The notes beneath the pieces are model-generated. The model did not search any database and was not told the DNA's origin. It saw only the letters and a list, made by a program, of their open reading frames with translations. Made by a program: the position numbers and the translations under genes. From a phage, in assembly GCA_038314665.1 (NCBI GenBank), contig GCA_038314665.1_3677.1: a stretch of DNA of 64,000 nucleotides; one strand, 5' to 3'. How positions within the stretch are numbered: the stretch's first letter is position 1; each line of letters starts with the position of its first letter. Of the stretch, positions 1-64,000 are shown one piece after another.

Positions 1-37
1 TGTTGCTTTTGATGTATCTTTGTGGTAAAATACATTA

Positions 38-508
38 GTGAGGGATATAATGCTAAAGGTTAAATGTCAAACAAGGTTCAACCTAAAGCGTTTAGACAGC
101 TTCTACAAAGAACTTGTGAGACTTGAAAGTAAAACAATAACCTACGGCTTTTATGATGAACCTCACCCGTCAGGCTTAAATATGGCAACATTGGCAGCCA
201 TTCACAACTTCGGTTGGAACGGGCTGCCTGTTCGCAATTTCATGGAGACAGCCTTTGCATTTCACAGCACTCAACTACAGACCTTGACAGAAAAATTGTT
301 GAGAGCTATGGCTAGAGGATCAAGTGCAGAGGCTATTCTTAAGCAGATGGGGGACACAGGGGCCAAAGCTATCCAGTTTGTTATTGAGGCTGGTCAGTTT
401 AGTAATCCTACTGTTAGTGAGCAGTGGGCACAAGAAAAGGGCTTCAACGAGGCTATGCGGCATTACGATGTGCTGCTTGAATCTGCAACCTTTAAAATCG
501 GACAGTAA
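38..508 (+). CDS. hypothetical virion morphogenesis/neck protein
   Basis: 156-aa ORF directly upstream of the sheath operon; no diagnostic motif, function inferred from position only. Confidence 0.4.
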   Translation: MRDIMLKVKCQTRFNLKRLDSFYKELVRLESKTITYGFYDEPHPSGLNMATLAAIHNFGWNGLPVRNFMETAFAFHSTQLQTLTEKLLRAMARGSSAEAILKQMGDTGAKAIQFVIEAGQFSNPTVSEQWAQEKGFNEAMRHYDVLLESATFKIGQ

Positions 509-523
509 AAATAAGGGGGTTGA

Positions 524-949
524 GTGGCAGCAGGTTATAAGCTGATAGGAAAGAACAGACTAATACCTCGTAAAACATTCAAAGGTCGCCACAGAGTGTA
601 TAACAAAACAGTTGGTGGTCCTTTTGTCAACGAGGGGTTAGAGCTTGAGTATGAAGAGTTTGATGTCTTAGAGTGTGTTGTGCAGCCGTTGACAGGAAGG
701 GCAGCTAAAGATTACTCCTCTCAAATAAACCCTGAAGGTGACAGACAGTACGAGGCTTTTACAGTGTACTCCTCAACCAAGTTGTATAGTCCGGACGAAG
801 GAACATATGCAATGGCTGACCAAATTCAGCTGCCTGACATCCGTGGTGACTTGAAATGGTTTACCGTTTTAAAATGCGATGCATATGTTACCTCTGGTGG
901 TGGGAGATATAGATTTTTTGTGGTAGAAGAGCCTGAAGGAGAGAACTGA
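524..949 (+). CDS. hypothetical structural protein (neck or tail completion)
   Basis: 141-aa ORF, GTG start preceded by AAGGGGG RBS; position-based call. Confidence 0.4.
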   Translation: MAAGYKLIGKNRLIPRKTFKGRHRVYNKTVGGPFVNEGLELEYEEFDVLECVVQPLTGRAAKDYSSQINPEGDRQYEAFTVYSSTKLYSPDEGTYAMADQIQLPDIRGDLKWFTVLKCDAYVTSGGGRYRFFVVEEPEGEN

Positions 950-1500
950 TGGAAGCTTTCGAAAAAGTTTTTTCTGATCTTGAAACAACCATTGCTAAGC
1001 TCGTCAAGGTTGCCACAGGAAGAACTGTAGTTCTGGCAGAAAGCTCTACCATACCGAAGCCGGAAGGTGAGTTTGTACTTTTACAAACCTTGGCGATCAA
1101 TCCCACCACTTGGGAAGATAATGAGTTTCAAGATGCGGAGGGTAATGCTTACGTCACCCACAGCTACACTGTTACTTATCTATTAACAGCTTATCGTGGC
1201 AGGGCATATGCTGCACTTAGCAGAGTATTGCAAGCAATAAACCTTCCAATGTTTTATGACAAGTATTTCCCTCTGGGATCGTGCTTTGCCTACTCTAACA
1301 ATTCAACAATCTCACCTCAAAGAGTGCCGTTGAATAAGCAGACGTATGAAAATAGAGCCACTGTGATGCTGACATTTAACGTAAGGTTTGTTGAAACAGA
1401 CATTGGGGCTTTTGAGGATCTTCAGGGAATTAAGGCTGAAATAACCACACACTTCCCTTCACCCAATTCTGGTAAAGCGGTTACAGACAGTGGTCAGTAA
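949..1500 (+). CDS. hypothetical structural protein (tail completion)
   Basis: 183-aa ORF whose start overlaps the upstream stop (translational coupling); position-based call. Confidence 0.4.
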   Translation: MEAFEKVFSDLETTIAKLVKVATGRTVVLAESSTIPKPEGEFVLLQTLAINPTTWEDNEFQDAEGNAYVTHSYTVTYLLTAYRGRAYAALSRVLQAINLPMFYDKYFPLGSCFAYSNNSTISPQRVPLNKQTYENRATVMLTFNVRFVETDIGAFEDLQGIKAEITTHFPSPNSGKAVTDSGQ

Positions 1501-1510
1501 TCGTTATAAT
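1482..1510 (+). promoter_or_regulatory. sigma70-like promoter candidate (TTACAG-N17-TATAAT) upstream of sheath gene
   Basis: -35 TTACAG 1482-1487, 17-nt spacer, -10 TATAAT 1505-1510, in the 72-nt gap before the sheath ORF. Confidence 0.35.
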
Positions 1511-1516
1511 TGTGTA

Positions 1517-1531
1517 GTGTAATGATTACAC
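1517..1531. promoter_or_regulatory. 15-bp perfect palindrome GTGTAAT-G-ATTACAC (candidate operator)
   Basis: Read directly: 7-bp inverted arms around a single central base, 7 nt downstream of the candidate -10. Confidence 0.4.
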
Positions 1532-1572
1532 TGCGTGTTTGATATCCGTGCACAGATATTAAGAGGAAACAA

Positions 1573-2949
1573 ATGCCATATTTAGATAAAGTGGTAGATG
1601 TTACAGTTAACCTCGGAACCCAGCCTATTGACACTGTAGGTTTCGAAACTCCCCTGTTCATCGCTATCCACAATAACTTTACTGAGCGAGCTCGCGTATA
1701 TGCGGAGCTGGATCAGATGGTGGAAGATGGTTTCGCACAAGGCTCTGCAGCGTATGAGTTTGCAGCAAAAGCTTTTGGTGGTGTATTCCCTCCACAATAC
1801 GTTATGATCGGCAGACAGGCCAAAGAAAAGACCACTGTAGATTTTAAAGGTATTGCTGCCGCAGCTGATACCGATGTCGTAATGACTATTGCAAAAGGTG
1901 ACTACAATACTGCCTTGATAGTCCCTATCTCTGGTGGAACAGGGGCAACTCAGATCGCAGAGGCAATGAAGGAAAAAATTGAGGCTGATGATAGCTTAGA
2001 CGGTATCACCGTGCAGGCCGACGAAGGTGTTATCACCATCACTGGTGATTGTACTGTTGGTTATCATACTGGTAATTATACGATCAAAAACATTGCCAAT
2101 AGTGAAAAACCTTCTACCGTGATCGACAAGATCAACGCTGAGCAGGATAATTGGTACTTCTTGTGCCATGAAGACCACACAGATATTGAAGCATGTGCTA
2201 AGTGGGCTCAGGCTAACTACAAACTGCATGTCTACTCTACTGCAGAAGATGTTACTGGTAAAGACAGCAACATTGCCACTAAACTGAAAGCTGCAAAATA
2301 TGACAGTGTTGGTATGTACGATCCTCGCGCCGACAAAGACTTCCCAGAGGGCGGTATTATCGGAGCTATGGCATCCAACGATCCGTCTTACGGCGACAGC
2401 TTACACTTAAAACAGATGCCTGGTGTTCTTGCACCATCCCTGACCTTGACCCAGCGCATGGCGATTTGGGAGAACAATATTAACTTCTACAGAACAATCA
2501 ACGGTGTTGGTGCTTTCTGGGAAGGTAAATGTGCCTCTGGTCAGTATGCAGATGCTATCCGATTCGCTCACTGGGTTAAGTTTAGATCTGAAGAGTCCAT
2601 GTTTGGATATATGCACCGCCGATCTAATATGGGCCTGAGCATGAAGATGTCTGATGATGATCTTCCGGTTATTAAGTCTGTCCTGATGAACAACCCAATC
2701 AACACTGGCATTAAGAATGGTGCGATCCTGACAGGTTTCGACGAAGACAATAATGTATTCTACGACCCGATCATCACAGTTCCTAAACGTGCAGAAATTC
2801 CAACTAATCAGTTGGCTGCTCGTGTTCTGGAAGGTGTGAAAGTAGAACTGGTGTATAATAACGCCCTGCACTTCGTTCGTATCCGGATCAACGTCCTTCT
2901 GGACAAAGTTGGTTCTAAATCCACCAATGCTGTTGCAATGACTGAATAA
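1573..2949 (+). CDS. tail sheath protein
   Basis: 458-aa ORF with AGAGGAAACAA RBS; N-terminal region resembles contractile sheath proteins; followed by tube, chaperone pair and tape measure in canonical order. Confidence 0.6.
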   Translation: MPYLDKVVDVTVNLGTQPIDTVGFETPLFIAIHNNFTERARVYAELDQMVEDGFAQGSAAYEFAAKAFGGVFPPQYVMIGRQAKEKTTVDFKGIAAAADTDVVMTIAKGDYNTALIVPISGGTGATQIAEAMKEKIEADDSLDGITVQADEGVITITGDCTVGYHTGNYTIKNIANSEKPSTVIDKINAEQDNWYFLCHEDHTDIEACAKWAQANYKLHVYSTAEDVTGKDSNIATKLKAAKYDSVGMYDPRADKDFPEGGIIGAMASNDPSYGDSLHLKQMPGVLAPSLTLTQRMAIWENNINFYRTINGVGAFWEGKCASGQYADAIRFAHWVKFRSEESMFGYMHRRSNMGLSMKMSDDDLPVIKSVLMNNPINTGIKNGAILTGFDEDNNVFYDPIITVPKRAEIPTNQLAARVLEGVKVELVYNNALHFVRIRINVLLDKVGSKSTNAVAMTE

Positions 2950-2959
2950 GGAAGCCTAG

Positions 2960-3433
2960 ATGGAAACTCAAATTTTAACTCCTTATGCGTATGACCCTAA
3001 AAAGGTCAAACTGTATCTGATGCAGCAGCGTGTCACTGGCTTCGCTGCTGACACCAAGATTGTTGTTTCAAGAAACGAAGACAACATTTATCCTCACGTC
3101 GGTGTGGATGGTGAAATGTCTGCGGCTCTGTCCCGTAACCAATCTGGTGTTATGACTGTGTCTTTGCAGAACACTTCTGTATGGAACGCTTACCTCTCTG
3201 ACTGGCAGAAACAGGCATCGATTACTGGCCTGGTATTCTTCCCGGTTCTGCTGGAAGGTAGCCAGGGCCCCGGTATTTCCACAATAGGTTGGATCCAGAA
3301 ACAGCCTGACCTGACTTACGGAACAGAAGTAGGTCAACTGGACTGGGATATCGGTATTCTGGATGCATGGCTCAACCGTGATAACATCACTGGTGCTCTC
3401 ACTGGCCTCGCAGGTCTTGCAGGTATTATCTAA
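2960..3433 (+). CDS. tail tube protein
   Basis: 157-aa ORF immediately after sheath gene, followed by a strong terminator; size and position typical of myovirus tube proteins. Confidence 0.55.
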   Translation: METQILTPYAYDPKKVKLYLMQQRVTGFAADTKIVVSRNEDNIYPHVGVDGEMSAALSRNQSGVMTVSLQNTSVWNAYLSDWQKQASITGLVFFPVLLEGSQGPGISTIGWIQKQPDLTYGTEVGQLDWDIGILDAWLNRDNITGALTGLAGLAGII

Positions 3434-3450
3434 GGGCACACTTTAGCATA

Positions 3451-3480
3451 AGCCTCACCTTAGGGTGGGGCTTTTTGCTT
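3451..3480 (+). terminator. rho-independent terminator
   Basis: GC-rich hairpin CCTCACC-TTAG-GGTGGGG followed by TTTTTGCTTTTTATT. Confidence 0.7.
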
Positions 3481-3524
3481 TTTATTGTTTTGACACACGT
3501 TCTTGAATTGCTTGAAAGGTTAAA

Positions 3525-3553
3525 TTGACAATGCATCATAATCATGGTAAAAT
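3525..3553 (+). promoter_or_regulatory. sigma70-like promoter with extended -10 (TTGACA-N17-TGgTAAAAT)
   Basis: -35 TTGACA 3525-3530, 17-nt spacer, -10 TAAAAT 3548-3553 preceded by TGG. Confidence 0.55.
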
Positions 3554-3596
3554 ACACAAATATGGTGCACAACATGACTAATAAGGATGCTATAAA

Positions 3597-4070
3597 ATGG
3601 CTATAAACTTTAGACCTACAACAGAGATTGATTTAGCAGGGCACAACTTTGTGATCACCCACTGGGGACCGATGAAAGCAATGAAAAACATGCCTAAAAT
3701 CGGTAAGATTGTGGCTGTTCCGCTAGGTGCTATCGGTGGATCTATTATCTCTGGCGGTCAGAATATGGCAGAGGTCCTTCCTACTGCCCTGGCTTACCTG
3801 TTCCAAGAACTTGATGATAACTCTATTGAAGAGTTATTTAAAATCTTGTTCGAAGATGTTACCGTGGATGGTGTAGATAAGCTTAACCCAGATGTTGTGT
3901 TTGCAGGGCATCTTCTGGAGATGATTAAGCTGGCAGGTAAGGTTCTGGAGGTTAACTACGGCTGTTTTTTCACACAAGACGGTTTAGGAAGCCTTCTGGA
4001 GATGTTACAGCAGATGGGTATGATTCAGCAGGTGAACAACCTGGATCAGACTCCGGAAGAGCAGGAATAA
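3597..4070 (+). CDS. tail assembly chaperone (G-like)
   Basis: 157-aa ORF between tube and tape-measure genes; contains slippery heptamer near its 3' end. Confidence 0.55.
   Translation: MAINFRPTTEIDLAGHNFVITHWGPMKAMKNMPKIGKIVAVPLGAIGGSIISGGQNMAEVLPTALAYLFQELDDNSIEELFKILFEDVTVDGVDKLNPDVVFAGHLLEMIKLAGKVLEVNYGCFFTQDGLGSLLEMLQQMGMIQQVNNLDQTPEEQE
3965..3971 (+). other. candidate -1 programmed ribosomal frameshift site (T TTT TTC)
   Basis: Heptamer in X XXY YYZ register of the 3597 ORF; the -1 frame is open from here with no stop through 4330, joining the 4082..4330 ORF. Confidence 0.45.
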
Positions 4071-4081
4071 GCAAGGTTGTT

Positions 4082-4330
4082 GTGAGGGCCAGTGAGTGGG
4101 CAGCCAAGAACAGTTCACTTAACTGGTTCGACTTTCTTTGGTGCAGGGTGCTCAAGAATTTCAAAGGGGAAAATTTTGAATCGCTAAATCTTGCAGATAT
4201 GGCGTATTTCCTGAAGCTCTGTGAGTATCTTGATATTGAAGAATTCCTAGATACCGTCCAAAACAGGGAAATGGAGCGGGAGCAGAAGGCTGCCGCAGCT
4301 GCTGCGAAAGCTAAGCGCAGGAGAGGATAA
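4082..4330 (+). CDS. C-terminal extension of tail assembly chaperone (GT-like, reached by -1 frameshift)
   Basis: Open frame with GTG pseudo-start and no convincing independent RBS; same frame as the -1 shift from 3965-3971; Lys/Ala-rich C-terminus. Confidence 0.45.
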   Translation: MRASEWAAKNSSLNWFDFLWCRVLKNFKGENFESLNLADMAYFLKLCEYLDIEEFLDTVQNREMEREQKAAAAAAKAKRRRG

Positions 4331-4334
4331 TCTA

Positions 4335-4372
4335 AGGGCCGGATTCCTTTTCTGGGATCTGGCCCTTTTTAT
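4335..4372 (+). terminator. hairpin plus U-tract between chaperone and tape-measure genes (possible attenuator)
   Basis: 10-bp stem AGGGCCGGAT/ATCTGGCCCT with one G-T wobble, followed by TTTTTATTATG. Confidence 0.45.
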
Positions 4373-4384
4373 TATGAGGAAACC

Positions 4385-6724
4385 ATGGCTACAAACAAAA
4401 TAGTTGCCACAACAGTCAACAAGATTGGCTTTGAGATAGAGAACTCCTCCTACAAAAAAGCTGTAGAGAAAATTCGCAGTATTGGGAGGGAGTTCAGGAA
4501 ACTAGGTGAGGATTTTAACTCAGCCAACCCCATGGGGAGATGGCAGGCGGTAGCTGTTAAAACCCAGCAGACAATGCAGAGGGTTGCCAGACAGCAATCT
4601 CAGGCAAATGCTAAACTGCACAGGGAGAGCGTAACACAGGCTAAGAAAGAGGCTGCAGTAAGGGCTGCAATAGAACGTAGGGAGAATGCGAGACGTAAAC
4701 AAGCTGTAGGTAATCTTACCGCTAAAAATCCAGAAATGGCTAGGATGCGTAAGTTCTACCAGCAGCAAGCTAAAGAGGCCAAAAAGGCTGCCAAATCTGC
4801 ACCAGTGTCTTACGGTGGTTATAAGGCACCTAAGGCAAGAGTTTTGGCTAATGCCAAATCTTTCAAATATATCCCCGGTAACCCTAATATGGGTGGTGTG
4901 GCTTCCGACCCTAACCTTGTGAAAGCTCAGACAGCCGCTATGAATCGTTATCATAGACAGCTAAGAAGAGACAGTAAAGCTGGTATGGATAATAAGCTTA
5001 TGTCGGATCGTGAGGCAAGGAGAACCCACCTCTACAACTCCGCGATAAGACTTTCTGCCAAGTATGGGGCCGGATTCCGTGGAAGCTTGCCAGGATACTC
5101 AGAGTTAGAGTCCAGGTTTGCTCGTGGGGAGATGAAAAAGTCAACATTTAATGCCCACTTGTCAGCGCTGCAGTCTGGATTTAAAAGCGCCACCAGTCAA
5201 ACGCTTACACTAGGCGATGCCATGAGAGACCTACGTAGATCTGTTATTAATGCAACAGCTGCGTATACGGCTTTTTCTGGATTTACTGCTGTTAACAGAT
5301 CCGGTCACATGATGGAGGGTGCAAGTGCTGCTCTTACTGCTGTTACTGGAGATCCAAACAAAGCCAACAGTGAGGTTGCGTTTGTCCAGCAAGAGGCTAT
5401 GCGTCTTGGTTTTGATCTCAAATCTGGTCTTCAAGGTTACGCCCAGATGGCGGTAAACGCCAAAAACCAGATGACAAATCAGGAGGTTCATGAGCTGTTC
5501 TCTGCATACTCCCAGTATGCTGCTGCTTATGGTGCTGATGAGGTAAAATATCAGCGCGGTATCATGGCAATACAACAAATGCTAGGCAAGGGACAAGTAA
5601 TGTCCGAAGAACTGAAGCAACAACTTGCTGAAGCGTTGCCTGGTGCATACGAACCTTTTATCAAGGCCACCAAAGAGGCTTTTGGTCTTTCTGAACTATC
5701 CATGGATCAGTTCATGGACATGATGAAGAAAGGTGAGGTTAAAACAGCCAAGATCATGAAGTATGTGGCTAAGTACATGAACGAGGCATCTGCAGCTGGT
5801 TATGAAAGAATGCAGAAGTCTAACGTACTGGCAGAAAACAGACTGAAAACCTTCATCGAACTGTCTCGTCAGAAACTGTTCACCCGTTGGGCAGATGAAT
5901 TGACAGAGTTCTACTACACCCTGATCCGCACAGGTGAGACTCTGCAATTTGTGTGGGATGCCTCAGGTGATTTTGTTAGCGGATTTATTAGAGGCCTTAA
6001 CTGGGTTGTTGGTGAGCTAAACAACACTATAGTTAAGATCCGCCTGTTTTTCCTTGAGTGGGGCATCAAATGGGGGTTCATAACAGCTAAGACGAAGGAG
6101 TATTCCGAAGAGCTGCATGACACCTTCAGCACTGCCAAATGGGCAGGGTATGCTGCTGCCATTATGCTGGTAGTGCACGCTCTTACAAAAGGGTTTGTCA
6201 TGGCATCCATGCTTGTAAAAACTTTTAAGTTCCTTAGCACCCTGAAAGGTGCAGCTGGAGCTGCTGGCGCTGGTGCCATCACCACAGGGGGTTCTGTAGG
6301 TGGCGCAGCAGGAAAAGGTGGTGGAATAAAAGCACCAGGCATCAAAGGTACCGGTATGTTAGGCAAGTTGGGGATACTTGGGACATTATTGAGTGCTGGG
6401 GCTATGGTTAATGATCGTTTCAACCCTTTCAGTGAGAGAAATCAACAGCTGGATACTATTAGTGACATGATCCGCAAAGATATAGTATCGGGTGGCAACG
6501 GGTTTGTTAATCCTCTAGACACTTTACCTGGTGGAACCCTTCCGCTACCCGGTGGTCCTGGTTTTGCCTCTCAACTGAGAACCATGGAAATGTTACCTTT
6601 GGAGATCAGCGATGGTAAAATCACCATTTCGATAGATGAAGGTGAGTTTAGCAAAATACTTGATGCAAAACTTGAGTGGGAGAATAACAAAGATATTAAC
6701 TTTATGTCAACAGATCTTTGGTAA
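4385..6724 (+). CDS. tail tape measure protein
   Basis: 779-aa ORF after the chaperone pair; long predicted helical N-terminal part, Gly/Ala-rich hydrophobic segment (GAAGAAGAGAITTGGSVGGAAGKGGG), GGAAACC RBS. Confidence 0.7.
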   Translation: MATNKIVATTVNKIGFEIENSSYKKAVEKIRSIGREFRKLGEDFNSANPMGRWQAVAVKTQQTMQRVARQQSQANAKLHRESVTQAKKEAAVRAAIERRENARRKQAVGNLTAKNPEMARMRKFYQQQAKEAKKAAKSAPVSYGGYKAPKARVLANAKSFKYIPGNPNMGGVASDPNLVKAQTAAMNRYHRQLRRDSKAGMDNKLMSDREARRTHLYNSAIRLSAKYGAGFRGSLPGYSELESRFARGEMKKSTFNAHLSALQSGFKSATSQTLTLGDAMRDLRRSVINATAAYTAFSGFTAVNRSGHMMEGASAALTAVTGDPNKANSEVAFVQQEAMRLGFDLKSGLQGYAQMAVNAKNQMTNQEVHELFSAYSQYAAAYGADEVKYQRGIMAIQQMLGKGQVMSEELKQQLAEALPGAYEPFIKATKEAFGLSELSMDQFMDMMKKGEVKTAKIMKYVAKYMNEASAAGYERMQKSNVLAENRLKTFIELSRQKLFTRWADELTEFYYTLIRTGETLQFVWDASGDFVSGFIRGLNWVVGELNNTIVKIRLFFLEWGIKWGFITAKTKEYSEELHDTFSTAKWAGYAAAIMLVVHALTKGFVMASMLVKTFKFLSTLKGAAGAAGAGAITTGGSVGGAAGKGGGIKAPGIKGTGMLGKLGILGTLLSAGAMVNDRFNPFSERNQQLDTISDMIRKDIVSGGNGFVNPLDTLPGGTLPLPGGPGFASQLRTMEMLPLEISDGKITISIDEGEFSKILDAKLEWENNKDINFMSTDLW

Positions 6725-6732
6725 TAAACTGC

Positions 6733-6760
6733 GGGGGGCTCCGGCCCCCTTTATTTTTAT
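6733..6760 (+). terminator. rho-independent terminator
   Basis: GGGGGC-TCCG-GCCCCC hairpin followed by TTTATTTTTAT. Confidence 0.8.
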
Positions 6761-6765
6761 CGGTG

Positions 6766-6794
6766 TTGTAAAAACAGCTATTTTATGATACAAT
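6766..6794 (+). promoter_or_regulatory. sigma70-like promoter candidate (TTGTAA-N17-TGaTACAAT)
   Basis: -35 TTGTAA 6766-6771, 17-nt spacer, -10 TACAAT 6789-6794 preceded by TG. Confidence 0.4.
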
Positions 6795-6827
6795 ATCTAA
6801 ATGGTATCGGAGTGTCCTGGAGAGGTT

Positions 6828-7712
6828 ATGCCAAATAATATAGTTGATGAAAAAGATCTGTACAAGCCTCAAGAGGTTAAGTCTCCAAAGGCTGAAAAGG
6901 CTGAGCAGCAAACTGAAGGTGATGTAAAGTACACTATGTTTGTCAGCGGTCTTAACTATGGTGGTCGCAATACGGAGATGAAGGGTAAAAACTTTACTAA
7001 CGATCTTGCTATTATCTTCGACCAGGTTGAGAACTATTCTTTCAAACATTCTGTTGATAAAACTGGTTTTGCAGTGGAAGATAAATCTACCATGTCAGAC
7101 CACGCTGTAATTAAAGATGGTGTATTTTCTTTTACTGGTAGGGTAAATACATCCCCACATATAATTTATGAGCAAAACTACATTGATAGGAATACTGACT
7201 CTAAAAACCCTGCAGCATCTATGAGACCAGGCGCTGCATTGGAGGCTTTGACTGAGATTATCAATAAGCGACAGTTGGTTTCCTTGGTTACCGAGGAGAG
7301 ACTCCTTGAGAACTATATCATAACCAGCCTTTCTGCCAACAAGTCTGTTGGTGAAGGGGCTGCAATGGTGTTTGATGTAGAACTTACAGAATTTCGCACA
7401 TTTTACTTGAACAAAGTTGTTAATGCAACAGTGTACAGCAATCCTAAAAAAGTTGGGAAGACCCAGCAAAAAGGTGCTGTCAACGATTGCAAGAATGGTA
7501 GTAATGTAGGTAACAAGAGAGATACAGGGGCATTTGCAGACACTGCATCCACAAATGCTGCAGAAGAGTGGCAGCCATACAAGTCTATGATGTGGACAGA
7601 TGAAAACGGTGTTACCCAGTCCGCTGCCGATTGGTACTATCAGGAATATGGAAGACCTTCCACTATAGTTCCGTCAGAGCAGGGAAACTACGACAAAGTT
7701 AACGGAAAATAA
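6828..7712 (+). CDS. hypothetical tail/baseplate protein
   Basis: ORF in six-frame track from 6801; ATG at 6828 preferred because of GGAG RBS and because the promoter -10 sits at 6789-6794. Confidence 0.4.
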   Translation: MPNNIVDEKDLYKPQEVKSPKAEKAEQQTEGDVKYTMFVSGLNYGGRNTEMKGKNFTNDLAIIFDQVENYSFKHSVDKTGFAVEDKSTMSDHAVIKDGVFSFTGRVNTSPHIIYEQNYIDRNTDSKNPAASMRPGAALEALTEIINKRQLVSLVTEERLLENYIITSLSANKSVGEGAAMVFDVELTEFRTFYLNKVVNATVYSNPKKVGKTQQKGAVNDCKNGSNVGNKRDTGAFADTASTNAAEEWQPYKSMMWTDENGVTQSAADWYYQEYGRPSTIVPSEQGNYDKVNGK

Positions 7713-7723
7713 GGGGAACAGTA

Positions 7724-8104
7724 ATGGAGCTTAAAGATTGGTGTGTAATCACTTTTGTGTGGGACATTGATGGCTTTCCTGATCAAACCATGCGTGTTGT
7801 TTTAGATAACGAAACGTATGAAATGCGTATGCAGTGGAATGAAAGAGATGAGTCCTGGTGGCTATCCCTTGGTCCGGTAGGGGATAGTCCTCTAGTAACC
7901 AGAAAGGTAACAGCTTGCCAAGATATTTTAGACGGTCTGCATTACAGAGACGATTTACCGAAAGGTAGATTGATGGCTTTGTCGTTTAAAGACGATCAAT
8001 ATTGGGGCAGGGTTGGAAGGTACAACCTTGGTGCGAGATCTGAGTTACAACTTGTGTACGGCACCCCAGTTGATCTTTACAAGGAACAGCAAGGGTTAGA
8101 CTAA
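7724..8104 (+). CDS. hypothetical tail/baseplate protein
   Basis: 126-aa ORF with GGGGAACAG RBS, tightly packed in the baseplate region. Confidence 0.4.
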   Translation: MELKDWCVITFVWDIDGFPDQTMRVVLDNETYEMRMQWNERDESWWLSLGPVGDSPLVTRKVTACQDILDGLHYRDDLPKGRLMALSFKDDQYWGRVGRYNLGARSELQLVYGTPVDLYKEQQGLD

Positions 8105-9108
8105 TGGCAGAGTACAGACGTAGAACATGGCGATTATTGTTTGGTCGTCCTGTAGAGCACGGTGGAAAATCAAAAACCAATATTCCGAAATCTGTTGAAA
8201 AGAAAGGTGAGAGTGATTCTGGAGTCTATGAGATTAGCTCAGACACAGGCGCTGCCAACATAGAGTTCGACATACAAAAGGATAATACAAAAGAGCCAAA
8301 CAAAGGTTATGTGACAGTTTACAACCTGTCTGACGATACAGTTAACTATTTGGATATGCATCAGGCTGATGCCCTTGCAGTTATGTTTGAAGCTGGCTAT
8401 GATAATGAGAACCAGTTGATATTCTCCGGAACTGTGGAGTTTGTTGAAGACAGATGGGAAGGTCCGACCAGAAAAACTAAGTTCATCTTTGGGGATGGCA
8501 CTGAGAACATCATTAAGTGCCAAAGCACAAGATCGTATCAGAAAGGCACACCTCTGAACTCTGTGCTTAATGACCTACTGAAGGATATGAACTTGCCAAA
8601 GGGTAGGGTTGTTGGTTTTGGAAACCAGACTTTGCAATACTCTATGGCTTTCTCTGGAAACACTGCAGAGAACCTCCGCAGGTTTGCAAGGCTGACCAAC
8701 TCAACATTCAGCGTTCAGGATGGGGCTTTGTATTGGACCAAGGTTGGAAAAAGGTTCAAGGACTCTGTGTTTGAAATAAGTGCAGAGTCTGGGATGCACG
8801 GATCTCCTACCCCTAAAAACCCAGAACCTGCTAAAAAACGAAAAGCTAAAGCTGCTGCCAAAGGTGGTTCGACATCTAAAAAGAAAAAGAAAAACCCGAG
8901 AGAGGATGTTGGCCTTACTGTAACCACATGCCTTAACGGGGCCATTCTTCCAGAATCCACCATTTACCTTAAAAGCAGGCAATACACAGGTTTCTATAAG
9001 GTGATCACGGTGCATCATAAAGGTACCATAGAAGGTGGTGATTACACTACAGAGCTTGGCCTTGGGGAAACAGTGGGTGGAGTTGTTGACAAAACTGAGG
9101 AGGTATAA
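8104..9108 (+). CDS. hypothetical baseplate protein (possible hub component) with Lys-rich segment
   Basis: 334-aa ORF with start overlapping upstream stop; contains PAKKRKAKAAAKGGSTSKKKKK basic stretch. Confidence 0.3.
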   Translation: MAEYRRRTWRLLFGRPVEHGGKSKTNIPKSVEKKGESDSGVYEISSDTGAANIEFDIQKDNTKEPNKGYVTVYNLSDDTVNYLDMHQADALAVMFEAGYDNENQLIFSGTVEFVEDRWEGPTRKTKFIFGDGTENIIKCQSTRSYQKGTPLNSVLNDLLKDMNLPKGRVVGFGNQTLQYSMAFSGNTAENLRRFARLTNSTFSVQDGALYWTKVGKRFKDSVFEISAESGMHGSPTPKNPEPAKKRKAKAAAKGGSTSKKKKKNPREDVGLTVTTCLNGAILPESTIYLKSRQYTGFYKVITVHHKGTIEGGDYTTELGLGETVGGVVDKTEEV

Positions 9109-9785
9109 TGGCAATAAACAGGAAAGATGCTGCTGTAAGATCCTTTATAGAAAAAATAATGAGGGACTACCACACCAGCATCAGGGCCAGAGTTGTCAGC
9201 GTAGATTACAGTATCCCCTCTGCAGCCGTGCAGCCAATAGCTGAAACCACGTTTGATGACGGAGATGTGGAGAGATACCCGCTTATCTATGACGTTCCAA
9301 TTCAGGTGATGTCTGCAAACAGTGGGAAGGCAAGGTTAACACTTCCTATTAAGGCTGGAGATGTTGTAGGGCTGCAGTTTTCAGAGAGAAATGAAAACAA
9401 TAACGATGATCAACAAACTCACGGCCTGTTTCCTGGGTGGGCAATCACCTCTGTTCATTCAGACTCAAACGCTTTACAGATCGATCCTGATAACGTAGAG
9501 TTATGGAATGATAGGGTTTATTTTAAACTGACACCTTCTGGCGATTTTGAGCTTCAAACCCCGGGTGGGACATTACGGTGCGACAGCAGCGGGGAGTTTT
9601 CTTTCACTAACGGTGCTGCCAATTTGCGAGCCGCTGTGGATGGAAATATCAGAATGAATGGTGCCACAATAGACCCATCTGGTAGAATTATAACTGCTGC
9701 TGGTGTGGATTTGGATTCATTCTATGCAGAATATAAAGGTCATACCCACTCTTGCCCTGATGGCGAGACAAGTGGACCGCACTAA
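9108..9785 (+). CDS. hypothetical baseplate protein (possible central spike, gpV-like)
   Basis: 225-aa ORF, ATGA start/stop overlap; position before W-like gene; no firm motif. Confidence 0.3.
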   Translation: MAINRKDAAVRSFIEKIMRDYHTSIRARVVSVDYSIPSAAVQPIAETTFDDGDVERYPLIYDVPIQVMSANSGKARLTLPIKAGDVVGLQFSERNENNNDDQQTHGLFPGWAITSVHSDSNALQIDPDNVELWNDRVYFKLTPSGDFELQTPGGTLRCDSSGEFSFTNGAANLRAAVDGNIRMNGATIDPSGRIITAAGVDLDSFYAEYKGHTHSCPDGETSGPH

Positions 9786-9797
9786 TAGAGGGCTTTC

Positions 9798-10514
9798 ATG
9801 GCTACGCTTTATAGTGATATATTAATGGACCCACAGACAGGCGATTTGGCGATAGACAAAGGTCTTGAGTTGATAGATTCAAACCAGGTAAGTCTGCGCC
9901 AGCGCTTGTGGATGAGGTTTAATACGTGGAAGGGGAGCTGGTACTTTGACGAGTTGTTTGGCTTCCCTTATATGGACTTTCTCAGTAAGAAGGTCATGAA
10001 GACTGTTCTTGATAACAAGATTATGGAAGTGGCAAGACAAGAGCCGGATGTGCTAAACATCATAAACTTCCAGTCTACCATGGATCGAAGATCGAGAACA
10101 TACCAAGCGTTCTTTGAAGTTGTTACCAAAGAGAACGAGATTGTAAGGCTGGCTTTCGTAGGTCTTGATCAGTTTACCTACCCACAGCCTGATTCTGGGA
10201 CAACCTCTCTCTGTGATGATGAAGGTTGGATTAAGTGGGCTAATAAACTGTACTATCTGATCAACTTCAGATTGCCTAGAACCGGAGATGCCACATGGTG
10301 GAACCAGTATGCTGGTCCTGAGATGGAAAACCCGATCCCTGTAGGCTCTCTGTTGACTCAGGATAAAGATCTGCTGATGACTGAGGCAGAACAAACCATT
10401 AACCGCAATACCTGGACGCTTGCTCCAGATGAGCGCGAATACTCTGGTGTTATTGCTACCTCCAATGATGAGGCTATTGCCAACCAGTCTGGTCGTGCTA
10501 TTGATGTTAACTAA
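9798..10514 (+). CDS. baseplate wedge protein with gpW/gp25-like motif
   Basis: 238 aa; segment SLRQRLWMRFNTWKGSWYFDELFGFPY resembles the conserved core of gp25/W-family baseplate proteins (recalled consensus, not searched). Confidence 0.4.
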   Translation: MATLYSDILMDPQTGDLAIDKGLELIDSNQVSLRQRLWMRFNTWKGSWYFDELFGFPYMDFLSKKVMKTVLDNKIMEVARQEPDVLNIINFQSTMDRRSRTYQAFFEVVTKENEIVRLAFVGLDQFTYPQPDSGTTSLCDDEGWIKWANKLYYLINFRLPRTGDATWWNQYAGPEMENPIPVGSLLTQDKDLLMTEAEQTINRNTWTLAPDEREYSGVIATSNDEAIANQSGRAIDVN

Positions 10515-10523
10515 GGAGAAATC

Positions 10524-11192
10524 ATGGCTGTAGCTTATCCTACAATACCAATTCCAGATCTTGAAGATGCAGAAACAGTCCTGAGTGATGACTTCTTGGT
10601 TGTCAACCAGACTGATGGGACAAGAAAGGCGAAGATTGATGATGTTGTCAACGATCTCAGTATTACTAAAATAATCTATTTCACAGAGGGTGGTTATCTT
10701 AAGAGCAAGAAGGACTTTGCTTATGATCCAGAGACCAAGCGCTACTACACGTGGAACGGGGATTATCCTAAAATAATCCTCCCAGACTCCACTGTAGAGG
10801 GTGCTGGGGGTGTGTCTGCAAAAGCATGGTCTGTTTTTGGTGAGCTTGCTGCAACTTCTTCTGGCAGGATAGTTGATTACGGATCTATCGGTGGTCAGCT
10901 TGATATGGATCTTGAAGTTGCAGACACCTTTAAAGTTCGACTAACTTCAAATACCACAATCTCTTTTGAAAATCAAACAGAAGGTCTTGAAGGGGTGGCG
11001 AGAACTATAACCGTATGCATTACTCAGACCGCTGGCGGCAACAAAGTCTATTGGCCTGATAATGTTAAATGGGCCTACGGAAGAGATCCTATCCTAACAT
11101 TTACAGCTGGTGCAACAGACATTTTCAAGTTGGAAACCTACGACAACGGGTTAACTTGGTACGGAGCACTGATTATCGCAGGAGCTATCTAA
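10524..11192 (+). CDS. tail fibre/spike-related protein sharing N-terminal domain with the 13827 fibre
   Basis: 222 aa; N-terminus alignable with that of the 1268-aa fibre (shared positions L.V.Q.D.TR..KI.DVV and F.EGG.L....DFAY). Confidence 0.45.
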   Translation: MAVAYPTIPIPDLEDAETVLSDDFLVVNQTDGTRKAKIDDVVNDLSITKIIYFTEGGYLKSKKDFAYDPETKRYYTWNGDYPKIILPDSTVEGAGGVSAKAWSVFGELAATSSGRIVDYGSIGGQLDMDLEVADTFKVRLTSNTTISFENQTEGLEGVARTITVCITQTAGGNKVYWPDNVKWAYGRDPILTFTAGATDIFKLETYDNGLTWYGALIIAGAI

Positions 11193-11193
11193 G

Positions 11194-13791
11194 ATGCGTA
11201 TTCAACACAACATTGATAACGTATTTCAGATGATTGAGGGGCACAGGAAGTGCCTCGATAACAACACAGGTATTACCAACACCCCTACACAAAATAAGTT
11301 AGTGAACCCTGATGGTCTTATAGCTGCAGGGTGGGCAGGTAATAAGATAAATAATGATTGGGCAATGCATGAGGCCCAAGCTGTGTTGATTCTGGGGTAC
11401 ATTGAAGCATACAGGGCATCGAAAAGCGATTTCTACCTGGATAGGGCAAAAGATGCTTGGGAAGCTTACAATAGTCATCTTCTGGGTGCATATGCAGTAG
11501 AAAGTAAAATGCAAAGATTGTCCCACTACCCTCTATCCACAGACGGGGTTCCATCGCATGGTGGGTTTAAAGATGTAGTGGTGTCTTTTACCAATGGTAG
11601 AGGAAAAATCCCAGCTGGATCTCCGACATGGGGGGAATATCTGGACAAGGCATTCCAAGCGTATAACGGCGTGTTAGGAAGAAACACTGTAGACTCTGAT
11701 GTTTACGGTGGCACAGATGATAACCCAGATTGGACAACATCCGGATTAAGTTGGTGGGTTGAGTGGTATATAGCATGGGATGGTAATCGCTATTGGGCTA
11801 ACGGTAGCATAGCTGATAGTGGTCATACGTCTGTAGAGTTTGGCACAATCCAATTACAAGACAAGGGTGTTACAGGCAACCACAAAGTGACCTATTGTGT
11901 AAGATTACCTCAAGAGCAGGGTGGATCGGTGATCCCTGCTGGATCCCCTGTAATTGTGAATCCTATAAACGTGGTTGCAGACAATCAAGCCCCAGAGTTG
12001 GATGGGGAAGAAATGTGGTGTGACGCTTGTTATCAACTCTACACCTTGACAGGTGAGGAAAAGTATTACACCGCGTTTAAACAGTCTTACAACAAGTTGC
12101 TTAATTTCAGTGATATAAACGCTTACGACAAACTGTTTAGAAAGACCACGTTGATTAAGGCACCATTTACAGATGGTACTTGTCTTGTTGCAGGAACAGT
12201 TCCTGTCACGAGCAGAGACAGTGACGGGTATATCAATTTTAGAATGAACGCACGCCAGCCTTGCGAAATAATTCAAAAAGGTACCACCTACAAAATAGGC
12301 AGAGATGCTGAAATTGTCATGAATTTCGGAGGAGAGGGGGTTCTGTTCCAGCCACATTTCATCCTTAATGATGGCAACAATAACAAAAAACAGTACAGGA
12401 TAGGTGTCCCTTTTGGAGGTGCAGAGGTAACAGAAATAGTTGCCAAGGTTACCGATTTCGTAGAGGTAGTTGGTAAAGACGGTAATCCGTACCTCTTACC
12501 TAAAGAGGAAAACATTGCCGTGAGCGGTGGTGCCAGTGTTAGTATGCAGTACGATACTGACATTTACAACCACTCTGACAACTTCACCCGTTGTAATATA
12601 GCAAGAGGCAAAGTAACTTTCAATTTTGGAAGAGAGATTTCTTTAAACTCAGTAACTTATCGATCAGATGATGAGATGGTAAGGGTCAAATTTCTTGACA
12701 AAGATAGGTGGTTATGGTATGCTGATCTATATGCCACTAATGGACAATGGATAACAGAAACTCTTACTCTAGGAGATTTCAAACTAGATCCGACACAACC
12801 TCATCACACTGAAGAAGAGATTAAACCTTTCTTTGCTAATCCTAAGGGACTCACCTCTGTAGATTTCAGCCTAAGCGACAGACAGATAGGTAATGGCTTG
12901 TTTGATCTATATTGCGTCAACACACTGCCGCAATTCTATATTGCAGATAGGGATGCTTATCTAATCTGGTTTAGCGTATGGATGGCAAGCAAGACAGAAT
13001 CAACCGCTAAGGTTGGTGATTGCTATGTCAGAAACTACAAGCAAGGTGCATACAGGCACACTCCTGGTGTGTTCCCTGCCGGAAAGGTGATAGATAAGGA
13101 AAATTACCTCTTGGAGGAAAAGCCAAATTGGCCATATCCAGGTATGCAATACCCAGCAGTCTACTGTATGGGTGCAGAAAACATAGATCGCTATAGGTTG
13201 TCAAATACAATAGGCTTTCTGTATGACGCTCAAGTCTGGTATAATAACACATTTAAGACAGAGGGTCCAGTCGCCTCACGTTATGTATGGCAGAGAGGTA
13301 ATGAAGGATTAACTGGTTGGTGGGAGATGGTAGATAACTCTAAGCTCCAGTCAAGATCTTTTGTTGCTGCGTGCCGCACAATCTATGAGCTCAAGAAACA
13401 TAAAGAACCTGTTGATGAAAGATTATTCCTGTTCTGCCAGAAATGGGCATGGTTCCTCAACAGATTCCAGTCATCTCATTCAGGAAATCTACCTACAGAC
13501 TTTAACACCTCTGGGGGATATTCTTATCAAGACAGAGGAGACAGGATGTGGGTGGTAGGTGAATGGCTTGCAGGCTGCTGCTGGCTAGGTCTGTGCGGGT
13601 ATTCAGAGACAATACCACAAATAGATATTGTTGTAGAAGCCTGTGTGAAGCTACTGCAAAAGCACCACTTCATTAATGGTGATAATGTTTTAAACGGCTG
13701 CTGGGCAGTTTCTGATCCGGTGGGCTATCACTCTGGCGAAATCCTTCGCGGTCTGGGACTTTATGCTCAATACCGTGGATTGTACCTTTAA
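11194..13791 (+). CDS. large tail spike/fibre protein (possible enzymatic domain)
   Basis: 865-aa ORF with GGAG RBS; Trp/Tyr-rich, in the fibre cluster; no catalytic motif confirmed. Confidence 0.4.
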   Translation: MRIQHNIDNVFQMIEGHRKCLDNNTGITNTPTQNKLVNPDGLIAAGWAGNKINNDWAMHEAQAVLILGYIEAYRASKSDFYLDRAKDAWEAYNSHLLGAYAVESKMQRLSHYPLSTDGVPSHGGFKDVVVSFTNGRGKIPAGSPTWGEYLDKAFQAYNGVLGRNTVDSDVYGGTDDNPDWTTSGLSWWVEWYIAWDGNRYWANGSIADSGHTSVEFGTIQLQDKGVTGNHKVTYCVRLPQEQGGSVIPAGSPVIVNPINVVADNQAPELDGEEMWCDACYQLYTLTGEEKYYTAFKQSYNKLLNFSDINAYDKLFRKTTLIKAPFTDGTCLVAGTVPVTSRDSDGYINFRMNARQPCEIIQKGTTYKIGRDAEIVMNFGGEGVLFQPHFILNDGNNNKKQYRIGVPFGGAEVTEIVAKVTDFVEVVGKDGNPYLLPKEENIAVSGGASVSMQYDTDIYNHSDNFTRCNIARGKVTFNFGREISLNSVTYRSDDEMVRVKFLDKDRWLWYADLYATNGQWITETLTLGDFKLDPTQPHHTEEEIKPFFANPKGLTSVDFSLSDRQIGNGLFDLYCVNTLPQFYIADRDAYLIWFSVWMASKTESTAKVGDCYVRNYKQGAYRHTPGVFPAGKVIDKENYLLEEKPNWPYPGMQYPAVYCMGAENIDRYRLSNTIGFLYDAQVWYNNTFKTEGPVASRYVWQRGNEGLTGWWEMVDNSKLQSRSFVAACRTIYELKKHKEPVDERLFLFCQKWAWFLNRFQSSHSGNLPTDFNTSGGYSYQDRGDRMWVVGEWLAGCCWLGLCGYSETIPQIDIVVEACVKLLQKHHFINGDNVLNGCWAVSDPVGYHSGEILRGLGLYAQYRGLYL

Positions 13792-13795
13792 CATA

Positions 13796-13822
13796 GGGGG
13801 CTGTTTGCCCCCTTTCAGGAGA
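13796..13822 (+). terminator. weak hairpin terminator candidate
   Basis: GGGGGC-TGTTT-GCCCCC followed by only TTTC. Confidence 0.35.
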
Positions 13823-13826
13823 AAGA

Positions 13827-16800
13827 ATGGCTGATATTAAAGTTGTCAGAATTGAATCTCTTCCTGCCACTACCGCAGTGACAGAGGATGATTACCTGGT
13901 TGTTCAACAACCAGACCTGACCCGTCGTGTAAAAATTGGCGATGTTGTCCATGTGGATGGGACTGTTTCTCATGTAATCTCCTTTAAGGAAGGTGGTAAG
14001 TTAAACGGCCCAATGGATTTTGCCTACTTCGAAGAGGAAGACCTCTACCTGCGTTGGAAAGGCGAATTTCCACACACTGTTCCTGCACTGTCTTCACCGT
14101 ACTCCGATGGTGGGATTACTGACGCTGCATGGATGGTATATACTGATCCGTCCTTAAGGGAGGAGCTGGAATCTACCATTGGCGCATCCATGATTATGAC
14201 AGCTGAAGGTCAGTCTGTCCAGGATGTAATGGATGTTACAGTTAAGACCGCCAACGATGCTAAAGCACTTGCACAGCGGGTAGATTTTGGTACCGTGCAC
14301 ACTGTAGGCGATGTTATTCACCTTGTCAATTTTGTTGGCCCTGCAGTTATTGAAGAGGGAAGAACTACTAACTACCCTTCTGTAGCAGCTGGTGAAAAAT
14401 TCCTGAACGGTGTGGTATCTCGTCGTGATACTACAACTGTTGATGGTATTTTCCGTGGCGCTACCTCCGGAGCTATGTACACCATTGCAGTAACCAACGG
14501 TGTAGCAACAACAAAAAGAATAGCACTTCGTGATGAATTTAAACGCCTAGAGGCAAACAACCCAACAAGAACCATTATTCGTGCTGGTGATGATGTAAAC
14601 ACAGCCGGGTACTTGCAGCTTGATGCAACAGGTCGTTGGGGCATGTGGAACCAACAGACATCTTCATGGCAACCTCTTGCTGTAGAGCAAGGTGGTACAG
14701 GTGCCAGAGATGCCGCAGGTGCACGTATTAATTTAGGAACTTTTTATAAACAACGTGCAGCCCTTGAGGCAAATTTCAATATCAATAATTTGACGGGTAA
14801 TCAGGATGGTGTATACTACCAGCCGATGACTGCTAATGCAACTGAGGAAAATGGCTACCCTGCAGGTTCTGGTGCTGGTCACTTAATTGTTTGGCAGAAC
14901 AATGCTAACGGCGGTGCAGGTTGTCGTCAGGAATACTATCCATTCTCTAACGTAGATGTTTGGTATTTGAGAACCTATCAGGCCAACACAAATCAGTGGA
15001 CTGCATGGCAGCCTATGGTCAGACCTCGTAACGATGACACCTTCAGATCTCATATCGGCCTTGGTAAAAACAACTCACCAGCATTCGGGCACCTTTACTT
15101 AGCTCAATACTCTGGAGATGTTAAATCGGCCTCAGGTATTGTACACGGTGACAAGTATAATCGAGAAGGTACTCTTGAGCATGGATATCGTATCTACTCT
15201 GAAGTAAGAAACGATAATAAAGCTTGGTTAACAATACACCTCCATAAGGGAGCTACTGGTGCAGAAACACATAGATACCTCGGATTCAGAGAGGATGGTG
15301 TTTTAGATTGTCCTAAATATATGCAGGTTGGCGATCTAAATGGTCAGCTGGCAAACTGGGGACTGGCAGAGTGGATCCGTAGTTCAGGCGCTGAAAGAGG
15401 TTTCTGGGGTTCCAAGAAAGCAGCCAAAATGGTTATCTGGGACGGAGGCATGGATGAGTCTGGTAACGGCACTCTGGAATGGGGTGTTTATAACAACCGG
15501 AAGGCCAAGTGGGAACCTTTACCTCAAGCCGCAGGTGGTACTGGAGCTACAACTCTGGCAGAAGCTCAAAACCTGTTTAGAATACCTATGGCAGCAGGTG
15601 TAAAAGATTTCTTAACACTGCCAAGAACAGCAGCCATGGTGGATGGTAAATATTACCCTGTTATTGTAAGAACAGATCCGTACTATGCACCAGCTGTTGG
15701 GACAGATATTACAATAGTTACAAGATCCTCTTCTGGCAACGATCCTATGAACTGCGCAACACTCCAGTGTCATTACAGAACTGGTGGTTGGACAGACCGT
15801 GGAGACTCTTTTACTGGTGTTATAAACTTCTACCAGAACGAAAGAGCAATACTTGGTTGTGTTGCTCCTACTCGCGGAAAACAAGAGTATGTTGCTTTTT
15901 ATGTAGAGGCCAGAGCTTTCCCAGTAAGCGTATATACAAGCCGAAACGTGCTTGAGGTATTTACCAGGGAAAATGACTGGCAGGTAGGGAATGTAACTGA
16001 CAATCAGGACGGTGTTAAGTTTTGTGCTCCGTTAGAGTCAGCAGACTTAAATCTTGCGATAAAGGGTGATAATGTAACTAACACCAGATCTCTTGCGGAG
16101 TTTAAAGGAACATCAGGTTTTTACACAGGCGGTGGTACTCAGTGGCACTACATCGGCACACCTGAACGCTATGCGGTCATGAGTAAAATGACCATGCCTA
16201 AAGTTGAGCTGTGGGCAGATGGTATCGACTACCTATGCCCTGGTAGCCAGACCACAAGGAAAGCACTGTTCTCTAATGCTGGATTCCAGGCAGCATCTGA
16301 AGGTACAGAGGACTTAATTAACAACACATTTACTTCCAAATGCGGCAAGGGTGCAGGTCTGAAAGGCCAGTCAGAGTTCAGGTCTACCCCAGAGGCTGGA
16401 CAGGTAATTGTCAGAGATGTTGTTGGTTCTGCACATAAATTCTTTAACTTCAACAAAGACGGCACATTCTACCCTCCTGGAGGTTATGTTTGCCAGACAG
16501 GTGCGGATTGGAACAATCAGTTTGGTAACACGAACCCGTCAAAAATAATGGCTGGTAATGTTAACGGACCTGAAGGTTCCATGGTTGTAGCAGGGTTGTC
16601 GGTCGGTTTTTCTGGAAATTATGCATTCCAGATGGCTGGTCGTCTTGATCAGTTATACACTAGGTCTATTGAGGGTGGCAATCACAGAGCGTGGAACAAG
16701 GTAATCCAACACCGTGGTCAGGGCCTAGGGACAAACGATCTTAATGACTACAAGGGCGATAGAGAGGGTTTTTATCATCAAGAGGCCAACTCTCAAGCCA

Positions 16801-17633
16801 CACCTGAGAGAAACTACCCATGCGGACAGGCAGGTACTCTCCTTGTCTATAGAAACTATGCTAACGTTCCAGAGAGTTGCGTACAGGAATATACAACATA
16901 TCTTGGAGAAAAATTCCTGCGTTATGGAACAACGATAGGTGGTGTTTTCACATGGGGCCATTGGCAGCAGCTTGGTGGTAAGGGTATCACTTTAAAAACT
17001 CAAGGGTCCAATCTTGAACCTGAGTTCACAATACACACAGGTGGCGGTACTGATGTTACCAACACTTCAAACATGCCTTCTAATACAGGCAGGTTGTACT
17101 ATTGGGGTAATGGCGCGGATAGGAAGAATGTGCTGGAGTTCCAGATAAGTGATGACTCAACAGCCGCCAGCTGGGTATTCCACTGTGGAGCTAAGACAGA
17201 TGAGGCTAAATCAAGATATTTTGCTGTCAACGGCACGGTAGAATGTACCACTGTTAGCCAAAGTTCCGATAGAGACCTGAAGGATAATATAGAGGTCATA
17301 CCTAACGCTCTGGAAGCAATTAGAAAGATGAAAGGCTATACCTACACCTTGAAAGAGAATGGTATGCCTTATGCAGGCGTGATTGCTCAAGAGGTTATGG
17401 AAGCATTGCCAGAGGCAGTAGGATCTTTCGTGAAAAGGAAGGAAATAGAAGGTCCTACTCAAGACGGTACTCCTCTGATGACCGAGGAAAGGTTCTATAA
17501 CGTTGACTACGCAGCCGTAACAGGCTTGCTTGTCCAGGTTTGCAGGGAGCAGGATGATAAAATAACTGCCCTTGAGGAGCAGGTTAAAAAATTAACGGAG
17601 GTTGTTACTGGGTTGCAAGAGAAACTGAAGTAA
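13827..17633 (+). CDS. tail fibre/spike with C-terminal intramolecular chaperone (peptidase S74-like) domain
   Basis: 1268 aa; C-terminus SDRDLKDNIEVIPNALEAIRKMKGYTYTL...AGVIAQEVMEALPEAV matches the self-cleaving chaperone domain known from endosialidases and L-shaped tail fibres; terminal coiled coil. Confidence 0.65.
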   Translation: MADIKVVRIESLPATTAVTEDDYLVVQQPDLTRRVKIGDVVHVDGTVSHVISFKEGGKLNGPMDFAYFEEEDLYLRWKGEFPHTVPALSSPYSDGGITDAAWMVYTDPSLREELESTIGASMIMTAEGQSVQDVMDVTVKTANDAKALAQRVDFGTVHTVGDVIHLVNFVGPAVIEEGRTTNYPSVAAGEKFLNGVVSRRDTTTVDGIFRGATSGAMYTIAVTNGVATTKRIALRDEFKRLEANNPTRTIIRAGDDVNTAGYLQLDATGRWGMWNQQTSSWQPLAVEQGGTGARDAAGARINLGTFYKQRAALEANFNINNLTGNQDGVYYQPMTANATEENGYPAGSGAGHLIVWQNNANGGAGCRQEYYPFSNVDVWYLRTYQANTNQWTAWQPMVRPRNDDTFRSHIGLGKNNSPAFGHLYLAQYSGDVKSASGIVHGDKYNREGTLEHGYRIYSEVRNDNKAWLTIHLHKGATGAETHRYLGFREDGVLDCPKYMQVGDLNGQLANWGLAEWIRSSGAERGFWGSKKAAKMVIWDGGMDESGNGTLEWGVYNNRKAKWEPLPQAAGGTGATTLAEAQNLFRIPMAAGVKDFLTLPRTAAMVDGKYYPVIVRTDPYYAPAVGTDITIVTRSSSGNDPMNCATLQCHYRTGGWTDRGDSFTGVINFYQNERAILGCVAPTRGKQEYVAFYVEARAFPVSVYTSRNVLEVFTRENDWQVGNVTDNQDGVKFCAPLESADLNLAIKGDNVTNTRSLAEFKGTSGFYTGGGTQWHYIGTPERYAVMSKMTMPKVELWADGIDYLCPGSQTTRKALFSNAGFQAASEGTEDLINNTFTSKCGKGAGLKGQSEFRSTPEAGQVIVRDVVGSAHKFFNFNKDGTFYPPGGYVCQTGADWNNQFGNTNPSKIMAGNVNGPEGSMVVAGLSVGFSGNYAFQMAGRLDQLYTRSIEGGNHRAWNKVIQHRGQGLGTNDLNDYKGDREGFYHQEANSQATPERNYPCGQAGTLLVYRNYANVPESCVQEYTTYLGEKFLRYGTTIGGVFTWGHWQQLGGKGITLKTQGSNLEPEFTIHTGGGTDVTNTSNMPSNTGRLYYWGNGADRKNVLEFQISDDSTAASWVFHCGAKTDEAKSRYFAVNGTVECTTVSQSSDRDLKDNIEVIPNALEAIRKMKGYTYTLKENGMPYAGVIAQEVMEALPEAVGSFVKRKEIEGPTQDGTPLMTEERFYNVDYAAVTGLLVQVCREQDDKITALEEQVKKLTEVVTGLQEKLK

Positions 17634-17640
17634 CTGTTTT

Positions 17641-17670
17641 GCCCTCGCTTCGGCGGGGGCTTTTTGTTTG
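17641..17670 (+). terminator. rho-independent terminator
   Basis: GCCCTCGC-TTCG-GCGGGGGC hairpin followed by TTTTTGTTTG. Confidence 0.8.
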
Positions 17671-17672
17671 TA

Positions 17673-17701
17673 TTGCGTATTAACTCAAAATCTGGTAAAA
17701 T
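17673..17701 (+). promoter_or_regulatory. sigma70-like promoter with extended -10 (TTGCGT-N17-TGgTAAAAT)
   Basis: -35 TTGCGT 17673-17678, 17-nt spacer, -10 TAAAAT 17696-17701 preceded by TGG; same TGGTAAAATA motif as at 3548 and 22967. Confidence 0.5.
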
Positions 17702-17732
17702 AACTATCATGATTGTTTAACCTGGAGGCACA

Positions 17733-18323
17733 ATGTTTTTATGGGAAAGGCCTAGATACCTTCCAGATATTAGATTGGAGCTGCTGGCAGATATTGTTAC
17801 GTTTAAAAGTCCGTTTACAGGTAAAACGCAAAAAGTAACCTATGCCACACCTAACTGGAAAGGCACTTTGACGGTTTCCAATATCAGCGAGTCACAGTTG
17901 CTAGAGCTTAAGAGCTTTGTTGATCAGGTGTATAAAGATGGGAACATATTTCTCATTAAAACTTACGGTCACTCAGTAACAGCTAATGAGCCAATCGCCC
18001 TTGGGCCTACTGGTAACGACGATTTTTTGAAGACGGTTGGGTGGGAGCCAAACAGAGACATAGCTAGAGCTGGGGATAAAATATCTGTCAATGATGAATT
18101 GAAAGTGGTAACAGCTCCAGTACGCAGCGATGGTGTTGGGTCTGCTGTTATAAGCATATCTCCAAGACTTAGAAAACCTATTGCCGCAGGGGATACTATG
18201 AAGATAATAACTCAATCCCCAAAGGGTAGGTTTCATATCAGAGATATTTATAAAATTAAGCAAAAAGTCGATGCTATGCAAAAAGGTGATAATATAGTTA
18301 TCAACTTCTTTGAGGATTTCTAA
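17733..18323 (+). CDS. hypothetical tail-tip protein
   Basis: 196-aa ORF with GGAGG RBS; first gene of a tail-tip-like operon; no motif. Confidence 0.4.
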   Translation: MFLWERPRYLPDIRLELLADIVTFKSPFTGKTQKVTYATPNWKGTLTVSNISESQLLELKSFVDQVYKDGNIFLIKTYGHSVTANEPIALGPTGNDDFLKTVGWEPNRDIARAGDKISVNDELKVVTAPVRSDGVGSAVISISPRLRKPIAAGDTMKIITQSPKGRFHIRDIYKIKQKVDAMQKGDNIVINFFEDF

Positions 18324-18324
18324 G

Positions 18325-18876
18325 ATGATTAGAGCGCCATTAGATAATTTATTTCTTGAGAAGCTGGAGCTTGATGGTGTTGAGATCTTAATTGCTGCAA
18401 AGCTAGAGCTACCGACAGGGACTGTCAGGGTGTGCTCAGGCACTGGTGTTGTAGTAATTGAGGGTCAACATTTTATAGGGATAGGTGGATCAGCAACATT
18501 AACTGCTGTGTCTGAGAAAGATGCCACCAACTTCGGATCTGTGGTAGCAACATTGAACGGGTTTGATCCTAAGTATGTTGGTGATCTACTGAAGACGGAG
18601 TATTCTGGTTGTCGTGCCACGTTGTACATTACCGCTATGGAGAATGGTCTGCCTGTTACAACTAATGGTTTGTTTGACGGCCTTATAACAGATATGGCTA
18701 TTCAGACAGGTGAGAACAGTGCTTTGTCCATATCCATCTCTTCCATCTTCAACAGTTGGTTAAGAGGTTTTCCTTATCGGTACACGGAGGAAAGCCACAG
18801 CTCAAGAAACGATAATGACAGATTTTTTAAATATGTGGATCAGGTGGCGAGCCGCCCGATCATTTGGGAGGTTTAA
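18325..18876 (+). CDS. hypothetical tail-tip protein
   Basis: Track ORF begins at a TTG (18310); ATG 18325 with GAGGA RBS preferred. Confidence 0.4.
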   Translation: MIRAPLDNLFLEKLELDGVEILIAAKLELPTGTVRVCSGTGVVVIEGQHFIGIGGSATLTAVSEKDATNFGSVVATLNGFDPKYVGDLLKTEYSGCRATLYITAMENGLPVTTNGLFDGLITDMAIQTGENSALSISISSIFNSWLRGFPYRYTEESHSSRNDNDRFFKYVDQVASRPIIWEV

Positions 18877-19301
18877 TGAGCACACATCCTCGTTTAGTAG
18901 ATTGGCAAGAAAGATTGTGGAAAGTGTTTGACGAAGAGGCCACCATACCTTTTGAATGGGGATTCCACGATTGTTGCACCTTTGCAGCCAAGTGCGTTGA
19001 TGCCCAGTACGGAACAGATTTTCTTTCTAACTTCGAAGGAACGTATAAAACAGAGTTGGAAAGCAAAAGATGGTGCATGCTCCGTTTCAAAACCACACAC
19101 CTGCCTACTATTTTTGATCTCTTTATGACTCGGCTGGATACTCATAAACAGGTTCAGCGTGGAGATATTGTCATTTTCGAAGGTCTGAACGGGCTCACCG
19201 CTGGTGTGTTCTGGAACAACCAGATTTGGGCGAAAGGTGATAAAGGGGTCTTTATGTTCGACATGAAAGATTCTATCGTTGTTGATGTCTGGAGGTATTA
19301 A
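18876..19301 (+). CDS. NlpC/P60-like putative tail-associated peptidase (gpK-like)
   Basis: Motifs WGFHDCCTF (Cys-containing) and RGDIVIFEG resemble NlpC/P60 peptidase cores; ATG 18876 chosen over the TTG at 18864. Confidence 0.4.
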   Translation: MSTHPRLVDWQERLWKVFDEEATIPFEWGFHDCCTFAAKCVDAQYGTDFLSNFEGTYKTELESKRWCMLRFKTTHLPTIFDLFMTRLDTHKQVQRGDIVIFEGLNGLTAGVFWNNQIWAKGDKGVFMFDMKDSIVVDVWRY

Positions 19302-22300
19302 TGCCAATTGCAATGATTGATAACATCGTTGCTTCTGCAAGATCTTCAAGTTATGACTGGAACGCATCCAAGGCAGCTCTGGCTGACAGCCTGAACACTG
19401 TTACCACCAGAACTCTGGATAAGATTTTTGAGGGCAACAAATCTTACAGAAGTCAGCAAGATAGACAAAAGCTTCTCAGATCTTCTGCTGCACCCTGCTC
19501 TGTAGTGTATGGGAAGACACGCACGTCTGGGCTGCTTGCGTTTTTGGAGCAGGACAGAGACAGAACCCTCCATTGTGCCATTGTTCTTGCTAATCATCCT
19601 CTGGAAGGTATAGAAGACATACTCATCGACGGTAATCCTATTTCCTCGTATGGAGATCTGGTATCGTGGGAGCTACATAACGACAGAAAAACATCTGATC
19701 CTTTCATGGGTACACACTGCCCATCGTGGTCACCAGATATGATAGGCAGAGGTATCAGTTGGCTGCGTGCCAGCTTCAAGTTTGACCCCAGTAAGTTTCC
19801 TTTTGGGTTGCCAAACGTTACACTGGTCAAGGTTGGTAAAAAATGCTATGACCCCCGCATCAGTAAAGAGGTGTATACCAATAACGCGGCCTTGGTGATC
19901 CTGGACTATTTAAGAACGTACCTTAAATGTCCTGACGAAACCATCAACTGGGAGTCCTTTAGGGAGGCTGCCAATATATGCGACGAGGCGGTAAAAAACG
20001 CTGACGGAACCAGTGAGCGACGTTACACCATTAACGGTGAGTTTGACATGGATGAGGCCCCAGCAAGTATTATGGCAGAAATGCTGAAAGCTTGCGGTGC
20101 AGACCTTAGTTATGTTGCTGGTAAGTATGGTTTGCTGGTTGGTGCATACTATGGCCCAGCAACAATGACACTGAGTGAGGATTGTGTCTGTGGTGAGGTC
20201 AAGATCTATCCGGAAGCCTCCTTTGACAAGAGATCCAACACAATAACTGGCAGATTCACTAGTCCGACCAAAGGGTATTCTGAAACAGATTTTCCATCAG
20301 TGTTTGTCCCAGAGTGGATAGAGAAGGATGGAGAAAGAAAGATAATTGATATAGACTATCGCTTTGTTACCAGTCCTTATCAAGCTCAGCGTGTTTCTGC
20401 AATCTTCTTAAGACGTGCTAGAGCTGGCAGGATTATTGAAGTCACCTGCAATATGCGAGGTTTTAAATTTAAACCTGGCCGTTACGTTACAATGGACCTT
20501 CCAAGTATTGGTATAGTAGGCCAAGAAATGAGGGTTCTTGAATGGGAGTTCACCAAAAAGGGCGGTGTCAAGGTAAAACTTCGTCAAGATGCTAAAGAGT
20601 GGAATGATGCCACAGGGCAACTTCCGGATTCTGGTGATGTAGATATTCCGATATCTCCATCTGGTGTAGCTCAACCGCAAAACTTCAGATATTCCGTTCT
20701 CCAAGCCGGGGAAGTAACTCACGGTGTTTTGGCTTGGGACAACGTTGGAACTTACGCTCAAAATATTGTGCAGGTAAGAAAGAACGGAGAGATTGTTTGG
20801 ACAGCACAGACAGTTGAGCAGTTTGTCCGAGTAGAAGGCTTGACCAAAGGATCATACACAGCAACCGTGGTTGCAACATCTTATAAAGGTGGTGTATCTC
20901 CAGAAGCGTACTGCGAGTTCAACATTCAGGCACCTGAAGCTCCTGTTTCTGTGGAAGTTAAGCAGGGATACTTTGCTATTACCCTGATCCCGCACAGCAG
21001 AGACTTGGCTAGTGTAAGCACCCAGTACGACTTTTGGACATCTGGGATGACAAGATTGCCAGATACCAGTGATGTAACAGTTACTTCAAAAGCCACTCGT
21101 ATGGGTGTTGGTTCAACTTGGACATCTGAAGGTCTGCAGAACGATAAGATTTATTACTGGTATATCAGGACAACAAATGCTTTTGGTTCATCTGCTTTTG
21201 TGGAGTGTGCAGCCCACTGTTACACATCCATAGAAGATCTTATGCCACAGATTGATGCTGAGTTCAAAAAGACAGAGACTTATAAAGAGCTTACCGCCAA
21301 TCTTGATAATGCAGTCAAGGAAATGGATAAAAATGTTGGTGCAGTCAATGACCGTGTTACTAGCATTTTTGAAGAGCTTGGGGATACAATAGAGGGTGTT
21401 GTCAGAGAGACGACAGAAAAATTTACAGGGGTTAATGGAGAAATTTCTGCCCTTAACAGTAAGCTGGTAGCAGCTCAGCAATCCTTTGACGATAAACTTG
21501 CAGCAGAGTCTGGTAGGCTTGGGTCACTAATCGAGACAACAAATAGATCAACCGTTGATCTTGTTAATCGTAAAACTCAAGCATTGAGTGAGCAAATAAC
21601 TGCAACTCAAGGTACTCTGCGGGAAGAGTTGAAGAACACTGAGAGCAAACTTAACTCCTCTATTCAAGAAACCAACAAGGCAACAACCGATCTGCTAAGT
21701 AAGACAACGGAAGCTATTAAGCAGGATCTGGTGGCAGCTACAGGGAAGATCACCAAGCTGGAAGATGATGTGCAGAAAGAGGTTGCCAATCTGCAAGCAT
21801 CTATTCAAGAAACTAATAGTACAACAGTTGATCTTGTTAATAATACAGCCACAGCGATCCGTCAAGAACTTACCTCTGCAAAACAAGAAATTGTTGACGA
21901 AATGGGTAATATTGATGAGCTCAGGGCTACAGTATCTAATACCTCTAAAGCTGTAACAACACTTGAGGGTAAAATAGATGCTCAGTGGGGAGCTAAGATT
22001 CAGGTTGACAGCCATGGTAATAAATATGTGGCAGGTATCCAGCTGGGCATGGAGGGGTCTGGAGGACAAGTTCAATCATACTTCATGGTTAGTGCAAACA
22101 ACTTTGCGGTATATAACCCCGGAAATGGAACAGCAACCCTTGCTTTCGCAATCAAGAACAACCAAGCGTTCTTGAAAGACGCTTTTATAGAGAATGGCAC
22201 GATCTCCTCTGCCAAGATCGCACAAGAAATTTCGTCAAACAACTACGATGGCAACGGGTACCATAAATACGGTTGGTATATTAACAAGAACGGGCATGCC

Positions 22301-22900
22301 CAATTTATGGATGTGTGGGTGAAAGGCAACATCAACGCCAGTTCTGGTAACTTCACAGGGGCAGTTAATGCCACTAGTGGTACCTTCCGTGGAGATGTTT
22401 ATGCCAATAATGGTAGCTTTAGAGGCACCATAGATGCAACCGGAGGTACATTCCGTGGTCGTGTAGAAGCTTCTGTTATCCGTGCTAACCAGTTCGAAGG
22501 TGCAATTGTTGCACACAGGACTTACGGAGATTGTGCTCCAGTGCATAACTCCCAGCAGAGGGTTTGCCGTTGGAGGTGGAGATACGTAGATAACGTTTCA
22601 GGTCAAGGTAAGAACGTAACATTCTTCTTTAAACTGAACGGTACTCGTGCCAACTCCCAACTAAATGCGTGGATAGCTGGTCATCAACTCCTTGCTGGCA
22701 AGAAGTACGGGAACGACAACGATGGCATGTGTGCAATTGGGATAACAGGTCTAGGTGAACAAACTATAGACATTATTATTGAAATCTACACCCCGTGGTC
22801 AACGTCAAACGTGACAGGTGTCACAATCTCCTGTCCCACTGTGATCGTTAGTCGTTCTAACTCAAGCTTCCAGGGACCTTGGAACGAGTCTCACGACTAA
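19301..22900 (+). CDS. large tail tip/host-specificity protein (gpJ-like) with coiled-coil repeats and C-terminal fibre repeats
   Basis: 1199 aa; central region resembles J-type tail tip proteins; internal repeats (IQETN..TVDLVN), GTFRG-type C-terminal repeats. Confidence 0.5.
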   Translation: MPIAMIDNIVASARSSSYDWNASKAALADSLNTVTTRTLDKIFEGNKSYRSQQDRQKLLRSSAAPCSVVYGKTRTSGLLAFLEQDRDRTLHCAIVLANHPLEGIEDILIDGNPISSYGDLVSWELHNDRKTSDPFMGTHCPSWSPDMIGRGISWLRASFKFDPSKFPFGLPNVTLVKVGKKCYDPRISKEVYTNNAALVILDYLRTYLKCPDETINWESFREAANICDEAVKNADGTSERRYTINGEFDMDEAPASIMAEMLKACGADLSYVAGKYGLLVGAYYGPATMTLSEDCVCGEVKIYPEASFDKRSNTITGRFTSPTKGYSETDFPSVFVPEWIEKDGERKIIDIDYRFVTSPYQAQRVSAIFLRRARAGRIIEVTCNMRGFKFKPGRYVTMDLPSIGIVGQEMRVLEWEFTKKGGVKVKLRQDAKEWNDATGQLPDSGDVDIPISPSGVAQPQNFRYSVLQAGEVTHGVLAWDNVGTYAQNIVQVRKNGEIVWTAQTVEQFVRVEGLTKGSYTATVVATSYKGGVSPEAYCEFNIQAPEAPVSVEVKQGYFAITLIPHSRDLASVSTQYDFWTSGMTRLPDTSDVTVTSKATRMGVGSTWTSEGLQNDKIYYWYIRTTNAFGSSAFVECAAHCYTSIEDLMPQIDAEFKKTETYKELTANLDNAVKEMDKNVGAVNDRVTSIFEELGDTIEGVVRETTEKFTGVNGEISALNSKLVAAQQSFDDKLAAESGRLGSLIETTNRSTVDLVNRKTQALSEQITATQGTLREELKNTESKLNSSIQETNKATTDLLSKTTEAIKQDLVAATGKITKLEDDVQKEVANLQASIQETNSTTVDLVNNTATAIRQELTSAKQEIVDEMGNIDELRATVSNTSKAVTTLEGKIDAQWGAKIQVDSHGNKYVAGIQLGMEGSGGQVQSYFMVSANNFAVYNPGNGTATLAFAIKNNQAFLKDAFIENGTISSAKIAQEISSNNYDGNGYHKYGWYINKNGHAQFMDVWVKGNINASSGNFTGAVNATSGTFRGDVYANNGSFRGTIDATGGTFRGRVEASVIRANQFEGAIVAHRTYGDCAPVHNSQQRVCRWRWRYVDNVSGQGKNVTFFFKLNGTRANSQLNAWIAGHQLLAGKKYGNDNDGMCAIGITGLGEQTIDIIIEIYTPWSTSNVTGVTISCPTVIVSRSNSSFQGPWNESHD

Positions 22901-22908
22901 CCTTTAAA

Positions 22909-22935
22909 GCCCCGCTTCGGCGGGGTTTATTTTTA
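22909..22935 (+). terminator. rho-independent terminator
   Basis: GCCCCGC-TTCG-GCGGGG hairpin followed by TTTATTTTTAT. Confidence 0.8.
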
Positions 22936-22943
22936 TGCTCAGA

Positions 22944-22972
22944 TTGACTATTGTTACAAAATTTGGTAAAAT
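22944..22972 (+). promoter_or_regulatory. sigma70-like promoter with extended -10 (TTGACT-N17-TGgTAAAAT)
   Basis: -35 TTGACT 22944-22949, 17-nt spacer, -10 TAAAAT 22967-22972. Confidence 0.55.
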
Positions 22973-23005
22973 ACCTTGTAGAGATTTTCATACCGGAGGA
23001 GTGAC

Positions 23006-24496
23006 GTGGCTAAGTATGGATTGACAGAGGCTGGTTTCGTTATACCAACCCTAAATGACCTAATCGTTGAAACTAAGCAAAGCCTGATCCGTGCTTTTGG
23101 CGAAAACTTCAACGTACAGAGTAACTCCGTTGCAGATAAGCTGACCACTATCTTCAACGAGCGAGAGTATCAACTTATTCTTATGGCAGCATCTGTATAC
23201 GCATCACAGACGCTGTATGGGGCAGAAGGTATTTACCTAGACGAACTTCTTGGAAGACGGGGTATTTACCGAAGAGGCCGTTCTAAATCATCAGGTACCT
23301 GCCAGTTGACGATCAACACAACTGTTCCGTACAATATGATTTACGATTCCAAAACTTATACGTTGGATAGTGGCAACTTTGTTCTTAGCAATGATGTGCA
23401 AGTAGCAGGGAATCTTATTGCTCACAGAATAAATGCTCCAGACCTAAGGATTGGTAAATACAACTTTCAAATTACCAACCAGACAGATGGAAGTATCAAA
23501 ACAAAAAGTCTGGTTTTAACAGATAAGGCTCTGGACTCTTCTGATCTGCCAAGCTTTTACGGAGAGATTAAGCAATTCATTGTCGATAATACAACTCTGT
23601 TGAACGACGATTTGATTCAGATCGATATGTTGACAGGAACGTTGTGGATAGGGTACAATTCGAATCTTGACCAAGTTGGACTTAATAGTAGGGTAGATTT
23701 CAGAGTATCCCCGATTGTAGGGGAAAGAACTATCACCCTAGATGTTATCGCTAACGAGGCTGGTGAGCTGTCAAGAGAGGCAGAAACCGTGACAACAATG
23801 TCACCTACTCCCAGTGGATTTATCAAGCTTACCAACCGAGAAAGATTCAATGAGGGAAGGGATGTTGAGAAAGACTCAGAGTACCGCTTAAGAGCTTCCA
23901 GCACAAAACAGTTAACATCTAAGGCTACCCGTCCTGCAATCCTTAGCGCTGTAAGCGAGGTGAAAGGTGTTGAGAAAGTGAGAGTGTTCTCTAACAATAC
24001 CGATAAAACTGATGCTAAAGGTATACCTCCTTACAAGTTCCAAGTGGTTGTGTTTGGTGGTGCAACAGAGGACATTTGCCAAGCACTTTACCAAACTATA
24101 GCCTGTACGAACAGGACTTATGGTAATATTTTCTACGATGTAACTACATCTGACGGTCAAACTGAAAGAATTTATTATTCCAAGGCAAATACCTACCGCC
24201 TGGATGTAAGAATTACCTACTCCGGTGCTGCGCTTTCCACAACCGAAAAAGATGCCATTGTAGAGGCTCTTTTGCAGGTTGTTAACGGACTGGATGTTGC
24301 AGATACGTTGTACAATATCCAATTGGTCGGTGCTGCATCTGCTGCTGTGTCGATAGGCAGATTTAATAGACTGGTAATTCAAGTTAAACCTGTAGGGGCT
24401 TCTGATGAAGCTTACACTGCAAACGATATTGTTGCAAACATGACCGAGGTGTTTGACCTCGATGAAAGTAATATAACTTTCCAACAAACTATTTAA
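23006..24496 (+). CDS. baseplate wedge protein (gpJ/gp6-like)
   Basis: 496 aa; N-terminal and central segments resemble baseplate J family proteins; GTG start with GGAGGA RBS. Confidence 0.55.
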   Translation: MAKYGLTEAGFVIPTLNDLIVETKQSLIRAFGENFNVQSNSVADKLTTIFNEREYQLILMAASVYASQTLYGAEGIYLDELLGRRGIYRRGRSKSSGTCQLTINTTVPYNMIYDSKTYTLDSGNFVLSNDVQVAGNLIAHRINAPDLRIGKYNFQITNQTDGSIKTKSLVLTDKALDSSDLPSFYGEIKQFIVDNTTLLNDDLIQIDMLTGTLWIGYNSNLDQVGLNSRVDFRVSPIVGERTITLDVIANEAGELSREAETVTTMSPTPSGFIKLTNRERFNEGRDVEKDSEYRLRASSTKQLTSKATRPAILSAVSEVKGVEKVRVFSNNTDKTDAKGIPPYKFQVVVFGGATEDICQALYQTIACTNRTYGNIFYDVTTSDGQTERIYYSKANTYRLDVRITYSGAALSTTEKDAIVEALLQVVNGLDVADTLYNIQLVGAASAAVSIGRFNRLVIQVKPVGASDEAYTANDIVANMTEVFDLDESNITFQQTI

Positions 24497-24507
24497 GGCG
24501 GCGAGAT

Positions 24508-25194
24508 ATGGCAGAGATTAAGTCGGATGTTAACCACATCCACACTCTGCCAGATTTTGTTCAGGGGGGTCTTGACTACCTGCCTGGAGATTTTCTGGCT
24601 GAGAAGGTTAATTTAGTCACATTCTTAACCGTGTACCTTAAAAGGTTGGAGGATGTTGATAAGATGCTGGTAGGTTTGGCTGAAGGAAGATTGCTTAACA
24701 ATGCCAGCGGAAGATACCTTGACGAAGTTGGTAATCAACTCGGTATTCTTAGGAATGGACTTTCAGATGCTGATTTTCGTGCCACACTAATTATTCAGCA
24801 GGCCGCAGCATCAAGGGGCGGGACTCGCGAAGATGTCATCTCCACCTTGCGACAATTGTTCGGAAGAGACAATTTCGATACGTGGAAAGGAGACAACTTC
24901 AGGTTTGACATAAATATTAGAAAAACTTGCTTTGACATATTGCAGTCTATTGATCAGATCTTAGACATGCTACCACTGCCTTGTCATTTGCGTCTTACAG
25001 AATCGCAAGGGCAAGCTTTTGGTTTTGAAGGTGACTCTACAGCTCTTGGCTTCGGATCAGTGTGGGAAGAAAGCCAATTCGGAGTTGGTGGGCTGGCTAC
25101 TTTGCTGTATGTTCCTGACGTAAGACCTGATTGGGACACCACAACCATTTATTGTGAAAGTATTACAGTAAACGCAACTAGACAGGAGGGTTAA
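24508..25194 (+). CDS. baseplate protein (tail protein I-like)
   Basis: 228-aa ORF directly after the J-like gene, the usual position of gpI-type wedge proteins. Confidence 0.4.
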   Translation: MAEIKSDVNHIHTLPDFVQGGLDYLPGDFLAEKVNLVTFLTVYLKRLEDVDKMLVGLAEGRLLNNASGRYLDEVGNQLGILRNGLSDADFRATLIIQQAAASRGGTREDVISTLRQLFGRDNFDTWKGDNFRFDINIRKTCFDILQSIDQILDMLPLPCHLRLTESQGQAFGFEGDSTALGFGSVWEESQFGVGGLATLLYVPDVRPDWDTTTIYCESITVNATRQEG

Positions 25195-27266
25195 TGGCAA
25201 CAGCTGTTTTTAAACCTTACCGTGATTACTCTACAATGGCTGCACGGTTTCATTACCGCACAGTTCAGGATACTGCCGTTCCTGGTAGGGATTATGATCA
25301 TGTTGAGGGCGATATAACTATCCCAGTTGGGGCAACCAGTATTGAGATCCCAGTGGAAATTGTTGACAAATTACCCAACAGGTTACCAAGAAGCTTCTTT
25401 ATGGAGTTTTCATCAAAATCCCAAGGGGTGATGATTGGGACACAAAGGGCGAAATGTACAATAGTTTCAGATGAGAATCTTGACAGGATATCTTGGGATA
25501 CTGTCGAGGAGAGAATGTTTCACCCAAGATACTGGGTTACAACCACCCAGCAGACTGAAAGTACCTGTATTGTTGCAGATGACAACTGTTGTATTAACCG
25601 TTTAGTGTCAAGAACATATGGAGGTATGGCTGGGTGCATTTGGGAAACAGTTGACAAGTATGACCATTTCGGTATTGGGTTTGATGATCACTATGAGATG
25701 AGAAACACCAAGCTTTGGTTCAGAATGTCAATAACCAATGCCAGCAACTTCTCCACTCCTGAAAAGATGATTATGACTGTAGACCTTGTTGATGGTACAA
25801 TCATCTATGTTCCTTTAGCTCAATATGCTGTCAGCATCTCAGAGGATAAGAATGTTGCAGAGATTCATATTGATTTCGAGGACTGCGTCGGGATGGATCA
25901 GAACAACAACATGATGGGTGTTGATCCTCGACAGGTGAGAAGAATTTTAATACCGCTCATGCCTAAAGACTGGGTAAGTAATAGCACAGACCCGAGAACG
26001 GAAAATGTAGAGTGTGAGTTGCGCCTAGATCTGCTTCAGCCAGACACGGGCTGGAAAATGATGCAACTTAACAATATTCAGGTTAAAGAGCACGACGTTG
26101 GGATCTGCACCGCATATGACGATATGTGGAACGTATCTCCTTTAAGGGTGTTGAACAATATCAAGCGTCTGGGCTATACCGGAACCATAAACCATTATGT
26201 TGGTATGAGTCATTATTATGACTACACATGGTCAGGAACCCAATGGTCTATAAACAGAACAGGAGCGCTAAACGCTGCAGCTTATAAATGGCATGATGAT
26301 TTTATGTACAATGCCAAACGACATAACTTCGACGTTATGCAGTCTGTAAGTTTTGAGCTTTACAGCGATGCCTGCCCGTTGGAATGGACCCAAAGAGACT
26401 GGAATGATAACTACGCTAAAACAGGATATACACCTTGTAGCTACCTCCTGTCTCCAACCATTGAAGAGGGTATGAATTTCCTTACTGCAGTATTTAAGAA
26501 TTTTGCATCAGCCGCTATGAGAAACAACCTGCCAGTGATTATGCAGGTTGGTGAACCGTGGTGGTGGTACAATACCGATACTCGCAGACCTTGCATTTAT
26601 GATTACCCTACAAAACAGGCGTTTTATGATGAGACAGGCGAGTATGCCTTAGATATTGGGACTATTGACGATCCTAAAACTGGCGGTGTTTACGACAAGT
26701 ATGTAGCATTTTGTCGTGGTAAGCTTGGCGCTCGTATTGCGGCTATTTCAAAGGCAATAAAGGCACACGCTGCATCAGCTCAGATGACAGCTCTGCTGTT
26801 TTTCCCAACCATTATGGAAACCGAGCTTACGCAAAAGCTGAACCTTGCTGACCAATATAAAAAAGAAGCAGGTACTCTTGATTTCTTCTGCACTGAGTGC
26901 TACGATTGGGTGATGCAGGGAGGTATTGAAAAGGCAAAAGAGTCTGTAAACATACCTATCGTTAAGTTAGGTTGGCAACCGTCTGAAATACAATACCTTG
27001 CAGGGTTCGTTCCTAGTAAAGAGCTTGCTCCGGTATATGGATACGACCCAACTAGGAATTACCAAGAATTTTTATGGAGATGTATTTGCGGAAACATGGC
27101 AACTATAGAGTATAGATACCCTGAGGTAAAACAGTATGTGTGGGCATACCCGCAAGTAATGTCTGACAGCATCACTGTTACCGCTAGAGATTCTACCGTG
27201 CTTCATATGGGGCAGGTTGCTCTGAAAGGGTATGTAGAAGATGTTGTCCCGCCAGACTTCTCATAA
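25194..27266 (+). CDS. large baseplate/tail-associated protein, possible enzymatic domain
   Basis: 690-aa ORF, start overlaps upstream stop; Trp-rich C-terminal half (GEPWWWY); no catalytic motif confirmed. Confidence 0.35.
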   Translation: MATAVFKPYRDYSTMAARFHYRTVQDTAVPGRDYDHVEGDITIPVGATSIEIPVEIVDKLPNRLPRSFFMEFSSKSQGVMIGTQRAKCTIVSDENLDRISWDTVEERMFHPRYWVTTTQQTESTCIVADDNCCINRLVSRTYGGMAGCIWETVDKYDHFGIGFDDHYEMRNTKLWFRMSITNASNFSTPEKMIMTVDLVDGTIIYVPLAQYAVSISEDKNVAEIHIDFEDCVGMDQNNNMMGVDPRQVRRILIPLMPKDWVSNSTDPRTENVECELRLDLLQPDTGWKMMQLNNIQVKEHDVGICTAYDDMWNVSPLRVLNNIKRLGYTGTINHYVGMSHYYDYTWSGTQWSINRTGALNAAAYKWHDDFMYNAKRHNFDVMQSVSFELYSDACPLEWTQRDWNDNYAKTGYTPCSYLLSPTIEEGMNFLTAVFKNFASAAMRNNLPVIMQVGEPWWWYNTDTRRPCIYDYPTKQAFYDETGEYALDIGTIDDPKTGGVYDKYVAFCRGKLGARIAAISKAIKAHAASAQMTALLFFPTIMETELTQKLNLADQYKKEAGTLDFFCTECYDWVMQGGIEKAKESVNIPIVKLGWQPSEIQYLAGFVPSKELAPVYGYDPTRNYQEFLWRCICGNMATIEYRYPEVKQYVWAYPQVMSDSITVTARDSTVLHMGQVALKGYVEDVVPPDFS

Positions 27267-27278
27267 TCAGGAGATAAA

Positions 27279-28319
27279 ATGTCAAAACCTAGTTTTCCAT
27301 TAGAGATTTGGGCAGAGGAGGATCAGGTTCTGCCTAACACCCACAGACAGAACAGGCTACGCCCGATTGATGATTTGTGGAGAAAAGGTTGGGATCTTGG
27401 TCAAAAGCCCTCATGTGAAGAACTTAACTATATTTTCAATATGCTCGGAACTTGGGCAAAATACATTGCTGACGAGCAGATCCCCGCTCAAGAAGGTCGT
27501 TATCTGGTACGTGATAATAACTTGAGTGATCTTTTGAACATCCCTGTTGCCCGTAGAAACCTTGGGATTATTACTAAGGAAGAGGCAGACGCCAGGTATG
27601 TAAAAGTTACAGGTGATACAATGACAGGCCCCTTGGGTTTGCAACGTATCAACTTTAAAGCTGCCGAGACAGATAAGGCTTGGATAGAGACAACTATTGG
27701 CCCAGATAAGACAACTCTCGACTTTGGGTTAAGTGATAATACCGGGTCGTTTGATGATGGTGGTACATCTACAGTAGATGCGTTCCGTTGGAGATTCCAG
27801 CCAACTCAGCCGGATATTAATCCAGAGTTCACTTTGATGTACCTTAACGCGATCACGGCTAACCGTGCGATGTTGAAAGTGGTAGGCAATGTTGAAGTTG
27901 TCGATAACATGAGGTGCAATAACCTTACTATCAGCAATACAGCAACATTCACCAACTGTAATGTGGCCAGTCAGTTGACGGCTGGGTCAGTATATGTTAA
28001 TGGTGGTGCAAGTTGTGACAGTATGGTTGTAAGAAGCCAGCACTGTGTTGTCGGTAACAGAAATGTGGTGCGCTCTGTGAATGGGGTGACGGCTAACGGT
28101 AACGGTGATGTAACAATCACTATCCCGCAGACAGGTGTGCAAGACATCAGAATCGGTGCAAGACTTGTTGACGGCGTTTCTGAATCTCCAATTCGCAACG
28201 GCTACGTTGTCACAGGTTGGCATTTCGGTGACAAAAAAGAGATGCGTGGTTCAACCTACTGGGCAGGACCTTTACAAAAACTTGTAAATGGTCAATGGAT
28301 CACTGTTAATTATGCATAG
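27279..28319 (+). CDS. tail fibre protein (copy 1 of a duplicated pair)
   Basis: 346 aa; fibre motifs LSDLLNIPVARRNLG and GDTMTGPLGLQRI; C-terminus QKLVNGQWITVNYA shared with the 29334 ORF. Confidence 0.6.
   Translation: MSKPSFPLEIWAEEDQVLPNTHRQNRLRPIDDLWRKGWDLGQKPSCEELNYIFNMLGTWAKYIADEQIPAQEGRYLVRDNNLSDLLNIPVARRNLGIITKEEADARYVKVTGDTMTGPLGLQRINFKAAETDKAWIETTIGPDKTTLDFGLSDNTGSFDDGGTSTVDAFRWRFQPTQPDINPEFTLMYLNAITANRAMLKVVGNVEVVDNMRCNNLTISNTATFTNCNVASQLTAGSVYVNGGASCDSMVVRSQHCVVGNRNVVRSVNGVTANGNGDVTITIPQTGVQDIRIGARLVDGVSESPIRNGYVVTGWHFGDKKEMRGSTYWAGPLQKLVNGQWITVNYA
28275..28304 (+). repeat. 30-nt direct repeat (copy 1), identical to 30333-30362
   Basis: caaaaacttgtaaatggtcaatggatcact read at both positions, at the 3' ends of the two paralogous fibre genes. 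Confidence 0.8.
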
Positions 28320-28333
28320 ATCGGAGGACTAGC

Positions 28334-28918
28334 ATGAAAATACTTCAAGAGTTTAAACTTTACCAACCGGGATCTGGCGAATACCTCCCCAACAAGGGAA
28401 CCAAGGAGCTGACCCCTCAAGAGGTTGAGGATTACACTGCATACACTGGGTATTTTTTACGTAATGATGATGGCGATTGGTATGTGCAGTCACGAACATT
28501 ACGACAAGAAAATCCTGGTTGTATCTTCCTACTTGTTGACGAGAAGGGAATTCTTAAGACATCTACAGAAGAACCTGATGCCCTATGGCCTGCTCCAGGT
28601 CTTCGTGTGGTTATCGCCAAAAAAGAAGAGGTACCAGAAAACATTATGCTTCACCACGACGCTTTGCGTTTAGTTGGTGATGAATTTGTCACAGACAATG
28701 AATTCTTTGTTCAACAGGCAGAGGGTGTCATAGAGACAGAACTTGCTTGGGCTACTGCTAGAATTGGTGCCTATCAAGACATGATTGACCTTGAATATGA
28801 TCTTACTGATGACCAGAAACGTAACATCAGAGATTTGAAAATGTACAGGGTAAAACTTCTTGAAATAGATACATCTAAAGCCCCTGACATTTTCTTCCCG
28901 GAGCGACCTACCCTCTAA
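28334..28918 (+). CDS. tail fibre assembly protein (Tfa-like chaperone)
   Basis: 194 aa; C-terminal RDLKMYRVKLLEIDTSKAPDIFFPERP resembles the conserved C-terminus of tail fibre assembly proteins; directly downstream of a fibre gene. Confidence 0.6.
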   Translation: MKILQEFKLYQPGSGEYLPNKGTKELTPQEVEDYTAYTGYFLRNDDGDWYVQSRTLRQENPGCIFLLVDEKGILKTSTEEPDALWPAPGLRVVIAKKEEVPENIMLHHDALRLVGDEFVTDNEFFVQQAEGVIETELAWATARIGAYQDMIDLEYDLTDDQKRNIRDLKMYRVKLLEIDTSKAPDIFFPERPTL

Positions 28919-28929
28919 GAGGAGGTGTT

Positions 28930-29244
28930 GTGGAGTTGGATTTGGCGGCATTGTACGGTATCTGCATGGGTACCGTTGTCCCGATCTGTGTATGGGCTTT
29001 CAACCAGTGGCACACCAAATGGAAAGGCATTTCCAAGAGGTTGGATGAACTGGAGAAAGACCTCATCTTAGTGAAAAACAGTATGGTTACAAAAGATAAA
29101 CTTGATTCTATTATCGAGACCCGGTTAAGCAAGCTAGAGGCCGATATTAACGACCTTAAGCAGGATGTTAGGACAGATGTCTCCGGCATCAGAGCTGATG
29201 TACAAAAGATTTTGCACATGCTTGTAGAGCATAGTAAAAGGTAA
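28930..29244 (+). CDS. small membrane protein with N-terminal TM helix and C-terminal coiled coil
   Basis: 104 aa; hydrophobic LAALYGICMGTVVPICVWAF followed by heptad-like charged region; GTG start with GAGGAGG RBS. Confidence 0.4.
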   Translation: MELDLAALYGICMGTVVPICVWAFNQWHTKWKGISKRLDELEKDLILVKNSMVTKDKLDSIIETRLSKLEADINDLKQDVRTDVSGIRADVQKILHMLVEHSKR

Positions 29245-29249
29245 ACAAA

Positions 29250-29285
29250 GGTCAGGACGGAAAGGACTCCGTTCTTGCATTTTGT
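29250..29285 (+). terminator. weak hairpin terminator candidate
   Basis: GGACGGA/TCCGTTC stem with one wobble followed by TTGCATTTTGTT. Confidence 0.3.
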
Positions 29286-29333
29286 TCACTAAAGTGTTAA
29301 AATAGTCCTAAGGAATTTTCTCAGGAGAACGTG

Positions 29334-30377
29334 ATGACTAAACCAGTTATCTCTCTTGATATTTGGGCCAATCAGGATGTTGTGCTTGAAAATACGGGAG
29401 AATTGAATAAGTCCCAACCAAAAAAAGAAGAGAGACTGAAAGGTTGGGATATGACACAAAGAGTGGCATGTGAAGTTGTTAACTTTGAACTTCACATGCT
29501 TTCTGCGTGGTTAAAGCATTTAACAGAAGATGTTGTCCCAGGATGGGATAATAGATTCTTAAGGGTCACTAATAATCTGGCAGACGTTCCAGACAAAGCT
29601 GCTGCACGTCAAGTTCTCAATGTATACTCGCCTGAAGAAATGGATGACCTTTATGTTGACAAGGCTGGAGACACAATGATCCAGACTCAAACTTTAGGTC
29701 TTCAAAGAATCGAGTTTGCATCCGCGTCAACAGACAATGCGGCGATATACACCACCATAACTTCAGACAAGACGATGATGGATTTCTGGATTATGGACAA
29801 CATCGGTGGTGCTGACGGCACAGACCTTGATGATCCCTCTCACCAAATAGACGGTTTCCGTTGGAGATTTCAACCTTCTGGTGGGCAGCCTGTGTTTTCA
29901 GCTATGAAGCTCAATGCTATAACTGCCAACCGTGCAAGACTGGCTATCCAAGGAAATCTTGAATGCAACGACGCAAAAAGTTCCTCTACAAATGCCAATG
30001 CAGCTACTATACCAAGAGCCACTGTTAATGGACAACAATCCTGTGGAAGCGCTCAAATAGGTGGAAGAGTTGATTGTAACGATGAAACCGTCAGGGGCCA
30101 ATATGCAACAGTTGGTGGAAGAAACGTGGTCCGCAGGGTAAATGGTAACAGCGCAGACGGTATTGGTAACCTTACTATCCCTATGCCCAGCAGAGGGGTT
30201 GATGATGTGAGGATAGCAAACCGTTTCAAAACCACCTACAGAGAGTCAAGAGTCTACCCTGGACATGTGATGTGCTCGGGTAACTACGCTTATAAACACC
30301 CTTATCAAGGTGATTACTGGACAGGTGCTATCCAAAAACTTGTAAATGGTCAATGGATCACTATATCTTATGCTTAA
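29334..30377 (+). CDS. tail fibre protein (copy 2 of the duplicated pair)
   Basis: Paralogue of 27279..28319 (shared GDTM..LGLQRI, FRWRFQP and C-terminal QKLVNGQWITISYA); ATG 29334 with AGGAGA RBS. Confidence 0.6.
   Translation: MTKPVISLDIWANQDVVLENTGELNKSQPKKEERLKGWDMTQRVACEVVNFELHMLSAWLKHLTEDVVPGWDNRFLRVTNNLADVPDKAAARQVLNVYSPEEMDDLYVDKAGDTMIQTQTLGLQRIEFASASTDNAAIYTTITSDKTMMDFWIMDNIGGADGTDLDDPSHQIDGFRWRFQPSGGQPVFSAMKLNAITANRARLAIQGNLECNDAKSSSTNANAATIPRATVNGQQSCGSAQIGGRVDCNDETVRGQYATVGGRNVVRRVNGNSADGIGNLTIPMPSRGVDDVRIANRFKTTYRESRVYPGHVMCSGNYAYKHPYQGDYWTGAIQKLVNGQWITISYA
30333..30362 (+). repeat. 30-nt direct repeat (copy 2), identical to 28275-28304
   Basis: Same 30-mer as copy 1, read directly. 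Confidence 0.8.
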
Positions 30378-30388
30378 AAAGAGGGTAA

Positions 30389-30655
30389 ATGAAACTAACT
30401 CAGTTTTTATGGGGACTGGTTGCGGCATCTGATGACCCTACGAAAGTGTCCCAATCTAAGCTATGGTCAAACATAGGTATGGCGGTGATGACTGGGGTGT
30501 TTATTCATATGGGGTATAATGATACGCTTCCTGAATGGTATGCGTGGATATATGCGCCTTCGGTAGCTTGCCCCCAGCTTATTAGCAAATTCATCTCGCT
30601 CCGGTGGGGTTGCCAGCACCCTGACCACGTTAAAAACGAAGAGCAAAAAGCTTAA
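30389..30655 (+). CDS. small putative membrane protein
   Basis: 88 aa with one hydrophobic segment (IGMAVMTGVFIHMGY); GAGGG RBS; sits between fibre genes. Confidence 0.35.
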   Translation: MKLTQFLWGLVAASDDPTKVSQSKLWSNIGMAVMTGVFIHMGYNDTLPEWYAWIYAPSVACPQLISKFISLRWGCQHPDHVKNEEQKA

Positions 30656-30664
30656 GGAGAAATC

Positions 30665-32410
30665 ATGGCGCAAGACATGACAAGCTTTGAGCAGGCGGTA
30701 GATCAAGTAATTGTTGATTCTGAACGTTTGCACTTGATTGTCAACGGTAACGCTGTGGATGAAGTTGTCGTAGAGGATGGGACCACCATCCCTACGGTAC
30801 GAAAAGCCATGCTTGACACCCTTTATTTTAAAACGCCACCAATCCCTTGGGCGTATGGTGCATCCACAACAGTTTTTAACCAGTTGTATGAGTTTAAAGG
30901 GGATACAGGCACTCAGTGGTGGTACGCTCCAGCAGCATCAAAATCTAACCCGGTTAGGATGCCAGCAGATCCTTCACAATCTCCGAACTGGAGATTATAT
31001 ACCGATTCTGCAGTAATGGCAAAATACTACGCAAAACTTAACAGTCCAAGGTTCGAAGGTGACCCGAGAGCACCTACACCTCCAATGGACGATAAGTCTG
31101 AGTCTATAGCAAACACAGAGTTTGTTGTTGACTATGTTGATAGTATATTTAAAGCCATGGAGGGGATGAAAGTTACTGTAGGATCTTTGGTGGTAAAAGG
31201 TCTTACAGAACTCGCTAACACCATAGTTGGTGGTACCCTTACCTTACATGGACCTGTTAATGGGGCAGATTCTACTGCACGCTTTAGGAATCTAATCCTT
31301 ACGGCAAATACTTCTACACTTACTTTTGCGTGGAGCGATCCTAAGCATGCAGACTGGAGGAGTACAGAGCTGCAACCTCATGAAGTGTCCACCCACAGGG
31401 TTATAGCCGACACTATAACTTCTGGGAAACCAGTGGCTAATAACAACGATGTACATTTTGATGGTCTTGGTAATAACTTTTTTGACTACGTGTACATTCG
31501 TGGTAATGCCATGAAGGCAGCAACCGAACCGACATTGCAGGTCGATGGGACCACCAGGGTTAAGAACCTTGAGGTGACAGGTACCGTTACAGGGATAACC
31601 TACTCTGTCGATGGCACCATGATCTACCCTAGCTATATCGAAAGCACGGGTGATGCATTGATAAATGGCGATTTGGAGGTTGGCGGGTCTGTAGTTATTC
31701 GAGGAACAGCCTCTATCCAAAATATAGCTCTGAATACTCTAAGAGTCAATGAGCGTGCAACTTTTGAAGGGGAAGGGCTTACAGCTAATAAAGGTACAAT
31801 TACCGAGCTGACAACCACCACTTTAACTGCAACAACTGCAAACTCTGAAAACTGCAACGTTACCAGAAACTTGCAGGTAAATGGAGATGTTAGTTTAAAC
31901 GCAGCAGGGACGGGCACCACCTACCTTCACAATCTTGAAATATCCGGCACAGTGACCGGATGGCTGCCAGACTTCTCTAATGTCAATTTTGTCTGTAATG
32001 GCATTAACTCCAGTGGTAAGATAACCACCTCTCAAGAAATTGAGGCTGGTAAAACCATCACTGCACCTACTTTCCACGCAGGGAAGGTAGATTTCGATTT
32101 AGAGGAGGTTGACGCGTCCAGTGGGACATGGACACCTAACGGGCAGGCCAGTATGTATGTTGTCCACGCGAAAGGGGATTTTACAATAGGGCAGTGGCCT
32201 GGGACATCAGCGGAAGATAAACCTTATCCATTCACTGCGGTTATCTATGTAATTCAGGATGCTGTAGGTCACAACGTGACTTTGCACGATAAGTATGCTA
32301 TCCTGTCGGCAACACCTGTTATTAACAACAAGGCTAACAGTGTTACCTTGCTGCAATTAACGTATTGTGGTGTTGGTGATATCGTAGATGTAGTAATTGC
32401 ACAACGTTAA
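30665..32410 (+). CDS. tail fibre protein (P2 gpH/Mu S-like N-terminal motif)
   Basis: 581 aa; N-terminal SPRFEGDPRAPTPPMDDKSESIANTEFV matches the conserved N-terminal motif of myovirus tail fibres. Confidence 0.6.
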   Translation: MAQDMTSFEQAVDQVIVDSERLHLIVNGNAVDEVVVEDGTTIPTVRKAMLDTLYFKTPPIPWAYGASTTVFNQLYEFKGDTGTQWWYAPAASKSNPVRMPADPSQSPNWRLYTDSAVMAKYYAKLNSPRFEGDPRAPTPPMDDKSESIANTEFVVDYVDSIFKAMEGMKVTVGSLVVKGLTELANTIVGGTLTLHGPVNGADSTARFRNLILTANTSTLTFAWSDPKHADWRSTELQPHEVSTHRVIADTITSGKPVANNNDVHFDGLGNNFFDYVYIRGNAMKAATEPTLQVDGTTRVKNLEVTGTVTGITYSVDGTMIYPSYIESTGDALINGDLEVGGSVVIRGTASIQNIALNTLRVNERATFEGEGLTANKGTITELTTTTLTATTANSENCNVTRNLQVNGDVSLNAAGTGTTYLHNLEISGTVTGWLPDFSNVNFVCNGINSSGKITTSQEIEAGKTITAPTFHAGKVDFDLEEVDASSGTWTPNGQASMYVVHAKGDFTIGQWPGTSAEDKPYPFTAVIYVIQDAVGHNVTLHDKYAILSATPVINNKANSVTLLQLTYCGVGDIVDVVIAQR

Positions 32411-32418
32411 TATATCTA

Positions 32419-32446
32419 ACCGCTCCTGACGGGGCGGTTTTCTTAT
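32419..32446 (+). terminator. rho-independent terminator
   Basis: ACCGCTCC-TGAC-GGGGCGGT hairpin followed by TTTCTTATC. Confidence 0.65.
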
Positions 32447-32458
32447 CTGGAGAACACA

Positions 32459-35400
32459 ATGCTTCCAATCCCTTTGCTAAAACTTGGTCGTCATTTCCTC
32501 GATAAGAGGGGTGGAATTAAGGAACTTGCTGTTCTGTCATACCCAATAGACAACAGTGATGGTACAAGCAATACAGTATCCTATGTAAATAGCTTAGCTA
32601 TACTTTTTGATGATGGTCAGCTTAATATTACTGGCTATAATAGGTTCGGAGAGTGTCGGACTGGAGATCTTGATACAATAAACTATCCTAATGAGGCAGC
32701 TTGGAACGTAGACCATGTTTGGAGAGCTGACCGTGCATTTGTAATCCGCACATTCGATAATAAATTTTTCTATATTGGTTGCACAGCTGGTCTTATCGGA
32801 TCTGAGGCAGCAGGTGGAAACGATGTTTGTGTCAGGGAGTGGACACCTTTGCCGGAACAGATCGTAACAGGGTTGCATTTGGACACCCATCCTGAGAGAC
32901 TTGTTGAAGTAATGGGTGGCGTAAACAATACAGTGTGGGTAATTGCCGCACCGGAGGCTGATGGTATGCTTCACCTGTACGGCTCTGGCAATAATACTTA
33001 CGGCTCTCTTCATGTTGACAAAAATCAACACGCTACTCCAGTTAAGATTGGTGAAACATCTGAAAGTCCAGAGACAGGTCCTTGGAAAAATCCAAGAATT
33101 AATTGTGAAGTTCATGACAACTCGGTTATTTTTGGTGGTCCTAACGGATTCTGGATTGCAGGTTACGATTTCTTAAGAAATAACAGCAAAAACGCACTAG
33201 TTTATCCAGCCGAGCATGTGACTCTTGACCAGTTTAAAGGCATCCCGGTAGGCGAGACATGGAAAGGGTTCATGTGTGGACCTAATGGTGCAATTATAGC
33301 CACAGAAAGGATGCACAAACCTGATGACCAACAGCTTGTTAATGTGTTTTATGGTCAGGATGTTTGGGGTGACGACACGTGGAGAAGCCTTAACATCACC
33401 TATACCCATGAAGTAATTATGTCTCGCGGGTACGGGACTAGTGGAATTTTCTTCAATAATGGTACAAAACAGTACCGTGGTTTCTCCAGAAACCTGTGTA
33501 ACGATATTGGTGCTCAATCTGCTAATAATAATCCTAGGGCCAATTTTATTCATTACAGAGCGCTGGCAACAGCTAAGTTTGTTGAACAGACAGAGCCAGT
33601 AAGCTGGACAGAAAGCGTTTATTTTCAAGGGATCCACAGGGAAGGTTTCTTAGGCACATTTTGTGTGGTAAATGGAAAGCTTTGGTGGTCAGGAATACCA
33701 CGTGGTAGTTTTTCAGGATCTAATAACCTCTTTGGCGGCAGACTTAACAGCCAAGGGTTCACAGAGATTCCGGAGAATTGGTATAAAAATGTCCCGGTAG
33801 ATAGCTGGGGTATCGAAGACATCTTTGATGTCAATGGTGTAAGCAATGCTAGCAACATTTACATTGGAGATACTGTCAAGATGAAATTGAAACCTCAGCC
33901 GGAGGGTGCTACGTTCATTATTGACAAGATTGAGTTGGTAAATGCTGCAGGCACTGTTGTTACAGATGCAAACTATCAGTTTTCCACTAACTGGAACCAT
34001 GGTGGTGCTAACGAAGTTGTGGTTACCCAGTATAACCGTAACATCAACAGACGTGGTTTGTATTCTATCAAGATCACCTACCATGACAAGCATGGCACTG
34101 GAAGAACCTATACGACAAGGACTTTGAACTGGAACACTATAGTTCCTGCGTATCCGTCCGACGGCAAGTGGCATACCGTTGGTAGAAACAAGCAGTTCCA
34201 TATTAACGATACTGTATACTTTGGGCTGAATGGGACCCAGCCTGCAGTAGAAGGGGATACATCGTATATGGTCAGACTCCACAGAATGGATGCTGGATCG
34301 GTCACTTATGATGTGACCCAAGAGATCTACGATCAAAGACGCGCCACGTATGACAATATTGTGAAAACACAAGCCTTGTGGGAGTTCAATCCTAATGGCA
34401 AGGGTGGTAAAATGTTGCAGGTTAATGAGCAGAACGGAACGTCGTTGACTGTTCACGAACACCCAGATCCTTGGCCTGACCCTGGAAAACCTCACCCTGG
34501 AGCTCGTACGCTGAAAGTTGTCAGCCATGATGCAGGATATTTCGGAATACGCTGGGAAGCCACAGTAAGATATGCCGACGGGACAACAAACAACATAGGG
34601 ATCACCCTTGGTGGCACTAGTGAAGATAACTCACTGAAAATTGCCTATACCCCTAGAGGCATCTCTATTGATAATATGGATGTTGTTCGCAACGGTTACG
34701 GCGATGTAAATGTCAAAGTTACTCTTGGTGAACATCTCGGTGGGGAAAGGATCATCATGTATGCCTTTGATCATGATCCTCGCACCAACGGAACCTATGC
34801 AAATCAGGCGTGGAGTTACCTGATAAATGCACCTGAGCCGAATACTAAAGAGTTTTATTACGGTATGAAGCGGGATGTGTGCAAGAAAACAGGGACACAT
34901 GATTGGATTGCTATCTGCGTTAAAGATGAACGAACCGCTTGGGACGAGCCTGTTAACCGATGGTTCATAGGGATTCCCACCAGAAGTGATAAGTATGTCG
35001 CAGAATATATTGTGTGCATGGGCGGCACCAACCTGAACTTGTGTTGGAACGAGGATGCAAATAAATACTCTGATTATGACTATATGAGGGATATCTCTTG
35101 CAATCAGTGGTTTAGCCAATCAACAGGTTACCCTCCAAGACAGGCGAGAGTAAACCCTGCAATCTTCACAGACACGCAGGTTTTCTTGACAAAACAGGCC
35201 AACGAGGTTCAGACCTTCAAGAATAAATACGATCCTAACAAGTGGTTCTACAACTGTTACGGCGCATTTTTCTGGGGACCTGGTGAGTTACCTGGTGGAG
35301 GATCTTGCTTGAATGAGGCAACTTACGCCAGTGACTACATCATGGGGCAGGTCAAGAAGTATAAGATAATCCCCGGTCCTGAGACTTTGGGCAATGCCGT

Positions 35401-38086
35401 TGACCCTTATATCATCATGACTGCACTGAGATCAAACATGGATGGGACATCCATGTCCATGCAAATTCCGGTAACAAACGGATACAAACGTGTTGTGATG
35501 ATCATTAAGTGCGACCTGATAGGTAAACAAGTTCTTGCAGAAAACGGGACATCCACACATCCTTTTGAGATCGCTCTACACTATCAGTTTGCTGACTCAC
35601 CTTTTGCAGGGGATAAGAGAATATCTGATACAGACGCACAGCGTTGTAAGAAAGTATTGTTGGGTGCAGGTTGGTGGTGGTATGAGTTTGATTTAACAGA
35701 TAAATTCACCGACACGTCTAAAGTTGTAACAGGACTTCGTCTAGACCTTGGCGAGAACATGCACAAAGCTGTTTGTGATGGCACCTATGGTGACCCTACA
35801 ATATACCTAAAATATGTTTCTTTTGAGCATCCGGAAGATGTTGTCTACGGTCCAAAACTGAGATTGTTTGGCAGCTGGATTGCAAAAGATAGGGTAGGTA
35901 TGGGTAAGAAGGTAAGAGGGTTCTTGGTTGATGCAGGAACAGAAGACATGCTGGTTAATGCAGTATGGCCTGAATTACCTGGGACTCAGTGGGACAACTC
36001 AGCCAAATCTGTAAACTGGTTTAACATTCATAGGGCCATGTGGACCACTAACTGCTACTTGTGGAGAGAGCTTAACGATCAGGCCTTTGGCTTCAGCGAT
36101 GGTAGAAGGATGGCGATCATTTGCTGGACAACACTGCAAAGATGTTATGACCATAACTATGAGATTGGAGGCAGGGAATGGAAAAATATCAGGGACAGAA
36201 TCATAACCAATTTTGCAGACGACAACGGTGGCGGAGCACATAACTTTGGCACAAGCCGACTCATCCATTTGAACGGATCCTCAGCCTACAAGAAAGAAGG
36301 ATACTCTGGGTCCATGATTGAGTGGGGTCTGGTAAAAGATGCTCGTGTGTTGATGGGTCAGCAACTTGCTGCTGCAATAGGGCCGAACGCAGTACAATCT
36401 GTTAAACCAGCGTGGTTCGATATCCCATTATGGTCATCTGGAACACCAGGAACTGCTGCAATCAACCCTACCACTGGGGATTTGGAAATCTCCTGGGAAG
36501 ACTTGAAGCAGGTCGGTGGTTGGGACAAAACAGGGTATCAGGTTCAGTGGTGGAGAGCTGACGGATCTTTAGCCGCTGATGAGTTTGTTAAGGACAATTT
36601 CTACACCATGTCCTCTGCAAAAGCACAGGAATTGTTCGGTCAGGCAACTCCGTCAACGATCACCATGTCTATGTGCTGTAAAGACAACAGGACTGGAGCT
36701 TTGGGGCCAAGGGTTGCTAAGGTTTTCTCAGGTATTAAATGGAATCCCTCTGTTCAAAGTGTTTCATGGAAGCAAATAGGTGATAACAAGCTGCTAGTTA
36801 CCCCCGCCTGTCAGTTCAACGCAACTCTTAACGTTGATCCTGCTGCTGCGGCAAACTCAGCTAAAGCTTCTGACTTCTCTGTGTCTAACACTGCTATGGC
36901 AGATGTGAGGAAGATTGACACGCTGAACGCCAGAATTACCTGTAAAAACACTTATGGCACATTCCAGATCATCAACAACTTCACAGATGCTGATTCTAAG
37001 GTAGTGAGGACAGCAAGCCAGACTCTGAGTTTAGGAACTCTGGCCTATGCAGCCCTGATCACTGAACAGTCGGCAACACTCCAAGGAGGTGGTGTAGGCA
37101 AGTCTATTACAACACCTGTGTGGAAGCCAAATGAGTGGGTTGTGTTTGATTTGACTGTGGACTTCTCTAGTGATAATAACTGGACATGGGTAAGGGATTG
37201 CTTGTCACAACTGATGGGTGGTCCAAGCTCCGTTAGTGATAGCCACGACTCCACTGACCCGAGTGTGTTTCAGGTGGGTAAAACTCACCCGGAGACTGGA
37301 GCAACTTTGCCTGACAGGAAGTATGCTTTGGTTTGCATCTCTAACGGCAAGGCAGATGTCACATTCTCAGGAACACACACTTATAACGGTACATATAACT
37401 TCTCAAGGAAGTATAGTCTTAAGGCAGGGAACATTATAGATGAGGTTGGTCCGTTATATAACCCTGGTAACGGTATAGGTATTGTTGGCGGTTGGTTGCA
37501 AATGCAAGAGCCATCCATAACACCTTCTAATGTTCCTGGCATTATCAAAAAGTGGAAGAGTAATAACGAAACTGTTGCAACAGTCGATCCTAAGACTGGC
37601 AAGGTGACTTTTAAAGCACCCGGTAACGTAGAGATTACCTTCATGGTTATTGACGATGCAGGAACAAAAAGGTCAACAACGTCATTTACTGTTAAACAGA
37701 TGACCCCTCAGTGGTTTATTTGGGAAGGAAATCCTCTTGACGGGGCCTACCCTAGACCTTCAGGAACGTCTAATATGAGGGTATTTACTGGTCCGGTCAT
37801 GGACAATCCGACCACAACCACCAACCCTGCATTTTTTGGTGCTTACATACCTGAAATTATTGGCCTACCAAGGAACCAGATACAACTGCTTTTAGGAACA
37901 GGTGTTGATGGTCTGGCTACTTTTGGGTACAGTGACAACATTGATGCAGCCAGAAGCTCTGGTTGGATTGGATTTAAGTTCCAGTGGAACCCTGGTGGTA
38001 GAACATTAGGCCTCGCAAGTATAGGTGTTATGCTGCCTGGCAACCAGCAATACCATCTCGAAGCTTATACAAACTTCCCTAGTTAA
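32459..38086 (+). CDS. giant virion/fibre-like protein with Ig-like (Big_2-type) domain near C-terminus
   Basis: 1875-aa uninterrupted ORF with GGAGAA RBS; Ig-like segment NETVATVDPKTGKVTFKAPGNVEITFMVIDDAGTKRSTTSFTVK; last gene of the plus-strand structural block. Confidence 0.5.
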   Translation: MLPIPLLKLGRHFLDKRGGIKELAVLSYPIDNSDGTSNTVSYVNSLAILFDDGQLNITGYNRFGECRTGDLDTINYPNEAAWNVDHVWRADRAFVIRTFDNKFFYIGCTAGLIGSEAAGGNDVCVREWTPLPEQIVTGLHLDTHPERLVEVMGGVNNTVWVIAAPEADGMLHLYGSGNNTYGSLHVDKNQHATPVKIGETSESPETGPWKNPRINCEVHDNSVIFGGPNGFWIAGYDFLRNNSKNALVYPAEHVTLDQFKGIPVGETWKGFMCGPNGAIIATERMHKPDDQQLVNVFYGQDVWGDDTWRSLNITYTHEVIMSRGYGTSGIFFNNGTKQYRGFSRNLCNDIGAQSANNNPRANFIHYRALATAKFVEQTEPVSWTESVYFQGIHREGFLGTFCVVNGKLWWSGIPRGSFSGSNNLFGGRLNSQGFTEIPENWYKNVPVDSWGIEDIFDVNGVSNASNIYIGDTVKMKLKPQPEGATFIIDKIELVNAAGTVVTDANYQFSTNWNHGGANEVVVTQYNRNINRRGLYSIKITYHDKHGTGRTYTTRTLNWNTIVPAYPSDGKWHTVGRNKQFHINDTVYFGLNGTQPAVEGDTSYMVRLHRMDAGSVTYDVTQEIYDQRRATYDNIVKTQALWEFNPNGKGGKMLQVNEQNGTSLTVHEHPDPWPDPGKPHPGARTLKVVSHDAGYFGIRWEATVRYADGTTNNIGITLGGTSEDNSLKIAYTPRGISIDNMDVVRNGYGDVNVKVTLGEHLGGERIIMYAFDHDPRTNGTYANQAWSYLINAPEPNTKEFYYGMKRDVCKKTGTHDWIAICVKDERTAWDEPVNRWFIGIPTRSDKYVAEYIVCMGGTNLNLCWNEDANKYSDYDYMRDISCNQWFSQSTGYPPRQARVNPAIFTDTQVFLTKQANEVQTFKNKYDPNKWFYNCYGAFFWGPGELPGGGSCLNEATYASDYIMGQVKKYKIIPGPETLGNAVDPYIIMTALRSNMDGTSMSMQIPVTNGYKRVVMIIKCDLIGKQVLAENGTSTHPFEIALHYQFADSPFAGDKRISDTDAQRCKKVLLGAGWWWYEFDLTDKFTDTSKVVTGLRLDLGENMHKAVCDGTYGDPTIYLKYVSFEHPEDVVYGPKLRLFGSWIAKDRVGMGKKVRGFLVDAGTEDMLVNAVWPELPGTQWDNSAKSVNWFNIHRAMWTTNCYLWRELNDQAFGFSDGRRMAIICWTTLQRCYDHNYEIGGREWKNIRDRIITNFADDNGGGAHNFGTSRLIHLNGSSAYKKEGYSGSMIEWGLVKDARVLMGQQLAAAIGPNAVQSVKPAWFDIPLWSSGTPGTAAINPTTGDLEISWEDLKQVGGWDKTGYQVQWWRADGSLAADEFVKDNFYTMSSAKAQELFGQATPSTITMSMCCKDNRTGALGPRVAKVFSGIKWNPSVQSVSWKQIGDNKLLVTPACQFNATLNVDPAAAANSAKASDFSVSNTAMADVRKIDTLNARITCKNTYGTFQIINNFTDADSKVVRTASQTLSLGTLAYAALITEQSATLQGGGVGKSITTPVWKPNEWVVFDLTVDFSSDNNWTWVRDCLSQLMGGPSSVSDSHDSTDPSVFQVGKTHPETGATLPDRKYALVCISNGKADVTFSGTHTYNGTYNFSRKYSLKAGNIIDEVGPLYNPGNGIGIVGGWLQMQEPSITPSNVPGIIKKWKSNNETVATVDPKTGKVTFKAPGNVEITFMVIDDAGTKRSTTSFTVKQMTPQWFIWEGNPLDGAYPRPSGTSNMRVFTGPVMDNPTTTTNPAFFGAYIPEIIGLPRNQIQLLLGTGVDGLATFGYSDNIDAARSSGWIGFKFQWNPGGRTLGLASIGVMLPGNQQYHLEAYTNFPS

Positions 38087-38094
38087 CAGGAGGC

Positions 38095-38130
38095 AAATAA
38101 AAAAGGGGCCGTTTGGCCCCTTTCTTTTTA
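38095..38130. terminator. bidirectional rho-independent terminator between convergent genes
   Basis: AGGGGCC-GTTT-GGCCCCT hairpin flanked by an A-run upstream and T-run downstream. Confidence 0.8.
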
Positions 38131-38133
38131 TAA

Positions 38134-38334
38134 TTAGTAATATTCCCAACACGACCCATCTTCAGACGGCTGGACACGCCTACCTTCATGATCGACATAG
38201 GTGTAACCACAGCCTTCACAGATAACAGGTGCCGCGTAACCTTCCTTCCACTGGTCTTCTGTGATCAGTCCTTTCAGATCTCCGCAGTCACGACCAAACA
38301 ACTCTTCAGAACAATCTTTGCAAAAATCAGCCAT
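38134..38334 (-). CDS. small Cys4 zinc-ribbon-like protein
   Basis: 66 aa with CxxC (FCKDC) and CxxC (CEGC) pairs. Confidence 0.45.
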   Translation of the reverse strand: MADFCKDCSEELFGRDCGDLKGLITEDQWKEGYAAPVICEGCGYTYVDHEGRRVQPSEDGSCWEYY

Positions 38335-38337
38335 TTC

Positions 38338-38784
38338 TCAGTCCTCGCATTTAACAAATTTTTCTACAGATCCACCAAGCACAGCTTGCTGTTTTATGGC
38401 ACTTTCTTCATCATAGTGGATAGACTTATGTTCCGTACCTCCAAACTTACCTGTGTGGAAGGTGTGCACCCAAATCTCTTTAGGAAGGGATTTATTCTCT
38501 TCCTCCACCAACTCCCACATACCCCACAAGTGATCTGTGATATCTTTGATGAAATATCCCTCTCCTAGGTTTGTATTCACACTATAGGCCGATTCGTGAT
38601 TTCCGCAAATATAACGGAAGGCAGTGTACTCTTTTCCTGGTGTGAAGTGGGTATCCATTAGTATAGCTGTTAAAGAATAAGGGTCTCGAAAGCCCAAGAA
38701 CTTTAGTTTAACAATTTCGACATTTACATCTGCAAGATTGTCCATGACGATCTCCTCTGTTTGGTTGGTGAGATAATCATACAT
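38338..38784 (-). CDS. phosphoesterase-like protein (partial calcineurin-like motif GNHE)
   Basis: 148 aa containing ICGNHES, reminiscent of metallophosphoesterase motif; other canonical motifs not evident. Confidence 0.35.
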   Translation of the reverse strand: MYDYLTNQTEEIVMDNLADVNVEIVKLKFLGFRDPYSLTAILMDTHFTPGKEYTAFRYICGNHESAYSVNTNLGEGYFIKDITDHLWGMWELVEEENKSLPKEIWVHTFHTGKFGGTEHKSIHYDEESAIKQQAVLGGSVEKFVKCED

Positions 38785-38909
38785 AGATCTGATGTTAGGG
38801 TCAAGCTTAATTTTAAACTATTTTGGAGAGGTATTTTGTTCAGGAGGGTAATCACATAGGATAGGGCAATTTATGAAGGCACAGGCCTCTTTTGAGGCCT
38901 TAAAATCGA

Positions 38910-39293
38910 TTATGACACTTTGACGTAGCGCTCCGACAGAGCTGGAAAGCCAAAAGCAGTACCTATACTACCGTATGCTACCCACCATTGAAGTTCATCG
39001 TGACACCATTTTCCGATCAGGAAGGTGCTGGGGTAGCGGGTCAGTATTTTGGCATAAGCTTTAGGGTCTGCATCCTCTGGGATAATGATGCTTGGAACAT
39101 CTTTGTTATGACCGCAGCAGCAGTTTAGAGTTTTCAGTCCTGCCGCCCATAGACTTATGATAGGCTTAGCCATGCACTTATCAAGGCACACACGTTTTTT
39201 GCCGTCTCGAAGTTTTTTAGGCACATCAACGATAACATTTGGATGCTTGGCACCTTTCACTTTCCAATTATAGGATTTACACTTGCACATCAT
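38910..39293 (-). CDS. hypothetical Cys-rich protein
   Basis: 127 aa with CKCK and NCCCGH clusters; GGAG RBS on minus strand. Confidence 0.4.
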   Translation of the reverse strand: MMCKCKSYNWKVKGAKHPNVIVDVPKKLRDGKKRVCLDKCMAKPIISLWAAGLKTLNCCCGHNKDVPSIIIPEDADPKAYAKILTRYPSTFLIGKWCHDELQWWVAYGSIGTAFGFPALSERYVKVS

Positions 39294-39324
39294 TTAATCA
39301 GTCTCCATCTAGAAAGCAATACTT

Positions 39325-39495
39325 TACTTAAAATCTTTGTCACCTATTACGATTGCACGAATCCACTCATTGTGATGTTTAATGGCGGTAAGGTGCAACA
39401 TAATGCAGCGATTGTCATTACTAAACACGGTACGGTAAGCTTTAGCAGCACCATGATATAACTTCCACATCAGGTAATGATATCTTCGCCTCATA
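39325..39495 (-). CDS. small hypothetical protein (56 aa, not in six-frame track)
   Basis: Translated by hand from minus strand: ATG at 39495 four nt after the HAD gene stop, GGAG RBS, TAA at 39325-39327; fills a 200-nt gap. Confidence 0.3.
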
Positions 39496-39499
39496 GCTC

Positions 39500-39970
39500 T
39501 TACTCCGGTTCAGGATCTGGGTAATCTTCAATAATAAAGGGCCATCCGTTCCGCTTAGCCTCCGACTTATACTCAATCTCCTTCATTGCAAACTCTAACT
39601 GATTCTTAGCCGGAATACATGCCGGAGAATCATCAATCCAGATATCTGGGTAGATATCAAACTGCGCCAGATAGGCTGCCTTCTGAATACCCCCAGTATA
39701 AAACACTCCAACATCAAGCTCCTTGCGCCAATATTCAATGTCCACGTTGTCTTGAGTGATGAACCGAGAAGTCACAAGATAGACTGTCCACCCTTCCTTC
39801 TTCAGGTCCTTAATCAGACGGGAGAAGATGAAAGGGCTCGCATTAAACGTTCCATCAAAGTCAATGGCAATGATATGTGTGCCGTGGCGAGTCTCATATG
39901 GATTGCTCGTGGTAAGATTGCTATAGTTAAAAGGTACTTCTTCCCCGCAGTAGCTATAGTCCATATTCAC
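39500..39970 (-). CDS. HAD-superfamily phosphatase (5'-nucleotidase-like)
   Basis: 156 aa with HAD motif I IAIDFDGT, motif II-like VTSR, and acidic IWIDDSP motif. Confidence 0.55.
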   Translation of the reverse strand: MNMDYSYCGEEVPFNYSNLTTSNPYETRHGTHIIAIDFDGTFNASPFIFSRLIKDLKKEGWTVYLVTSRFITQDNVDIEYWRKELDVGVFYTGGIQKAAYLAQFDIYPDIWIDDSPACIPAKNQLEFAMKEIEYKSEAKRNGWPFIIEDYPDPEPE

Positions 39971-40242
39971 ACCTTCTCGTTGATAAATTTACGGGCGGTT
40001 TGGTGAGTTGTTTCTGCTGTCTTCAGAATGATATTGATTTTGTTGTCAAGATCATTCATCTCAGCAGTTAATTCAGGAATCTCTCCAGCATGCATGGTGA
40101 AATCATACATGGACATGCCTAGAATCTCATTGATGCGGCGGTTGCATTCTGCAGCACGCTGGTTCATTTTCCAAGCTAACACCAAAGCCTCCTGCGTAGC
40201 CTCTAGTGCAAAATCTAATACGTCGGCTTCTTCTTTCGTCAT
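39967..40242 (-). CDS. hypothetical protein
   Basis: 91-aa ORF overlapping neighbour by 4 nt. Confidence 0.4.
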   Translation of the reverse strand: MTKEEADVLDFALEATQEALVLAWKMNQRAAECNRRINEILGMSMYDFTMHAGEIPELTAEMNDLDNKINIILKTAETTHQTARKFINEKV

Positions 40243-40300
40243 CTCAGTCTCTCCTGTTGTATTGTTGGTAGGTGTATGAATACCTTATAACTAACCTTTT

Positions 40301-40867
40301 TTATTCAAACTGCAATAGTAAGTCCACTACCGCGCTAGGTCTGTCGACAAATTCCCCAGGTCCACATGCCCACAGAGGGTATCCGTCCACATACCGCCAA
40401 ATCCAACCTGCAGTGTGTAGCTCAAGCAGGGCAGTACCGTCCTTACTGTCAACCACCCTTTCCCACAGTGTTGGGCAGCGAAGCTTGAGAATCGGATCAC
40501 CCCCCTTATACCCATCCATGTAGATACCCATTGCAAAATTCAGCATCATCTTTTTGTGCACTGATCTCTTATTGAGAGTGCTCATCACTTCCTCTTTGTG
40601 AATATTTGTAAGCTTCTCCCTGGCTACCCGCAGATCGTTGCAACCATTGTTCAGCAGATCTTCCAGACACTTGATCCGGAGGTCGTGAATGTCTTTGTCG
40701 TGTACCGTTGGCACAGGGTCGTAGCGGTATAGCACTGTTGATACAAGGTTGCTCGGGTGTGGGTCTGACAGCAACCCATAACCCCAATACTCTTCTGTAT
40801 CTGAAAGGACAAGACATCCAATGTCTCTGTCAAGCTTTCCTGTGTTGTAAGCCACATTGACCGCCAT
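40301..40867 (-). CDS. hypothetical protein
   Basis: 188-aa ORF, no recognisable motif. Confidence 0.45.
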   Translation of the reverse strand: MAVNVAYNTGKLDRDIGCLVLSDTEEYWGYGLLSDPHPSNLVSTVLYRYDPVPTVHDKDIHDLRIKCLEDLLNNGCNDLRVAREKLTNIHKEEVMSTLNKRSVHKKMMLNFAMGIYMDGYKGGDPILKLRCPTLWERVVDSKDGTALLELHTAGWIWRYVDGYPLWACGPGEFVDRPSAVVDLLLQFE

Positions 40868-40869
40868 GA

Positions 40870-41115
40870 CTATAGTTCCACTAGCAAAGTGCTTTCAAAG
40901 TGCCGTTCATGCAGACCGCTGTAAGGGACCACTTCCACAACACCATCACGGACATACGGGGCCATCATAGTGGTATACTCTCCAAACGGGTTGGTATTGT
41001 CACTAACCACAACCACCTTCTGCCCTTCCTTGGCAGAGTGCCAAATAGATCTACACTTCATCAGGTGTTCGAGAGCTCCAGGTAAAATTTTGTTACGTTC
41101 TTTACGGGTCTTCAT
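40870..41115 (-). CDS. hypothetical protein
   Basis: 81-aa ORF, coupled to neighbours. Confidence 0.4.
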   Translation of the reverse strand: MKTRKERNKILPGALEHLMKCRSIWHSAKEGQKVVVVSDNTNPFGEYTTMMAPYVRDGVVEVVPYSGLHERHFESTLLVEL

Positions 41116-41561
41116 AACAGATATAGCTCCTTATGAAAGTGGTCTTTTAATTTCTCACTGAGAAACTTCTTGATACCTTCCTCTAAAGTGTTTTCGATGT
41201 AGTCCAGCTTAACTGCTTCGATGGACATATCATAGATTGCCAGCTCTAAGCTGTCAAGTCCCATCATAGCATGAACCATAAGATTTTCATCTTCAGATAC
41301 ATTCAGGGGACTTCCTATAACATCTGGAGGCAGAATAGTTTCCCAATTATTCTGGGTGGTAGTTCTCCCGCCATCTACTTTACGGCGCAGTTCGAATGTG
41401 TTCTTAGTGTAGAACACTTCATAAGAAACGATACGACTGTCACTCTCATAATAAACGAAGTTCAGGTAGGAGCCTAGCCGCAGTCGGCAAACTTCCACCC
41501 CAAACCATTGTTTCTTATAAGAATTCAGGCTAATGCTGTCGCATTCACGTTTGCTCAACAC
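41112..41561 (-). CDS. hypothetical protein
   Basis: 149-aa ORF, no motif. Confidence 0.45.
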   Translation of the reverse strand: MLSKRECDSISLNSYKKQWFGVEVCRLRLGSYLNFVYYESDSRIVSYEVFYTKNTFELRRKVDGGRTTTQNNWETILPPDVIGSPLNVSEDENLMVHAMMGLDSLELAIYDMSIEAVKLDYIENTLEEGIKKFLSEKLKDHFHKELYLL

Positions 41562-41577
41562 GGCTATCTCCTTTTTG

Positions 41578-41811
41578 TTAATCTTCGTAAATCAGGATTT
41601 CTGCTTTAGGTTTTCGTGCTTTCAGGTCCAGCTCTATCCAGTGCACCATAGCTGTTTCAAGAAAAACAGCTTGGATGCATCCGTCCTCAGCGTGCCCCAC
41701 CAACATAACAAGATCTTCACATTCGTCATCTGCATCACGAACATACAGAATCTCTCCAGATTCAAAGTCTTTCACAACCTGATTGCTGGATAATTTACGA
41801 ATTTTTGCCAT
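41578..41811 (-). CDS. small paralogue family A, member 4
   Basis: 77 aa; shares G(E/T)(I/V)(L/V)..V and C-terminal (E/K)I.I(L/Y) features with the three upstream 87-aa ORFs. Confidence 0.45.
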   Translation of the reverse strand: MAKIRKLSSNQVVKDFESGEILYVRDADDECEDLVMLVGHAEDGCIQAVFLETAMVHWIELDLKARKPKAEILIYED

Positions 41812-41812
41812 A

Positions 41813-42076
41813 TCAGAAACCCTCTAAAAAGCTCTTGTAGAAAACAATCTCAGTATCCACACCAGTCACGATCTTGTCGTTCCTGATTTCGTCGGTAAGA
41901 TAGGTGTCAAAACGCAGAACCTGTGTGGTGTTGTCACACATCCACTCAGCTGTGACCATTGCGAAAATCTTAGCATCTTCATTGTCTGGTGTGAATGTTA
42001 CCACCTCACCGCACTTAAACTTTTCGATAGGTTGAGTGTTGGCTTTCGGTTCTGCGATAGTGATTTTTGTGGTCAT
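41813..42076 (-). CDS. small paralogue family A, member 3
   Basis: 87 aa; CGEVVTF and TGVDTEIVFY segments alignable with neighbours. Confidence 0.5.
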   Translation of the reverse strand: MTTKITIAEPKANTQPIEKFKCGEVVTFTPDNEDAKIFAMVTAEWMCDNTTQVLRFDTYLTDEIRNDKIVTGVDTEIVFYKSFLEGF

Positions 42077-42339
42077 TATTCTCCTCCTTCTTTTGAATAG
42101 CTTGTCTCTCCAAGGATGGTAATTTTGGTGTCAAGCTCTGTAACTTTCATGTTTGGCGGCAGATCGTACAACTCATTATTTTCTAAATCGAAACCCCACA
42201 CACAATGTTCTCCTGTTTTGACAATCATAACTATGTTTTGAATGCCGTCTCCGTCGCAACTTACCACGGTCCCACACGGAAAACTGTCTGCACGCTTTTT
42301 GTTCTTCACCTTAGAATTGAATACAATGCTAGTAGCCAT
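42076..42339 (-). CDS. small paralogue family A, member 2
   Basis: 87 aa; MAT..F.S..K.KK N-terminus, CGTVV and VTELDTKITILGE shared with member 1. Confidence 0.5.
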   Translation of the reverse strand: MATSIVFNSKVKNKKRADSFPCGTVVSCDGDGIQNIVMIVKTGEHCVWGFDLENNELYDLPPNMKVTELDTKITILGETSYSKEGGE

Positions 42340-42602
42340 TATTGTTCCTCCACCATAACTTCGCCAAGAATTTCTATGCAGGCATCCATTTCTGTAACAA
42401 CCGAACTGTGAGGTAGTTCTACAAACACCTTTCTGAACAGGTCAAATACCCCAACATATATGTTTGCAGGATGTGATTTTACAACAAGTGCTGTATTCAC
42501 ATCCCCAAGTTCATCAACAAACATCACCACAGTGCCTGGAGCTACTGAGGACAGATACTTCTTAGTTTTACGGTTTGATGCAAATTTTAACTCTGTTGCC
42601 AT
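42339..42602 (-). CDS. small paralogue family A, member 1
   Basis: 87 aa; PGTVV and VTEMDACIEILGE; 1-nt overlap with member 2. Confidence 0.5.
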   Translation of the reverse strand: MATELKFASNRKTKKYLSSVAPGTVVMFVDELGDVNTALVVKSHPANIYVGVFDLFRKVFVELPHSSVVTEMDACIEILGEVMVEEQ

Positions 42603-42617
42603 AAATAACCTCCTCTC

Positions 42618-44099
42618 TTACTTAGCGTACTCGATTAATTCCACAGTTTTCCCAAAGCTCGGGATATAATTTTTATTATACCCATCAGTGAGGACCCATA
42701 GAGTATCGTACTTTTTCCACTTGTTGTCAATAGCCTTTTGTTCAAAGTTATGCTCAAAGTATAGGTCGGTCAGGACGATGACATCTTTTGCATTCGGTAT
42801 GTTGGCATCCAGATACTCGAACACGCAAGCAGCTGTTGTTCCCCATGTTGAGTGGACCTCATAGTTGATTATCTCGTCTATGTTGCCACGAGTGTATACT
42901 TTAACCTCTCCAACCTCAGTTGACCAACAGAACATTGTAACCTTAAACTCTTTATACAGATTGCACAATCCGGTGATTTCATTGAACATTTTCTTTAAAG
43001 TTCTTTGAGAGATCGAGCCAGAAACGTCTAAAGCCACCACAATATCTATAGTGTTTTCCGGATTACGACCAGGAACAATAACGTGCTGGTTCTTGTTTAT
43101 AGCCCCAACTTTTCGCATTGTGCTGGTCAAAGACCCAGATCGGCGACCAGGTTTTCTGTAGGTCAGTTCGGCCTTTCTTTTAGACAACATGCGTTGCTTA
43201 ATGATGTCTATATAATTGATTACGGGCTTACCTCTGTTCTTGACAAACTCGCGCACCGCCTCAGGGCAACGACCTCCGGAAGCTTGCATTGCTGCCTCCA
43301 GCATGTCACCAGAGTCCTGCATGGCCTGATCTTTATCAGATTGGCTGATTACAGGTTGTGGCTGATCATACCCCATAGCCTTTCCAAGATTATCACTGGT
43401 GCCACCATTCCCACTCATGTGATCATCGGTTTGTCGCTTATCGCCTTGAGAGTTCTCACCTTTACCGCTCTTACTTTTACCGTTATTCTGATCTCTTTGC
43501 TTATCAAGAACTGCATAGACGTTCTCAGCAATCCATCCATGAAACTTCATGTCGCAGTAGCAGCTGGCTAAGAAGCCAAAAGGCTTACCTTTCACGAACG
43601 TAGTGCTTTTCCCCTTCGGGAAGAAAACACAAGGAGGTTTGCTAAAGTCAACCACAAGGCCTGTGTTGATAACGTGATCACAAGCAATATTGAACAGTTC
43701 CGGCTCAAAGCTTTTACCACGGACCAGGTGATCACAGATAATATGCCCCACCTCATGTGACAAAAGAAAGGCCACCTCTTTCACAGATTTGGGGGAATAG
43801 AAAACCTCAGCCATCTCAAACTGCTCGTCAGTTAGAGAAGCCTTAAGAATAGCCCTGCGTTCGTCAGCCAACCCCACAATGAACTCAGGACTGTAATAGA
43901 TGCGTTTATGGTCGGTTGCCATGGTGGAGCACCATGTGTGGTTTTCTACGAACTGCAACCCTGACAGTAGTGTGCCATAAAAAGGCAGCTTTTCAAGAAG
44001 ATACATACGTGCAGCTTGCAACATTCTCAGGGCATCATCTTTCTGTGAGGTAATGATTTCTGAACTTCTGCTATCCATTAAAACTCCAGAAGGGGCCAT
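42618..44099 (-). CDS. VWA-domain protein with N-terminal HExxH metallopeptidase-like domain
   Basis: 493 aa; HEVGH zinc-binding motif near N-terminus, long Gly/Ser/Asp/Lys-rich low-complexity linker, C-terminal MIDAS motif DVSGS. Confidence 0.65.
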   Translation of the reverse strand: MAPSGVLMDSRSSEIITSQKDDALRMLQAARMYLLEKLPFYGTLLSGLQFVENHTWCSTMATDHKRIYYSPEFIVGLADERRAILKASLTDEQFEMAEVFYSPKSVKEVAFLLSHEVGHIICDHLVRGKSFEPELFNIACDHVINTGLVVDFSKPPCVFFPKGKSTTFVKGKPFGFLASCYCDMKFHGWIAENVYAVLDKQRDQNNGKSKSGKGENSQGDKRQTDDHMSGNGGTSDNLGKAMGYDQPQPVISQSDKDQAMQDSGDMLEAAMQASGGRCPEAVREFVKNRGKPVINYIDIIKQRMLSKRKAELTYRKPGRRSGSLTSTMRKVGAINKNQHVIVPGRNPENTIDIVVALDVSGSISQRTLKKMFNEITGLCNLYKEFKVTMFCWSTEVGEVKVYTRGNIDEIINYEVHSTWGTTAACVFEYLDANIPNAKDVIVLTDLYFEHNFEQKAIDNKWKKYDTLWVLTDGYNKNYIPSFGKTVELIEYAK

Positions 44100-44111
44100 T
44101 GGCCCCTGTCA

Positions 44112-45155
44112 TTATTTAACGTGTTTGAAAATACCTGCCAACTCGGTCATTGTCATGCGAGTGGTCTTCATAAGGTCTGTCATAGCTTTCTCCATAATTG
44201 GAGATACTACCATAAAGTTTCCTTTAGTGAAACCTTTATTCCAGTCGGTCACCAACAGGGGTTTAAGTCCAGCTCCAAGACGTTCACCAGTTAAAGCACA
44301 GCATTTGCGAATATACGAACTCTTAAATTGGCTGAACGACAGATCAACTTTCATACCTGCATCGTAGAACGTTTGACAATAGAAAGTGTAAGCCTTAGCA
44401 ATCTCAACATCATCAGGCAGTGCAGGAACCTCTTCTGCAATCCCCTCTTCGACCTCCTGAGGCTCTTTTTCCTCTTCAGAGTTCTGTTCTTCAACTTCTT
44501 CTGTCACAGTCTCGTTTACGATGTCTGAAATGTGTTTGTTGGCTGCACGATCAGCCATGAAATTTTTAAAGTCCTGCATTGGTGACATATCTTCTTCCTC
44601 TTCGTCAAAGAGTGCCAGTTTATCCTCTTCCGTTCCATATTGCAAGATGAAATCTTCAAAAGTATAATCACCTTTCAATTTCTCCATACGCTCTTCGCTC
44701 AGGTGGAGCATCATCTGCTGGACAATTTTTCGATCAGTTTCGTCTTTAATCAAGACTGCAGTCTTTTTATCTACCAGACAGTCCTTTAGAGAGTTGCATC
44801 TCAATCCCACCACACAACAGTTATCAACCGCATAAGGACCTTCATCATCTATCCGCTCCAGAGATGGGTAGAAAGGATTTCCCAGCCCGTTTTCATCTGT
44901 GTGCATGTCAAAAGGTATAAGGGTATAGTCGCATACTCCATCTCCTAAAAGTTTTTTACCAAATAGGAGGTATTCTTCCCATGACAGGTCGAACTCTATA
45001 TCTCGTTTCCGTGCATTATTCTGTTTGCGTCTATATTTTTTGAGCAGGCGCTCTAACTCTTCTGGTGTATAATATTTTTCAAGATTCATGAGTTGTCTCT
45101 CGTGCTCTGTAAGTGAAGAAATCGTATCAATTGTCTCAACAGATGTCAACATCAA
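44112..45155 (-). CDS. hypothetical protein with internally duplicated degenerate HNH/AP2-like motif and poly-acidic linker
   Basis: 347 aa; N-terminal DLSWEEY...PSLERID...YAVDNCCVV...CN..K echoed near the C-terminus (DLSFSQF...PLLVTDWNKGFTKGNFMVV); central EEEED/EEVEEQNSEEEKE run. Confidence 0.4.
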   Translation of the reverse strand: MMLTSVETIDTISSLTEHERQLMNLEKYYTPEELERLLKKYRRKQNNARKRDIEFDLSWEEYLLFGKKLLGDGVCDYTLIPFDMHTDENGLGNPFYPSLERIDDEGPYAVDNCCVVGLRCNSLKDCLVDKKTAVLIKDETDRKIVQQMMLHLSEERMEKLKGDYTFEDFILQYGTEEDKLALFDEEEEDMSPMQDFKNFMADRAANKHISDIVNETVTEEVEEQNSEEEKEPQEVEEGIAEEVPALPDDVEIAKAYTFYCQTFYDAGMKVDLSFSQFKSSYIRKCCALTGERLGAGLKPLLVTDWNKGFTKGNFMVVSPIMEKAMTDLMKTTRMTMTELAGIFKHVK

Positions 45156-45162
45156 AAATGTG

Positions 45163-45191
45163 TTGACTTTACTCTAACTCCATAATATAGT
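45163..45191 (+). promoter_or_regulatory. sigma70-like promoter (TTGACT-N17-TATAGT) in divergent intergenic region
   Basis: -35 TTGACT 45163-45168, 17-nt spacer, -10 TATAGT 45186-45191, upstream of 45232 ORF. Confidence 0.5.
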
Positions 45192-45231
45192 GCACCCATT
45201 CGAAAGAAAACTAACATAGGAGCACTTACTT

Positions 45232-46131
45232 ATGGCAAATCTTAACAGTTTTAGTACGCGGTGGAAACAGGACATAACAACCAATCTTTCAGCTGGGGAC
45301 ATCCTTTCTGCAATTTACGAGGCTTTAGATGATAAAGCTACTTCAAAAGCGGTTTGTACCAACCCACTAATTCCTGTAGTGATGAAGGTTATTGAGCGTA
45401 GATTGGTATCTGGGTCTGATAAGTGGACATATTTAGATAATGAAGGACACACCTATTCCAATGGGTATGTCGATATAAAAGTAGAATACGCGGTATCATA
45501 CCGCCGAAGCGGTTCTGTGACTTTCAACTTTTCTGGAGGTTTCAGATCTCTGGCAACTTCACCTTTTGTTTCCTCAGAAGAGAAGTATGAGCTGCCATTT
45601 CTTTGGATGATGGCTAACGCGACAGGAAAAACCCCCGTTAGCATCCGAGTAAAATACAATTACAACGGATCTAGTAAGATCTATGCCGAAAGTGTCTCAG
45701 CAAGTTTTTATTTTGTGATGGGGGATGGAATCCTCAAACATATAAAGATGTGCGATATGCATGATGTTATAAATGAAGTGACTGATAAGAATGTTCTAGT
45801 GAAAGACCTCAACAATTTTTATACACCCGGAGACTATTACGTCAACCGTCCACTGTGCATCTTTAATGCCGCACACCCTCTAGGTGAGTATTTGATCGCC
45901 AATAGCGATATTGCCAATAACCGCTTCGAGGTAGCAAGAGTTCAGAATGAGGTATTGACATCTTGCAAGAGCGGTGATAAGTTTACCGAAGAAGAGATGG
46001 GTGTTTTAGAAATGATGGGATATAAGTGTAGCCTTTGGGTAGATGAGGTGTTTAATGATTGCATCTATGGACAGGATATTCACCCACTAAAGAAGTATAC
46101 TGATTCCAGTTTAATTTACGCGGAGATTTGA
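45232..46131 (+). CDS. hypothetical early protein
   Basis: 299-aa ORF with AGGAG RBS. Confidence 0.5.
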   Translation: MANLNSFSTRWKQDITTNLSAGDILSAIYEALDDKATSKAVCTNPLIPVVMKVIERRLVSGSDKWTYLDNEGHTYSNGYVDIKVEYAVSYRRSGSVTFNFSGGFRSLATSPFVSSEEKYELPFLWMMANATGKTPVSIRVKYNYNGSSKIYAESVSASFYFVMGDGILKHIKMCDMHDVINEVTDKNVLVKDLNNFYTPGDYYVNRPLCIFNAAHPLGEYLIANSDIANNRFEVARVQNEVLTSCKSGDKFTEEEMGVLEMMGYKCSLWVDEVFNDCIYGQDIHPLKKYTDSSLIYAEI

Positions 46132-46406
46132 CTATGATGAAGTCATGTGGTAGTGTATATTATGTTGGTGAGAATGTTCAGGCAGATAGTGTGTGGAAAT
46201 CCATTAAGTCCACCACCGATGATGCCTTTCTGAGCGGGTTATGTTTTCCCAATCCGGGAGACATCCTCCCTCATCCTGGAGATTTTGTTGTCAACAAGAT
46301 GGACGGTTATACCGTGTGCCTGATGGTTGAAAAAATCTTTTTAGACACTAGACACAATCACCGTCTTGTGTTAAAATTTCAAGAATGTAAAATGACAATT
46401 TCCTAA
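46128..46406 (+). CDS. hypothetical protein
   Basis: 92-aa ORF overlapping upstream stop. Confidence 0.4.
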   Translation: MTMMKSCGSVYYVGENVQADSVWKSIKSTTDDAFLSGLCFPNPGDILPHPGDFVVNKMDGYTVCLMVEKIFLDTRHNHRLVLKFQECKMTIS

Positions 46407-46419
46407 GGAGACCTTACCG

Positions 46420-46776
46420 ATGTCTAAAGTTACTTATCGTGCAGCTATTTACTGCAATGAACACCCAATCAATAATGATGGTCACTGCCTTTTCAAAGAA
46501 AATCAGTTGGGATGTATTGTCCTCCCTGATGAAGGGGAAGGTTATCTGATTGCATTAACAGGGTTTGAGCCTGAAGCTTTGGAAGCCAATCTGGACTACC
46601 TGGTAGAAGAGGGTGCTGCAGACCTGGTTGCCAATGGCTTCCCCGTAAGCCTTGACGAAGTGGAGCGCTTCATGGGCAATTACCGTGTAGTGCGTGAGTT
46701 TACTATCGAGGTGGAAACTCCAGAGTGGGGCAGCCATGAAACTAATGCCGAAGAAAAAGAAGAGGGGGTAGAATAA
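46420..46776 (+). CDS. hypothetical acidic protein
   Basis: 118-aa ORF with AAGGAGA RBS; Glu-rich C-terminus. Confidence 0.45.
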   Translation: MSKVTYRAAIYCNEHPINNDGHCLFKENQLGCIVLPDEGEGYLIALTGFEPEALEANLDYLVEEGAADLVANGFPVSLDEVERFMGNYRVVREFTIEVETPEWGSHETNAEEKEEGVE

Positions 46777-47033
46777 TGAAAGTGCAGATCTTGACTAATG
46801 CCGAGAAGATGTTTATCGAAGATACACCTTTTGAAGCTGGTGAGCTACAGTTCGTTTATTTTGTTGACTTAGATAAGGTGTTCCCTGCACTGAATCTGGG
46901 TCTGGATGAAGTTCCTCATAAGGTTTTGTGCCAAGTTGTTCGTGCATTAGCGGCAGATGGAGAGTTCCACACCCTTCAAGATGTCCAGACCTACGGGTAC
47001 CTTGAACTACAACGAGAAGAAGAGGTGGACTGA
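46776..47033 (+). CDS. hypothetical protein
   Basis: 85-aa ORF, coupled start. Confidence 0.4.
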   Translation: MKVQILTNAEKMFIEDTPFEAGELQFVYFVDLDKVFPALNLGLDEVPHKVLCQVVRALAADGEFHTLQDVQTYGYLELQREEEVD

Positions 47034-47035
47034 TA

Positions 47036-47416
47036 ATGGCTCAGTGGAAGACAACAGTTGACCTTCATGATCAGTGGTTAGGACGCATCACTGAAGACGG
47101 GAAGCTAGTGGAGTGGGACAATAAGCATGTTAGCGAGTTGGCAAGTATTGTGGCTGGTAAGCTACGCTCCAAGTTCCCTGAACAACTGGATCCTGATAGT
47201 TCAAAGTTCGATCCTGAGTTGGAGGATGTTGTATACTACTTCGACACCGTTGATGACTACGATGCGTGGTTTGCAGCACGGGAGCTTTACCCACAAGGCT
47301 CTGCTATGCGCCAGATGGAAGAAGATTATCCTCCGTGCGAGCAATTTAATAGCGCAATGACTTGCCTCTACGATTGGGCAGATAAGAACCTTGTCTGGAT
47401 TCGGACTGCATTTTAG
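47036..47416 (+). CDS. hypothetical protein
   Basis: 126-aa ORF. Confidence 0.45.
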   Translation: MAQWKTTVDLHDQWLGRITEDGKLVEWDNKHVSELASIVAGKLRSKFPEQLDPDSSKFDPELEDVVYYFDTVDDYDAWFAARELYPQGSAMRQMEEDYPPCEQFNSAMTCLYDWADKNLVWIRTAF

Positions 47417-47460
47417 TGGGCAGGAATGGCGGCAAGGATGCTGCTTAAGGAGTAGTAGAG

Positions 47461-47730
47461 ATGTTATACCAGCAATATGAACTTCGTGCAGAAAAAGAGT
47501 TAAATTTTGACAAAGATATTCACAGATATTATTATGGGAAAGTTAGAGGGCAAGCAAGAAAGTGTACTCCAACACTCTTTTATGCCAGCAGACGACTAGC
47601 GCCAGAAGAGGCAACAGCAGAAAGGGTTGCGTACAACTGGAGAGTCACGTATGATATTGACAGATCCGATGTGATATCTGTTTTGGAAAACTTTGAAAAC
47701 ACTTACACACAAGTAGAGGACTTTTACTAA
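47461..47730 (+). CDS. hypothetical protein
   Basis: 89-aa ORF with AAGGAG RBS. Confidence 0.45.
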   Translation: MLYQQYELRAEKELNFDKDIHRYYYGKVRGQARKCTPTLFYASRRLAPEEATAERVAYNWRVTYDIDRSDVISVLENFENTYTQVEDFY

Positions 47731-48914
47731 TGTCAAGAAACGTATTTGAAAGTGGTCAAATCACTGTCCGTGAGTTGCCAGCTATCATTCAGTTTGCCCA
47801 GCGTCATAACCGATCTGTCCTGATTTTAGGACCAATGGGCGTGGGAAAGAGCCAAGTGATGAAGCAGATCGCCGATAATATGTTCGGTGAGCGAGATGAT
47901 AACTTGGTTGACGTGCGACTGTCAGATAAAGATCCTGCCGACTTATCTGGGCTACCTATCCCTGTAGAAGCGGATGGAACTACACGTACAGTATTTGCAA
48001 TTCCAGAATTTTGGCCTGCGGATCCTGACTGGAGCGGAATTATCTTTCTGGATGAGCTCACTCATGCAGATAACTACCTGCAAAAGGTTGCAATGCAAAT
48101 TATGCTCGACCACAAGTGCGGTACCTATGCATTCCCTAAGGGTTCTGTTTTTGTGGCTGCTGGTAACCGTTCTACAGATGGTGCGGTTCTTTCGGCGCTC
48201 GAAGCCCCTCTGGCTAACCGTTTTATCATTGTAGAAGTTACAAGCAATGCAGAGGTGTTTATTGAGGACTACGCATTCCTTAATGGGGTGCACTCCTCTG
48301 TAATTGGATATCTGAAAAGAGTTCCATCAGCTATCGATAATTATGAGGCCATGGCTGAGATTAATTGTCCATCTTTTGCCACACCACGATCTTGGGTTGC
48401 TGCATCTGATATCTTGCACGATTTTGACAGCGGTATTATTTCTGACGCTATGGCCCGTGTTCTTCTGCAAGGTGCTATCGGTCACACTGCAGCGGTAGAG
48501 ATCTGGACTTACCACACCAAGAAACGCAACTTACCGGAAATCGGTCGGATTATGGCAGGAGGTTGCAAAGAATACGTAGGTCCTAAACAGCCGGACATCT
48601 TGTGGATTCTTGGATCTGAAGGTTGTATCGCTATTCGTAATATGATGGAAAATGCAAGTATCTCCGACGAAGATCTTGTTAGCTGTGTGGCAAACTTCCT
48701 CGATTTCCTTTGGGAAAACTTCAAGGACGAGAACCGAGATTTTGTATTCTCAGTCTTTATGGCGATGATGAAACCTAATGCCTTAGGAAATGCCTTGCTT
48801 ATCGGTAAAGGTCGTGACAAGATCGTTGCTCAGCTGATCAAAGCATACCCAAACCTGATGAAGATTGTAAAGGAGTTTGGTGAAGAGTTTAGCGCCATTT
48901 TGGCTAAAGCTTAA
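47730..48914 (+). CDS. MoxR-like AAA+ ATPase (CobS-like)
   Basis: 394 aa; Walker A GPMGVGKS, Walker B IIFLDELTHAD, single AAA module of MoxR/AAA_5 size. Confidence 0.65.
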   Translation: MSRNVFESGQITVRELPAIIQFAQRHNRSVLILGPMGVGKSQVMKQIADNMFGERDDNLVDVRLSDKDPADLSGLPIPVEADGTTRTVFAIPEFWPADPDWSGIIFLDELTHADNYLQKVAMQIMLDHKCGTYAFPKGSVFVAAGNRSTDGAVLSALEAPLANRFIIVEVTSNAEVFIEDYAFLNGVHSSVIGYLKRVPSAIDNYEAMAEINCPSFATPRSWVAASDILHDFDSGIISDAMARVLLQGAIGHTAAVEIWTYHTKKRNLPEIGRIMAGGCKEYVGPKQPDILWILGSEGCIAIRNMMENASISDEDLVSCVANFLDFLWENFKDENRDFVFSVFMAMMKPNALGNALLIGKGRDKIVAQLIKAYPNLMKIVKEFGEEFSAILAKA

Positions 48915-48923
48915 GGAGGTTGT

Positions 48924-49304
48924 ATGGCTAAAGTAGGTAAGCGGGGAAACTACCTGGTGGTATTAACTGAGGAGCCGGAGAAGGAGTACGAATGCAGCTC
49001 CACTTGCGTGATCGATATCCGAGAAAAAGATGTAGATGAAATCTGGTTTAAAATATTGGACGCTTGCGATAGCAGTGATTATTTCTTCATCTATGTCAAC
49101 GATAAGGCTGGGTTCTTCCATGACGACGGAGAGTTACCGTATGAAATTTATGAACTTGTAGAGGCTTGCCATCGTGGAGATGCGGAGTTATTTGGCTTAC
49201 GGCTGAAAAGCGGTAAATTCTTCTATCAAGATGAGTGCATGAATCTTCATAACTTTGTAGAGGGAACTTGCAACGATGGAGAAATTTTGGCACACTACGA
49301 TTAA
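48924..49304 (+). CDS. hypothetical protein
   Basis: 126-aa ORF with AAGGAGG RBS. Confidence 0.45.
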   Translation: MAKVGKRGNYLVVLTEEPEKEYECSSTCVIDIREKDVDEIWFKILDACDSSDYFFIYVNDKAGFFHDDGELPYEIYELVEACHRGDAELFGLRLKSGKFFYQDECMNLHNFVEGTCNDGEILAHYD

Positions 49305-49314
49305 TTTCTAAGAC

Positions 49315-49345
49315 CACCCCGCTTCGGCGGGGATTTTCTATTTGG
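49315..49345 (+). terminator. rho-independent terminator
   Basis: CCCCGC-TTCG-GCGGGG hairpin followed by ATTTTCTATTT. Confidence 0.7.
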
Positions 49346-49352
49346 AGTTATT

Positions 49353-49853
49353 GTGAAAATTAAGATCTTTGCTATTATTTTGAGCGCATTTTTATCGCTG
49401 CCTGTTGTTGCAGCACCAAAACAAAAAGTATACCATACTTGCAAGCCATCAGATACTAAGGAAAACATTCTAGCATGCAATATCTACAGGGAAGCTAGAG
49501 GTGATGGCACGATGGGTATGCTGGCATCTGGGTTTGCCACCCTAAACAGGAAATCTCACCCCAAATACCCAGACACTATAAGAAAGATTGTCTACCAACC
49601 TAACCAGTTTTCGTGGACAAACCACGGCAAAACTTTTAAGGTGACAGAAAAAGATTCATGGGATCACGCTAAAAGTCTTGCAAAGATGCTTCTAAAGGTC
49701 TATAATAACAACCATGTTGCATACATGGCTATGGATATAACAGGTGGAGCAACACACTACCATACAACCAAAGTACGACCGAAATGGGCAAAAAAGATGC
49801 AGAGGACAGCTCAATTCGGGAGCCATATCTACTACAAGGAGTGCAATAAATGA
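49353..49853 (+). CDS. cell wall hydrolase (SleB/Hydrolase_2-like) with N-terminal signal peptide
   Basis: 166 aa; hydrophobic N-terminus MKIKIFAIILSAFLSLPVVAAP; motifs YREARGDG, NQFSWTNHG and GATHYHT resemble the SleB-type hydrolase fold. Confidence 0.55.
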   Translation: MKIKIFAIILSAFLSLPVVAAPKQKVYHTCKPSDTKENILACNIYREARGDGTMGMLASGFATLNRKSHPKYPDTIRKIVYQPNQFSWTNHGKTFKVTEKDSWDHAKSLAKMLLKVYNNNHVAYMAMDITGGATHYHTTKVRPKWAKKMQRTAQFGSHIYYKECNK

Positions 49854-51832
49854 TCGTAAACAGTAATGAAACTAAAGCGGTACTAACCGGGAATATGGAG
49901 GTCACCAGGGGCTCAATTTCTCTGAACAAAGAGACTTTTGGGCTAATTATTAAAGGGATTTACGAAGATAAGGTGCTGGCAAGCTGCCGTGAACCAATCT
50001 TCAATGCCGTGGACTCCCATGTTGAGTCTGGACGGGGGGATGTACCGATCATTATTCACTCTCCTACAGACCTTGAACCATACTTCTTTGTACAGGACGT
50101 TGGATTGGGTATGTCAGAAGAGATGGTCCGCAACACTTTTATGAACCTCGGGGAGTCAACCAAGCGCAACAGCAACGCTCTGGTAGGTAATAAAGGTGTT
50201 GGTTCAAAGGCTCCGTTCAGCATGGTGGACACTTTCGATGTGATCAGTGTGCATAATGGTGTTGAAAGCACATATCTATTGTTCTTGGATCAGGGTATCC
50301 CAAACGTTACCAAGATCCGCGAGCGGAAGACTGAAGAGCACAACGGGGTAAAAGTTCAGTTCCATGTTAAGAAAGAGCATGTACTGAAATATCGCACTGC
50401 TATTGCATCGTGCTTACGCTATGCGAAGTTTCCGTTCACCGTCACCGATCCCATGACCAGTAAGATGTTAGAAGGTGACAAGGTTGAGGCACAGTATCAT
50501 TACGAGAAGGATGGTTGGAAGATGACCATTCTGAAGGGCTATACCAGCTCAGACGAGAGCCGTGTTGTGATGGGTCACCAACCTTACCGCTCTAAGTTCC
50601 TGGAGACATTGACCGATTACCCTGCAATCTGCGTGGAAATTCCTATCGGAGATTGCAATATTAACCCAGGACGTGAATGGACTATAGAGGGCCATGACGA
50701 CGGTGGATTCCAGGATCGCCTGGAGGCCTTTGTCAAAGAAGGTATACGTCTTCGTGGGGCAGAAGTTGTTGCAGAACTGGAGACGGCAAAAACCTCCGCA
50801 GAAGCACGTGAAATGATGAAGAATAGTGGAGTGTTCGGACACATCTTCGGCAAAAACTTTATGTGGAACCGTTGGGAAGAAACAGGGCTTGGCGACTTAG
50901 GCGATTGTGAAATTTTCGCTGGCGGCTTAAATAAAGGCCGCATAGGTTATGCTCGTTACGGAAAGTCGGAGTTCTTACGAGGTGTATACCTTGTATTTAA
51001 CGACGGAGACGGCAAATATAACCGAAATAAGTGTAACTACTTAAGCGAGATCACCGGACGCAACGTTTTCTATTGCCGGGACACGGATCTGGTGAAAGAG
51101 TTTAAAGAGGTGGCACACCATCCGTTCTTTGCAGATACGGTCAAATTGTTATCTGAGCTTCCACGCCGACCTGCGAAGAAAGGTGAAACCAAAACTCATT
51201 ATGAGCCAGGTTATTGGGTTAAAAAACTTGAGAAGGATGGTTACTTCCGTCGTGAACGTATTACTAAGGCAGAGTTCAAGAAGATTAAGCACTGCATTCC
51301 TTATGAGGGTGATATCCAACGTGGAAGTTGTTGGCTGGGGCAGCTGAGTAACATCTACCAGCAAGATTATGACCGCGTGCGTGCGGCACTCCAGATTCCT
51401 GAAGGGGAAGATCTGTACCTGGTATCGGAATCCCGTCTGCTTTGGACTGATCCTGATTGCCAGTATGTTACAGAGAAGAATGTGGAACATTTGTTGAAAG
51501 AGGACGCTTGGAAATTCTTACTGACTCGCGCAGCAAATGAAACTTCATATGACAGCCTGTATAAACAATTAGGGAAAATTATCCCCATGCAAGATTTTGG
51601 AAATTATCGGCCACATTTCCACAAGTGGGAAGGCAACACCGCGTGGAAGCACAGTGAGCTAAATCATCGTGCCAAAATCTTAATCGCCAACCGAGTCAAG
51701 TGCGGGAAGGCCTATATTGCAAGATTGGAAAAGAAATATCCACTTTTGGAGCATGTAGGCTTGAAATATTGGGACACTCCTGCTATGATTGAATACCGTG
51801 AGCTGATTGATACAAAGAATAACACCAAATAA
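49850..51832 (+). CDS. rIIA: rIIA-like protein (GHKL ATPase-like N-terminal domain)
   Basis: 660 aa; N-terminal GHKL-type boxes REPIFNAVDS, DVGLGM, GNKGVGSKA; followed by a second large gene as in rIIA-rIIB pairs. Confidence 0.55.
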   Translation: MIVNSNETKAVLTGNMEVTRGSISLNKETFGLIIKGIYEDKVLASCREPIFNAVDSHVESGRGDVPIIIHSPTDLEPYFFVQDVGLGMSEEMVRNTFMNLGESTKRNSNALVGNKGVGSKAPFSMVDTFDVISVHNGVESTYLLFLDQGIPNVTKIRERKTEEHNGVKVQFHVKKEHVLKYRTAIASCLRYAKFPFTVTDPMTSKMLEGDKVEAQYHYEKDGWKMTILKGYTSSDESRVVMGHQPYRSKFLETLTDYPAICVEIPIGDCNINPGREWTIEGHDDGGFQDRLEAFVKEGIRLRGAEVVAELETAKTSAEAREMMKNSGVFGHIFGKNFMWNRWEETGLGDLGDCEIFAGGLNKGRIGYARYGKSEFLRGVYLVFNDGDGKYNRNKCNYLSEITGRNVFYCRDTDLVKEFKEVAHHPFFADTVKLLSELPRRPAKKGETKTHYEPGYWVKKLEKDGYFRRERITKAEFKKIKHCIPYEGDIQRGSCWLGQLSNIYQQDYDRVRAALQIPEGEDLYLVSESRLLWTDPDCQYVTEKNVEHLLKEDAWKFLLTRAANETSYDSLYKQLGKIIPMQDFGNYRPHFHKWEGNTAWKHSELNHRAKILIANRVKCGKAYIARLEKKYPLLEHVGLKYWDTPAMIEYRELIDTKNNTK

Positions 51833-51842
51833 GGAGACAGTT

Positions 51843-53048
51843 ATGATTTTCATCTACGAACACTTCAAAACTCGTAAAGAAGCACGCGACCGCCGTGCAG
51901 AGCTTGAGAAGAAGGGTTTCACATGTGCCATTGAGAAAGGCGACACAACCTGGACACTGGCAGTTGGTGCCCCAGAGTTGTTCGATCCTGACCGTGACAG
52001 CGTCTGCTACACCCGTGAGGATTTTGAAACCCGCGAAGAGGCCCGTTTATTTCGATACGGTCTGGAAGATAACGGTAAGTACGCCATGATCTTAGATTTA
52101 GGCGAAGGTTCCGTTAAACGTTGGGGCGTGGTATACCCACTGTGTGTTGTTCACGGTGTAGGGTTCACTGGGGTAGCAATCAAGTCAGAAGAACCTTTAG
52201 TAGAAGTAAAAGATCCGGTGTTGGAGGTGGTGAGCAGTGTGTCTCAGCAACAGACTCGAAGCATCGAGCCTTTGGTAGTTATTTGCGGAGAACTCCTCCA
52301 GATCACCTGCAACGAAGGTATTTTTGAAATTCGCCGCAGTGAAAGTGAGGAAGTTTACCAGAAAGTCTTCGACCATATCTCTGTTCAGGAATATGATGAG
52401 GCAATTGGTGAAATCCTTGTCTGGCTGGAACGCAAGAACGAGTTCACTACACTTGCAGACAACCTGATCATGAAAGATGGTAAGCTCTACTACTACGGCG
52501 TAGAGATGCGATCCACCATTGCAAAGAAAATTGAGAAAGACTACGCAGACGGAACATTGGATGACCGCTATGTGAAATTCCTCGTTCGCCTGCTACGCAA
52601 TCCATCTGCAAAATCTGTAAACATGCTTTACGATTTTATGCAGGCCAACGATATCCAGATTGCAGAAGATGGTCGAATCATTTGCTATAAGGGGGTTCAG
52701 TTTAACGGAAGCAAGTGGGTGGATTGGCACAGCGGTAAAGTTCCACAATACCAGGGTGCTTTTGTATCCATGCCTCGTAACTTTGTAGAAGATGATCCGG
52801 AAGCTGCGTGTTCTTATGGCCTGCACTGCGCCAGCAAAGAGTATGCAAAGAGCTACGGCACTGTAATGACTGTTATGGTTGACCCTGCAGATGTGGTTAG
52901 TGTGCCATACCAACACAATAGCGCTAAGTGCCGTGCATGCCGCTATGAGATTGTGGTAGCTCCGGAAGCACGCAAAGATGGAGACCCTATCGAATACGTA
53001 GTTGACCGCGACGGTAACACTATCGACATTCTTTACGAGGAGGCGTAA
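51843..53048 (+). CDS. rIIB: rIIB-like protein (position-based)
   Basis: ORF immediately downstream of rIIA-like gene; ATG 51843 with AAGGAG RBS preferred over track start 51807. Confidence 0.35.
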   Translation: MIFIYEHFKTRKEARDRRAELEKKGFTCAIEKGDTTWTLAVGAPELFDPDRDSVCYTREDFETREEARLFRYGLEDNGKYAMILDLGEGSVKRWGVVYPLCVVHGVGFTGVAIKSEEPLVEVKDPVLEVVSSVSQQQTRSIEPLVVICGELLQITCNEGIFEIRRSESEEVYQKVFDHISVQEYDEAIGEILVWLERKNEFTTLADNLIMKDGKLYYYGVEMRSTIAKKIEKDYADGTLDDRYVKFLVRLLRNPSAKSVNMLYDFMQANDIQIAEDGRIICYKGVQFNGSKWVDWHSGKVPQYQGAFVSMPRNFVEDDPEAACSYGLHCASKEYAKSYGTVMTVMVDPADVVSVPYQHNSAKCRACRYEIVVAPEARKDGDPIEYVVDRDGNTIDILYEEA

Positions 53049-54418
53049 TGGAAAAAGGGCAGTATGATGTAGGCACAGATGCTGCCCTCGTTGCAATCAT
53101 GAGCGGTGAGAATGTCTTCGTCTCAGGACCTGCAGGTTGTGGGAAGACGTACCTCATCAACATGATCCAGTCAATGTATGGAGACTCTTGCATAACGGTT
53201 GCCCCGACAGGGGTAGCCGCTTTAAACGTTAATGGAGCAACAGCACACCGAACCTTCGATCTTGCAGCAGGTGTGAGCATGGAGTCAGACTGGACCGCAA
53301 TAAGGGCAAAAACAGCAAAGCCTTTGAAAAGCAAGGCATTTACCATCCTAATTATCGATGAAATCTCTATGATCCGTGCTGATAAGTTTATAGAGATGGA
53401 TAGGAAACTCCGCTTCCTTCGAAAAAATGACAAACCTTTCGGAGGCATACAGGTCATATTGTTTGGCGATTTTTACCAGGCACCTCCTGTTGTCTCTTCT
53501 ATGGAGAAGGAAGCCTACTTCAACTTCTACCATACGGACCTGTGTTGCTATACCGAATCTTGGAAAGAGCTTGACCTCCACAACATAGCCCTAGTAGATC
53601 AGTTCCGACAGGAGTCTATTCGATTTGCCACAATGCTCAACTGTGTTCGTGAGGGTCGTCGCATAAAAGAAGTTGTAGCAGAACTTAATGCTCGCTGTTA
53701 CAAAGGAGGTGTACCAACAGACGCTCTCACAATTTGCGCCACCAACAAACAAGCGGAGGAAGTGAACAGAAGGTTCTATGATGCCATCAACGCCCCAGAG
53801 AAGGTATACACTGGTGAAATGAAAGGTAAGTTTCCCTCCACCCTGCCAGTTGAGCAGGAGATGAAGTTGAAAATTGGCATGAAGGTTATGATAACCGCCA
53901 ACGATGTTGACCCGACGCACAAAGTACCTTATTATGTTAACGGAACACGTGCCACGATTGTTAAATTTAAGAACAAGGCGGTGGTGGTGGAGCTTGAAGA
54001 TGGAACACAGGTTGACATAGAGCAAAGGTTGTGGGAGAATAACGAGTATAAGCCATCTCAAAGATACAACATTGCAGAAAGGAAGATGGAGAAGTTTATA
54101 GAGAGGGTAGTGATTGGATCATACAGGCAACTTCCTCTGAAATCTGGATACGCCGTAACATCTCATAAAAGTCAAGGACTTACGCTAGATTGTTACAACC
54201 TGGACCTTGGAAAGAACGGAGCTTTCTCTCCTGGGATGACGTATGTTGCTTTGAGTCGAGTTAAGACAATACAAGGAATAAACTTGTTGCGTCCACTAAG
54301 AGAAGTTGACATTATTGTTGACCCGCGAGTCGTAGAGTTTTACAATACAACATTCCCTGACTTAGACAAAATTGTCAGGAAAGATTTTGAAACCAGAGCA
54401 GAAGAGGGGGACGTATGA
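53048..54418 (+). CDS. SF1B DNA helicase (Dda/PIF1/RecD-like)
   Basis: 456 aa; Walker A GPAGCGKT, Walker B LIIDEISM, and GGIQVILFGDFYQ motif typical of Dda/RecD-like helicases. Confidence 0.65.
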   Translation: MEKGQYDVGTDAALVAIMSGENVFVSGPAGCGKTYLINMIQSMYGDSCITVAPTGVAALNVNGATAHRTFDLAAGVSMESDWTAIRAKTAKPLKSKAFTILIIDEISMIRADKFIEMDRKLRFLRKNDKPFGGIQVILFGDFYQAPPVVSSMEKEAYFNFYHTDLCCYTESWKELDLHNIALVDQFRQESIRFATMLNCVREGRRIKEVVAELNARCYKGGVPTDALTICATNKQAEEVNRRFYDAINAPEKVYTGEMKGKFPSTLPVEQEMKLKIGMKVMITANDVDPTHKVPYYVNGTRATIVKFKNKAVVVELEDGTQVDIEQRLWENNEYKPSQRYNIAERKMEKFIERVVIGSYRQLPLKSGYAVTSHKSQGLTLDCYNLDLGKNGAFSPGMTYVALSRVKTIQGINLLRPLREVDIIVDPRVVEFYNTTFPDLDKIVRKDFETRAEEGDV

Positions 54419-54756
54419 GTTTGTGGAGAAATATAGTTAACTACGTGTGTGGCAATCCAACTCCTGAAGAGAAGGATGTTGTGATTCACGATTTTACTAA
54501 AAGATCTCGTGAAAAAGACCTGCTGCTAACAAAGGTGGTTGATAAAGATCCTGCAGTCGGGGACTGGGCAGGTTTTGCGTTTACATCGGACAAATACACC
54601 TTTAACAAAGGTGACTATCTTGTTGTAGATTTTAACGAAGACATTGAGGGTGCTGAACCTTACTATCAGACCCTTATTATTGCAGGGTGCGTTGATCTCT
54701 CTGCAGGAATGCACAGTTTGATTCTTTTTGAGCTTGACTCTGAAGACCTTCAGTAG
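54415..54756 (+). CDS. hypothetical protein
   Basis: 113-aa ORF with overlapping start. Confidence 0.4.
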   Translation: MSLWRNIVNYVCGNPTPEEKDVVIHDFTKRSREKDLLLTKVVDKDPAVGDWAGFAFTSDKYTFNKGDYLVVDFNEDIEGAEPYYQTLIIAGCVDLSAGMHSLILFELDSEDLQ

Positions 54757-54815
54757 TAAGATGTTAGTCTAAAGGGGAGGCACTCCTCCCCACAAAACTA
54801 AGGAAGCACTAAACG

Positions 54816-55118
54816 ATGAAACGTTATAAACCATACACTTTTGAAATCGATTTCGAACTTGACGATATGTTTACTGTGGAAGCTCAAGCAGTTGTCCAGT
54901 TGCCAGACTCGGCGTGCCGTGACTCTGATGTTGACTATTACGGATTTAGACAAATTACCGATGTGCGTGTTTACCACAACGGTAAAGAGGTGGACTTCCA
55001 CCAACTACCAAACGATATGCGCCACTCAATTTACAAACGTGCAGCCCGTGAACTAGAGTCCTATCTGGATGCAGCGACGACAGCAGCTGCATTTGCTGAA
55101 GAAGTTGGAGGTTTCTGA
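54816..55118 (+). CDS. hypothetical protein
   Basis: 100-aa ORF with AAGGAAG RBS. Confidence 0.45.
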   Translation: MKRYKPYTFEIDFELDDMFTVEAQAVVQLPDSACRDSDVDYYGFRQITDVRVYHNGKEVDFHQLPNDMRHSIYKRAARELESYLDAATTAAAFAEEVGGF

Positions 55119-55513
55119 TGATTACAAGTGTGAAGATTATCCAATACCACTTAACCAAATTGGGAGATGCTGAAAAAGAGCTTGCAGAAGTTCTGAATAG
55201 TGGATATACTTTGCTATCATGCGCCTGCTCAGATACCTACGCTGTGTGGACACTTACCCGGAAGGAAGAGCCTGCATGGGTCTTGGTGCCAAACCCTAAG
55301 ATTATTAGTGAGGTGGATGACTACCCTCAGGACGGCGTGCCGGAAGACTGGGTAGTATGGGAAGGTGGTGAAAACCCTGCACCAGGTAAGTGGGTAAAAT
55401 ATAAACTACGTAGTGGTGCACAGTACGCTGACTACTCTGATAACCTAGACTGGAGTCATTCTTCACTAGGATCGTCTGCAAGTTCATATGATATCGTTGC
55501 TTTTCAGGAATAA
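55118..55513 (+). CDS. hypothetical protein
   Basis: 131-aa ORF, ATGA coupling. Confidence 0.45.
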   Translation: MITSVKIIQYHLTKLGDAEKELAEVLNSGYTLLSCACSDTYAVWTLTRKEEPAWVLVPNPKIISEVDDYPQDGVPEDWVVWEGGENPAPGKWVKYKLRSGAQYADYSDNLDWSHSSLGSSASSYDIVAFQE

Positions 55514-55524
55514 GGAGAAGGTGG

Positions 55525-56007
55525 ATGTCAGATTTTATGTGGAAAGTTGGTTATTCCTCCCCTGAAATGTGTAAGGCCTGTTTTGTGAAAATAGGTCGCG
55601 AAGATATCGACAAAGTGATCCTTAAGTTTCGTGATGTGGCTGTGATCGGCAACCGAGTGCTTAAGCACTTAAAGAATCTGAAGCTCACCAAAAAGAAATT
55701 CTTCGGACTTTTCGAAGAGAAAGTTGATGCTTGGACCCATTGCATTCAGGAAGCTAAATCTCACTACAGTGCTATCGTTACCCCAGAACGGGTAGCCAAG
55801 ATGGAAGGACTCATCAACAGCACAGAGTTTGAGTGTCTGAAAGCTGCACTCGATAGTTATCCGAAATGCCTCAAGCACTTGGACAAGTATGTAGAAAAGG
55901 ATGGGGAAATGTATCTCACCCTGGACGCATACTATGAGATGCAAGAAATTTTAAATTTAGATTTGACATTGGTATCCACCGAGTATACAATAGGTATCCG
56001 GGTTTAA
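55525..56007 (+). CDS. hypothetical protein
   Basis: 160-aa ORF with AAGGAGAAGG RBS. Confidence 0.45.
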   Translation: MSDFMWKVGYSSPEMCKACFVKIGREDIDKVILKFRDVAVIGNRVLKHLKNLKLTKKKFFGLFEEKVDAWTHCIQEAKSHYSAIVTPERVAKMEGLINSTEFECLKAALDSYPKCLKHLDKYVEKDGEMYLTLDAYYEMQEILNLDLTLVSTEYTIGIRV

Positions 56008-56012
56008 CACTA

Positions 56013-56041
56013 GGCCCTGCCCGAAAGGGTGGGGCTTTTTG
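56013..56041 (+). terminator. rho-independent terminator
   Basis: GCCCTGCCC-GAAA-GGGTGGGGC hairpin followed by TTTTTG; overlaps the track start of the next ORF, so the real start lies downstream. Confidence 0.65.
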
Positions 56042-56058
56042 CATTAGGAGACAGCAAA

Positions 56059-56823
56059 TTGAAATTTATCTACAAAGAACACTACCACAAAGGTGTTGTG
56101 TGGAGTCTATTTGACGGGTCTGGTGGTGCAGTCATTGACTGGGCAAAAGCTGGGTACCTGTGCCTGTGCTTTAATGCAGAAGGTGCTGATCACGGCAGTT
56201 ATGCAGAGGTGATAACCGATCATCCCAACATTCACTATGTGGATTATTGGATTGACCCATGGTTCCCTCAGGAAACTTTTTGCATGTACCCAGCTCCAGA
56301 CTTTATTCTTGCATTTCCTCCGTGCACGCATTTAGCGGTATCAGGTGCTGCACATTTTAAGAAAAAGCTGGCTAAGGACCCTATGATCCAAATTAATGCT
56401 GTAAAGGATGCTCGGGTTGCGGAAGAGCTGGGAGAGATTTACGATTGCCCGTGGCATGTAGAGAATCCTGTAGGTGTTATGTCCACACTGTGGCGCAAAC
56501 CTGATTACCGTTTTCATCCTTCTGACTATGGCGGGTATTTACCGGAGGATGATGTAAACCCTTGGTTTCCTGAATTTATAGCTCCACGCGATGCCTATCC
56601 AAAAATAACTTGCGGCTGGATAGGTAATGGATTTATAATCCCGGTCACAAAACCTGTCCCGCAAATAGTTGACGCGGTTAGCGGGTATTCCATGCAACAC
56701 GCTAAGCTAGGTGGAAAAAGTGCAAGGACGAAGATGATTCGAAGCCTCACGCCCCGTGGCTGGGCAAAAGCCGTATTCTTAGCAAACGAGCCTGTGGTAA
56801 GGAGCAGAATTAATGGGAAGTAA
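56059..56823 (+). CDS. DNA (cytosine-5)-methyltransferase-like protein
   Basis: Motif I-like LFDGSGG, motif IV-like FPPCTHLAVSG (Pro-Cys), ENV-like HVENPVG; TTG start at 56059 with AGGAGA RBS (start uncertain). Confidence 0.5.
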   Translation: MKFIYKEHYHKGVVWSLFDGSGGAVIDWAKAGYLCLCFNAEGADHGSYAEVITDHPNIHYVDYWIDPWFPQETFCMYPAPDFILAFPPCTHLAVSGAAHFKKKLAKDPMIQINAVKDARVAEELGEIYDCPWHVENPVGVMSTLWRKPDYRFHPSDYGGYLPEDDVNPWFPEFIAPRDAYPKITCGWIGNGFIIPVTKPVPQIVDAVSGYSMQHAKLGGKSARTKMIRSLTPRGWAKAVFLANEPVVRSRINGK

Positions 56824-58891
56824 ATTTATGGCATCTGCATATAACCGTTTCGGTGAGCCAAACCCGAAAGCAACTAAGTATAAAAGTGGGGGAAGTGTGA
56901 AACGAGACTATCGTGATGAAAAAGAGGTTGAAACTGTAGAGACTGTTTTAGAAAATACTAAAATCGTCCCTGTCCCACAACAAAATATCGGTCTGATGGC
57001 TGCACAATATTTTGGTGTGCGATCAGCATTGTCCCAAGAAGACGGTGTGACAGTTACTGCAACATATTTCCCATATTACGACCGCTACGGGAATCTGTCC
57101 GGTTTCAAAAAGCGTGACTGGACGATCCCCAAAGAGCAACGTGGGCACTTTACGACGGTTGGGATCGTAAAGGCTAACTCCCAAATGTTTGGGCAAAAGC
57201 TGTGTGCATCTTCTAACAACCGTAAGCAGATTAACGTTTGTGAGGGGGAAGGCGATGTTATTGCAGCATGGCAGGCTGCATATCAGATACAAGTAAAAGG
57301 GATTCTCACCAACGCTAAAGCCCCGGCAAAGGTGAAACAGTGGGCTAAAGAGGTCCAGGACGGGATCGATGCAGTTATCAACGGGGGTGATCTGGCAGGA
57401 AAACCCTGCCTGCCTTTTGTTGGAATTAACTGTGGATGTGCAAACGCAGTAGATACTTTTGCAAACAATGAGAAATTTATCCGTAGCTACGGAACAGTGG
57501 TCCTTGCAATGGACAACGATGCAGCTAACGAGGTAGAGAAGCAAAAACACGTTATCAAAGGTGTTGAAGCCACACATAATATCGCGGCATTTTTGATGGC
57601 TGATAACGTTTACCACGTGGAATACCCAAGTGAGGTAAACGACCCTGACGGTGTAAAAGATATCCGTGACATGCTGAAGGCTAAAAAGCTGGAAGATATT
57701 GTCAACATGTTCCGTCACCCAGTCAAATATGTGCCTGATGCTGTATCTGATTTAGAAGACTTCTCCATTGAATCTCTTCGTAAGAAGACTTCTAATGGCG
57801 TAGATATCAGCGCGGAGTTCCCTAAATTGCAGAAGATGCTGAAAGGACTTCACAAAGGCACCTTGATGATGCTGACAGGCCCATCTGGTGGTGGTAAAAC
57901 AACTGTAGCCAAGAAACTAGAGCACTGTATTGCAAAATACTTGATGGATCCGACATGCCCTAAAGCCGATGATTATGAAGAGGATGATCGCCTGTGTCTG
58001 ATTCACCTTGAAGAGGACCCTGAGGAAGCAATTAACTCTCTATACGCCAACCAGTTGGGGTTTGATGTTAAAGAGTTTGTTGAAGACCCTAGTCAGTTCC
58101 TGACTGATCAGGAGCATGCTGAGATTCACCAATCTTGGGCCAAGGCGGGAAAAATCAAAGTGTTCAAGCATTTTGGGTCTATTCCTGTAGATGAGTTGAT
58201 CACTAAGCTTAAACAAATGGTGTGTCTGTATCACTGCCGTTATATTGTGCTGGATCACCTGTCCATGGTAATTTCAGGGCTTAATGTTAAGGATGAGCGA
58301 AAAGAGCTGGACATGGCTATGACCCAACTAGCCGCGTTCTGTAAGCAGTTTAATGTGTTTATCTTGGTGATCGCTCACCTGAAACGCACAGAGATTGTGC
58401 CTCCAAAGGACAAGGATGGGAATCCGTTACCTTTCTGGTATCCTGTACGAAAAGAGAACCTTCGGGGTAGTGCCGGATTGGAGCAACTTAGCTGGGTAGT
58501 TGTTGGGGTGGAGGCAGAAGAGATGGTGGATCGTTCCCGTGGACGTGTCCGACTGGTAGGTCTTAAAAACCGCCCAGCAAAAACGTTAGGCATTGCGGAT
58601 ACCTTAGTTATGGATCCTCACACAGGTAAGTTCCATGATGCCAGCAACTGGTACTGGGACAAAGAAATGCAGATGTTCACAGACGGAGAAGGTGGGGAGG
58701 TTGTTTGGAGACCTCAAGCTATGTTTGAGGATCAAGAGCACGCAGTTGTAGAAACACCTGTAGGTAGGGTTGTGGCTGATAAGGTTGTAACTCCTACTGT
58801 TAACCATGTTGACACACAAGAAGACCTTCCGTATGATGATCCGTCCTCTGACCCTGTTCCCGGTTTTGAAGACGATGAAACACCTTTTTAA
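56813..58891 (+). CDS. primase-helicase (TOPRIM-like N-terminal region plus DnaB/gp4-like helicase)
   Basis: 692 aa; acidic VCEGEGDVIAA and AMDNDAANE in N-terminal half; helicase Walker A LTGPSGGGKT, Walker B IVLDHLSMV, motif NLRGSAGLEQ in C-terminal half; no N-terminal Cys4 zinc domain. Confidence 0.6.
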   Translation: MGSKFMASAYNRFGEPNPKATKYKSGGSVKRDYRDEKEVETVETVLENTKIVPVPQQNIGLMAAQYFGVRSALSQEDGVTVTATYFPYYDRYGNLSGFKKRDWTIPKEQRGHFTTVGIVKANSQMFGQKLCASSNNRKQINVCEGEGDVIAAWQAAYQIQVKGILTNAKAPAKVKQWAKEVQDGIDAVINGGDLAGKPCLPFVGINCGCANAVDTFANNEKFIRSYGTVVLAMDNDAANEVEKQKHVIKGVEATHNIAAFLMADNVYHVEYPSEVNDPDGVKDIRDMLKAKKLEDIVNMFRHPVKYVPDAVSDLEDFSIESLRKKTSNGVDISAEFPKLQKMLKGLHKGTLMMLTGPSGGGKTTVAKKLEHCIAKYLMDPTCPKADDYEEDDRLCLIHLEEDPEEAINSLYANQLGFDVKEFVEDPSQFLTDQEHAEIHQSWAKAGKIKVFKHFGSIPVDELITKLKQMVCLYHCRYIVLDHLSMVISGLNVKDERKELDMAMTQLAAFCKQFNVFILVIAHLKRTEIVPPKDKDGNPLPFWYPVRKENLRGSAGLEQLSWVVVGVEAEEMVDRSRGRVRLVGLKNRPAKTLGIADTLVMDPHTGKFHDASNWYWDKEMQMFTDGEGGEVVWRPQAMFEDQEHAVVETPVGRVVADKVVTPTVNHVDTQEDLPYDDPSSDPVPGFEDDETPF

Positions 58892-58949
58892 TGTTTAACC
58901 AAGAGTGGGAGGGGTAGTACAACCGCCTCCCCTTTAAGGAGAACTGTAT

Positions 58950-61379
58950 ATGAGTATGTGGTCTTTCGACCTGGAGGCCTCTGGTTTACTAGAAGACCTA
59001 GATCTTTATTATCACTGCGGCTTGTTTAAAGAGCTGAATAAGAACCGTTTTATGCTGTTCCTTCCTCTAAATGACCGCACACACTACTCTGAAGAGGATA
59101 TAGAGAAGGCTAAGAACTTTATTCTGGCAAAGAAAACTCTTTATAAAGATTTTGAAGTTCGCATAGCAGATTTTTCAGAGTTGGAAGGTTGGCTTACAGG
59201 CAATTCTGACTGGTCACCCACAGCTTTGAACTGCCACAACTGCTACAGCTACGACTTTATGCTGATGGAGAGATTGTCCGGTATTCATTTTGATATGTTC
59301 CGTGATCCTAAGTGTATGGGGACTATCAACGACCACCAGGTTAATCTGTTTGATACATTGGCTATGAGCCGAATTTTGTGGCCTGACCGACCTTTGCCAA
59401 AAGGTTGTCCAGACTCAGTATTTAACCCGGTTACTAAGAAAATGCAGCCTGTTGGACCTCACGGTCTTATGGCATGGGGCTACGCCCTTGGTAACCAGAA
59501 AGTTCAAATTGATGACTGGCGCGATCTCCCGTTGTGGAAGTATGTGGATCGTGTATTCGAGGACGTTATCATCCAGGAGCTACTCTGGAAAGAGCTGGTA
59601 GCGGAATCAAAAGGTGTATTCTACGGCAAATCTGACATGCAGAACTTTATGTACGATCCAGCCAAAGAGAAGCCGAAAGGGTTCAAGAAGATCACCTGGA
59701 AGAACGCATTACGTCGAGGCATGCTGCAGCACTTCCTGATGGAGCTGCAGGCCCGTCAGGGTGTATACTTCGACATAGATGGAGCTATTGCTTTACGTGA
59801 CCGTTGCGATGCGTGGATGAAAGAAATAGCTGATCGTGTTGAACCACAACTGCCTTTAAAAGAGCTGTCAATGTCTCAGCGGCCCAAATTCCCTGAAAAG
59901 CCGTTTAACCAAGACGGGACAATCTCTAATAATGGTTGGAAATGGTTAAAAGATAAGCTTGGCTATCCTGTAGACATGAGCGCTTTAGAGTTCAAAGCCC
60001 CGCCTAAGAGAGCATTTACCTCTACAGGGGATGTCAGCAAGATGGGGATAAAATGGTGTGAAGAGATGGGCTGCAAAGACCCCGATAAGATGGCTGATTT
60101 CTTGAGAGGCTATATTAAGGGCACTTCCACACCACACCCTTTGCCTAAAGAGCTGATGGATCAGGCAATAAGTGATCTACAGCAGAAGCGAATGCCGGAC
60201 TGCAAGATACCTATGAAAATCAGCAATCAGGACGACATTAAGCGGTATCTGATCAGCGCTGGCTGGCTCCCGACAATGTGGAGAACTAAGGATGTAACTA
60301 AAGACAGCAAGAAGAAAGCTCTACCTGATGCAGATGTTGATGCACGAGTATATGCTTATATGGACGAGCTTTTAGAGTCAGAGTATTGTGACCTAATTAT
60401 CAACTTCTGGAACAAAACTGATGCTAAGTTCCAGACAACCGTGCACAAGTTCCGAAGCTTTCCTAACTCCGAAAGGATTAAAAAGGAAGTGTTCGGGAAA
60501 ATACGTAGAAAAGCCAGGGCACTTATTACTTCTCCGCAACTGAAAGATACGTTTGGACACCTGTGCCCGAATCTTGAAAAATTGAACGGAGAGATGGCTA
60601 AAGATATCGTCTTGTGGTTATCATTGCGAAACCGCAGATCGGTCCTTGACCCAATCAAGGAGGATAAGGTTGATACTGGTCTTCTTAATCACCCACGTTT
60701 GAAGATTGACCATAAGCTTCCTGCTAAAAGTTCTGGGCTAACAAACACTTCCAGACAGAAACACAGTATTTGTGCAAACATGCCTAAACCATCTCCTAAA
60801 GTGGTTATGGGTAAAGAGATGCGTAGTCTATGGGGTGTTCCTCCTGGATACTTTCAGATCGGTATTGACGGGTCCAACTTAGAGCAGCTTATCGGGGCTT
60901 GGGGTGCCTTTGAGTTCGACAACGGCCTGTATTATGATGTTGTAAGTAACGGAGACGCACACCAAAACAATGCTGAGGCATATACAAAAGTAGCAGGCAG
61001 AGAGGTGTCCCGTAACGACGGTAAACCTATCACGTATGGTGTTATGTACGGGGCACAAAAAGATAAAGTTGCAGATATGCTGGACATCTCTCCAGAGTTG
61101 GGGCAAAGGGTAATAGATGCACTTTGGGATGCCAACCCCGGTCTTAAGGGGCGCAAAGAGGATCTGGAGAAATTCTGGGAAGCAACAGGTAAGAAGTTTA
61201 TCTACTCTTTTGATGGTCATGCTATCTGGACCCGATCTAAACACTCTTTACTTAATGCATACCAACAAAATGGTGGTGCATCGCTGTGTGACTTAGTCGG
61301 GATACTCATGCACCACCAAATGGTGAAGCGTGGGTGGTACGATGAAGGTGTCCGTCGTATTATTTATTACCATAAATAA
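58950..61379 (+). CDS. family A DNA polymerase, exon 1 (exonuclease, motif A and motif B)
   Basis: 809-aa ORF; N-terminal FDLEASGL (Exo I DxE), motif A GIDGSNLEQL, motif B RNDGKPITYGVMYGA; ORF stops before a canonical motif C region is completed. Confidence 0.65.
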   Translation: MSMWSFDLEASGLLEDLDLYYHCGLFKELNKNRFMLFLPLNDRTHYSEEDIEKAKNFILAKKTLYKDFEVRIADFSELEGWLTGNSDWSPTALNCHNCYSYDFMLMERLSGIHFDMFRDPKCMGTINDHQVNLFDTLAMSRILWPDRPLPKGCPDSVFNPVTKKMQPVGPHGLMAWGYALGNQKVQIDDWRDLPLWKYVDRVFEDVIIQELLWKELVAESKGVFYGKSDMQNFMYDPAKEKPKGFKKITWKNALRRGMLQHFLMELQARQGVYFDIDGAIALRDRCDAWMKEIADRVEPQLPLKELSMSQRPKFPEKPFNQDGTISNNGWKWLKDKLGYPVDMSALEFKAPPKRAFTSTGDVSKMGIKWCEEMGCKDPDKMADFLRGYIKGTSTPHPLPKELMDQAISDLQQKRMPDCKIPMKISNQDDIKRYLISAGWLPTMWRTKDVTKDSKKKALPDADVDARVYAYMDELLESEYCDLIINFWNKTDAKFQTTVHKFRSFPNSERIKKEVFGKIRRKARALITSPQLKDTFGHLCPNLEKLNGEMAKDIVLWLSLRNRRSVLDPIKEDKVDTGLLNHPRLKIDHKLPAKSSGLTNTSRQKHSICANMPKPSPKVVMGKEMRSLWGVPPGYFQIGIDGSNLEQLIGAWGAFEFDNGLYYDVVSNGDAHQNNAEAYTKVAGREVSRNDGKPITYGVMYGAQKDKVADMLDISPELGQRVIDALWDANPGLKGRKEDLEKFWEATGKKFIYSFDGHAIWTRSKHSLLNAYQQNGGASLCDLVGILMHHQMVKRGWYDEGVRRIIYYHK

Positions 61380-61646
61380 CATTGTGGCTTCATAGAGTAA
61401 TCTATGTCGAATAACCTCTTTAACTGCGGGAAGCCTAAACCTTATGGCAAGGTAATCCGCAACGAAGCGCTCAAAAGAGCGAACGCTCAGAGGCCATTCC
61501 GAAAGGAAGTAGACCAGCAAGTGCGGTCGAAATGGGAGGATTCCTGTGGTTGCTTATCATAGGAATATGAGATGGTCCGATCCTACGTGAAAACGTATGG
61601 CTATGCACGTAATGGTGCGGGGTAGCTTAACGACCTACCTGAACTA
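61380..61646 (+). ncRNA. putative group I self-splicing intron core in the DNA polymerase gene
   Basis: Non-coding gap containing, in order, P-like CTGCGGGAAG, Q-like AATCCGCAAC, R-like GCTCAGAGGCCA and S-like GAGATGGTCC elements with short hairpins between; exact splice sites not determined, 5' site probably lies inside the last codons of exon 1. Confidence 0.5.
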
Positions 61647-62003
61647 TTGGATGAGTACCAACTTCAAGTGCCTGACACACCGAAGTATAAGACTGTGTAC
61701 ACCTTCGACACAATTGAAGAACTGGAAGCATTTAAGGCAGAGCAGGAGGCCAAACTTCATGTGTTCGACGGTCATAAGTACAAAAAGGCACGCAAGGATG
61801 AGGACGGAAACGAAGTGGTTGACAGAGACGGAAACACGGTGTACGATCCTATTCTGAACGATGACGGAAAGCTTGAACTTATCTGGAGCCCTGTGGGTGA
61901 AATGGTGGTGCATTGCTTCTGGCAAGCTTCTAAAATGATGGGAGTCCCGTTCCAGATCACAGGTGAATACTTGTGTGGTCGTAACTGGGGTGATTGTCAC
62001 TAA
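61647..62003 (+). CDS. family A DNA polymerase, candidate exon 2 (C-terminal segment)
   Basis: Frame opens at 61626 without ATG or RBS; ends ...GRNWGDCH, resembling the conserved pol A C-terminus ending in His (E. coli pol I ...GENWDQAH, T7 ...GPNWAICH, recalled). Confidence 0.45.
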   Translation: MDEYQLQVPDTPKYKTVYTFDTIEELEAFKAEQEAKLHVFDGHKYKKARKDEDGNEVVDRDGNTVYDPILNDDGKLELIWSPVGEMVVHCFWQASKMMGVPFQITGEYLCGRNWGDCH

Positions 62004-62052
62004 TGTAAACCATCAGCACAGGGAGGTGCTGTTGAGCAAAGAGGAGACTTTT

Positions 62053-62337
62053 ATGGTAGTAGAGCCAACAAAAACATTTACATCCATGACCATTCCTGTT
62101 ATTATGCAGGTGGAGTGTGTTCAGGTATCTCAAGTGTGGCCCGGCACCAAAATCCCAACAGGGCCTGATTTCTTTCAGGTTGGGAAAGTGTACAATGTCT
62201 GGAAGGCACCAGATTGTTACCCTTTCATTAAAGATGACCGTGGGATGCTGTGGTACCTTGGAAATGACTTGACACTGCACCTTGGGAATACTATTATTGC
62301 AGTATTCAGACTTAACAAGAAGGAGACCGATCAATGA
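62053..62337 (+). CDS. small paralogue family B, member 1
   Basis: ATG 62053 with GAGGAG RBS (track ORF starts earlier at 61963); motif FFQVGKVY...IKDDRGMLWYL. Confidence 0.45.
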   Translation: MVVEPTKTFTSMTIPVIMQVECVQVSQVWPGTKIPTGPDFFQVGKVYNVWKAPDCYPFIKDDRGMLWYLGNDLTLHLGNTIIAVFRLNKKETDQ

Positions 62338-62561
62338 CGACTTTGGTTAAAGCTACCTTTGTAGAAGAAAAGATGACAGACCTGTCATTCTTTAAAGAAG
62401 GAAAGACCTACGAGGTTTATTACGATAAAGCTCGTGCAAACAAAATGATTAAAGACGAGGAAGGGGTTGCCTGGTATATCTCTCACCTGGCAAACGGTGA
62501 GTATCATATCTACGGAACCACTTTGCTTGCCAAGTTTGTAGTTGTTGAAGAGGACCTATGA
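62334..62561 (+). CDS. small paralogue family B, member 2
   Basis: 75 aa; FFKEGKTY...IKDEEGVAWYI. Confidence 0.45.
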   Translation: MTTLVKATFVEEKMTDLSFFKEGKTYEVYYDKARANKMIKDEEGVAWYISHLANGEYHIYGTTLLAKFVVVEEDL

Positions 62562-62752
62562 AAGTAAAGTATCTTGCTGAAGGTATGAATAGGTATTTTA
62601 CCCTTGGTGAAGAATATTGGCCCTTTACAAACAACGGCGATGTCTACGTGAAAGATAATTTCGGCACGCCGTGGTTTCTGCACTCTAATGGGCTGGGATA
62701 CTCCATTTACTGCGGTGCAGTGAACAACACAACTCTTGCAGAGTTCGTTTAG
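62558..62752 (+). CDS. small paralogue family B, member 3
   Basis: 64 aa; YFTLGEEY...VKDNFGTPWFL. Confidence 0.45.
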   Translation: MKVKYLAEGMNRYFTLGEEYWPFTNNGDVYVKDNFGTPWFLHSNGLGYSIYCGAVNNTTLAEFV

Positions 62753-62762
62753 AGGAGGTAGG

Positions 62763-63134
62763 ATGTTAGTAAAAGGTACCCACACAGTTAAACAACGTAT
62801 TGAAGTTGAGATTGATGATTGTGAGCTGAAGCATATTTTACGGTCATGCTCCAACGTTTTGCTCCTTAGTATTCTTCAGGAGCGAGCGGAGAACGAGTTC
62901 TTAAATGCATTGGCAGGCCGTCCCGGTGACTTCTGTGTGCGTAAGCGTGGTGACAACAAGTCGTGGTTGTGGGAGATCGATGCCGACTGGGATTACCACA
63001 AAAATGAGGGTATAGATGAGCCTATTCGTGAACTGACTGAAAACGAAGTTCAGATGTACGAAGATGTTTGCCAGTGGGCAAAAAGTCAACAAACCTACCT
63101 TGATCCTTGGTGGATGATTGAAAATAGTCGTTGA
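62763..63134 (+). CDS. hypothetical protein
   Basis: ATG 62763 with GAGGAGG RBS (track start 62736). Confidence 0.45.
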   Translation: MLVKGTHTVKQRIEVEIDDCELKHILRSCSNVLLLSILQERAENEFLNALAGRPGDFCVRKRGDNKSWLWEIDADWDYHKNEGIDEPIRELTENEVQMYEDVCQWAKSQQTYLDPWWMIENSR

Positions 63135-63159
63135 CAAGAAGTAAAGTTAGATGTAAGAT
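63131..63159 (+). promoter_or_regulatory. sigma70-like promoter (TTGACA-N17-TAAGAT)
   Basis: -35 TTGACA 63131-63136, 17-nt spacer, -10 TAAGAT 63154-63159, upstream of 63211 ORF. Confidence 0.5.
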
Positions 63160-63210
63160 ACTCCCCACAAACAGAGTATTGATTGTTAAATAATTAAGGA
63201 GACCTCCAAG

Positions 63211-63465
63211 ATGAAAATCATGTTGAAACCAGAATGCGTTGCAAACGACCGAGCTTTTAAAGATTGCACACTTGGCACTATTTATGAAGCAGAGTTTTGT
63301 GAGAACCCTTTGGTAAAAGCCCTTTTGGAAGAAGGGGCCCCTTTATCACAAGAAGAGATTGATGAGCTGGAAAACTCAGTACAGTGCCTTACCTTTAAAG
63401 ATGATGAAGGAGACTCTGTCTGGTGCACTGTTAATGAAGTAGTTTTTGTAAAACCTGAACATTAA
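63211..63465 (+). CDS. small paralogue family B, member 4
   Basis: 84 aa; AFKDCTLGTIY...FKDDEGDSVWCT; AAGGAGA RBS. Confidence 0.5.
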   Translation: MKIMLKPECVANDRAFKDCTLGTIYEAEFCENPLVKALLEEGAPLSQEEIDELENSVQCLTFKDDEGDSVWCTVNEVVFVKPEH

Positions 63466-63468
63466 TAC

Positions 63469-63497
63469 TTGACAACAGTGATGGGGCCTAATATAAT
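63469..63497 (+). promoter_or_regulatory. consensus sigma70 promoter (TTGACA-N17-TATAAT) with flanking palindrome
   Basis: -35 TTGACA 63469-63474, 17-nt spacer, -10 TATAAT 63492-63497; GGGCC...GGCCC inverted repeat brackets the -10. Confidence 0.55.
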
Positions 63498-63528
63498 GGC
63501 CCTATCAAAACGAAAGGGGACCACAGCA

Positions 63529-63801
63529 ATGACCAAACAATATCAACGAATTAAAGCCAAGGTTAAGCCAGACTATCTGGAGAAAGACTCTGCTTTTCGG
63601 GACTGCACAGCTGACAAAGTTTACACAGGGGCCGTCCTGTTGAACGATGAACTTGAAGTAGATATTCTGGGTAAAGAGGCAACTATTAAGGACGACCAAG
63701 GCGATTATGTTTGCTGCACCACACGTGAGCTAGAAATCTTAGAATACTTCGGTGAAATCTTCACCTCTCTTGATGATTACTTAGATGATGAGGAAGCGTG
63801 A
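63529..63801 (+). CDS. small paralogue family B, member 5
   Basis: ATG 63529 downstream of the consensus promoter (track start 63469 would place the promoter inside the gene); SAFRDCTADKVY...IKDDQGDYVCCT. Confidence 0.5.
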   Translation: MTKQYQRIKAKVKPDYLEKDSAFRDCTADKVYTGAVLLNDELEVDILGKEATIKDDQGDYVCCTTRELEILEYFGEIFTSLDDYLDDEEA

Positions 63802-64000
63802 TGAAAAATATTTGGGATATTGATATCTTTAAAGCCTCTAAGCTTGATGGTGCTGATGGAGTGATTATGGTGTCTGATGGCAAGGCAACACTAACTTCCG
63901 GAGATATCATCTATGCATTGGACGAGCTGGCACTTCTGAAATCTACTGGTAACACTTTGGAGGAGCGTCTTCAAGGATTCGCTTTCAAAGAAGGTACAAA
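63801..64000 (+). CDS. hypothetical protein (5' part; continues beyond window)
   Basis: ATG overlapping upstream stop (ATGA); open to the window end. Confidence 0.4.
   Translation, partial: MKNIWDIDIFKASKLDGADGVIMVSDGKATLTSGDIIYALDELALLKSTGNTLEERLQGFAFKEGT

Follow-up and report, generated by a model that had tools for sequence, protein, structure and literature searches.

The gene at positions 56059–56823 (+ strand) of the window, the whole 64,000-nucleotide stretch of phage DNA analysed here, most probably encodes an active, AdoMet-dependent DNA cytosine-C5 methyltransferase that belongs to a minimal family carried by phages (PHROG 757; ~205–260 aa), a reading to which we assign a probability of roughly 85%. 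The window belongs to an rV5-like Vequintavirus, a phage of E. coli, and shows 99.5% identity to phage LL12. The gene corresponds to ORF231 of rV5 and to CPT_LL12_214 of LL12, where the CDS is annotated as 'DNA cytosine methyltransferase'. Its translation, from TTG 56059 to a TAA ending at 56823, is a 254-aa protein carrying FDGSGG, FPPCTHLAVSG and ENP, which bears out the description, in an earlier note on this DNA, of an ORF of about 254 aa with AdoMet-like, Pro-Cys and ENV-like motifs. This is a genuine gene under purifying selection, with a dN/dS of 0.056 against phage JES2013 (17 nucleotide differences, 3 amino acid differences).

The start codon at TTG 56059 is well supported. It lies 8 nt 3' of a Shine-Dalgarno sequence (AGGAG, 56046–56050, +), at which a ribosome-binding site is annotated in LL12, and it is the start in the LL12 and rV5 annotations and in the database cluster containing the 254-aa protein (P0001); the equivalent position is also where a relative with 80% identity (P0002) begins. 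The longest reading of the frame runs from GTG 56029 to 56823 (264 aa) and is the one used in the JES2013 record. We rejected it because this GTG sits in the 3' arm of an intrinsic-terminator-like, G+C-rich hairpin (56012–56037, +; 11 pairs, 7 of them G–C, with a GAAA loop and a following TTTTT), a stem in which an initiation codon is unlikely. The earlier note had called the start uncertain on account of a hairpin over the first possible start; the hairpin does cover GTG 56029, but the doubt does not extend to TTG 56059.

The same hairpin, in a region (56000–56075) with a predicted folding energy of −22.8 kcal/mol, is terminator-like and would mark the transcript end of the upstream ORF. Within the 3' end of that ORF lies a sigma-70-type promoter-like site (55963–55991, +; TTGACA-17 nt-TACAAT, 11 of 12 matches), corresponding to the promoter 'P231' annotated in phage rV5. 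Downstream, a DNA primase/helicase gene (56813–58891, +) shares its first 11 nt, from the ATG on, with the end of the methyltransferase gene, an arrangement suggestive of co-transcription and of translational coupling to the replication module. No second methyltransferase was found in the window, either by a DPPY-type motif or by a class I motif I.

Homologues are encoded in 1506 phage records, and the 3550 found in a large protein database form 1025 clusters at 50% identity, with family lengths of 205–260 aa. Conservation was counted in 101 representatives sharing 31–56% identity. Motif IV (F86-P-P-C89-T-H-L-A-V-S-G96; 56314–56346, +), which aligns with the PC of M.HaeIII, DNMT3B and M.HhaI, keeps its Cys in 99 of the 101 relatives and the following Thr in 90. 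Motif VI (E135-N-P137; 56461–56469, +), placed by hhalign onto the ENV of M.HhaI, keeps Glu in 100, Asn in 94 and Pro in 99. Cys89 (codon TGC, 56323–56325) is accordingly placed as the predicted catalytic nucleophile, and Glu135 is predicted to protonate cytosine N3. Since the Cys, the Thr and the Glu-Asn-Pro hardly vary across about 100 distant relatives, Pro-Cys-Thr is the norm of this family; described earlier as unusual, it does differ from the classical PCQ, but it resembles the PCN-DL of DNMT3.

The other motifs are looser. The motif I region (W15-S-L-F-D-G-S-G-G23; 56101–56127, +) would form strand beta1 and the AdoMet loop, as judged from alignment and model, and its F18-D-G-S-G-G23 aligns with FSGAGG of M.HaeIII; the wider family keeps only L-[FY]-D-x-[TS]-G, the first Gly not being conserved. 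At the acidic position of motif II, 62 of 67 distant relatives have Asp, whereas the clade of the 254-aa protein has Asn39, an Asn shared by the active K42-type protein discussed below.

Profile searches, which the earlier note had proposed as a check, gave a divided answer. The protein matches the PHROG 757 'DNA methyltransferase' profile over residues 2–251 (E=1.2e-86), but on its own matches neither PF00145 nor any NCBIfam profile, even at E up to 10. When 60 homologues 51–81% identical to the protein were searched with PF00145, 32 matched at E up to 1 (best E=1.3e-6), the matches spanning motifs I–IV only, and 3 exceeded the Pfam 22-bit cut-off. A direct sequence search of the PDB with the single protein returned nothing significant, and PDB profile searches with two family alignments returned weak matches over motifs I–IV (E=0.06–0.8), solved C5-methyltransferases among them at E ~0.7. 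One weak match in the PDB profile searches was a chance hit to a short-chain dehydrogenase.

Structure prediction gave a confident AlphaFold2 model (pLDDT 89.5, pTM 0.90), which Foldseek matched to DNMT3A/B/C with probability 1.00 and E ~1e-5, and the protein is thus modelled with the class I Rossmann-like methyltransferase fold of the C5-methyltransferase type. The compact C5-methyltransferase-like fold suspected earlier is likewise supported by the PHROG 757 profile, the PF00145 matches of homologues and the 55%-identical Dcm of phage K42. Also essentially right was the remark that an obvious target-recognition domain is missing. The model contains no separate small domain; instead, two short segments totalling ~70 conserved residues take its place. 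They lie within residues 153–229 (56515–56745, +), the stretch that, by model and alignments, holds motif VIII and the target-recognition domain in canonical enzymes. Here we find an insert of ~30 residues (153–183) in the motif VII/VIII region, an H-P-x-[DE]-Y-G-G-Y-L-P segment resembling 'DYGxPQ', a loop of ~20 residues, invariant Y180, K182, T184 and W187 around strand beta7, and ~40 residues of loops and short helices, such that only ~40 residues separate beta7 (184–189) from the conserved C-terminal block.

This block (I227-R-S-L-T-P-R-G-W-A-K-A-V-F-L-A-N243; 56737–56787, +) opens the long terminal helix (233–253) and shows similarity to motif IX (TxRExARL) as well as to motif X in its DNMT3 form (LLGRSWSVPV); profile comparisons recognised neither a QxRxR motif VIII nor a GN motif X. 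Alignment of the family with hhalign to M.HhaI, either alone or with 120 homologues (all at least 71% identical to it), paired motifs I, IV and VI and 'YxF..DYG', with everything beyond these being unreliable (probability <3%).

Compared with the classical PF00145 enzymes (M.HhaI, M.HaeIII and E. coli Dcm), motifs I, IV and VI follow in matching order at similar spacing, and the phage 'YRF..DYGGY' aligns with 'YSF..LDYGIPQ' of M.HhaI. The phage protein differs in having PCT for PCQ and ENP for ENV, in the lack of a recognisable QxRxR or GN(A/S)V, in its length (254 aa against 327 aa for M.HhaI) and in being without the 80–200-residue target-recognition domain of those enzymes. There is also a likeness to DNMT3A/B/C: these have 'LFDG' instead of FxGxG in motif I, PC-x-DL-S/A instead of PCQ in motif IV, as in the phage protein, a C-terminal helix opening on R-[SG]-W/F (GRSWSVPV in DNMT3, PRGWAKAV in the phage protein), and a very small target-recognition region made of loops rather than a domain. 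Sequence identity to DNMT3 is only 12–15%. The DNMT3 enzymes, which act as tetramers and have CpG as their target, bear regulatory PWWP and ADD domains, and their catalytic domains measure 273–291 aa in solved chains. The solved C5-methyltransferase chains that our structure searches listed all exceed the phage family in length; the shortest modelled one is DNMT3B (7v0e_H, 265 residues), and the full constructs have at least 284 aa.

Functional evidence comes from a relative. A 711-bp gene of K42, a KarlJaspers-like Drexlerviridae phage, encodes a 'Dcm' that, as a 2023 preprint reports, triggers the retron Ec86/Eco1: four escape mutants fall in the gene, and its toxicity depends on the retron (bioRxiv 10.1101/2023.08.16.553469). 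By LC-MS, msDNA carried high 5mC with the wild-type K42 Dcm and not with a C82A/E128A/K175A/K176A mutant, and mutating the CCTGG of the msDNA abolished defence; the target site itself was assumed by analogy with host Dcm, its support being the msDNA mutants only (bioRxiv 10.1101/2023.08.16.553469). Later peer-reviewed papers cite the K42 Dcm trigger as established. Our protein shares 55% full-length identity with the 236-aa G29-2/KarlJaspers protein, also of PHROG 757, in which C82, E128 and K175K176 bear the very numbers that they have in the preprint's K42 Dcm; the G29-2 gene is 94.7% identical at the DNA level to that of KarlJaspers (MZ501090, found by DNA search). Residues C82, E128 and K175 of K42 Dcm correspond to C89, E135 and K182 of the rV5-type protein, while K176 is replaced by Ile183. 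Both types have LFDGSG, FPPCT-L, ENP and an IRSLTPRGFA-type block, and K42-type Dcm is equally compact, without a separate target-recognition domain. They differ in length, the rV5-type having short extra N- and C-terminal tails (254 versus 236 aa), and in their phages, a 51-kb siphovirus for the K42-type and a ~136-kb myovirus for the rV5-like group. The 35 phages reported as Ec86-sensitive belong to the Drexlerviridae, Siphoviridae and Demerecviridae, and Vequintaviruses are not named among them (bioRxiv 10.1101/2023.08.16.553469).

By analogy with classical C5-methyltransferase chemistry, the target cytosine would be flipped out of the duplex, the thiolate of Cys89 would attack C6 while Glu135 of the ENP protonates N3, the methyl group of AdoMet would be transferred to C5, and beta-elimination would release 5-methylcytosine. 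DNA contacts would probably be made by the catalytic loop (90–100) and the conserved segments 153–183 and 190–229, which may stand in for the target-recognition domain much as in DNMT3A/B. For the rV5-type protein itself we infer activity, a target that may be CCWGG or a shorter site, and the role proposed below. CCWGG counts, used as a clue to specificity, point in different directions depending on the expectation chosen: 88 sites are observed, whereas base composition predicts 85, dinucleotide shuffles give 119 ± 10 and a third-order model gives 146.

As to role, the gene stands within the replication module, with an early/middle sigma-70-type promoter before it and the primase/helicase gene after it, and the enzyme would therefore methylate phage DNA as it replicates and, incidentally, host DNA. 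Protection from restriction enzymes blocked by 5mC is the likely benefit; the likely cost is that retron Eco1 (Ec86) can sense the methylation. Vequintavirinae were found in the BASEL study to be 'exceptionally susceptible' to the restriction systems tested, so that no broad anti-restriction effect is evident; the anti-restriction role is conjectural.

Among other explanations, it is highly improbable that an enzyme of this fold acts here on a different substrate, be it tRNA or other RNA, as for DNMT2, or DNA only in single-stranded or hairpin form. A weak profile match to DNMT2 (E=0.056) points in that direction, as does the behaviour of the K42 homologue. MG1655 is expected to be dcm-positive. 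Control msDNA from this strain nonetheless had little 5mC, so the phage enzyme differs from host Dcm on msDNA, and the only substrate yet demonstrated for a homologue is a retron msDNA stem-loop (bioRxiv 10.1101/2023.08.16.553469). However, the target in that msDNA is a duplex stem that includes CCTGG (bioRxiv 10.1101/2023.08.16.553469), the best structural matches are clearly DNMT3-type DNA enzymes, the gene accompanies DNA replication genes in several unrelated phage groups, and no RNA-related partner genes were seen nearby.

We regard it as just as improbable that the protein is a catalytically weak or inactive remnant kept as a DNA-binding or regulatory protein. Its scores below the Pfam and NCBIfam thresholds, its degenerate motif I, its Asn in motif II, the lack of recognised RxR or GN motifs and the absence of evident protection of Vequintavirinae from restriction would all fit such a remnant. 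Yet the catalytic Cys and the Glu-Asn-Pro are near-invariant across hundreds of divergent clusters, which is unexpected for a non-enzyme, the dN/dS is low (0.056), and a homologue whose motif II likewise has Asn is active, its activity requiring the Cys, Glu and Lys residues (bioRxiv 10.1101/2023.08.16.553469).

Least probable of all is a C5-carboxymethyltransferase resembling CmoX, which would use carboxy-SAM from host CmoA to make 5-carboxymethylcytosine, possibly alongside 5mC. E. coli makes Cx-SAM, and MG1655 is expected to carry host CmoA. CmoX (PDB 8yf3; PMC12783734) is, like our protein, phage-encoded, with the C5-methyltransferase fold and a PPC catalytic motif, but it is 333 aa long, carries SPPC and is marked by a diagnostic Arg350 where motif X otherwise has Asn, and its gene usually adjoins phage cmoA and ligase genes (PMC12783734). 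The Arg that marks CmoX occupies the position of Asn304 in M.HhaI (PMC12783734), and the phage family has a conserved Arg233 (47 of 67) that opens the C-terminal helix and may occupy this motif X position. Against this, DNMT3A also has Arg at the corresponding position (GRSWSV). DNMT3A uses AdoMet, and an Arg there is therefore not diagnostic of CmoX. Moreover, the family motif is FPPC rather than the SPPC that defines CmoX candidates, neither a CmoA-like class I methyltransferase motif nor an amide ligase occurs among window ORFs of at least 100 aa, and LC-MS identified 5mC as the product of the K42 homologue in E. coli MG1655 (bioRxiv 10.1101/2023.08.16.553469).

With a DNA cytosine-C5 methyltransferase as the preferred reading, the gene is largely ordinary: it is annotated in near-identical phages, DNA methylation has been shown for a relative of 55% identity, and its kind is already known. 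A bolder proposal, which we advance tentatively and consider rather doubtful, is that the family represents the smallest natural DNA C5-methyltransferase (205–260 aa), with DNMT3-like motifs I, IV and X, no separate recognition domain, and specificity conferred by a few loops on a target shorter than, or other than, CCWGG. If true, this could explain the methylation by the K42 enzyme of a retron msDNA hairpin with otherwise little 5mC in a strain expected to be dcm-positive, and rV5-like phages would carry a distinctive 5mC pattern and be predicted targets of retron Eco1-type sensing.

The 254-aa protein, a family member missed by Pfam and NCBIfam, is an example of annotation lost to profile thresholds, and the minimal C5-methyltransferase family to which it belongs offers a test case for the least protein needed to recognise and methylate DNA. 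As to the phages themselves, the cytosine methyltransferase gene of rV5-like coliphages, which are in wide use as candidates for typing and therapy, belongs to the family that triggers the abortive-infection defence of retron Eco1 (Ec86); from this membership one would predict a liability in host range and possibly an epigenetic mark on rV5-like DNA.

The gene at 56059-56823 (+ strand), read from TTG 56059 to its stop codon TAA 56821-56823, probably encodes an active AdoMet-dependent DNA cytosine-C5 methyltransferase of classical mechanism, a reading to which we give a probability of about 0.85 on sequence, structural model and analogy. The window comes from an rV5-like myovirus of the genus Vequintavirus. 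Over the 3 kb around the gene (55000-58000) it shares 99.5% identity with Escherichia phage LL12 and 97.5% with rV5, and this segment is matched by 118 phage records. The gene is already known: near-identical genomes have it annotated as a DNA cytosine methyltransferase, it falls in a named PHROG, and a homologue has been studied experimentally.

The longest reading of the ORF begins at GTG 56029. This codon is in the 3' arm of a G+C-rich hairpin of 11 bp (56012-56037) with a T-run after it, a typical intrinsic terminator of the upstream ORF. The earlier note had left the start codon uncertain on account of this hairpin, which does cover the first possible start; however, TTG 56059 is supported by an AGGAG 8 nt before it, by the LL12 annotation (a 765-bp 'DNA cytosine methyltransferase' CDS together with a ribosome-binding site), by the equivalent starts of rV5 ORF231 and the 254-aa database cluster P0001, and by an 80%-identical relative starting at the same position. 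The gene of phage JES2013 is annotated from the upstream GTG (1034-1828 of its record L005), probably a 10-codon over-extension, since this GTG lies inside the terminator stem.

A profile search against DNA_methylase, suggested in the earlier note, gave a divided answer: the 254-aa protein itself has no match in Pfam and NCBIfam searches, whereas it matches PHROG 757, 'DNA methyltransferase', with E=1.2e-86, and PF00145 matches 32 of 60 homologues (51-81% identical), 3 of them above the curated threshold and all within profile positions 4-94, corresponding to motifs I-IV. Family profiles gave weak, consistent matches to M.HaeIII, DNMT3B and DNMT2 in the same region. A confident AlphaFold2 model built with 60 homologues (pLDDT 89.5, pTM 0.90) has DNMT3A/B/C as its top Foldseek matches (E about 1e-5, probability 1.00, TM about 0.5). 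Likeness to DNMT3 extends to 'SLFDG' in motif I and 'PC-x-DL' in motif IV, and the C-terminal block 'LTPRGWAKAV' resembles both DNMT3A motif X, 'LLGRSWSVPV' (DNMT3A sequence confirmed in PDB chains), and the classical motif IX, 'LTxRExARL'.

All three motifs described from the sequence alone are present in the translation, as F18-D-G-S-G-G23, F86-P-P-C89-T-H-L-A-V-S-G96 and E135-N-P137. Across 101 divergent representatives, Gly96 and Glu135 are each kept in 100, Cys89 and Pro137 each in 99, Asn136 in 94 and Thr90 in 90, so the Pro-Cys-Thr motif that had seemed unusual is a family signature rather than an oddity. Motif I is looser, reading L-[FY]-D-x-[TS]-G family-wide, with the first Gly of 'FxGxG' variable among the same representatives. 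In C5-methyltransferases, the AdoMet ribose is bound by an acidic residue where strand beta2 ends; 62 of 67 distant relatives have Asp at this motif II position (alignment A3), and the enterobacterial-phage clade that our protein shares with the active K42-type enzyme has Asn (Asn39 here, codon 56173-56175). Asn39 is followed, 4-5 residues on, by an invariant 'ADHG', which may compensate for it.

The lack of an obvious target-recognition domain was correctly noted, as the predicted structure has no separate small domain and ~70 well-conserved residues stand in for it. Using hhalign, W145-R-K-P-D-Y-R-F-H-P-S-D-Y-G-G-Y is aligned to M-N-E-L-D-Y-S-F-H-A-K..L-D-Y-G-I-P-Q of M.HhaI, so that strand beta6 can be recognised, and likewise motif VIII in its first half; none of the QxRxR arginines of motif VIII is recognisable in this comparison. 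Their place is taken by a conserved ~20-residue loop, L-P-E-D-D-x-H-P-x-F-P-x-x-I-P-x-R-D-A-Y, running into an invariant K182-x-T-C-x-W on strand beta7, where K182 is equivalent to K175, a residue mutated in the inactive K42 enzyme. In the AlphaFold2 model, beta7 is connected to the C-terminal block by only ~40 residues, made up of loops and two short helices, and the last helix spans residues 233-253. At 254 aa (family 205-260 aa), the protein falls below the length of the solved C5-methyltransferase chains among the matches listed, the shortest modelled one being DNMT3B 7v0e_H with 265 residues (full constructs at least 284 aa).

A preprint, 'Defense mechanism of a bacterial retron supramolecular assembly' (bioRxiv 10.1101/2023.08.16.553469), describes escape from retron Ec86 by mutants of K42, a KarlJaspers strain; 4/4 escape mutants were hit in a 711-bp gene, dcm. 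According to the same text, K42 Dcm expression was toxic only with the retron present, a C82A/E128A/K175A/K176A mutant was inert, LC-MS detected high msDNA 5mC with wild-type K42 Dcm only, and altering msDNA CCTGG abolished defence; the target CCWGG is there assumed by analogy with host Dcm, with msDNA mutants as the one support. It also reports little 5mC on msDNA of the control strain MG1655, which we take to be dcm-positive. The phage enzyme therefore acts on msDNA in a way that host Dcm does not. Triggering of retron Ec86 by phage Dcm is cited as established in later peer-reviewed papers. In KarlJaspers (MZ501090), a 711-bp gene is annotated 'Dcm-like C5 cytosine methyltransferase' and shares 94.7% DNA identity with that of phage G29-2, whose protein has C82, E128 and K175K176 at the exact K42 Dcm numbers. 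The G29-2 protein is 55% identical to ours, in which these residues are C89, E135 and K182+I183.

With the PHROG 757 match, the DNMT3-type fold, the conserved catalytic residues and a 55%-identical homologue that makes 5mC, the C5-cytosine methyltransferase-like reading of the earlier note is supported. We infer activity because K42 Dcm is active, and the chemistry because residues and fold are conserved: the target cytosine would be flipped out, Cys89 would attack C6 with N3 protonated by Glu135, the methyl group would be moved onto C5, and beta-elimination would follow. CmoX-like carboxymethyl transfer has several points against it. CmoX matches well in structure, and an Arg is conserved in the family where the C-terminal helix begins, but DNMT3A, which uses AdoMet, also has Arg at the corresponding place, the motif is FPPC rather than SPPC, no cmoA or ligase gene lies nearby among ORFs of at least 100 aa in the window, and the K42 enzyme makes 5mC. 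A substrate consisting of RNA or a hairpin only has little support, and the near-invariant catalytic residues of the 101 representatives argue against an inactive remnant.

Judged by its sequence, the methyltransferase gene is more than a chance ORF, and compared with JES2013 it has 17 nucleotide differences and just 3 amino-acid differences (dN/dS 0.056). Homologues were detected by tblastn in 1506 phage records, including T1-like Drexlerviridae, Klebsiella weberviruses, RB49-type T-even relatives, other Vequintavirinae, Vibrio phages and Arthrobacter phages; a large protein database holds 3550, and an exhaustive HMMER scan gave 1025 clusters at 50% identity, nearly all of 205-260 aa. Sixteen records labelled 'Campylobacter phage', host Campylobacter jejuni, match the E. 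coli rV5-like segment 55000-58000 (~95% identity for the six among the matches listed), and homologues of the T1-like gene also occur under this label; these records carry no annotation and look like coliphages that were mislabelled or are contaminants.

A role in anti-restriction is plausible, though not proven. In the BASEL study, methyltransferase genes showed no simple relation to restriction resistance among Drexlerviridae, and Vequintavirinae proved 'exceptionally susceptible' to the systems of types I, II and III used there; we saw no sign that CCWGG methylation blocks any of these systems. K-12 MG1655 was the isolation host of many rV5-like phages. McrBC needs a purine before 5mC, and we infer from these two points that a pyrimidine-5mC context such as C-5mC-WGG would fit. 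CCWGG counts in the window give a mixed signal: the 88 sites are not depleted against the 85 that base composition predicts, while dinucleotide shuffles give 119 +/- 10 and a third-order model 146. The most depleted short words of the whole window (maximal-order Markov) include GTAC (145 versus 219 expected), CTAG (79 versus 130) and CCAGG (34 versus 65).

Upstream, a strong, near-consensus sigma-70-type promoter-like site (TTGACA-17-TACAAT, 55963-55991, + strand), annotated as P231 in rV5, ends ~20 nt short of the strong terminator hairpin 56012-56037 (region 55963-56059, + strand), and the 72-nt segment 55991-56062 is identical in JES2013. Transcripts from this site would hit the terminator before the methyltransferase start, and the hairpin could be an attenuator or a stabilising 5' hairpin setting methyltransferase and primase/helicase expression. 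Downstream, the last 11 nt of the gene (56813-56823) overlap the primase/helicase gene from its ATG 56813, which suggests translational coupling. The DNA polymerase gene comes next, and the methyltransferase gene therefore lies in the replication module. The DNA polymerase A gene (start 58950) contains a compact, ORF-less group I intron at 61364-61599 (+ strand; Rfam RF00028, 64.7 bits, full-length model match), for which the LL12 record already carries an 'intron-interrupted gene' remark. In Salmonella phage SSBI34, one of the more distant Vequintavirinae, the homologue (62.5% identity across the tblastn match) is found between the primase/helicase gene and the polymerase gene, and ~450 nt downstream of it comes a 'restriction alleviation protein, Lar family' gene (L006 2552-4034). 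The position of the methyltransferase gene between P231 and primase/helicase suggests early or middle expression, with phage DNA being marked post-replicatively.

Follow-up and report, generated by a model that had tools for sequence, protein, structure and literature searches.

A 276-nt group I intron without an ORF very probably splits the family A DNA polymerase gene of an rV5-like E. coli phage

Why does the family A DNA polymerase gene of an rV5-like E. coli phage stop short of its catalytic motif C, and what lies between it and the frame that follows? In the window analysed here (a 64,000-nt stretch of phage DNA, contig GCA_038314665.1_3677.1 of assembly GCA_038314665.1, on whose + strand lie all the features described below), the polymerase ORF runs from 58950 to 61379 (809 aa) and, as a first-pass annotation had noted, is closed by a TAA (61377-61379) after motifs A and B; in an alignment these fall opposite QAGIDASGLE and KTFIYGFLYGA of T7 DNA polymerase, and the match of the ORF to Pfam DNA_pol_A is partial. 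The frame that follows carries the pol A-like C-terminus previously recognised in it (...NWGDCH, ending at 62000), and it has indeed neither an ATG nor a Shine-Dalgarno sequence, the latter sought in the preceding 25 nt. A group I intron had been proposed to separate the two frames. We hold it very probable, on comparative sequence grounds, that the gene is split by a 276-nt, ORF-less group I intron and that this exact copy is spliced from the RNA. The intron is not new: in nearly identical phages it is part of existing annotations and has been reported.

The reading as a group I intron is supported by five independent lines of evidence: a covariance-model match, a compensated fold, empty sites, the restoration of motif C and the comparison of a copy without an HNH gene with HNH-bearing relatives. 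The covariance-model search proposed earlier gave a match to Rfam RF00028 of 64.7 bits (E = 4e-14; the curated gathering threshold for this family is 50 bits), with the full model (positions 1-253) placed at 61364-61599. This was the sole Rfam match in the 64-kb window in a permissive scan (E <= 0.1), which thus found no second intron. The intron, of IA2 type, occupies 61374-61649, on the evidence of RF00028, of the comparison with the empty site of phage DrSchubert and of copies that are 100% identical, and it separates the codons for His and Asp in catalytic motif C (..IIYYH/DEYQ.., the slash marking here and below the insertion point). Exon 1 (58950-61373; 808 codons, M...RRIIYYH) holds motifs A and B, and exon 2 (61650-62003; DEYQLQV...NWGDCH plus the stop) contributes the carboxylates of motif C together with the C-terminal portion of the enzyme. 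At the 3' end, the intron closes with an omega-G (G61649), directly before the GAT GAG of exon 2 and invariant in 13 homologs. A non-coding gap of 267 nt had been noted; this figure is correct as the distance from the stop to the TTG at 61647, but the intron itself is 276 nt long, and both the AAA-TAA closing the upstream "ORF" and the TTG from which the next one "starts" belong to the intron. Both the sequence and the ORF list place the in-frame TAA at the second codon of the intron, and translation of unspliced RNA would end in a truncated protein of 809 aa, without motif C and inactive.

Conceptual splicing yields a 925-aa product with a continuous reading frame, in which the junction aligns with H653/D654-E655 of T7 polymerase, so that the HDE of motif C is restored. 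The same uninterrupted sequence exists in nature: the intron-less Vequintaviruses DrSchubert, bov11CS3, naam, nimi and ECP32 have a polymerase that corresponds to the conceptually spliced one. The DrSchubert polymerase, with which exon 1 is collinear, has the same length as the spliced product, is identical to it at 921/926 positions, shows the junction TATTACCAT/GAyGAr as predicted and gives no Rfam match. In the first 12 nt of exon 2, four synonymous differences in a row distinguish intron-containing from intron-less alleles.

The four core elements P, Q, R and S had been read from the sequence in this order, and each of them occurs once in the region, on the P/Q/R/S positions of the Rfam group I consensus (CTGCGGGAAG at 61424-61433, AATCCGCAAC at 61454-61463, GCTCAGAGGCCA at 61485-61496 and GAGATGGTCC at 61569-61578). 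Short consensus motifs recur by chance, and two of the four 10-mers were found again in the window (at 21617 and 50120); this general caution is all that speaks for a fortuitous resemblance, or an assembly artefact, with the polymerase simply truncated. These additional copies were rejected as chance occurrences, since both fall within long coding ORFs, away from any other core element. Against this explanation stand also the E value of 4e-14, the occurrence of the same 276 nt in 23 phage records (rV5 among them) with >=99% identity, the compensated fold and the clean insertion proven by the intron-less alleles; we regard it as already refuted.

The intron can be folded into a structure of 74 pairs that runs from P1 to P9.2, contains the P3/P7 pseudoknot and is 96.6% paired over 13 diverged homologs, aligned with MAFFT (with the long P6 loop of VLCpiM5b masked). 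Slid controls were 36-41% paired, although the tested structure was derived from the window sequence and is therefore favoured in this comparison; changes on both sides of a pair in other homologs are free of that bias. Such changes affect 38 pairs (135 cells), and the observed values were reached in 0/500 shuffles. The P3-P9 architecture expected of a group I intron is thus present and accompanied by compensatory substitutions, with double-sided changes in P3, P4, P6, P7 and P8, that is, in both core domains (P3-P8 and P4-P6). An unconstrained minimum free energy (MFE) fold (z = -2.74) recovers P1, P2, P3, P4, P5, P6a, P7.1, P7.2, P8, P9, P9.1 and P9.2.

P1 (61370-61387) is formed by the last 4 nt of the exon and the first 2 nt of the intron (61370-61375), which pair with the guide UUGUGG (61382-61387). 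In this 6-bp helix a U61373.G61384 wobble sits exactly at the predicted 5' splice site, and U61373 is the base that ends the His codon demanded by the intron-less allele; all six pairs are invariant in the 13 homologs, hence covariation is uninformative for P1. P2 (61391-61406; 6 bp with a GUAA loop) is 100% paired, with 5 of its 6 pairs changed on both sides. The strands of P3 (61415-61420 and 61534-61539, the latter assigned with the homolog pairing test) are also 100% paired and 3 of the 6 pairs are double-changed, CCUC with GAGG being exchanged for CUCC with GGAG or CCUU with AAGG. P4 (61425-61430 paired with 61456-61461) and P5 (61433-35 with 61451-53, closed by a short L5) form a segment (61425-61461) that holds the P and Q elements; 93% of its cells are paired, and P4 shows a G-C to U-A exchange. 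It is followed by a minimal P6/P6a hairpin (61463-61485, CGCUC-AAAA-GAGCG), at the position of the HNH cassette of the relatives.

P7 joins the R element (5' strand, 61490-61495) to the S element (3' strand, 61574-61578, placed by the same test) in a pseudoknot with P3. Its 5 pairs are 100% paired and 2 of them are double-changed (G-C to A-U and U-A to C-G), and the arrangement of G61490-C61578, a bulged A61491 and an invariant G61492-C61577 matches the group I consensus layout, by which G61492-C61577 would be the presumptive guanosine-binding pair. Between P7 and the 3' strand of P3 lie P7.1 (61497-61508, with a GAAA loop), a GUA linker (61509-61511) and P7.2 (61512-61528); GUAG is invariant among the homologs, and P7.2 is 97% paired, with 3 double-change pairs. 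P8 (61542-61564), also found in the MFE fold, has 9 bp here and is shorter in relatives, with 4 double-change pairs. The 3' peripheral domain (61582-61639) contains P9 (61582-61600, with a GAAA loop), P9.1 (61605-61618) and P9.2 (61621-61639), all of them 100% paired and present in the MFE fold, with 5, 2 and 3 double-change pairs, respectively. P9.1/P9.2 extensions are typical of IA2 introns. The presence of P7.1 and P7.2 between P7 and P3', joined by G-U-A, is the hallmark of this subgroup (PMC3428280), and judged by this criterion of sequence and fold the architecture is IA2. Two further interactions were considered and are not claimed: a P10 of only about 3 bp (CAU with AUG) is possible but weak, and it is not conserved in the Vibrio copies, which like the Pseudomonas copy have its guide-side bases deleted; and for a tertiary pairing of the L9.2 loop (UUAACGAC) with J2/3 (GUCGAA), both sides are near-invariant and the few variants (Vibrio 10AMN) are not compensated.

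By the general group I mechanism, from which the catalytic steps are taken, the whole polymerase gene would be transcribed as a single pre-mRNA, in which the intron would adopt the P1-P9.2 fold of the ribozyme. An exogenous guanosine, occupying the G61492-C61577 site of P7, would attack after U61373, held as a U.G wobble in P1 by the guide UUGUGG, and the freed 3'-OH of exon 1 would then attack after the terminal G61649. The exons would be joined (...TAT TAC CAT to GAT GAG TAC...) into the message for a 925-aa polymerase with the catalytic Asp-Glu intact, the ligated read being expected as ...TATTACCAT/GATGAGTAC... and the junction peptide as ...IIYYHDEYQLQVPDTPK. Splicing in vivo is inferred from phage viability and from RT-PCR on the related phage CB7. 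Copies of the intron in rV5, PDX, navn and others are 100% identical to the one in the window; rV5 is propagated in the laboratory and needs a working polymerase, which counts in favour of splicing.

The annotation of near-identical phages is not uniform. Phage LL12, whose region is 98.8% identical to the window, carries the same element, annotated as a two-part joined CDS with the note "intron-interrupted gene", and according to its genome announcement a predicted intron disrupts the polymerase gene. GenBank gives the same join for the BASEL phages MaxTheCat and WalterGehring, and in all these records the splice site is placed by homology only. The older rV5 record and paper miss the intron and describe a 775-aa polymerase, with two very likely spurious ORFs annotated inside the intron. 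In the literature, we found neither a ribozyme class nor a fold or splicing experiment published for the copy present in the window.

The rV5 RefSeq record, with its two separate "DNA polymerase" CDSs, could be taken to mean that the gene is genuinely split, with no RNA removal and two ORFs translated apart into parts that assemble non-covalently. There is a precedent in the NrdA of phage Aeh1, which is split by mobE into separately translated parts (cited in PMC7344957), and one HNH-associated insertion of CB7 did not splice (PMC7344957). However, exon 2 lacks the signals for its own translation, the break would fall between adjacent active-site residues (His/Asp-Glu), the intron-less alleles are exactly collinear, and there would be no reason for an unspliced spacer to be conserved as a covariation-supported ribozyme. 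A genuinely split polymerase is thus highly improbable, and under the intron reading the "second DNA polymerase" gene of rV5 is exon 2. The polymerase should be annotated as one joined 925-aa CDS (58950..61373 + 61650..62003).

The intron had also been described as free of a homing endonuclease gene, and this description holds. The two gap ORFs (52 aa and 86 aa) have no Pfam domain match and overlap paired ribozyme helices, and were treated as spurious, as very likely are the short gap ORFs gp222 and gp221 of the rV5 RefSeq record; tblastn with four intron-associated HNH proteins found no HNH homolog in the 64-kb window. Related introns of FFH2, WalterGehring, Av-05, LTH01, K54_rec2 and SPA01, on the other hand, have an ORF in P6, mostly annotated as HNH or homing endonuclease (that of FFH2 has a weak HNH_3 match), and pairs of introns with and without the ORF differ only at P6. 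On this comparison, the HNH gene found in P6 of close relatives was lost from the intron of the window, or was never part of it. Lacking this gene, the intron is probably not mobile on its own, and is probably passed on by vertical inheritance or moved in trans when phages co-infect.

In its family the intron of the window is the most compact version: P5, P6 and P7.1 are reduced to minimal hairpins, and blastn does not align its central segment (61439-61507) with the versions of FFH2 or HMD-6. Together with the absence of the endonuclease gene and the weak P10, these traits would suit a decayed, cofactor-dependent or inefficiently splicing remnant rather than an autonomous self-splicing ribozyme. 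We consider this decidedly unlikely, as the core helices, the bulged-A/G-C motif of P7, the GUA linker and the omega-G are all intact, its Rfam score (64.7) is above those of the HNH-bearing versions (26.8-47.5), and identical copies reside within an essential gene of many viable phages.

Other phage polymerases are interrupted in a similar manner. The introns of the T7-like phages PhiI and W31, likewise in the family A DNA polymerase of enterobacterial phages, were reportedly described by Bonocora and Shub in 2004 as self-splicing IA2 introns, with the endonuclease I-TslI. In the Klenow fragment the motif is H881-D882-E883, so that site 881 is presumably the same motif C position as that of the window intron. 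The insertion in PhiI and W31 has been reported at the position that carries the number 881 in E. coli Pol I ("site 881"; PMC3428280). The exact identity of the sites, and also homology between the sequences, are presumed. Their introns and that of the window alike have P7.1-GUA-P7.2; PhiI and W31 differ in having an HNH gene in P6a, like the ORF-bearing relatives of the window intron, and are podoviruses, whereas the hosts of the window intron are Vequintavirinae myoviruses. Closer is phiTE (Certrevirus, Vequintavirinae), which has an intron at exactly RRIIYYH/DEYQ; its 5' end (AAATAACATTGTGGC...) is nearly the same as that of the window intron, and in the 3' half the two are 73% identical. 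In CB7, the polymerase introns, reported as common to phiTE, splice in vivo according to RT-PCR and Sanger sequencing (PMC7344957); the shared insertion site is confirmed in the phiTE sequence and would extend to CB7 by this reported kinship. The CB7 and phiTE introns carry an HNH ORF, absent from the window intron, and their polymerase gene is interrupted once more, in motif B (TYG/MYG), by an intron that the window lacks. More distant are the introns of SPO1, SP82, Bastille and Pf-WMP3 (with I-HmuI, I-HmuII, I-BasI and I-PfoP3I), also group I IA2 introns in family A polymerase genes of phages. These encode HNH nicking endonucleases (PMC3428280); they are inserted at site 674, in the fingers subdomain, instead of motif C, and differ also in the presence of the ORF and in their hosts, which are Gram-positive bacteria or cyanobacteria.

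At the motif C site, related introns are found in Mydovirus, Avunavirus and Certrevirus (Vequintavirinae), in Vibrio phages and in the Pseudomonas Pakpunavirus SPA01. Occupancy of this one conserved site is patchy: among Vequintaviruses that are >90% identical, alleles are intron-less or contain a 276-nt, a 328-nt or an 842-nt HNH-plus intron. The polymerase gene series also includes an intein and free-standing HNH genes. It might be speculated, in a way compatible with the evidence, that the 276-nt form is no passive relic but a streamlined intron, kept in an essential gene either through trans-mobilisation by an HNH of the FFH2/WalterGehring type during co-infection or through a GTP-dependent splicing that gates polymerase production, an idea that we rate as rather unlikely; if it were true, the four silent differences in exon 2 would mark the recognition site of the endonuclease and a continuing conflict of cleavage with resistance. 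Since SPO1 (1990) and PhiI/W31 (2004), phage polymerase genes have been known to carry group I introns at conserved sites, so that the locus raises no new principle. What it offers is a natural series for the gain and loss of endonuclease genes and for homing (one site without an intron, two introns without an ORF and one with an HNH gene), found in phages that are used for therapy and typing.

The apparent polymerase gene, which is preceded by a DnaB-type primase-helicase gene (56813-58891), is an 809-aa ORF closed by a TAA (58950-61379), as the first-pass annotation had it, and the following listed ORF opens with a TTG at 61647 and carries the polymerase C-terminus that had been recognized there (...NWGDCH, at 62000). 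The 267 nt reported between them hold as the distance between both ORFs, but not as the extent of the intron, which comprises 276 nt (61374-61649, last base G); both the AAA-TAA closing the first ORF and the TTG opening the next are intronic. Exon 1 ends at U61373 (...TAT TAC CAT) and exon 2 starts at G61650 (GAT GAG TAC...), giving ...IIYYH-DEYQLQV.... These limits were established because two independent arguments, the alignment of T7 motifs and the intron-less alleles, lead to the same junction. A phmmer search of solved structures matched the conceptually spliced product to T7 DNA polymerase without a break, covering motif A (QAGIDASGLE), motif B (KTFIYGFLYGA) and motif C (wvH653-D654-E655iqv). 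By tblastn, the Vequintaviruses bov11CS3, DrSchubert, naam, nimi and ECP32 encode the conceptually spliced peptide in one unbroken piece, with 97.8-100% identity. In DrSchubert the polymerase CDS is exactly as long as the conceptually spliced product (925 aa plus stop; 921/926 identical), its junction reads TATTACCAT followed directly by GACGAA, and this intron-less locus, used as a negative control, gave no Rfam match.

The region 61374-61649 is a genuine group I intron of the IA2 type. In an Rfam scan of all 64 kb, the sole match above the curated threshold was to RF00028 (Intron_gpI) at 61364-61599 of the + strand (full model, 64.7 bits where the gathering score is 50, E = 4e-14), with no further Rfam matches in the window even at E <= 0.1. 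The group I 5' splice site is defined by a U.G wobble in P1, and in the Rfam alignment exon CCAU plus intron AA pair with UUGUGG, placing U61373 in such a wobble. The strings that the first-pass annotation had proposed as core elements P (61424-33), Q (61454-63), R (61485-96) and S (61569-78) were all found; its observation is confirmed and its interpretation supported. Two of the core 10-mers have second copies, at 21617 and 50120, which were rejected as core elements and are chance matches, since they sit in long coding ORFs and no further core elements lie near them.

A fold compatible with the P3-P9 architecture, running from P1 to P9.2, was derived from the Rfam alignment and inspection: P1 (61370-75/61382-87), P2 (61391-96/61401-06), P3 (61415-20/61534-39), P4 (61425-30/61456-61), P5 (61433-35/61451-53), P6 and P6a (61463-85), P7 (61490-95/61574-78, with a bulged A61491 and crossing P3), P7.1 (61497-508), P7.2 (61512-28), P8 (61542-64), P9 (61582-600), P9.1 (61605-18) and P9.2 (61621-39). 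Unconstrained ViennaRNA folding of 61364-61659 recovered every helix apart from P7, which is pseudoknotted, and the two outer pairs of P6, at -88.4 kcal/mol against -75.0 +/- 4.9 in shuffles (z = -2.74). P7.1 and P7.2 are linked by an invariant GUA, an arrangement diagnostic of subgroup IA2 (PMC3428280). The L9.2 loop UUAACGAC (61631-61634) and J2/3 GUCGAA (61407-61409) are nearly invariant in the intron family, show 3-4 bp complementarity and could form a tertiary contact; there is no covariation between them across the family, and compensation is absent in one Vibrio variant.

Homologues at the same polymerase site were collected from HMD-6, VLCpiM5b (Mydovirus), TH18, Av-05 (Avunavirus), LTH01, K54_rec2, FFH2 and WalterGehring, the Vibrio phages K470, 10AMN and qdvp001, and the Pseudomonas Pakpunavirus SPA01; in all of them exon 1 ends in ...TACCAT and exon 2 starts with GAyGAr. 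In their alignment (A2), made after masking ORF-bearing or over-long P6 loops, 96.6% of the cells of the 74-pair structure are paired, compared with 36-41% after shifting the 3' partners by 1-3 columns, a difference inflated by the structure having been taken from the window sequence. Double-sided changes in the other sequences, free of that bias, affect 38 pairs (135 cells), and in 500 shuffles the values for pairing, double changes and covariation never reached those observed. One or more compensatory pairs occur in each of P2, P3, P4, P6, P6a, P7, P7.1, P7.2, P8, P9, P9.1 and P9.2, which bears out the fold. P1 is invariant and gives no covariation information, because exon and guide sequence are both conserved.

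The intron copy in the window encodes no endonuclease, as had been noted: no Pfam domain is present in the 52-aa and 86-aa ORFs of the gap, and four related HNH proteins used as tblastn queries had no homologues in the 64-kb window. FFH2, WalterGehring, Av-05, LTH01, K54_rec2 and SPA01 carry a ~165-aa ORF inside P6, mostly annotated as HNH or homing endonuclease (the FFH2 ORF has a weak HNH_3 match). Since the introns of HMD-6 and WalterGehring, and those of TH18 and Av-05, are nearly identical and differ only by the P6 cassette, endonuclease gain or loss has occurred repeatedly in this family. The simple deletion derivative is the 328-nt form of HMD-6; this origin was rejected for the 276-nt form, whose P5, P6 and P7.1 are minimal versions of its own, whose P8 is longer and whose 61439-61507 stretch is unalignable with other forms by blastn. 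Four third-codon positions in a row, within the first 12 nt of exon 2, distinguish the window from intron-less DrSchubert (GAT GAG TAC CAA against GAC GAA TAT CAG; window 61650-61670, DrSchubert locus 2687-2707, immediately 3' of the insertion site), compared with ~1 difference per 50 nt elsewhere, and FFH2, which has the HNH gene, shares three of the four. In these few sequences, the differences are only suggestive of a co-conversion tract or of endonuclease target-site variation.

Other insertions were observed in related polymerase genes. 241Ecol014PP and EPFV3-03/2025 (both at 2664-3659 of their loci) carry an in-frame insertion of 996 nt in exon 1, shortly before motif B (window 60963-60989, without it), which starts with CYSGDTQILT, ends in ...VAVCGN before Cys and has a weak N-terminal Hint_2 match (E 5e-5, below the Pfam cut-off); it is probably an intein, in a gene also bearing the 276-nt intron. 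A 677-bp insertion 12 nt ahead of the polymerase stop in phita32 (3693-4369) and 241Ecol014PP (4662-5338), absent from the window (~61991), encodes a free-standing 215-aa NUMOD4 + HNH_3 + HTH homing endonuclease at the polymerase 3' end, and an HNH gene overlaps this end in Av-05 and K54_rec2. A second intron site within motif B (TYG/MYGAQ), empty in the window (~61037-61045, TAT GGT/GTT ATG), is filled in phiTE (~1905-2620 of its locus), K54_rec2, Av-05 and TH18, with sub-threshold Rfam matches of 39-47 bits. The P9-P9.2 domain has 80% matches in Vibrio phage 1.161.O (~1201-1284 of its locus), in an intron splitting the ribonucleotide reductase small-subunit gene, and the 5' half has a match within the large terminase gene of Av-05 (KM190144 120740-120872), so related intron modules occur in different host genes. 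At least 14-21 Campylobacter jejuni-labelled, unannotated records (MG065635-MG065690; 'Campylobacter phage' A141, D1, C5 and others) match this E. coli Vequintavirus region, mostly at ~97% identity and several with the intron at 100%; the hosts given for them are questionable and may reflect contamination or mislabelling.

By the group I mechanism, the polymerase pre-mRNA would fold, a guanosine at the P7 G61492-C61577 site would attack after U61373, and the 3'-OH of exon 1 would then attack after G61649, ligating the exons. Translation of unspliced RNA would halt at the TAA (61377-79), yielding a product without the motif C carboxylates; T7 D654, equivalent to one of them, is one of the two catalytic aspartates. 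The intron presumably must be removed efficiently in the phages carrying it, since a phage needs its polymerase and 23 phage records, including laboratory-propagated rV5, have the intron at >=99% identity. The closest experimental support for splicing comes from Certrevirus CB7, of the same subfamily, whose HNH-containing polymerase introns, reported as common to phiTE, splice by RT-PCR and Sanger sequencing (PMC7344957). The phiTE intron lies at exactly the same position (RRIIYYH/DEYQ) and has a near-identical 5' end.

That V5-like phages carry this intron was already known. For LL12, 98.8% identical to the window across the region, GenBank records the gene as a two-part join ('intron-interrupted gene; intron splice site predicted based on homology to AKU44295'), and the BASEL collection records MaxTheCat and WalterGehring have joined polymerase CDSs, with boundaries set by comparative annotation according to the collection paper. 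Neither the original rV5 paper nor the RefSeq record recognised the intron; they describe a 775-aa polymerase and introns in the terminase gene only. The RefSeq record has two 'DNA polymerase' CDSs, the exon-2 one with an assigned internal start, and two hypothetical ORFs, gp222 and gp221 (NC_011041; window 61404-61562 and 61597-61857), inside the intron or running from it into exon 2 in another frame. These two CDSs, which lack domains and overlap ribozyme helices, and the internal start are very likely annotation artefacts. We take Klenow H881-D882-E883 to place site 881 at the motif C position used here. PMC3428280 lists three intron sites in phage family A polymerases and assigns 'site 881 (E. 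coli numbering)' to the self-splicing IA2 introns of the T7-like phages PhiI and W31, in which P6a holds an HNH gene; putative homology with these introns is a strong lead. The present analysis contributes the ribozyme class, a covariation-backed fold and exact coordinates, together with the finding that related introns of several phage groups share one motif C site.

Follow-up and report, generated by a model that had tools for sequence, protein, structure and literature searches.

A group I intron interrupting motif C of the family A DNA polymerase gene in an rV5-like coliphage

Two neighbouring reading frames of a phage genome together resemble a family A DNA polymerase, raising the question of where the catalytic carboxylates of motif C are encoded. 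The locus lies within the window, the 64,000-nt stretch of DNA analysed here, which comes from an rV5-like coliphage (Vequintavirus) and is 99.3% identical in DNA to phage LL12 across the polymerase gene. An upstream ORF (58950..61379) is followed by a downstream ORF (61647..62003), whose TTG start at 61647 was assigned mechanically. A primase-helicase is encoded at 56813..58891. The original prediction held that motif C was non-canonical, HDE not being readable, and offered in its place YDE (in RGWYDEG) or FDT/FDG (in YTFDTIEEL and KLHVFDGH). These strings do exist, the first as residues 794-800 of the upstream ORF and the others in the downstream ORF, and neither ORF alone contains HDE; reading across the intervening DNA, however, gives YYH/DEYQLQV, where the slash marks the insertion site. 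HDE is missing from each ORF alone because a group I intron separates the H codon from the DE codons. We conclude with high confidence that the family A polymerase gene is split by a 276-nt group I intron inserted at H/DE, inside motif C, and that its product carries a canonical YHDE.

Exons and boundaries of the intron

Exon 1 (58950..61373, plus strand) encodes residues 1-808 of the polymerase, as defined by the ORF list, alignment with T7 polymerase, 20 relatives and intron-less alleles, and its final codon, CAT (61371-61373), is H808 of HDE. Exon 2 (61650..62003, plus strand), placed from the intron-less alleles and the same 20 relatives, encodes residues 809-925 and the stop codon (62001-62003). 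It opens one codon past the TTG start with GAT GAG (61650-61655), the motif C carboxylates D809 and E810. The 276-nt intron (61374..61649, plus strand) lies between them, with its boundaries demonstrated by the intron-less alleles L004, L005 and L006, which read TATTACCAT/GATGAG uninterrupted. A 176-aa peptide across the junction matches these alleles in a single piece at 100% identity. An uninterrupted junction was found in 58 phage records, and the intron is missing from roughly half of the related phages, Murica and slur16 being examples without it; this demonstrates a presence/absence polymorphism. Excision of the intron demonstrably restores the reading frame, the spliced 925-aa ORF being that of the intron-less alleles.

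Rfam family RF00028 matches the interval 61364-61599 at 64.7 bits (gathering score 50; E 4e-14) over the full model (1-253). This match and the intron-less alleles bear out the original suggestion that the gene is intron-split. The intron begins with AAATAA, giving an in-frame stop at 61377-61379, and ends in G61649 (omega-G), which is invariant in six homologues. An intein was ruled out by in-frame stops from the second codon of the insert together with the ribozyme fold. An Rfam scan of the 64-kb window at E values up to 0.1 found no second intron and no other RNA family, and there were no tRNA genes in the window.

Phage LL12 (MH491969, AXC42883.1) carries the same arrangement: its record gives the CDS as a join of two segments, labelled 'intron-interrupted gene', with a splice site predicted from homology with a polymerase that has no intron. 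The 925-aa LL12 product is one residue apart from the present spliced product (E832Q), and the DNA differs by point changes only.

Motif C of E. coli Pol I is H881-D882-E883, and we take intron site 881 of phages PhiI and W31, compared by numbering, to be the equivalent of the present H/DE site. The T7-like phages PhiI and W31 have polymerase group I introns at site 881 in E. coli Pol I numbering (Bonocora and Shub 2004), according to PMC3428280, where AY769990 is one of the accessions listed. They differ from the present phage in phage family and polymerase lineage. The same source places the polymerase introns of SPO1, SP82, Bastille and Pf-WMP3 at site 674 (E. coli numbering), in the finger subdomain; unlike the present intron, these lie outside motif C. 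The same H/DE site harbours an intron in phages of Escherichia, Pectobacterium and Vibrio and, by published accounts, in T7-like phages.

Ribozyme fold and splicing

The intron has a covariation-backed ribozyme fold, with all helices on the plus strand. P1 (61370..61387) was assigned from the Rfam alignment, RNAalifold and pair counts, every pair being kept in all six sequences; in it, the internal guide UUGUGG (61382-61387) is base-paired with CCAU/AA of the 5' exon and intron (61370-61375), and the wobble U61373-G61384 marks the 5' splice site. The guide part of a candidate P10 (61380..61383) is predicted from sequence to pair with GAUG of exon 2 (61650-61653) over 4 bp (GAUG with CAUU: G61650-U61383, A61651-U61382, U61652-A61381 and G61653-C61380). 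Covariation speaks neither for nor against P1 and P10, because their columns are invariant or almost so.

The catalytic core, P3 to P8 (61415..61577), was assigned by RNAalifold and pair counts in the six homologues. P3 (61415-61420 with 61534-61539) is 100% paired, with compensatory change in two pairs, and P4 (61425-61430 with 61456-61461) is 98-100% paired, with at least one compensatory change. P5 (61433-61435 with 61451-61453) and P6/P6a (61462-61486) follow. P7 (61492-61496 with 61573-61577), which forms a pseudoknot with P3, is 100% paired with one compensatory pair, while P7.2 (61512-61528; two compensatory pairs) and P8 (61540-61566; at least one compensatory change) are each 98-100% paired. 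The P7.1 hairpin (61497-61508) is seen in the present copy only; the Vibrio homologues lack it. Compensatory changes also affect five pairs of P9 (61582-61600), which has a GAAA loop, one pair of P9.1 (61604-61619) and three pairs of P9.2 (61620-61640); these peripheral 3' helices (61582..61640) extend partly past the end of the Rfam match.

Among the six homologues compared, all inserted at this one site and some of them from Vibrio phages whose polymerase tail is just ~35% identical, 98.4% of cells were paired and 28 of 72 pairs showed compensatory changes, against 32-43% paired and 1-6 compensatory pairs in slid controls. The thermodynamic fold alone was moderately better than shuffles (z = -2.83) and did not reproduce the pseudoknotted core; the single-sequence minimum-free-energy fold was left out of the structure assignment. 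RNAalifold also drew a long-range helix across the 3' splice site (61575-61581 with 61646-61652). This was replaced by the P7 pseudoknot, because P7 has a compensatory change and RNAalifold cannot draw pseudoknots. P7.2, and the P7.1 hairpin in the present copy, make the intron a candidate member of subgroup IA (IA2-like). The PhiI and W31 introns reportedly belong to subgroup IA2 and carry an HNH gene in P6a.

Following the standard group I pathway, the pre-mRNA would fold into a P1-P10 ribozyme, in which an external guanosine would attack after U61373, held as a U-G wobble in P1. The free 3' OH of exon 1 would then attack after omega-G61649, with P10 aligning exon 2, and translation of the ligated mRNA would yield a single T7-like polymerase of family A, 925 aa long, in which YHDE is canonical. 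Unspliced RNA would reach a stop at the second intron codon (AAA TAA), giving an 809-residue protein without the catalytic carboxylates.

A close parallel is found in Pectobacterium phage CB7 (Certrevirus, Vequintavirinae), whose intron between CB7_51 and CB7_49 occupies the identical site (...RRIIYYH/DEYQLEV...), shares the P1 guide (TACCAT/AAGTAACATTGTGGC) and, in the intron parts common to both, is ~75% identical in DNA. The CB7 intron splices in vivo, as established by RT-PCR and Sanger sequencing (PMC7344957). By analogy with this same-site homologue, the present copy probably splices as well, and would do so by guanosine-dependent self-splicing. The two differ in that the CB7 intron carries an HNH endonuclease gene, CB7_50, which the present intron lacks; the CB7 polymerase also has a second, upstream intron that is absent from the window.

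Alternatively, polypeptides of 809 and ~117 aa could assemble after translation with no splicing at all, like the split NrdA of Aeromonas phage Aeh1. Non-splicing split genes do occur in phages, as discussed in PMC7344957, and the TTG at 61647 provides a possible start for the downstream ORF. We nevertheless regard this as very improbable, given that the intervening RNA is a complete group I core with covariation, that no Shine-Dalgarno-like sequence could be seen by eye before 61647, that H and DE would be parted within a single beta hairpin, and that the homologous CB7 intron does splice.

Returning to a spliced intron, it has longer relatives in the 843-nt FFH2-type introns of other Vequintaviruses (NC_024134), which share the site and core and are ~85% identical in the 3' half. 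The FFH2-type intron has longer P5 and P7.1 regions and, in the P6 loop, an ORF of 168 aa that carries an HNH endonuclease annotation (Pfam HNH_3 match weak, 17.7 bits, below the cut-off). No endonuclease ORF was found in the present intron, whose only two ORFs (52 and 86 aa) match nothing in Pfam; compared with FFH2-type copies it is an ORF-less, trimmed form. Loss of the P6 HNH gene and of the P5 and P7.1 extensions could suggest a decayed, splicing-dead relic that leaves the polymerase a pseudogene or helper-reliant, but we give this almost no credence in view of the intact core helices, the 99-100% identity of the 276-nt form across 23 records of phages isolated as viable, and obvious purifying selection on the polymerase exons.

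The joined polymerase

Once the exons are joined, the polymerase is 925 aa long and reads ...RRIIYYH/DEYQLQV.... From the sequence, the spliced junction is predicted to read ...UAUUACCAU followed directly by GAUGAGUAC... in DNA and ...UACCAU/GAUGAG... in RNA, and the tryptic peptide predicted to span it is IIYYHDEYQLQVPDTPK. In the alignment with T7 polymerase (residues 633-813), motif A D640 and motif B K692 and Y696 lie within exon 1. The alignment continues through the junction to HDEIQV (T7 match E 1e-16), YYHDEYQL being aligned with T7 WVHDEIQV. The distance from motif A to motif C, D640-D809, is 169 residues, compared with 179 in T7 (D475-D654). All 20 divergent relatives conserve H808, D809 and E810 without exception, and likewise D640, K692 and Y696 and, in exon 2, G918, W921 and H925. 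The C-terminus of exon 2, ...GRNWGDCH, presumably resembles that of T7 polymerase, ...GPNWAICH. A homologue search by protein returned only relatives at least 99% identical; the diversity in the alignment and model comes from a separate representative search.

In a comparison of the joined product with a pol A profile, one of the checks initially proposed, the spliced protein scored 32.6 bits against Pfam PF00476 (DNA_pol_A), just below the curated cut-off of 34.3; its matches to T7 in sequence and fold are strong. PF00476.27 is listed for the same polymerase protein in a precomputed table. Structure prediction, also proposed, favoured a T7-like fold. In the AlphaFold2 model of the spliced protein (pLDDT 83.9), H808-D809 sits at a beta-hairpin turn between strands 802-807 and 810-816, and the best Foldseek matches are T7 DNA polymerase (E 4e-24, target-normalised TM-score 0.65-0.71), with Klenow also matched (E 1.7e-14).

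The view that splicing would decide whether the catalytic carboxylates are intact proved correct, the junction sitting at H/DE. A motif C that is genuinely non-canonical (YDE, or FDT/FDG), with carboxylates altered or hanging on an unusual junction, is extremely unlikely. It drew on the lack of HDE in either ORF and on the candidate strings, but the T7 alignment puts the true motif at YYHDEYQL, the T7 counterpart of RGWYDEG is a W-DG (KHGW-DG) with no catalytic role, FDT and FDG both fall in a clade-specific variable insertion for which relatives show no conservation, HDE is invariant in 20 relatives, and the junction fixed by intron-less alleles already refutes it. With the junction placed within the motif, the joined product has a standard HDE at T7-like spacing. 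Such a product, named at the outset as what would refute a non-canonical motif, is implied by the intron-less alleles, annotated in LL12 and supported by published cDNA evidence for the homologous CB7 intron (PMC7344957). The spliced enzyme is normal because the intron falls exactly between H and DE of HDE.

The downstream frame had also been described as about 60 aa too long, with part of it possibly belonging to the intron or to an insertion. The length was well judged, since the tail past motif C has 115 residues against 49 in T7, an excess of 66. Of the two explanations the insertion stands and the intron does not: in intron-less alleles everything in the downstream ORF from D809 (61650) onwards is coding and contiguous, at 100% amino acid identity. 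The insertion (residues ~817-888; 61674..61889, plus strand) was delimited from the AlphaFold2 model, the 20-representative alignment and the intron-less alleles. In the model it comprises a strand (823-827), a helix (830-842), a low-confidence loop (842-875) and a second strand (883-887). Among the 20 representatives the tail past HDE ranges from 82 to 136 residues. On these sequence comparisons, the extra C-terminal residues are coding sequence and not intron: they form a variable insertion of the kind that characterises this polymerase clade. This variable 82-136-residue tail could be a functional module, for example a partner-protein docking site, rather than a passive loop.

Intron spread and annotation

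Phages with polymerase regions diverging by 3-6% from that of the window share its intron at 100% identity, and at the insertion site itself the intron-less alleles show numerous synonymous substitutions. Both observations fit active spread, and we tentatively raise, as a somewhat doubtful idea, that the ORF-less 276-nt intron is still spreading among rV5-like phages by mobilisation in trans. The mobilising agent might be the HNH endonuclease encoded within FFH2-type copies, or one that is free-standing, acting during co-infection.

An intron-split polymerase is an already known, ordinary feature, the near-identical phage LL12 carrying the same annotation, and current understanding is unchallenged by it. 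The main value of the finding lies in annotation, where the correct product is one 925-aa enzyme with its catalytic residues intact. Several public records give the polymerase as two genes, place spurious small ORFs in the intron or list a truncated 775-aa protein; examples are the rV5 RefSeq entry, FFH2 and JLBYU08, and the rV5 paper (PMC3606486) is among the misannotating sources. The locus is also a clean case of a group I intron placed at the most conserved codons of an essential gene.

A group I intron at the motif C codons

A primase-helicase ORF (56813..58891, + strand) is followed on the same strand by two polymerase ORFs separated by a 267-nt gap. The upstream ORF (58950..61379, +; 809 codons) ends ...RRIIYYHK and a stop, and the downstream ORF (61647..62003, +; 118 codons) begins LDEYQLQV... 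and ends ...GRNWGDCH. As the original prediction observed, the HDE of motif C is missing from each ORF taken singly; the upstream ORF ends on H before its final K and stop, and the downstream ORF has DE one codon after its start. Rfam RF00028 matched 61364..61599 (64.7 bits against a gathering score of 50; E 4e-14), and an Rfam scan (E up to 0.1) returned no other RNA family in the 64-kb window. The Rfam alignment places a U61373-G61384 U-G wobble in P1. Together with the terminal base G61649, this defines the intron as 61374..61649 (276 nt). It begins AAA UAA, so translation of unspliced RNA stops there, and P10 could form between guide bases C61380-U61383 and the first four bases of exon 2, GAUG.

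Intron-less relatives confirm these boundaries and the restored reading frame. The polymerase is uninterrupted in slur16, Pr121LW and the more distant Cronobacter phage GAP31, where ...TATTACCAT runs directly into GA(T/C)GA(G/A)... across the site. The 176-aa peptide spanning the predicted junction is 100% identical to intron-less phages, in which it is encoded by a single 528-nt piece. A 60-nt uninterrupted-junction probe matched 58 phage records; as about 120 rV5-like records carry the polymerase, roughly half therefore have no intron. Region 58950..62003 shares 99.3% nucleotide identity with Escherichia phage LL12; for rV5 and numerous other vequintaviruses the figure is 94-97%. The LL12 GenBank CDS is a two-part join, labelled 'intron-interrupted gene; intron splice site predicted based on homology', and its 925-aa product differs from the spliced translation of the window only by E832Q.

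Around the empty site of the intron-less phages (alleles L004 and L005 and the 58 probe matches), 60 nt are only 86-100% identical, against 98-100% for the junction peptide; this synonymous excess is what endonuclease-site escape or co-conversion would be expected to leave. Only a 58-nt spacer (58892-58949) separates the primase-helicase and polymerase genes here, whereas FFH2 (L003 770-1504, 4066-4572) carries a free-standing HNH endonuclease gene at this position in addition to its intron HNH gene. Upstream of the primase-helicase, a 264-aa ORF (56029-56823, +) has two strings, FDGSGG and FPPCTH, that to the eye recall motifs I and IV of cytosine-C5 DNA methyltransferases. Sixteen mostly unannotated records labelled as Campylobacter jejuni phages (MG0656xx; A142, D1, C2 and others) are 95-97% identical to the coliphage polymerase region, and their host label looks doubtful.

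Ribozyme fold and covariation

We evaluated the fold on an alignment of the window intron with five other ORF-less introns, all inserted exactly between H and DE: those of JLBYU08 and JEP1 (about 329 nt), Avunavirus 18-1-2 (317 nt) and Vibrio phages K412 and 10AMN (about 254 nt), the latter two having polymerase tails of only about 35% identity. Scoring covered P1, P2, P3, P4, P5, P6/P6a, the P7 pseudoknot, P7.2, P8, P9, P9.1 and P9.2, with controls in which the pairing partner was slid by 1-3 columns. Standard pairs filled 98.4% of cells in the proposed structure and 32-43% in the slid controls, and compensatory changes occurred in 28 of 72 pairs, as against 1-6 in the controls. Covariation thus supports the group I fold. 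The placement of P7.1/P7.2 between P7 and the P3 3' strand points to subgroup IA, which is only likely because P7.1 is not conserved. RNAalifold also proposed a conserved helix, 61575-61581 with 61646-61652 (GUCCGAU/AUUGGAU), which overlaps the P7 3' strand and spans the omega-G and 3' splice site; it could be either an alternative conformer or an artefact that arises because the prediction excludes pseudoknots.

The spliced polymerase

Across the junction, the spliced protein aligns ...RGWYDEGVRRIIYYHDEYQL with ...KHGW-DGDFAYMAWVHDEIQV of T7 DNA polymerase (overall E 1e-16). Across 20 representatives of 25-46% identity there is no variation at motif A residue D640, motif B residues K692 and Y696, motif C residues H808, D809 and E810, or the C-terminal residues G918, W921 and H925. 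Motif A lies 169 residues from motif C, compared with 179 in T7. An AlphaFold2 model (mean pLDDT 83.9, pTM 0.77) puts H808-D809 at the turn that joins strand 802-807 to strand 810-816; the best Foldseek matches were T7 polymerase structures (E 4e-24), then Klenow. The Pfam DNA_pol_A score (32.6 bits) falls slightly below the 34.3 cut-off, which we regard as a sensitivity issue in a divergent clade. Besides the loop in the tail described below, the model has low confidence (pLDDT below 50) at residues 223-248 (about 59616-59693), after the N-terminal exonuclease part.

The strings originally proposed as substitutes for HDE do exist: RGWYDEG at residues 794-800, and YTFDTIEEL and KLHVFDGH in the downstream frame. 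The same T7 alignment places YDE at a non-catalytic position, ruling it out as the catalytic motif, and FDT and FDG both lie in the variable C-terminal tail and are not conserved. The suggestion of a tail some 60 aa longer was close, with 115 residues following E810 compared with 49 in T7, a difference of 66. This extra length is not intronic but coding, since intron-less alleles contain it. A long tail is typical of the clade, spanning 82-136 residues in the 20 representatives. The variable stretch lies between the conserved HDExQ strand and YSRxGEL helix; the model predicts strand 823-827, helix 830-842, a low-confidence loop at 842-875 and strand 883-887, followed by the conserved C-terminal helix and strand.

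Standard group I splicing to a single canonical polymerase is almost certainly the best explanation. Guanosine would attack just after U61373, and the exons would then be ligated after G61649 with P1 and P10 as guides, leaving one canonical polymerase. A non-canonical motif C, a split gene that does not splice and a dead intron are very improbable even when taken together. The present analysis establishes the boundaries, the fold and the restored frame, whereas we infer that the window copy splices. Experiments on Pectobacterium phage CB7 support this: its homologous HNH-bearing intron occupies the identical site, between ...RRIIYYH and DEYQLEV..., and is reported to splice in vivo (RT-PCR, Sanger-confirmed; PMC7344957).

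Related introns and existing records

FFH2-type phages carry an 843-nt version of the intron with a 168-aa ORF in the P6 loop, annotated as an HNH endonuclease and weakly matching Pfam HNH_3 below cut-off. The window intron encodes no endonuclease; its internal 52-aa and 86-aa ORFs gave no Pfam match. In E. coli Pol I, motif C is H881-D882-E883. Two T7-like phages, PhiI and W31, are stated to have introns at site 881 when numbered as in E. coli Pol I (PMC3428280). As site 881 falls in that motif, these introns would share the insertion site in a different polymerase lineage. Phages rV5, PDX, navn, YP-6, EPFV3 and others carry the 276-nt intron with 100% identity, while their whole polymerase region, counted with the intron, matches that of the window at only 94-97%; this suggests that the ORF-less intron recently spread laterally or is unusually strongly constrained. 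Some relatives (JEP1, L008; P0121, P0122, P0128, P0129) carry about 320 aa of additional in-frame sequence within exon 1. In JEP1 the polymerase CDS reaches 1132 aa, and the alignment is interrupted around query residues 673-699, which fall between motifs A and B. Further polymerase-region records (H19, H23, H30) have about 970 extra bases. These additions are probably an intein or second intron, neither of which the window has.

Group I introns at conserved sites of phage polymerase genes are a textbook phenomenon, and this one is already known, being annotated in LL12 with published homologues. The rV5 RefSeq (NC_011041, 1501-4555, equivalent to 58950-62003) gives the polymerase as two 'DNA polymerase' CDSs, gp223 and gp220, starts it about 100 nt late and places hypothetical proteins gp222 and gp221 inside or overlapping the intron. 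In the rV5 paper the polymerase is 775 aa long, and the terminase gene is the only one for which introns are mentioned (PMC3606486). The split CDSs, gp222/gp221, late start and 775-aa length look like annotation artefacts. The practical value of the finding lies in fixing records, such as the rV5 RefSeq, that split the gene or place ORFs within the intron, and the published 775-aa length also needs correction.

Follow-up and report, generated by a model that had tools for sequence, protein, structure and literature searches.

Small genes behind the DNA polymerase gene of an rV5-like phage may encode a duplicated family of SH3-like barrel proteins

What do the small open reading frames that crowd directly behind the DNA polymerase gene of an rV5-like E. 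coli phage encode, and do they form a single family? The window, a stretch of 64,000 nucleotides, comes from such a phage, of the genus Vequintavirus (97-98% identity). An earlier note on it had described five small paralogous genes at this place, with two shared motifs and host-type promoters in front. The five ORFs, of 64 to 94 aa and here called p1, p2, p3, p5 and p6, were indeed found after the polymerase locus, and all have orthologues in rV5 (Table 1). All 9 of the Vequintavirus genomes compared carry them intact, and they are under purifying selection, with dN/dS ratios of 0.02 to 0.16 (0.02 for p1, 0.09 for p3 and for p5), and we therefore consider them real genes. Strong ribosome-binding sites precede them, that of p1 (AGAGGAGAC, 5′ of the ATG) being invariant in the 9 genomes, and ATGA overlaps are present at the p1/p2 and p2/p3 junctions. 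All five proteins are acidic (pI 4.2-6.5).

Table 1. Genes and promoter-like sites of the array, in their order along the window.
Feature	Position	Strand	Product or site	rV5 orthologue	Remarks
p1	62053..62337	+	94 aa	rv5_gp219	shorter start; motifs FFQVGKVY and FIKDDRGMLW
Sigma-70-type promoter-like site	62269..62297	+	TTGACA-N17-TATTAT, 11/12		inside 3′ part of p1; 37 nt upstream of p2 start
p2	62334..62561	+	75 aa	rv5_gp218	motifs FFKEGKTY and MIKDEEGVAW; predicted Gp54(Bas11)-type small beta-barrel
p3	62558..62752	+	64 aa	rv5_gp217	p1-p3 subfamily; motifs YFTLGEEY and YVKDNFGTPW
p4	62763..63134	+	123 aa	rv5_gp216	acidic protein inside the array, outside the family
Sigma-70-type promoter, before p5	63131..63159	+	TTGACA-N17-TAAGAT, 10/12		-35 hexamer overlaps p4 stop codon
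p5	63211..63465	+	84 aa	rv5_gp215	pI 4.2; motif TFKDDEGDSVWC
Sigma-70 promoter, before p6	63469..63497	+	TTGACA-N17-TATAAT, 12/12		perfect consensus
p6	63529..63801	+	90 aa	rv5_gp214	pI 4.2; acidic C-terminal tail ...LDDYLDDEEA; motif TIKDDQGDYVCC

Pairwise comparison divided the five products into two subfamilies. The first consists of p1, p2 and p3, with z scores of 11.4 (p1-p2), 5.3 (p2-p3) and 3.5 (p1-p3), and the second of p5 and p6, with a z score of 13.1. The five ORFs are not contiguous, since the unrelated p4 sits among them. This gene was tried as a family member and rejected: z was below 1.2 in 4 of its 5 pairs, the remaining value (2.3 for p4-p5, reached by 16 of 500 shuffles) is not significant over 15 pairs, and none of the family HMMs (A3-A8, sf) matched it. 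It has a dN/dS of 0.09 and belongs to phrog_6273, a PHROG of unknown function. HMM scans of the whole window revealed no further family members. Neither Pfam nor NCBIfam gave a match for any of the five ORFs, and each falls into its own PHROG, all of unknown function (phrog_12922 for p1; phrog_12544 for p5, with a cross-match to phrog_11936 at 1.9e-5), so that their description as paralogous small genes without an assigned function holds.

Structure models were made for two of the proteins, p2 and p6, and both present the same order of secondary-structure elements. For p1 to p3, the subfamily of p2, the predicted fold is the rare barrel of Escherichia phage Bas11 Gp54 (PDB 9AXB, 9ERV; Pfam PF25180, “Phage antiviral trigger protein Gp54”; Zhang et al., Nature 2024, PMC11578894), a small beta-barrel of six strands in which the beta1-beta2 loop is prominent. 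These proteins would represent a long form, to which a hairpin is added and in which the beta1-beta2 loop, as recognised also in p1, is long. We hold this fold and family assignment of p1-p3 with good confidence. In its model, p6 appears as a five-stranded SH3-like barrel followed by the acidic tail, and 9AXB was not among the 60 matches listed for this model. p5 and p6 may correspond to a minimal, five-stranded form, to which p5 adds an insert of about 25 residues that separates beta2 from beta3 and that, by its composition, would be helical. Canonical SH3 and KOW small barrels, such as the Sho1 SH3 (2VKN) and the Ski2 insertion domain, are among the closest known systems. The superfamily consensus would read “vkC.” in beta1, “F(T).GK.Y.V” in beta2 and “KDD.G..W” in the beta3-beta4 hairpin. 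The motif residues most likely form an aromatic core and a tight turn, in which case the motifs define the fold and not an active site.

Word-indexed searches with both subfamily profiles, as well as tblastn against phages, returned only Vequintavirus orthologues. An exhaustive HMMER search with the p1-p3 profile over 1.84 billion representatives produced only 19 matches, which include tandem-repeat proteins of metagenomic and phage contigs (E 2e-9 to 4e-4) with 5 domain copies (P0080, P0087), 4 copies (P0079, P0086) or 2 copies (P0085, and P0089, where they are fused to DUF3310). These proteins have the common consensus “vkvGd.l.C...fT.GK.Y.V...v.DD.G”, and differ from the array in that their domain copies are fused, whereas those of the window are separate genes. 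P0076, P0078, P0081, P0082, P0084 and P0090, also among the top HMMER matches, were discarded as low-complexity or repeat artefacts. A third word-indexed search used an enlarged profile, into which remote homologues had been taken. It failed to recover the repeat proteins, and its only additions were relatives of one repeat in Enterococcus and Lactobacillus phages. Foldseek against BFVD retrieved about 50 uncharacterised small proteins, mostly from T1-like phages and several per genome, with probabilities mostly of 1.0 and TM-scores, normalised to the query, mostly of 0.5-0.8. One of these, a 78-aa “putative minor capsid protein” of phage isim, was not found in the syntenic region. In 4 of 12 T1-like loci, the gene that directly follows the Gp54 homologue is matched by the A6 family HMM (E 1e-8 to 3e-3), and the enlarged profile added a fifth locus, in FSL SP-126. 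Gp54-type proteins and the family of the rV5 array therefore share the same arrays.

Are p1-p3 and p5-p6 related to each other? Compared directly, they are not seen to be: all 6 cross pairs had non-significant z scores below 1.5, hhalign of the two profiles gave a non-significant probability of 1.9%, and the groups never crossed in HMM-to-sequence searches. The link appeared only with the enlarged profile, which aligned to the p5/p6 family with a probability of 31-56% (P 1e-4 to 5e-4), over 47-48 columns that cover beta1 to beta4 and bring both motifs into register. This alignment holds after removal of subsets, and its score of 25.9 compares with 8.7 +/- 2.0 (maximum 18.3) in a column-shuffle null, where 0 of 200 shuffles reached 25.9. 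In addition, p5, p6 and the repeat protein P0087 all match phrog_17459, and P0087 also matches the PHROG of the p1 family. The two motifs, proposed in the earlier note as common to the five ORFs, proved to be so in part. K-D-[DEN]-x-G is found in all of them, and 5 of its 7 occurrences among the 71,829 six-frame residues of the window lie inside these ORFs, whereas F..G..Y is exact only in p1-p3, being F-x5-G-x2-Y in p5 and lacking the G in p6.

SH3-like barrels are common, and convergence on a beta-hairpin motif is possible. One may thus suppose that p1-p3 and p5-p6 are two unrelated neighbouring families, in which the KDDxG beta-hairpin and the aromatic strand arose by convergence of such barrels, and that no single five-member family exists. 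The failure of all direct comparisons agrees with this, as do the degenerate aromatic motif of p5 and p6 and the position of 9AXB outside the listed matches of the p6 model. It accounts less well for the enlarged-profile alignment, the PHROGs connected through P0087, the concentration of KD[DEN]xG in these ORFs, the identical order of secondary-structure elements in the p2 and p6 models and the adjacency of the genes in one array. We regard two separate families as rather unlikely, and membership of all five proteins in one superfamily as probable. The claim of one family of five is strongly borne out within each subfamily, and between them it comes down to a remote link.

What these proteins do can be approached through Gp54 of Bas11, the only structural relative that has been characterised. 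It is a dispensable accessory protein that directly binds a host protein; it is detected by the bacterial immune sensor CapRelSJ46, on which it docks by beta-sheet augmentation, and triggering is a property of Bas11 Gp54 alone, as even its close homologues do not trigger (PMC11578894). Its identity to the array proteins is 16%, and similarity is significant neither by sequence nor by profile. Pfam PF25180 reported none of the five ORFs even at E <= 1 (control Gp54(Bas11), 116 bits), and a profile search of PDB sequences was empty. With hhalign, the family profiles and an 11-sequence Gp54 alignment gave probabilities of 0.1-6% (P 0.006-0.03 for those of 1.5-6%), and the register agrees with the structure, but the score, reached by 6 of 200 shuffles, is not significant. 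Gp54 further differs by its origin (Drexlerviridae, against Vequintavirinae for the array), by the lack of the KDD hairpin motif, and, with respect to p5 and p6, by its strand number. The analogy with Gp54 carries over a binding mode, not a role. A second comparison is offered by DUF7244 (PF23896, SH3 clan), a “standalone SH3” located beside the lysis cassette of Drexlerviridae, for which a putative cell-wall role has been proposed (PMC13164509). This stand-alone SH3-like phage protein of about 57 aa has the pattern “MKVKCVE...Y.EG.VYEA...YKIKDESG”, and the family profile weakly reaches it (Bas11 gp41, E 0.029 in 2,679 ORFs). Sub-threshold DUF7244 matches were obtained for rv5_gp211 and P0087, and no match for the five ORFs even at E <= 1 (control Bas11 gp41, 92.5 bits). 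DUF7244 belongs to a lysis module, whereas the array belongs to a replication module.

Taken as a whole, the explanation that we somewhat favour is that the array consists of a tandemly duplicated, stand-alone SH3-like beta-barrel of about 60-90 residues, whose copies act as protein-binding modules. By analogy with Gp54, the array products are probably accessory proteins binding host proteins; as a definition of their role, host-protein binding or anti-defence is put forward more tentatively. Each barrel would use an exposed strand or loop to dock on a partner of its own, from the host or the phage, in the way Gp54 docks on CapRelSJ46, and duplication followed by divergence would give access to a wider range of targets. 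Such proteins could modulate host physiology or defence and, conversely, could be sensed by defence systems.

The position next to the polymerase gene could be read as pointing to a different role, that of replication or nucleotide-metabolism accessory barrels binding the polymerase or replisome, nucleic acid or nucleotides. We find this improbable: close homologues are confined to the genus Vequintavirus while the polymerase is conserved far more widely, the T1-like relatives lie in accessory small-gene clusters and not beside replication enzymes, the acidic character of the proteins argues against nucleic-acid binding, and Gp54 can be dispensed with (PMC11578894). That the proteins are SH3 helpers of the lysis module or of cell-wall binding, as put forward for the T1-like DUF7244, or minor virion proteins, is very improbable indeed: the weak reach of the superfamily profile to Bas11 gp41 of the Drexlerviridae lysis module (PMC13164509), the “minor capsid” label met in Foldseek and the “virion structural protein” label of phrog_14592 point that way, but both labels are unverified annotations, DUF7244 matches 0 of the 5 ORFs, no N-terminal hydrophobic signal-like segment was seen on inspection of the sequences by eye, the array is far from the lysis and structural genes and has no late-type promoters, and its proteins were not found by name in an incomplete search of the rV5 supplements.

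How might the genes of the array be expressed? The near-consensus promoters announced at 63131 and 63469 are real matches with conserved hexamers; to place all five paralogues behind them was an overstatement, as they precede only p5 and p6. Together with the site at 62269, they have -35 and -10 hexamers at 17-nt spacing that are conserved among relatives. At 63131, which is “P220” of rV5 and is annotated in the rV5 and Gotham records, both hexamers are invariant in 9 genomes and the spacer is 41% invariant. At 63469, annotated by PhagePromoter in Gotham, the -35 hexamer is invariant, and the -10 hexamer takes two forms, TATAAT (7 of 9 genomes) and TACAAT (the other 2). For the two promoters, hexamers are 83-100% invariant over the 9 genomes, against 41-47% for the spacers. 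The 62269 site corresponds to “P224” of the rV5 paper (its Table S4); its hexamers are invariant in 9 genomes where neighbouring third codon positions vary, a conservation that is confounded by coding constraint. p1 follows exon 2 of the polymerase gene with no intergenic promoter between them. We infer that read-through from the polymerase operon would provide the transcripts of p1-p4, perhaps with a contribution from the internal site at 62269, and that p5 and p6 would each be boosted by their own host-type promoter, leading to expression before the late genes. On the + strand, the last copy of the rV5 late-type motif TGGTAAAATA is at 57892, in front of the polymerase gene, and none follows 57901; elsewhere in the window the motif is enriched. 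Sigma-70 promoters were found all over the genome by the rV5 authors (rV5 paper), so that such a promoter alone does not mean “early”. The literature yielded neither transcript nor interaction data for any Vequintavirus, nor a usable report of defence triggers mapping to the gp214-219 genes.

Should the fold prediction hold, every rV5-like phage would have three neighbouring genes with the Gp54 fold, and many T1-like genes would have it too; this would give comparative material on what such proteins do for the phage. A wider reading, which we consider unlikely, is that Gp54-type barrels belong to a large and rapidly evolving superfamily of stand-alone binding modules, most of which has so far gone unnoticed. 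Its members would be distributed as single-domain gene arrays in rV5-like and T1-like coliphages and as 2-5-copy fusions elsewhere, and phages would duplicate and diversify them so as to neutralise different immune or regulatory proteins of the host. On this reading, several distinct anti-defence inhibitors would be encoded by the rV5 array, and members of the superfamily would be the markers of infection that sensors such as CapRel have evolved to recognise. The gp214-219 products are candidates for a screen of proteins that trigger or inhibit the defence systems of E. coli. Six “hypothetical protein” annotations gain a predicted fold, and the likely starts of gp214 and gp219 are corrected by the present analysis. 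The gp214-219 genes are kept in about 116 database phage records, some of them from therapeutic or typing collections; their products are small and non-toxic-looking.

The region 61500-64000 shares 97-98% identity with Escherichia phages phiWec193, phiWec196 and rV5 (genus Vequintavirus), and 132 phage records matched it in the database search. The equivalent region of rV5 holds rv5_gp219 to gp214, each labelled "hypothetical protein", directly 3′ of a DNA polymerase annotated as two pieces; gp219 to gp214 are "hypothetical" in every database record. The five small ORFs that the earlier note had placed after the polymerase (p1, p2, p3, p5 and p6) were all found there by ORF calls and translation. 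They are real genes, intact in all of nine aligned Vequintavirus genomes, with dN/dS values of 0.02 (p1), 0.16 (p2), 0.09 (p3), 0.09 (p5) and 0.11 (p6), and the RBS of p1 is invariant in this alignment. An ATGA overlap joins p1 to p2 and again p2 to p3, suggestive of translational coupling. The pI is 6.5 for p1, 5.05 for p2 and 5.0 for p3; p5 and p6 each have 4.2, and p6 ends in ...LDDYLDDEEA.

Features of the polymerase-proximal locus (positions in the window)
Feature	Position	Strand	Description
Group I intron	61374-61649	+	276 nt, no ORF, in the DNA polymerase gene
p1	62053-62337	+	94 aa
Promoter-like site TTGACA-N17-TATTAT	62269	+	11/12, inside p1; P224 of the rV5 paper
p2	62334-62561	+	75 aa
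p3	62558-62752	+	64 aa
p4	62763-63134	+	123 aa, between p3 and p5; pI 4.8; phrog_6273
Promoter TTGACA-N17-TAAGAT	63131	+	10/12, before p5; P220 of the rV5 paper
p5	63211-63465	+	84 aa
Promoter TTGACA-N17-TATAAT	63469	+	12/12, before p6
p6	63529-63801	+	90 aa

The acidic, conserved p4 was rejected as a family member: its best pair, with p5, gave only a z of 2.3, it has no significant similarity to the other five and is unrelated to the surrounding array. It matched nothing in Pfam. Several public records start gp214 (p6) at ATG 63496, overlapping the conserved promoter's −10 hexamer, and gp219 (p1) far upstream, at 61963, where it overlaps the polymerase gene's end. We favour 63529 and 62053, on the strength of where the promoter lies and of the invariant RBSs. 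Among the database versions of p5 (P0069-P0075), several are frameshifted or truncated after ...LVKALLEEG, inside an insert unique to p5; errors in sequencing a run of bases may explain this, as may true gene loss in some phages. In two p1 orthologues, P0026 and P0027, 11 residues are duplicated internally in tandem (KAPDCHPFIKE-KAPNCYPFIKDD), and the repeat spans both the hairpin motif and the connection from beta2 to beta3.

The five ORFs had been proposed to form one family sharing two motifs. The hairpin motif K-D-[DEN]-x-G held: it occurs 7 times in the 71,829 six-frame ORF-segment residues of the window, 5 of them in these ORFs. The aromatic motif F..G..Y is exact in p1-p3 only, p5 having F-x5-G-x2-Y and p6 a version without the glycine. 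Smith-Waterman scores compared with 500 shuffles supported each group by itself (z of 11.4 for p1-p2, 5.3 for p2-p3, 3.5 for p1-p3 and 13.1 for p5-p6), but all six cross pairs between p1-p3 and p5-p6 stayed below 1.5. Each ORF falls in a separate PHROG of unknown function, with weak cross-matches inside each group and phrog_17459 matched by both p5 and p6. Close homologues of either group were found in Vequintavirus only, and a direct profile-profile comparison of the two gave a probability of 1.9%, with the hairpin alone aligned. Judged by these tests, p1-p3 and p5-p6 would be two subfamilies, not one.

Remote homologues altered this view. The p1-p3 profile, searched exhaustively with HMMER against 1.84 billion representatives, returned only 19 matches, part of which were discarded as repeat artefacts. 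P0077, P0083 and P0088 are genuine small single-domain proteins; P0079, P0080, P0085, P0086 and P0087 consist of 2-5 tandem copies of a p1-p3-type unit of ~60 residues, and P0089 of two such domains fused to a DUF3310 domain. The consensus of these relatives is vkvGd.l.C...fT.GK.Y.V...v.DD.G...F..vE. The repeat protein P0087 matches both the p1 PHROG and phrog_17459; it lies on a 61-kb contig with genes for a dNMP kinase, a nucleoside deoxyribosyltransferase, Alp7A and ArdA, a context that is accessory, not structural. A 32-sequence profile that takes in remote homologues (A6) aligned to the p5/p6 family with a probability of 31% (P 5e-4) and both motifs in register; with an enlarged profile of 43 sequences the alignment covered 47-48 columns, beta1 through beta4, at a probability of 50-56% (P 1.1e-4). 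The observed score of 25.9 was reached by none of 200 column-shuffled targets (8.7 +/− 2.0, maximum 18.3), and the signal stayed at 22.7-26.3 after removal of any subset, the window's own family included. From the enlarged-profile alignment, the shuffles and the subset removal, a single remote superfamily uniting p1-p3 and p5-p6 is likely, though not proven. Two convergent families, to which the pairwise scores could point, are unlikely.

A further paralogue of the superfamily, rv5_gp211 (81 aa, ...KVRCVE...LTQGKEYAV...FEIFDDDGDPITC...), lies ~0.7 kb past the window end (7989-8234 of L001, the rV5 record) and was detected at E 6e-4 with the A6 HMM and 4e-7 with the enlarged one. An insert separates its beta2 from its beta3, as in p5, and it matches DUF7244 weakly.

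The AlphaFold2 model of p2, made without templates from the A6 alignment, is all-beta (pLDDT 88.6). Foldseek matched it in BFVD to ~50 uncharacterised small viral proteins, mostly with probability 1.0 and query-normalised TM-scores of 0.5-0.8. T1-like phages predominate, and a single genome often holds several matches (vB_EcoS_NBD2 has four); Vequintavirus isim, Cronobacter CR9 and phAPEC8 account for others, and a DUF3310 protein is also among the matches. The isim protein A0A6B9X1Z6 (78 aa), annotated as "putative minor capsid protein", shares the predicted fold of p2 (TM 0.68) and is absent from the region syntenic to the p1-p6 locus. By this model, p2 is predicted to share the fold of Gp54 of phage Bas11 (PDB 9AXB).

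According to Zhang et al. (Nature 2024, PMC11578894), Gp54 is 66 aa long, of unknown function and dispensable in the laboratory, and its gene has a promoter of its own. Its target in CapRelSJ46 is the pseudo-zinc-finger domain of the antitoxin, bound with a Kd of 800 nM; Gp54 partially unfolds and forms a hybrid beta-sheet with it, whereby the toxin is activated; homologues from related phages do not trigger CapRelSJ46, and the authors propose that Gp54 may inhibit another defence system (PMC11578894). Bas11 escapes CapRel by the point mutations G24D and W43*, the G24D protein being still folded but no longer binding (PMC11578894).

Gp54 belongs to PF25180, which the Pfam search of the five ORFs did not report, and the A6 profile found nothing relevant among PDB sequences. 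Using hhalign against an alignment of 11 Gp54 sequences that we built, the family profiles gave probabilities of 1.5-6% (P 0.006-0.03), and 6 of 200 shuffles reached the score; by sequence, no relation to Gp54 is demonstrable. The register of this non-significant alignment agrees with the structural match, placing Gp54 F21/G24 on the F..G motif and G40/W43 on G..W. The five ORFs fail the sequence definitions of both PF25180 and DUF7244 and are therefore not members of either; p2 shares the Gp54 fold by prediction, but not the sequence definition.

T1-like genomes offer an independent link to Gp54. The A6 HMM, built without any T1-like sequence, matches the gene directly downstream of a Gp54 homologue in tuinn (E 1e-8), in Supreme284 (3e-3) and on two IMG/VR contigs (3e-7 and 3e-5); a fifth such gene, in FSL SP-126 (6e-5), was reached with the enlarged profile. 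Gp54-type genes and this family are therefore neighbours in T1-like small-gene arrays, as in the window. Besides Gp54, T1-like phages such as Bas11 and tuinn have several sequence-detectable members of the superfamily, for example tuinn_38, tuinn_34, whose C-terminal domain is matched by A6 and by the enlarged profile, and the C-terminal domain of Bas11 gp48, marginal with A6 (E 0.022) and then part of the enlarged profile's training set. For Bas11 gp41 (DUF7244), gp61 and gp71 the match was no more than marginal (E about 0.03) until they joined the profile.

The promoters that the earlier note had set before the whole family were found and are conserved, but they stand ahead of p5 and p6 only; p1 follows polymerase exon 2 across a 49-nt gap that holds only an RBS. 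Invariance over the nine genomes is 83-100% for the hexamers, versus 41-47% for the spacers. The site before p6 is missing from the promoter list of the rV5 paper; the rV5 −10 there is TACAAT, and an upstream start assigned to rV5 ORF 219 overlaps this site. That paper predicted 33 sigma-70 promoters scattered genome-wide, so its authors did not treat them as a mark of early genes. The putative rV5 late-promoter motif TGGTAAAATA (at most 1 mismatch) is enriched in the window, with 22 sites where 6.0 +/− 2.4 are expected; 19 sites are on the + strand, the final one at 57892, upstream of the polymerase gene, and that strand has no copy after 57901. A sequence scan found no terminator-like sites between the array genes. 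We infer early or middle expression.

The best-supported reading is that tandem duplication produced an array of stand-alone SH3-like barrels, p1-p3 being Gp54-type barrels and p5-p6 a minimal form, which would be made ahead of the late genes and work as protein-binding modules. The conserved motifs lie in the beta2 strand and at the beta3-beta4 turn, and their most likely role is to maintain the fold; if so, specificity would reside in the variable loops and edges. A possible role in host or defence modulation, perhaps with recognition by sensors, is suggested by the single characterised structural relative, Gp54. We found no paper tying Vequintavirus genes to Gp54. Encoded as they are behind the polymerase, the proteins might instead be replication or nucleotide-metabolism accessory factors, which we consider improbable; that they are lysis or virion SH3 helpers is very hard to credit.

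Sixteen GenBank "Campylobacter phage" records (MG0656xx, host Campylobacter jejuni) share 95-100% identity with the region 61500-64000 of this E. coli rV5-like phage, which suggests that their data set contains mislabelled or contaminating phages. The intron in the polymerase gene (Rfam RF00028, 64.7 bits, E 3.8e-15) splits ...IIYYH / DEYQ..., within the catalytic HDE motif C. Its boundaries were set by aligning the gene with that of phage magaca, which has no intron in its polymerase; the 5′ exon ends in T and the intron in G, and the spliced product is 925 aa; the rV5 paper described terminase introns only, and reported a polymerase of 775 aa. Gotham, ECP2309, S127 BCL3 and magaca (L014, L017, L018 and L020) have one uninterrupted 2778-nt polymerase gene annotated, and the window phage, rV5, FV3 and JEP1 (the last three L001, L015 and L016) a separate short exon-2 CDS: the intron is polymorphic within the genus.
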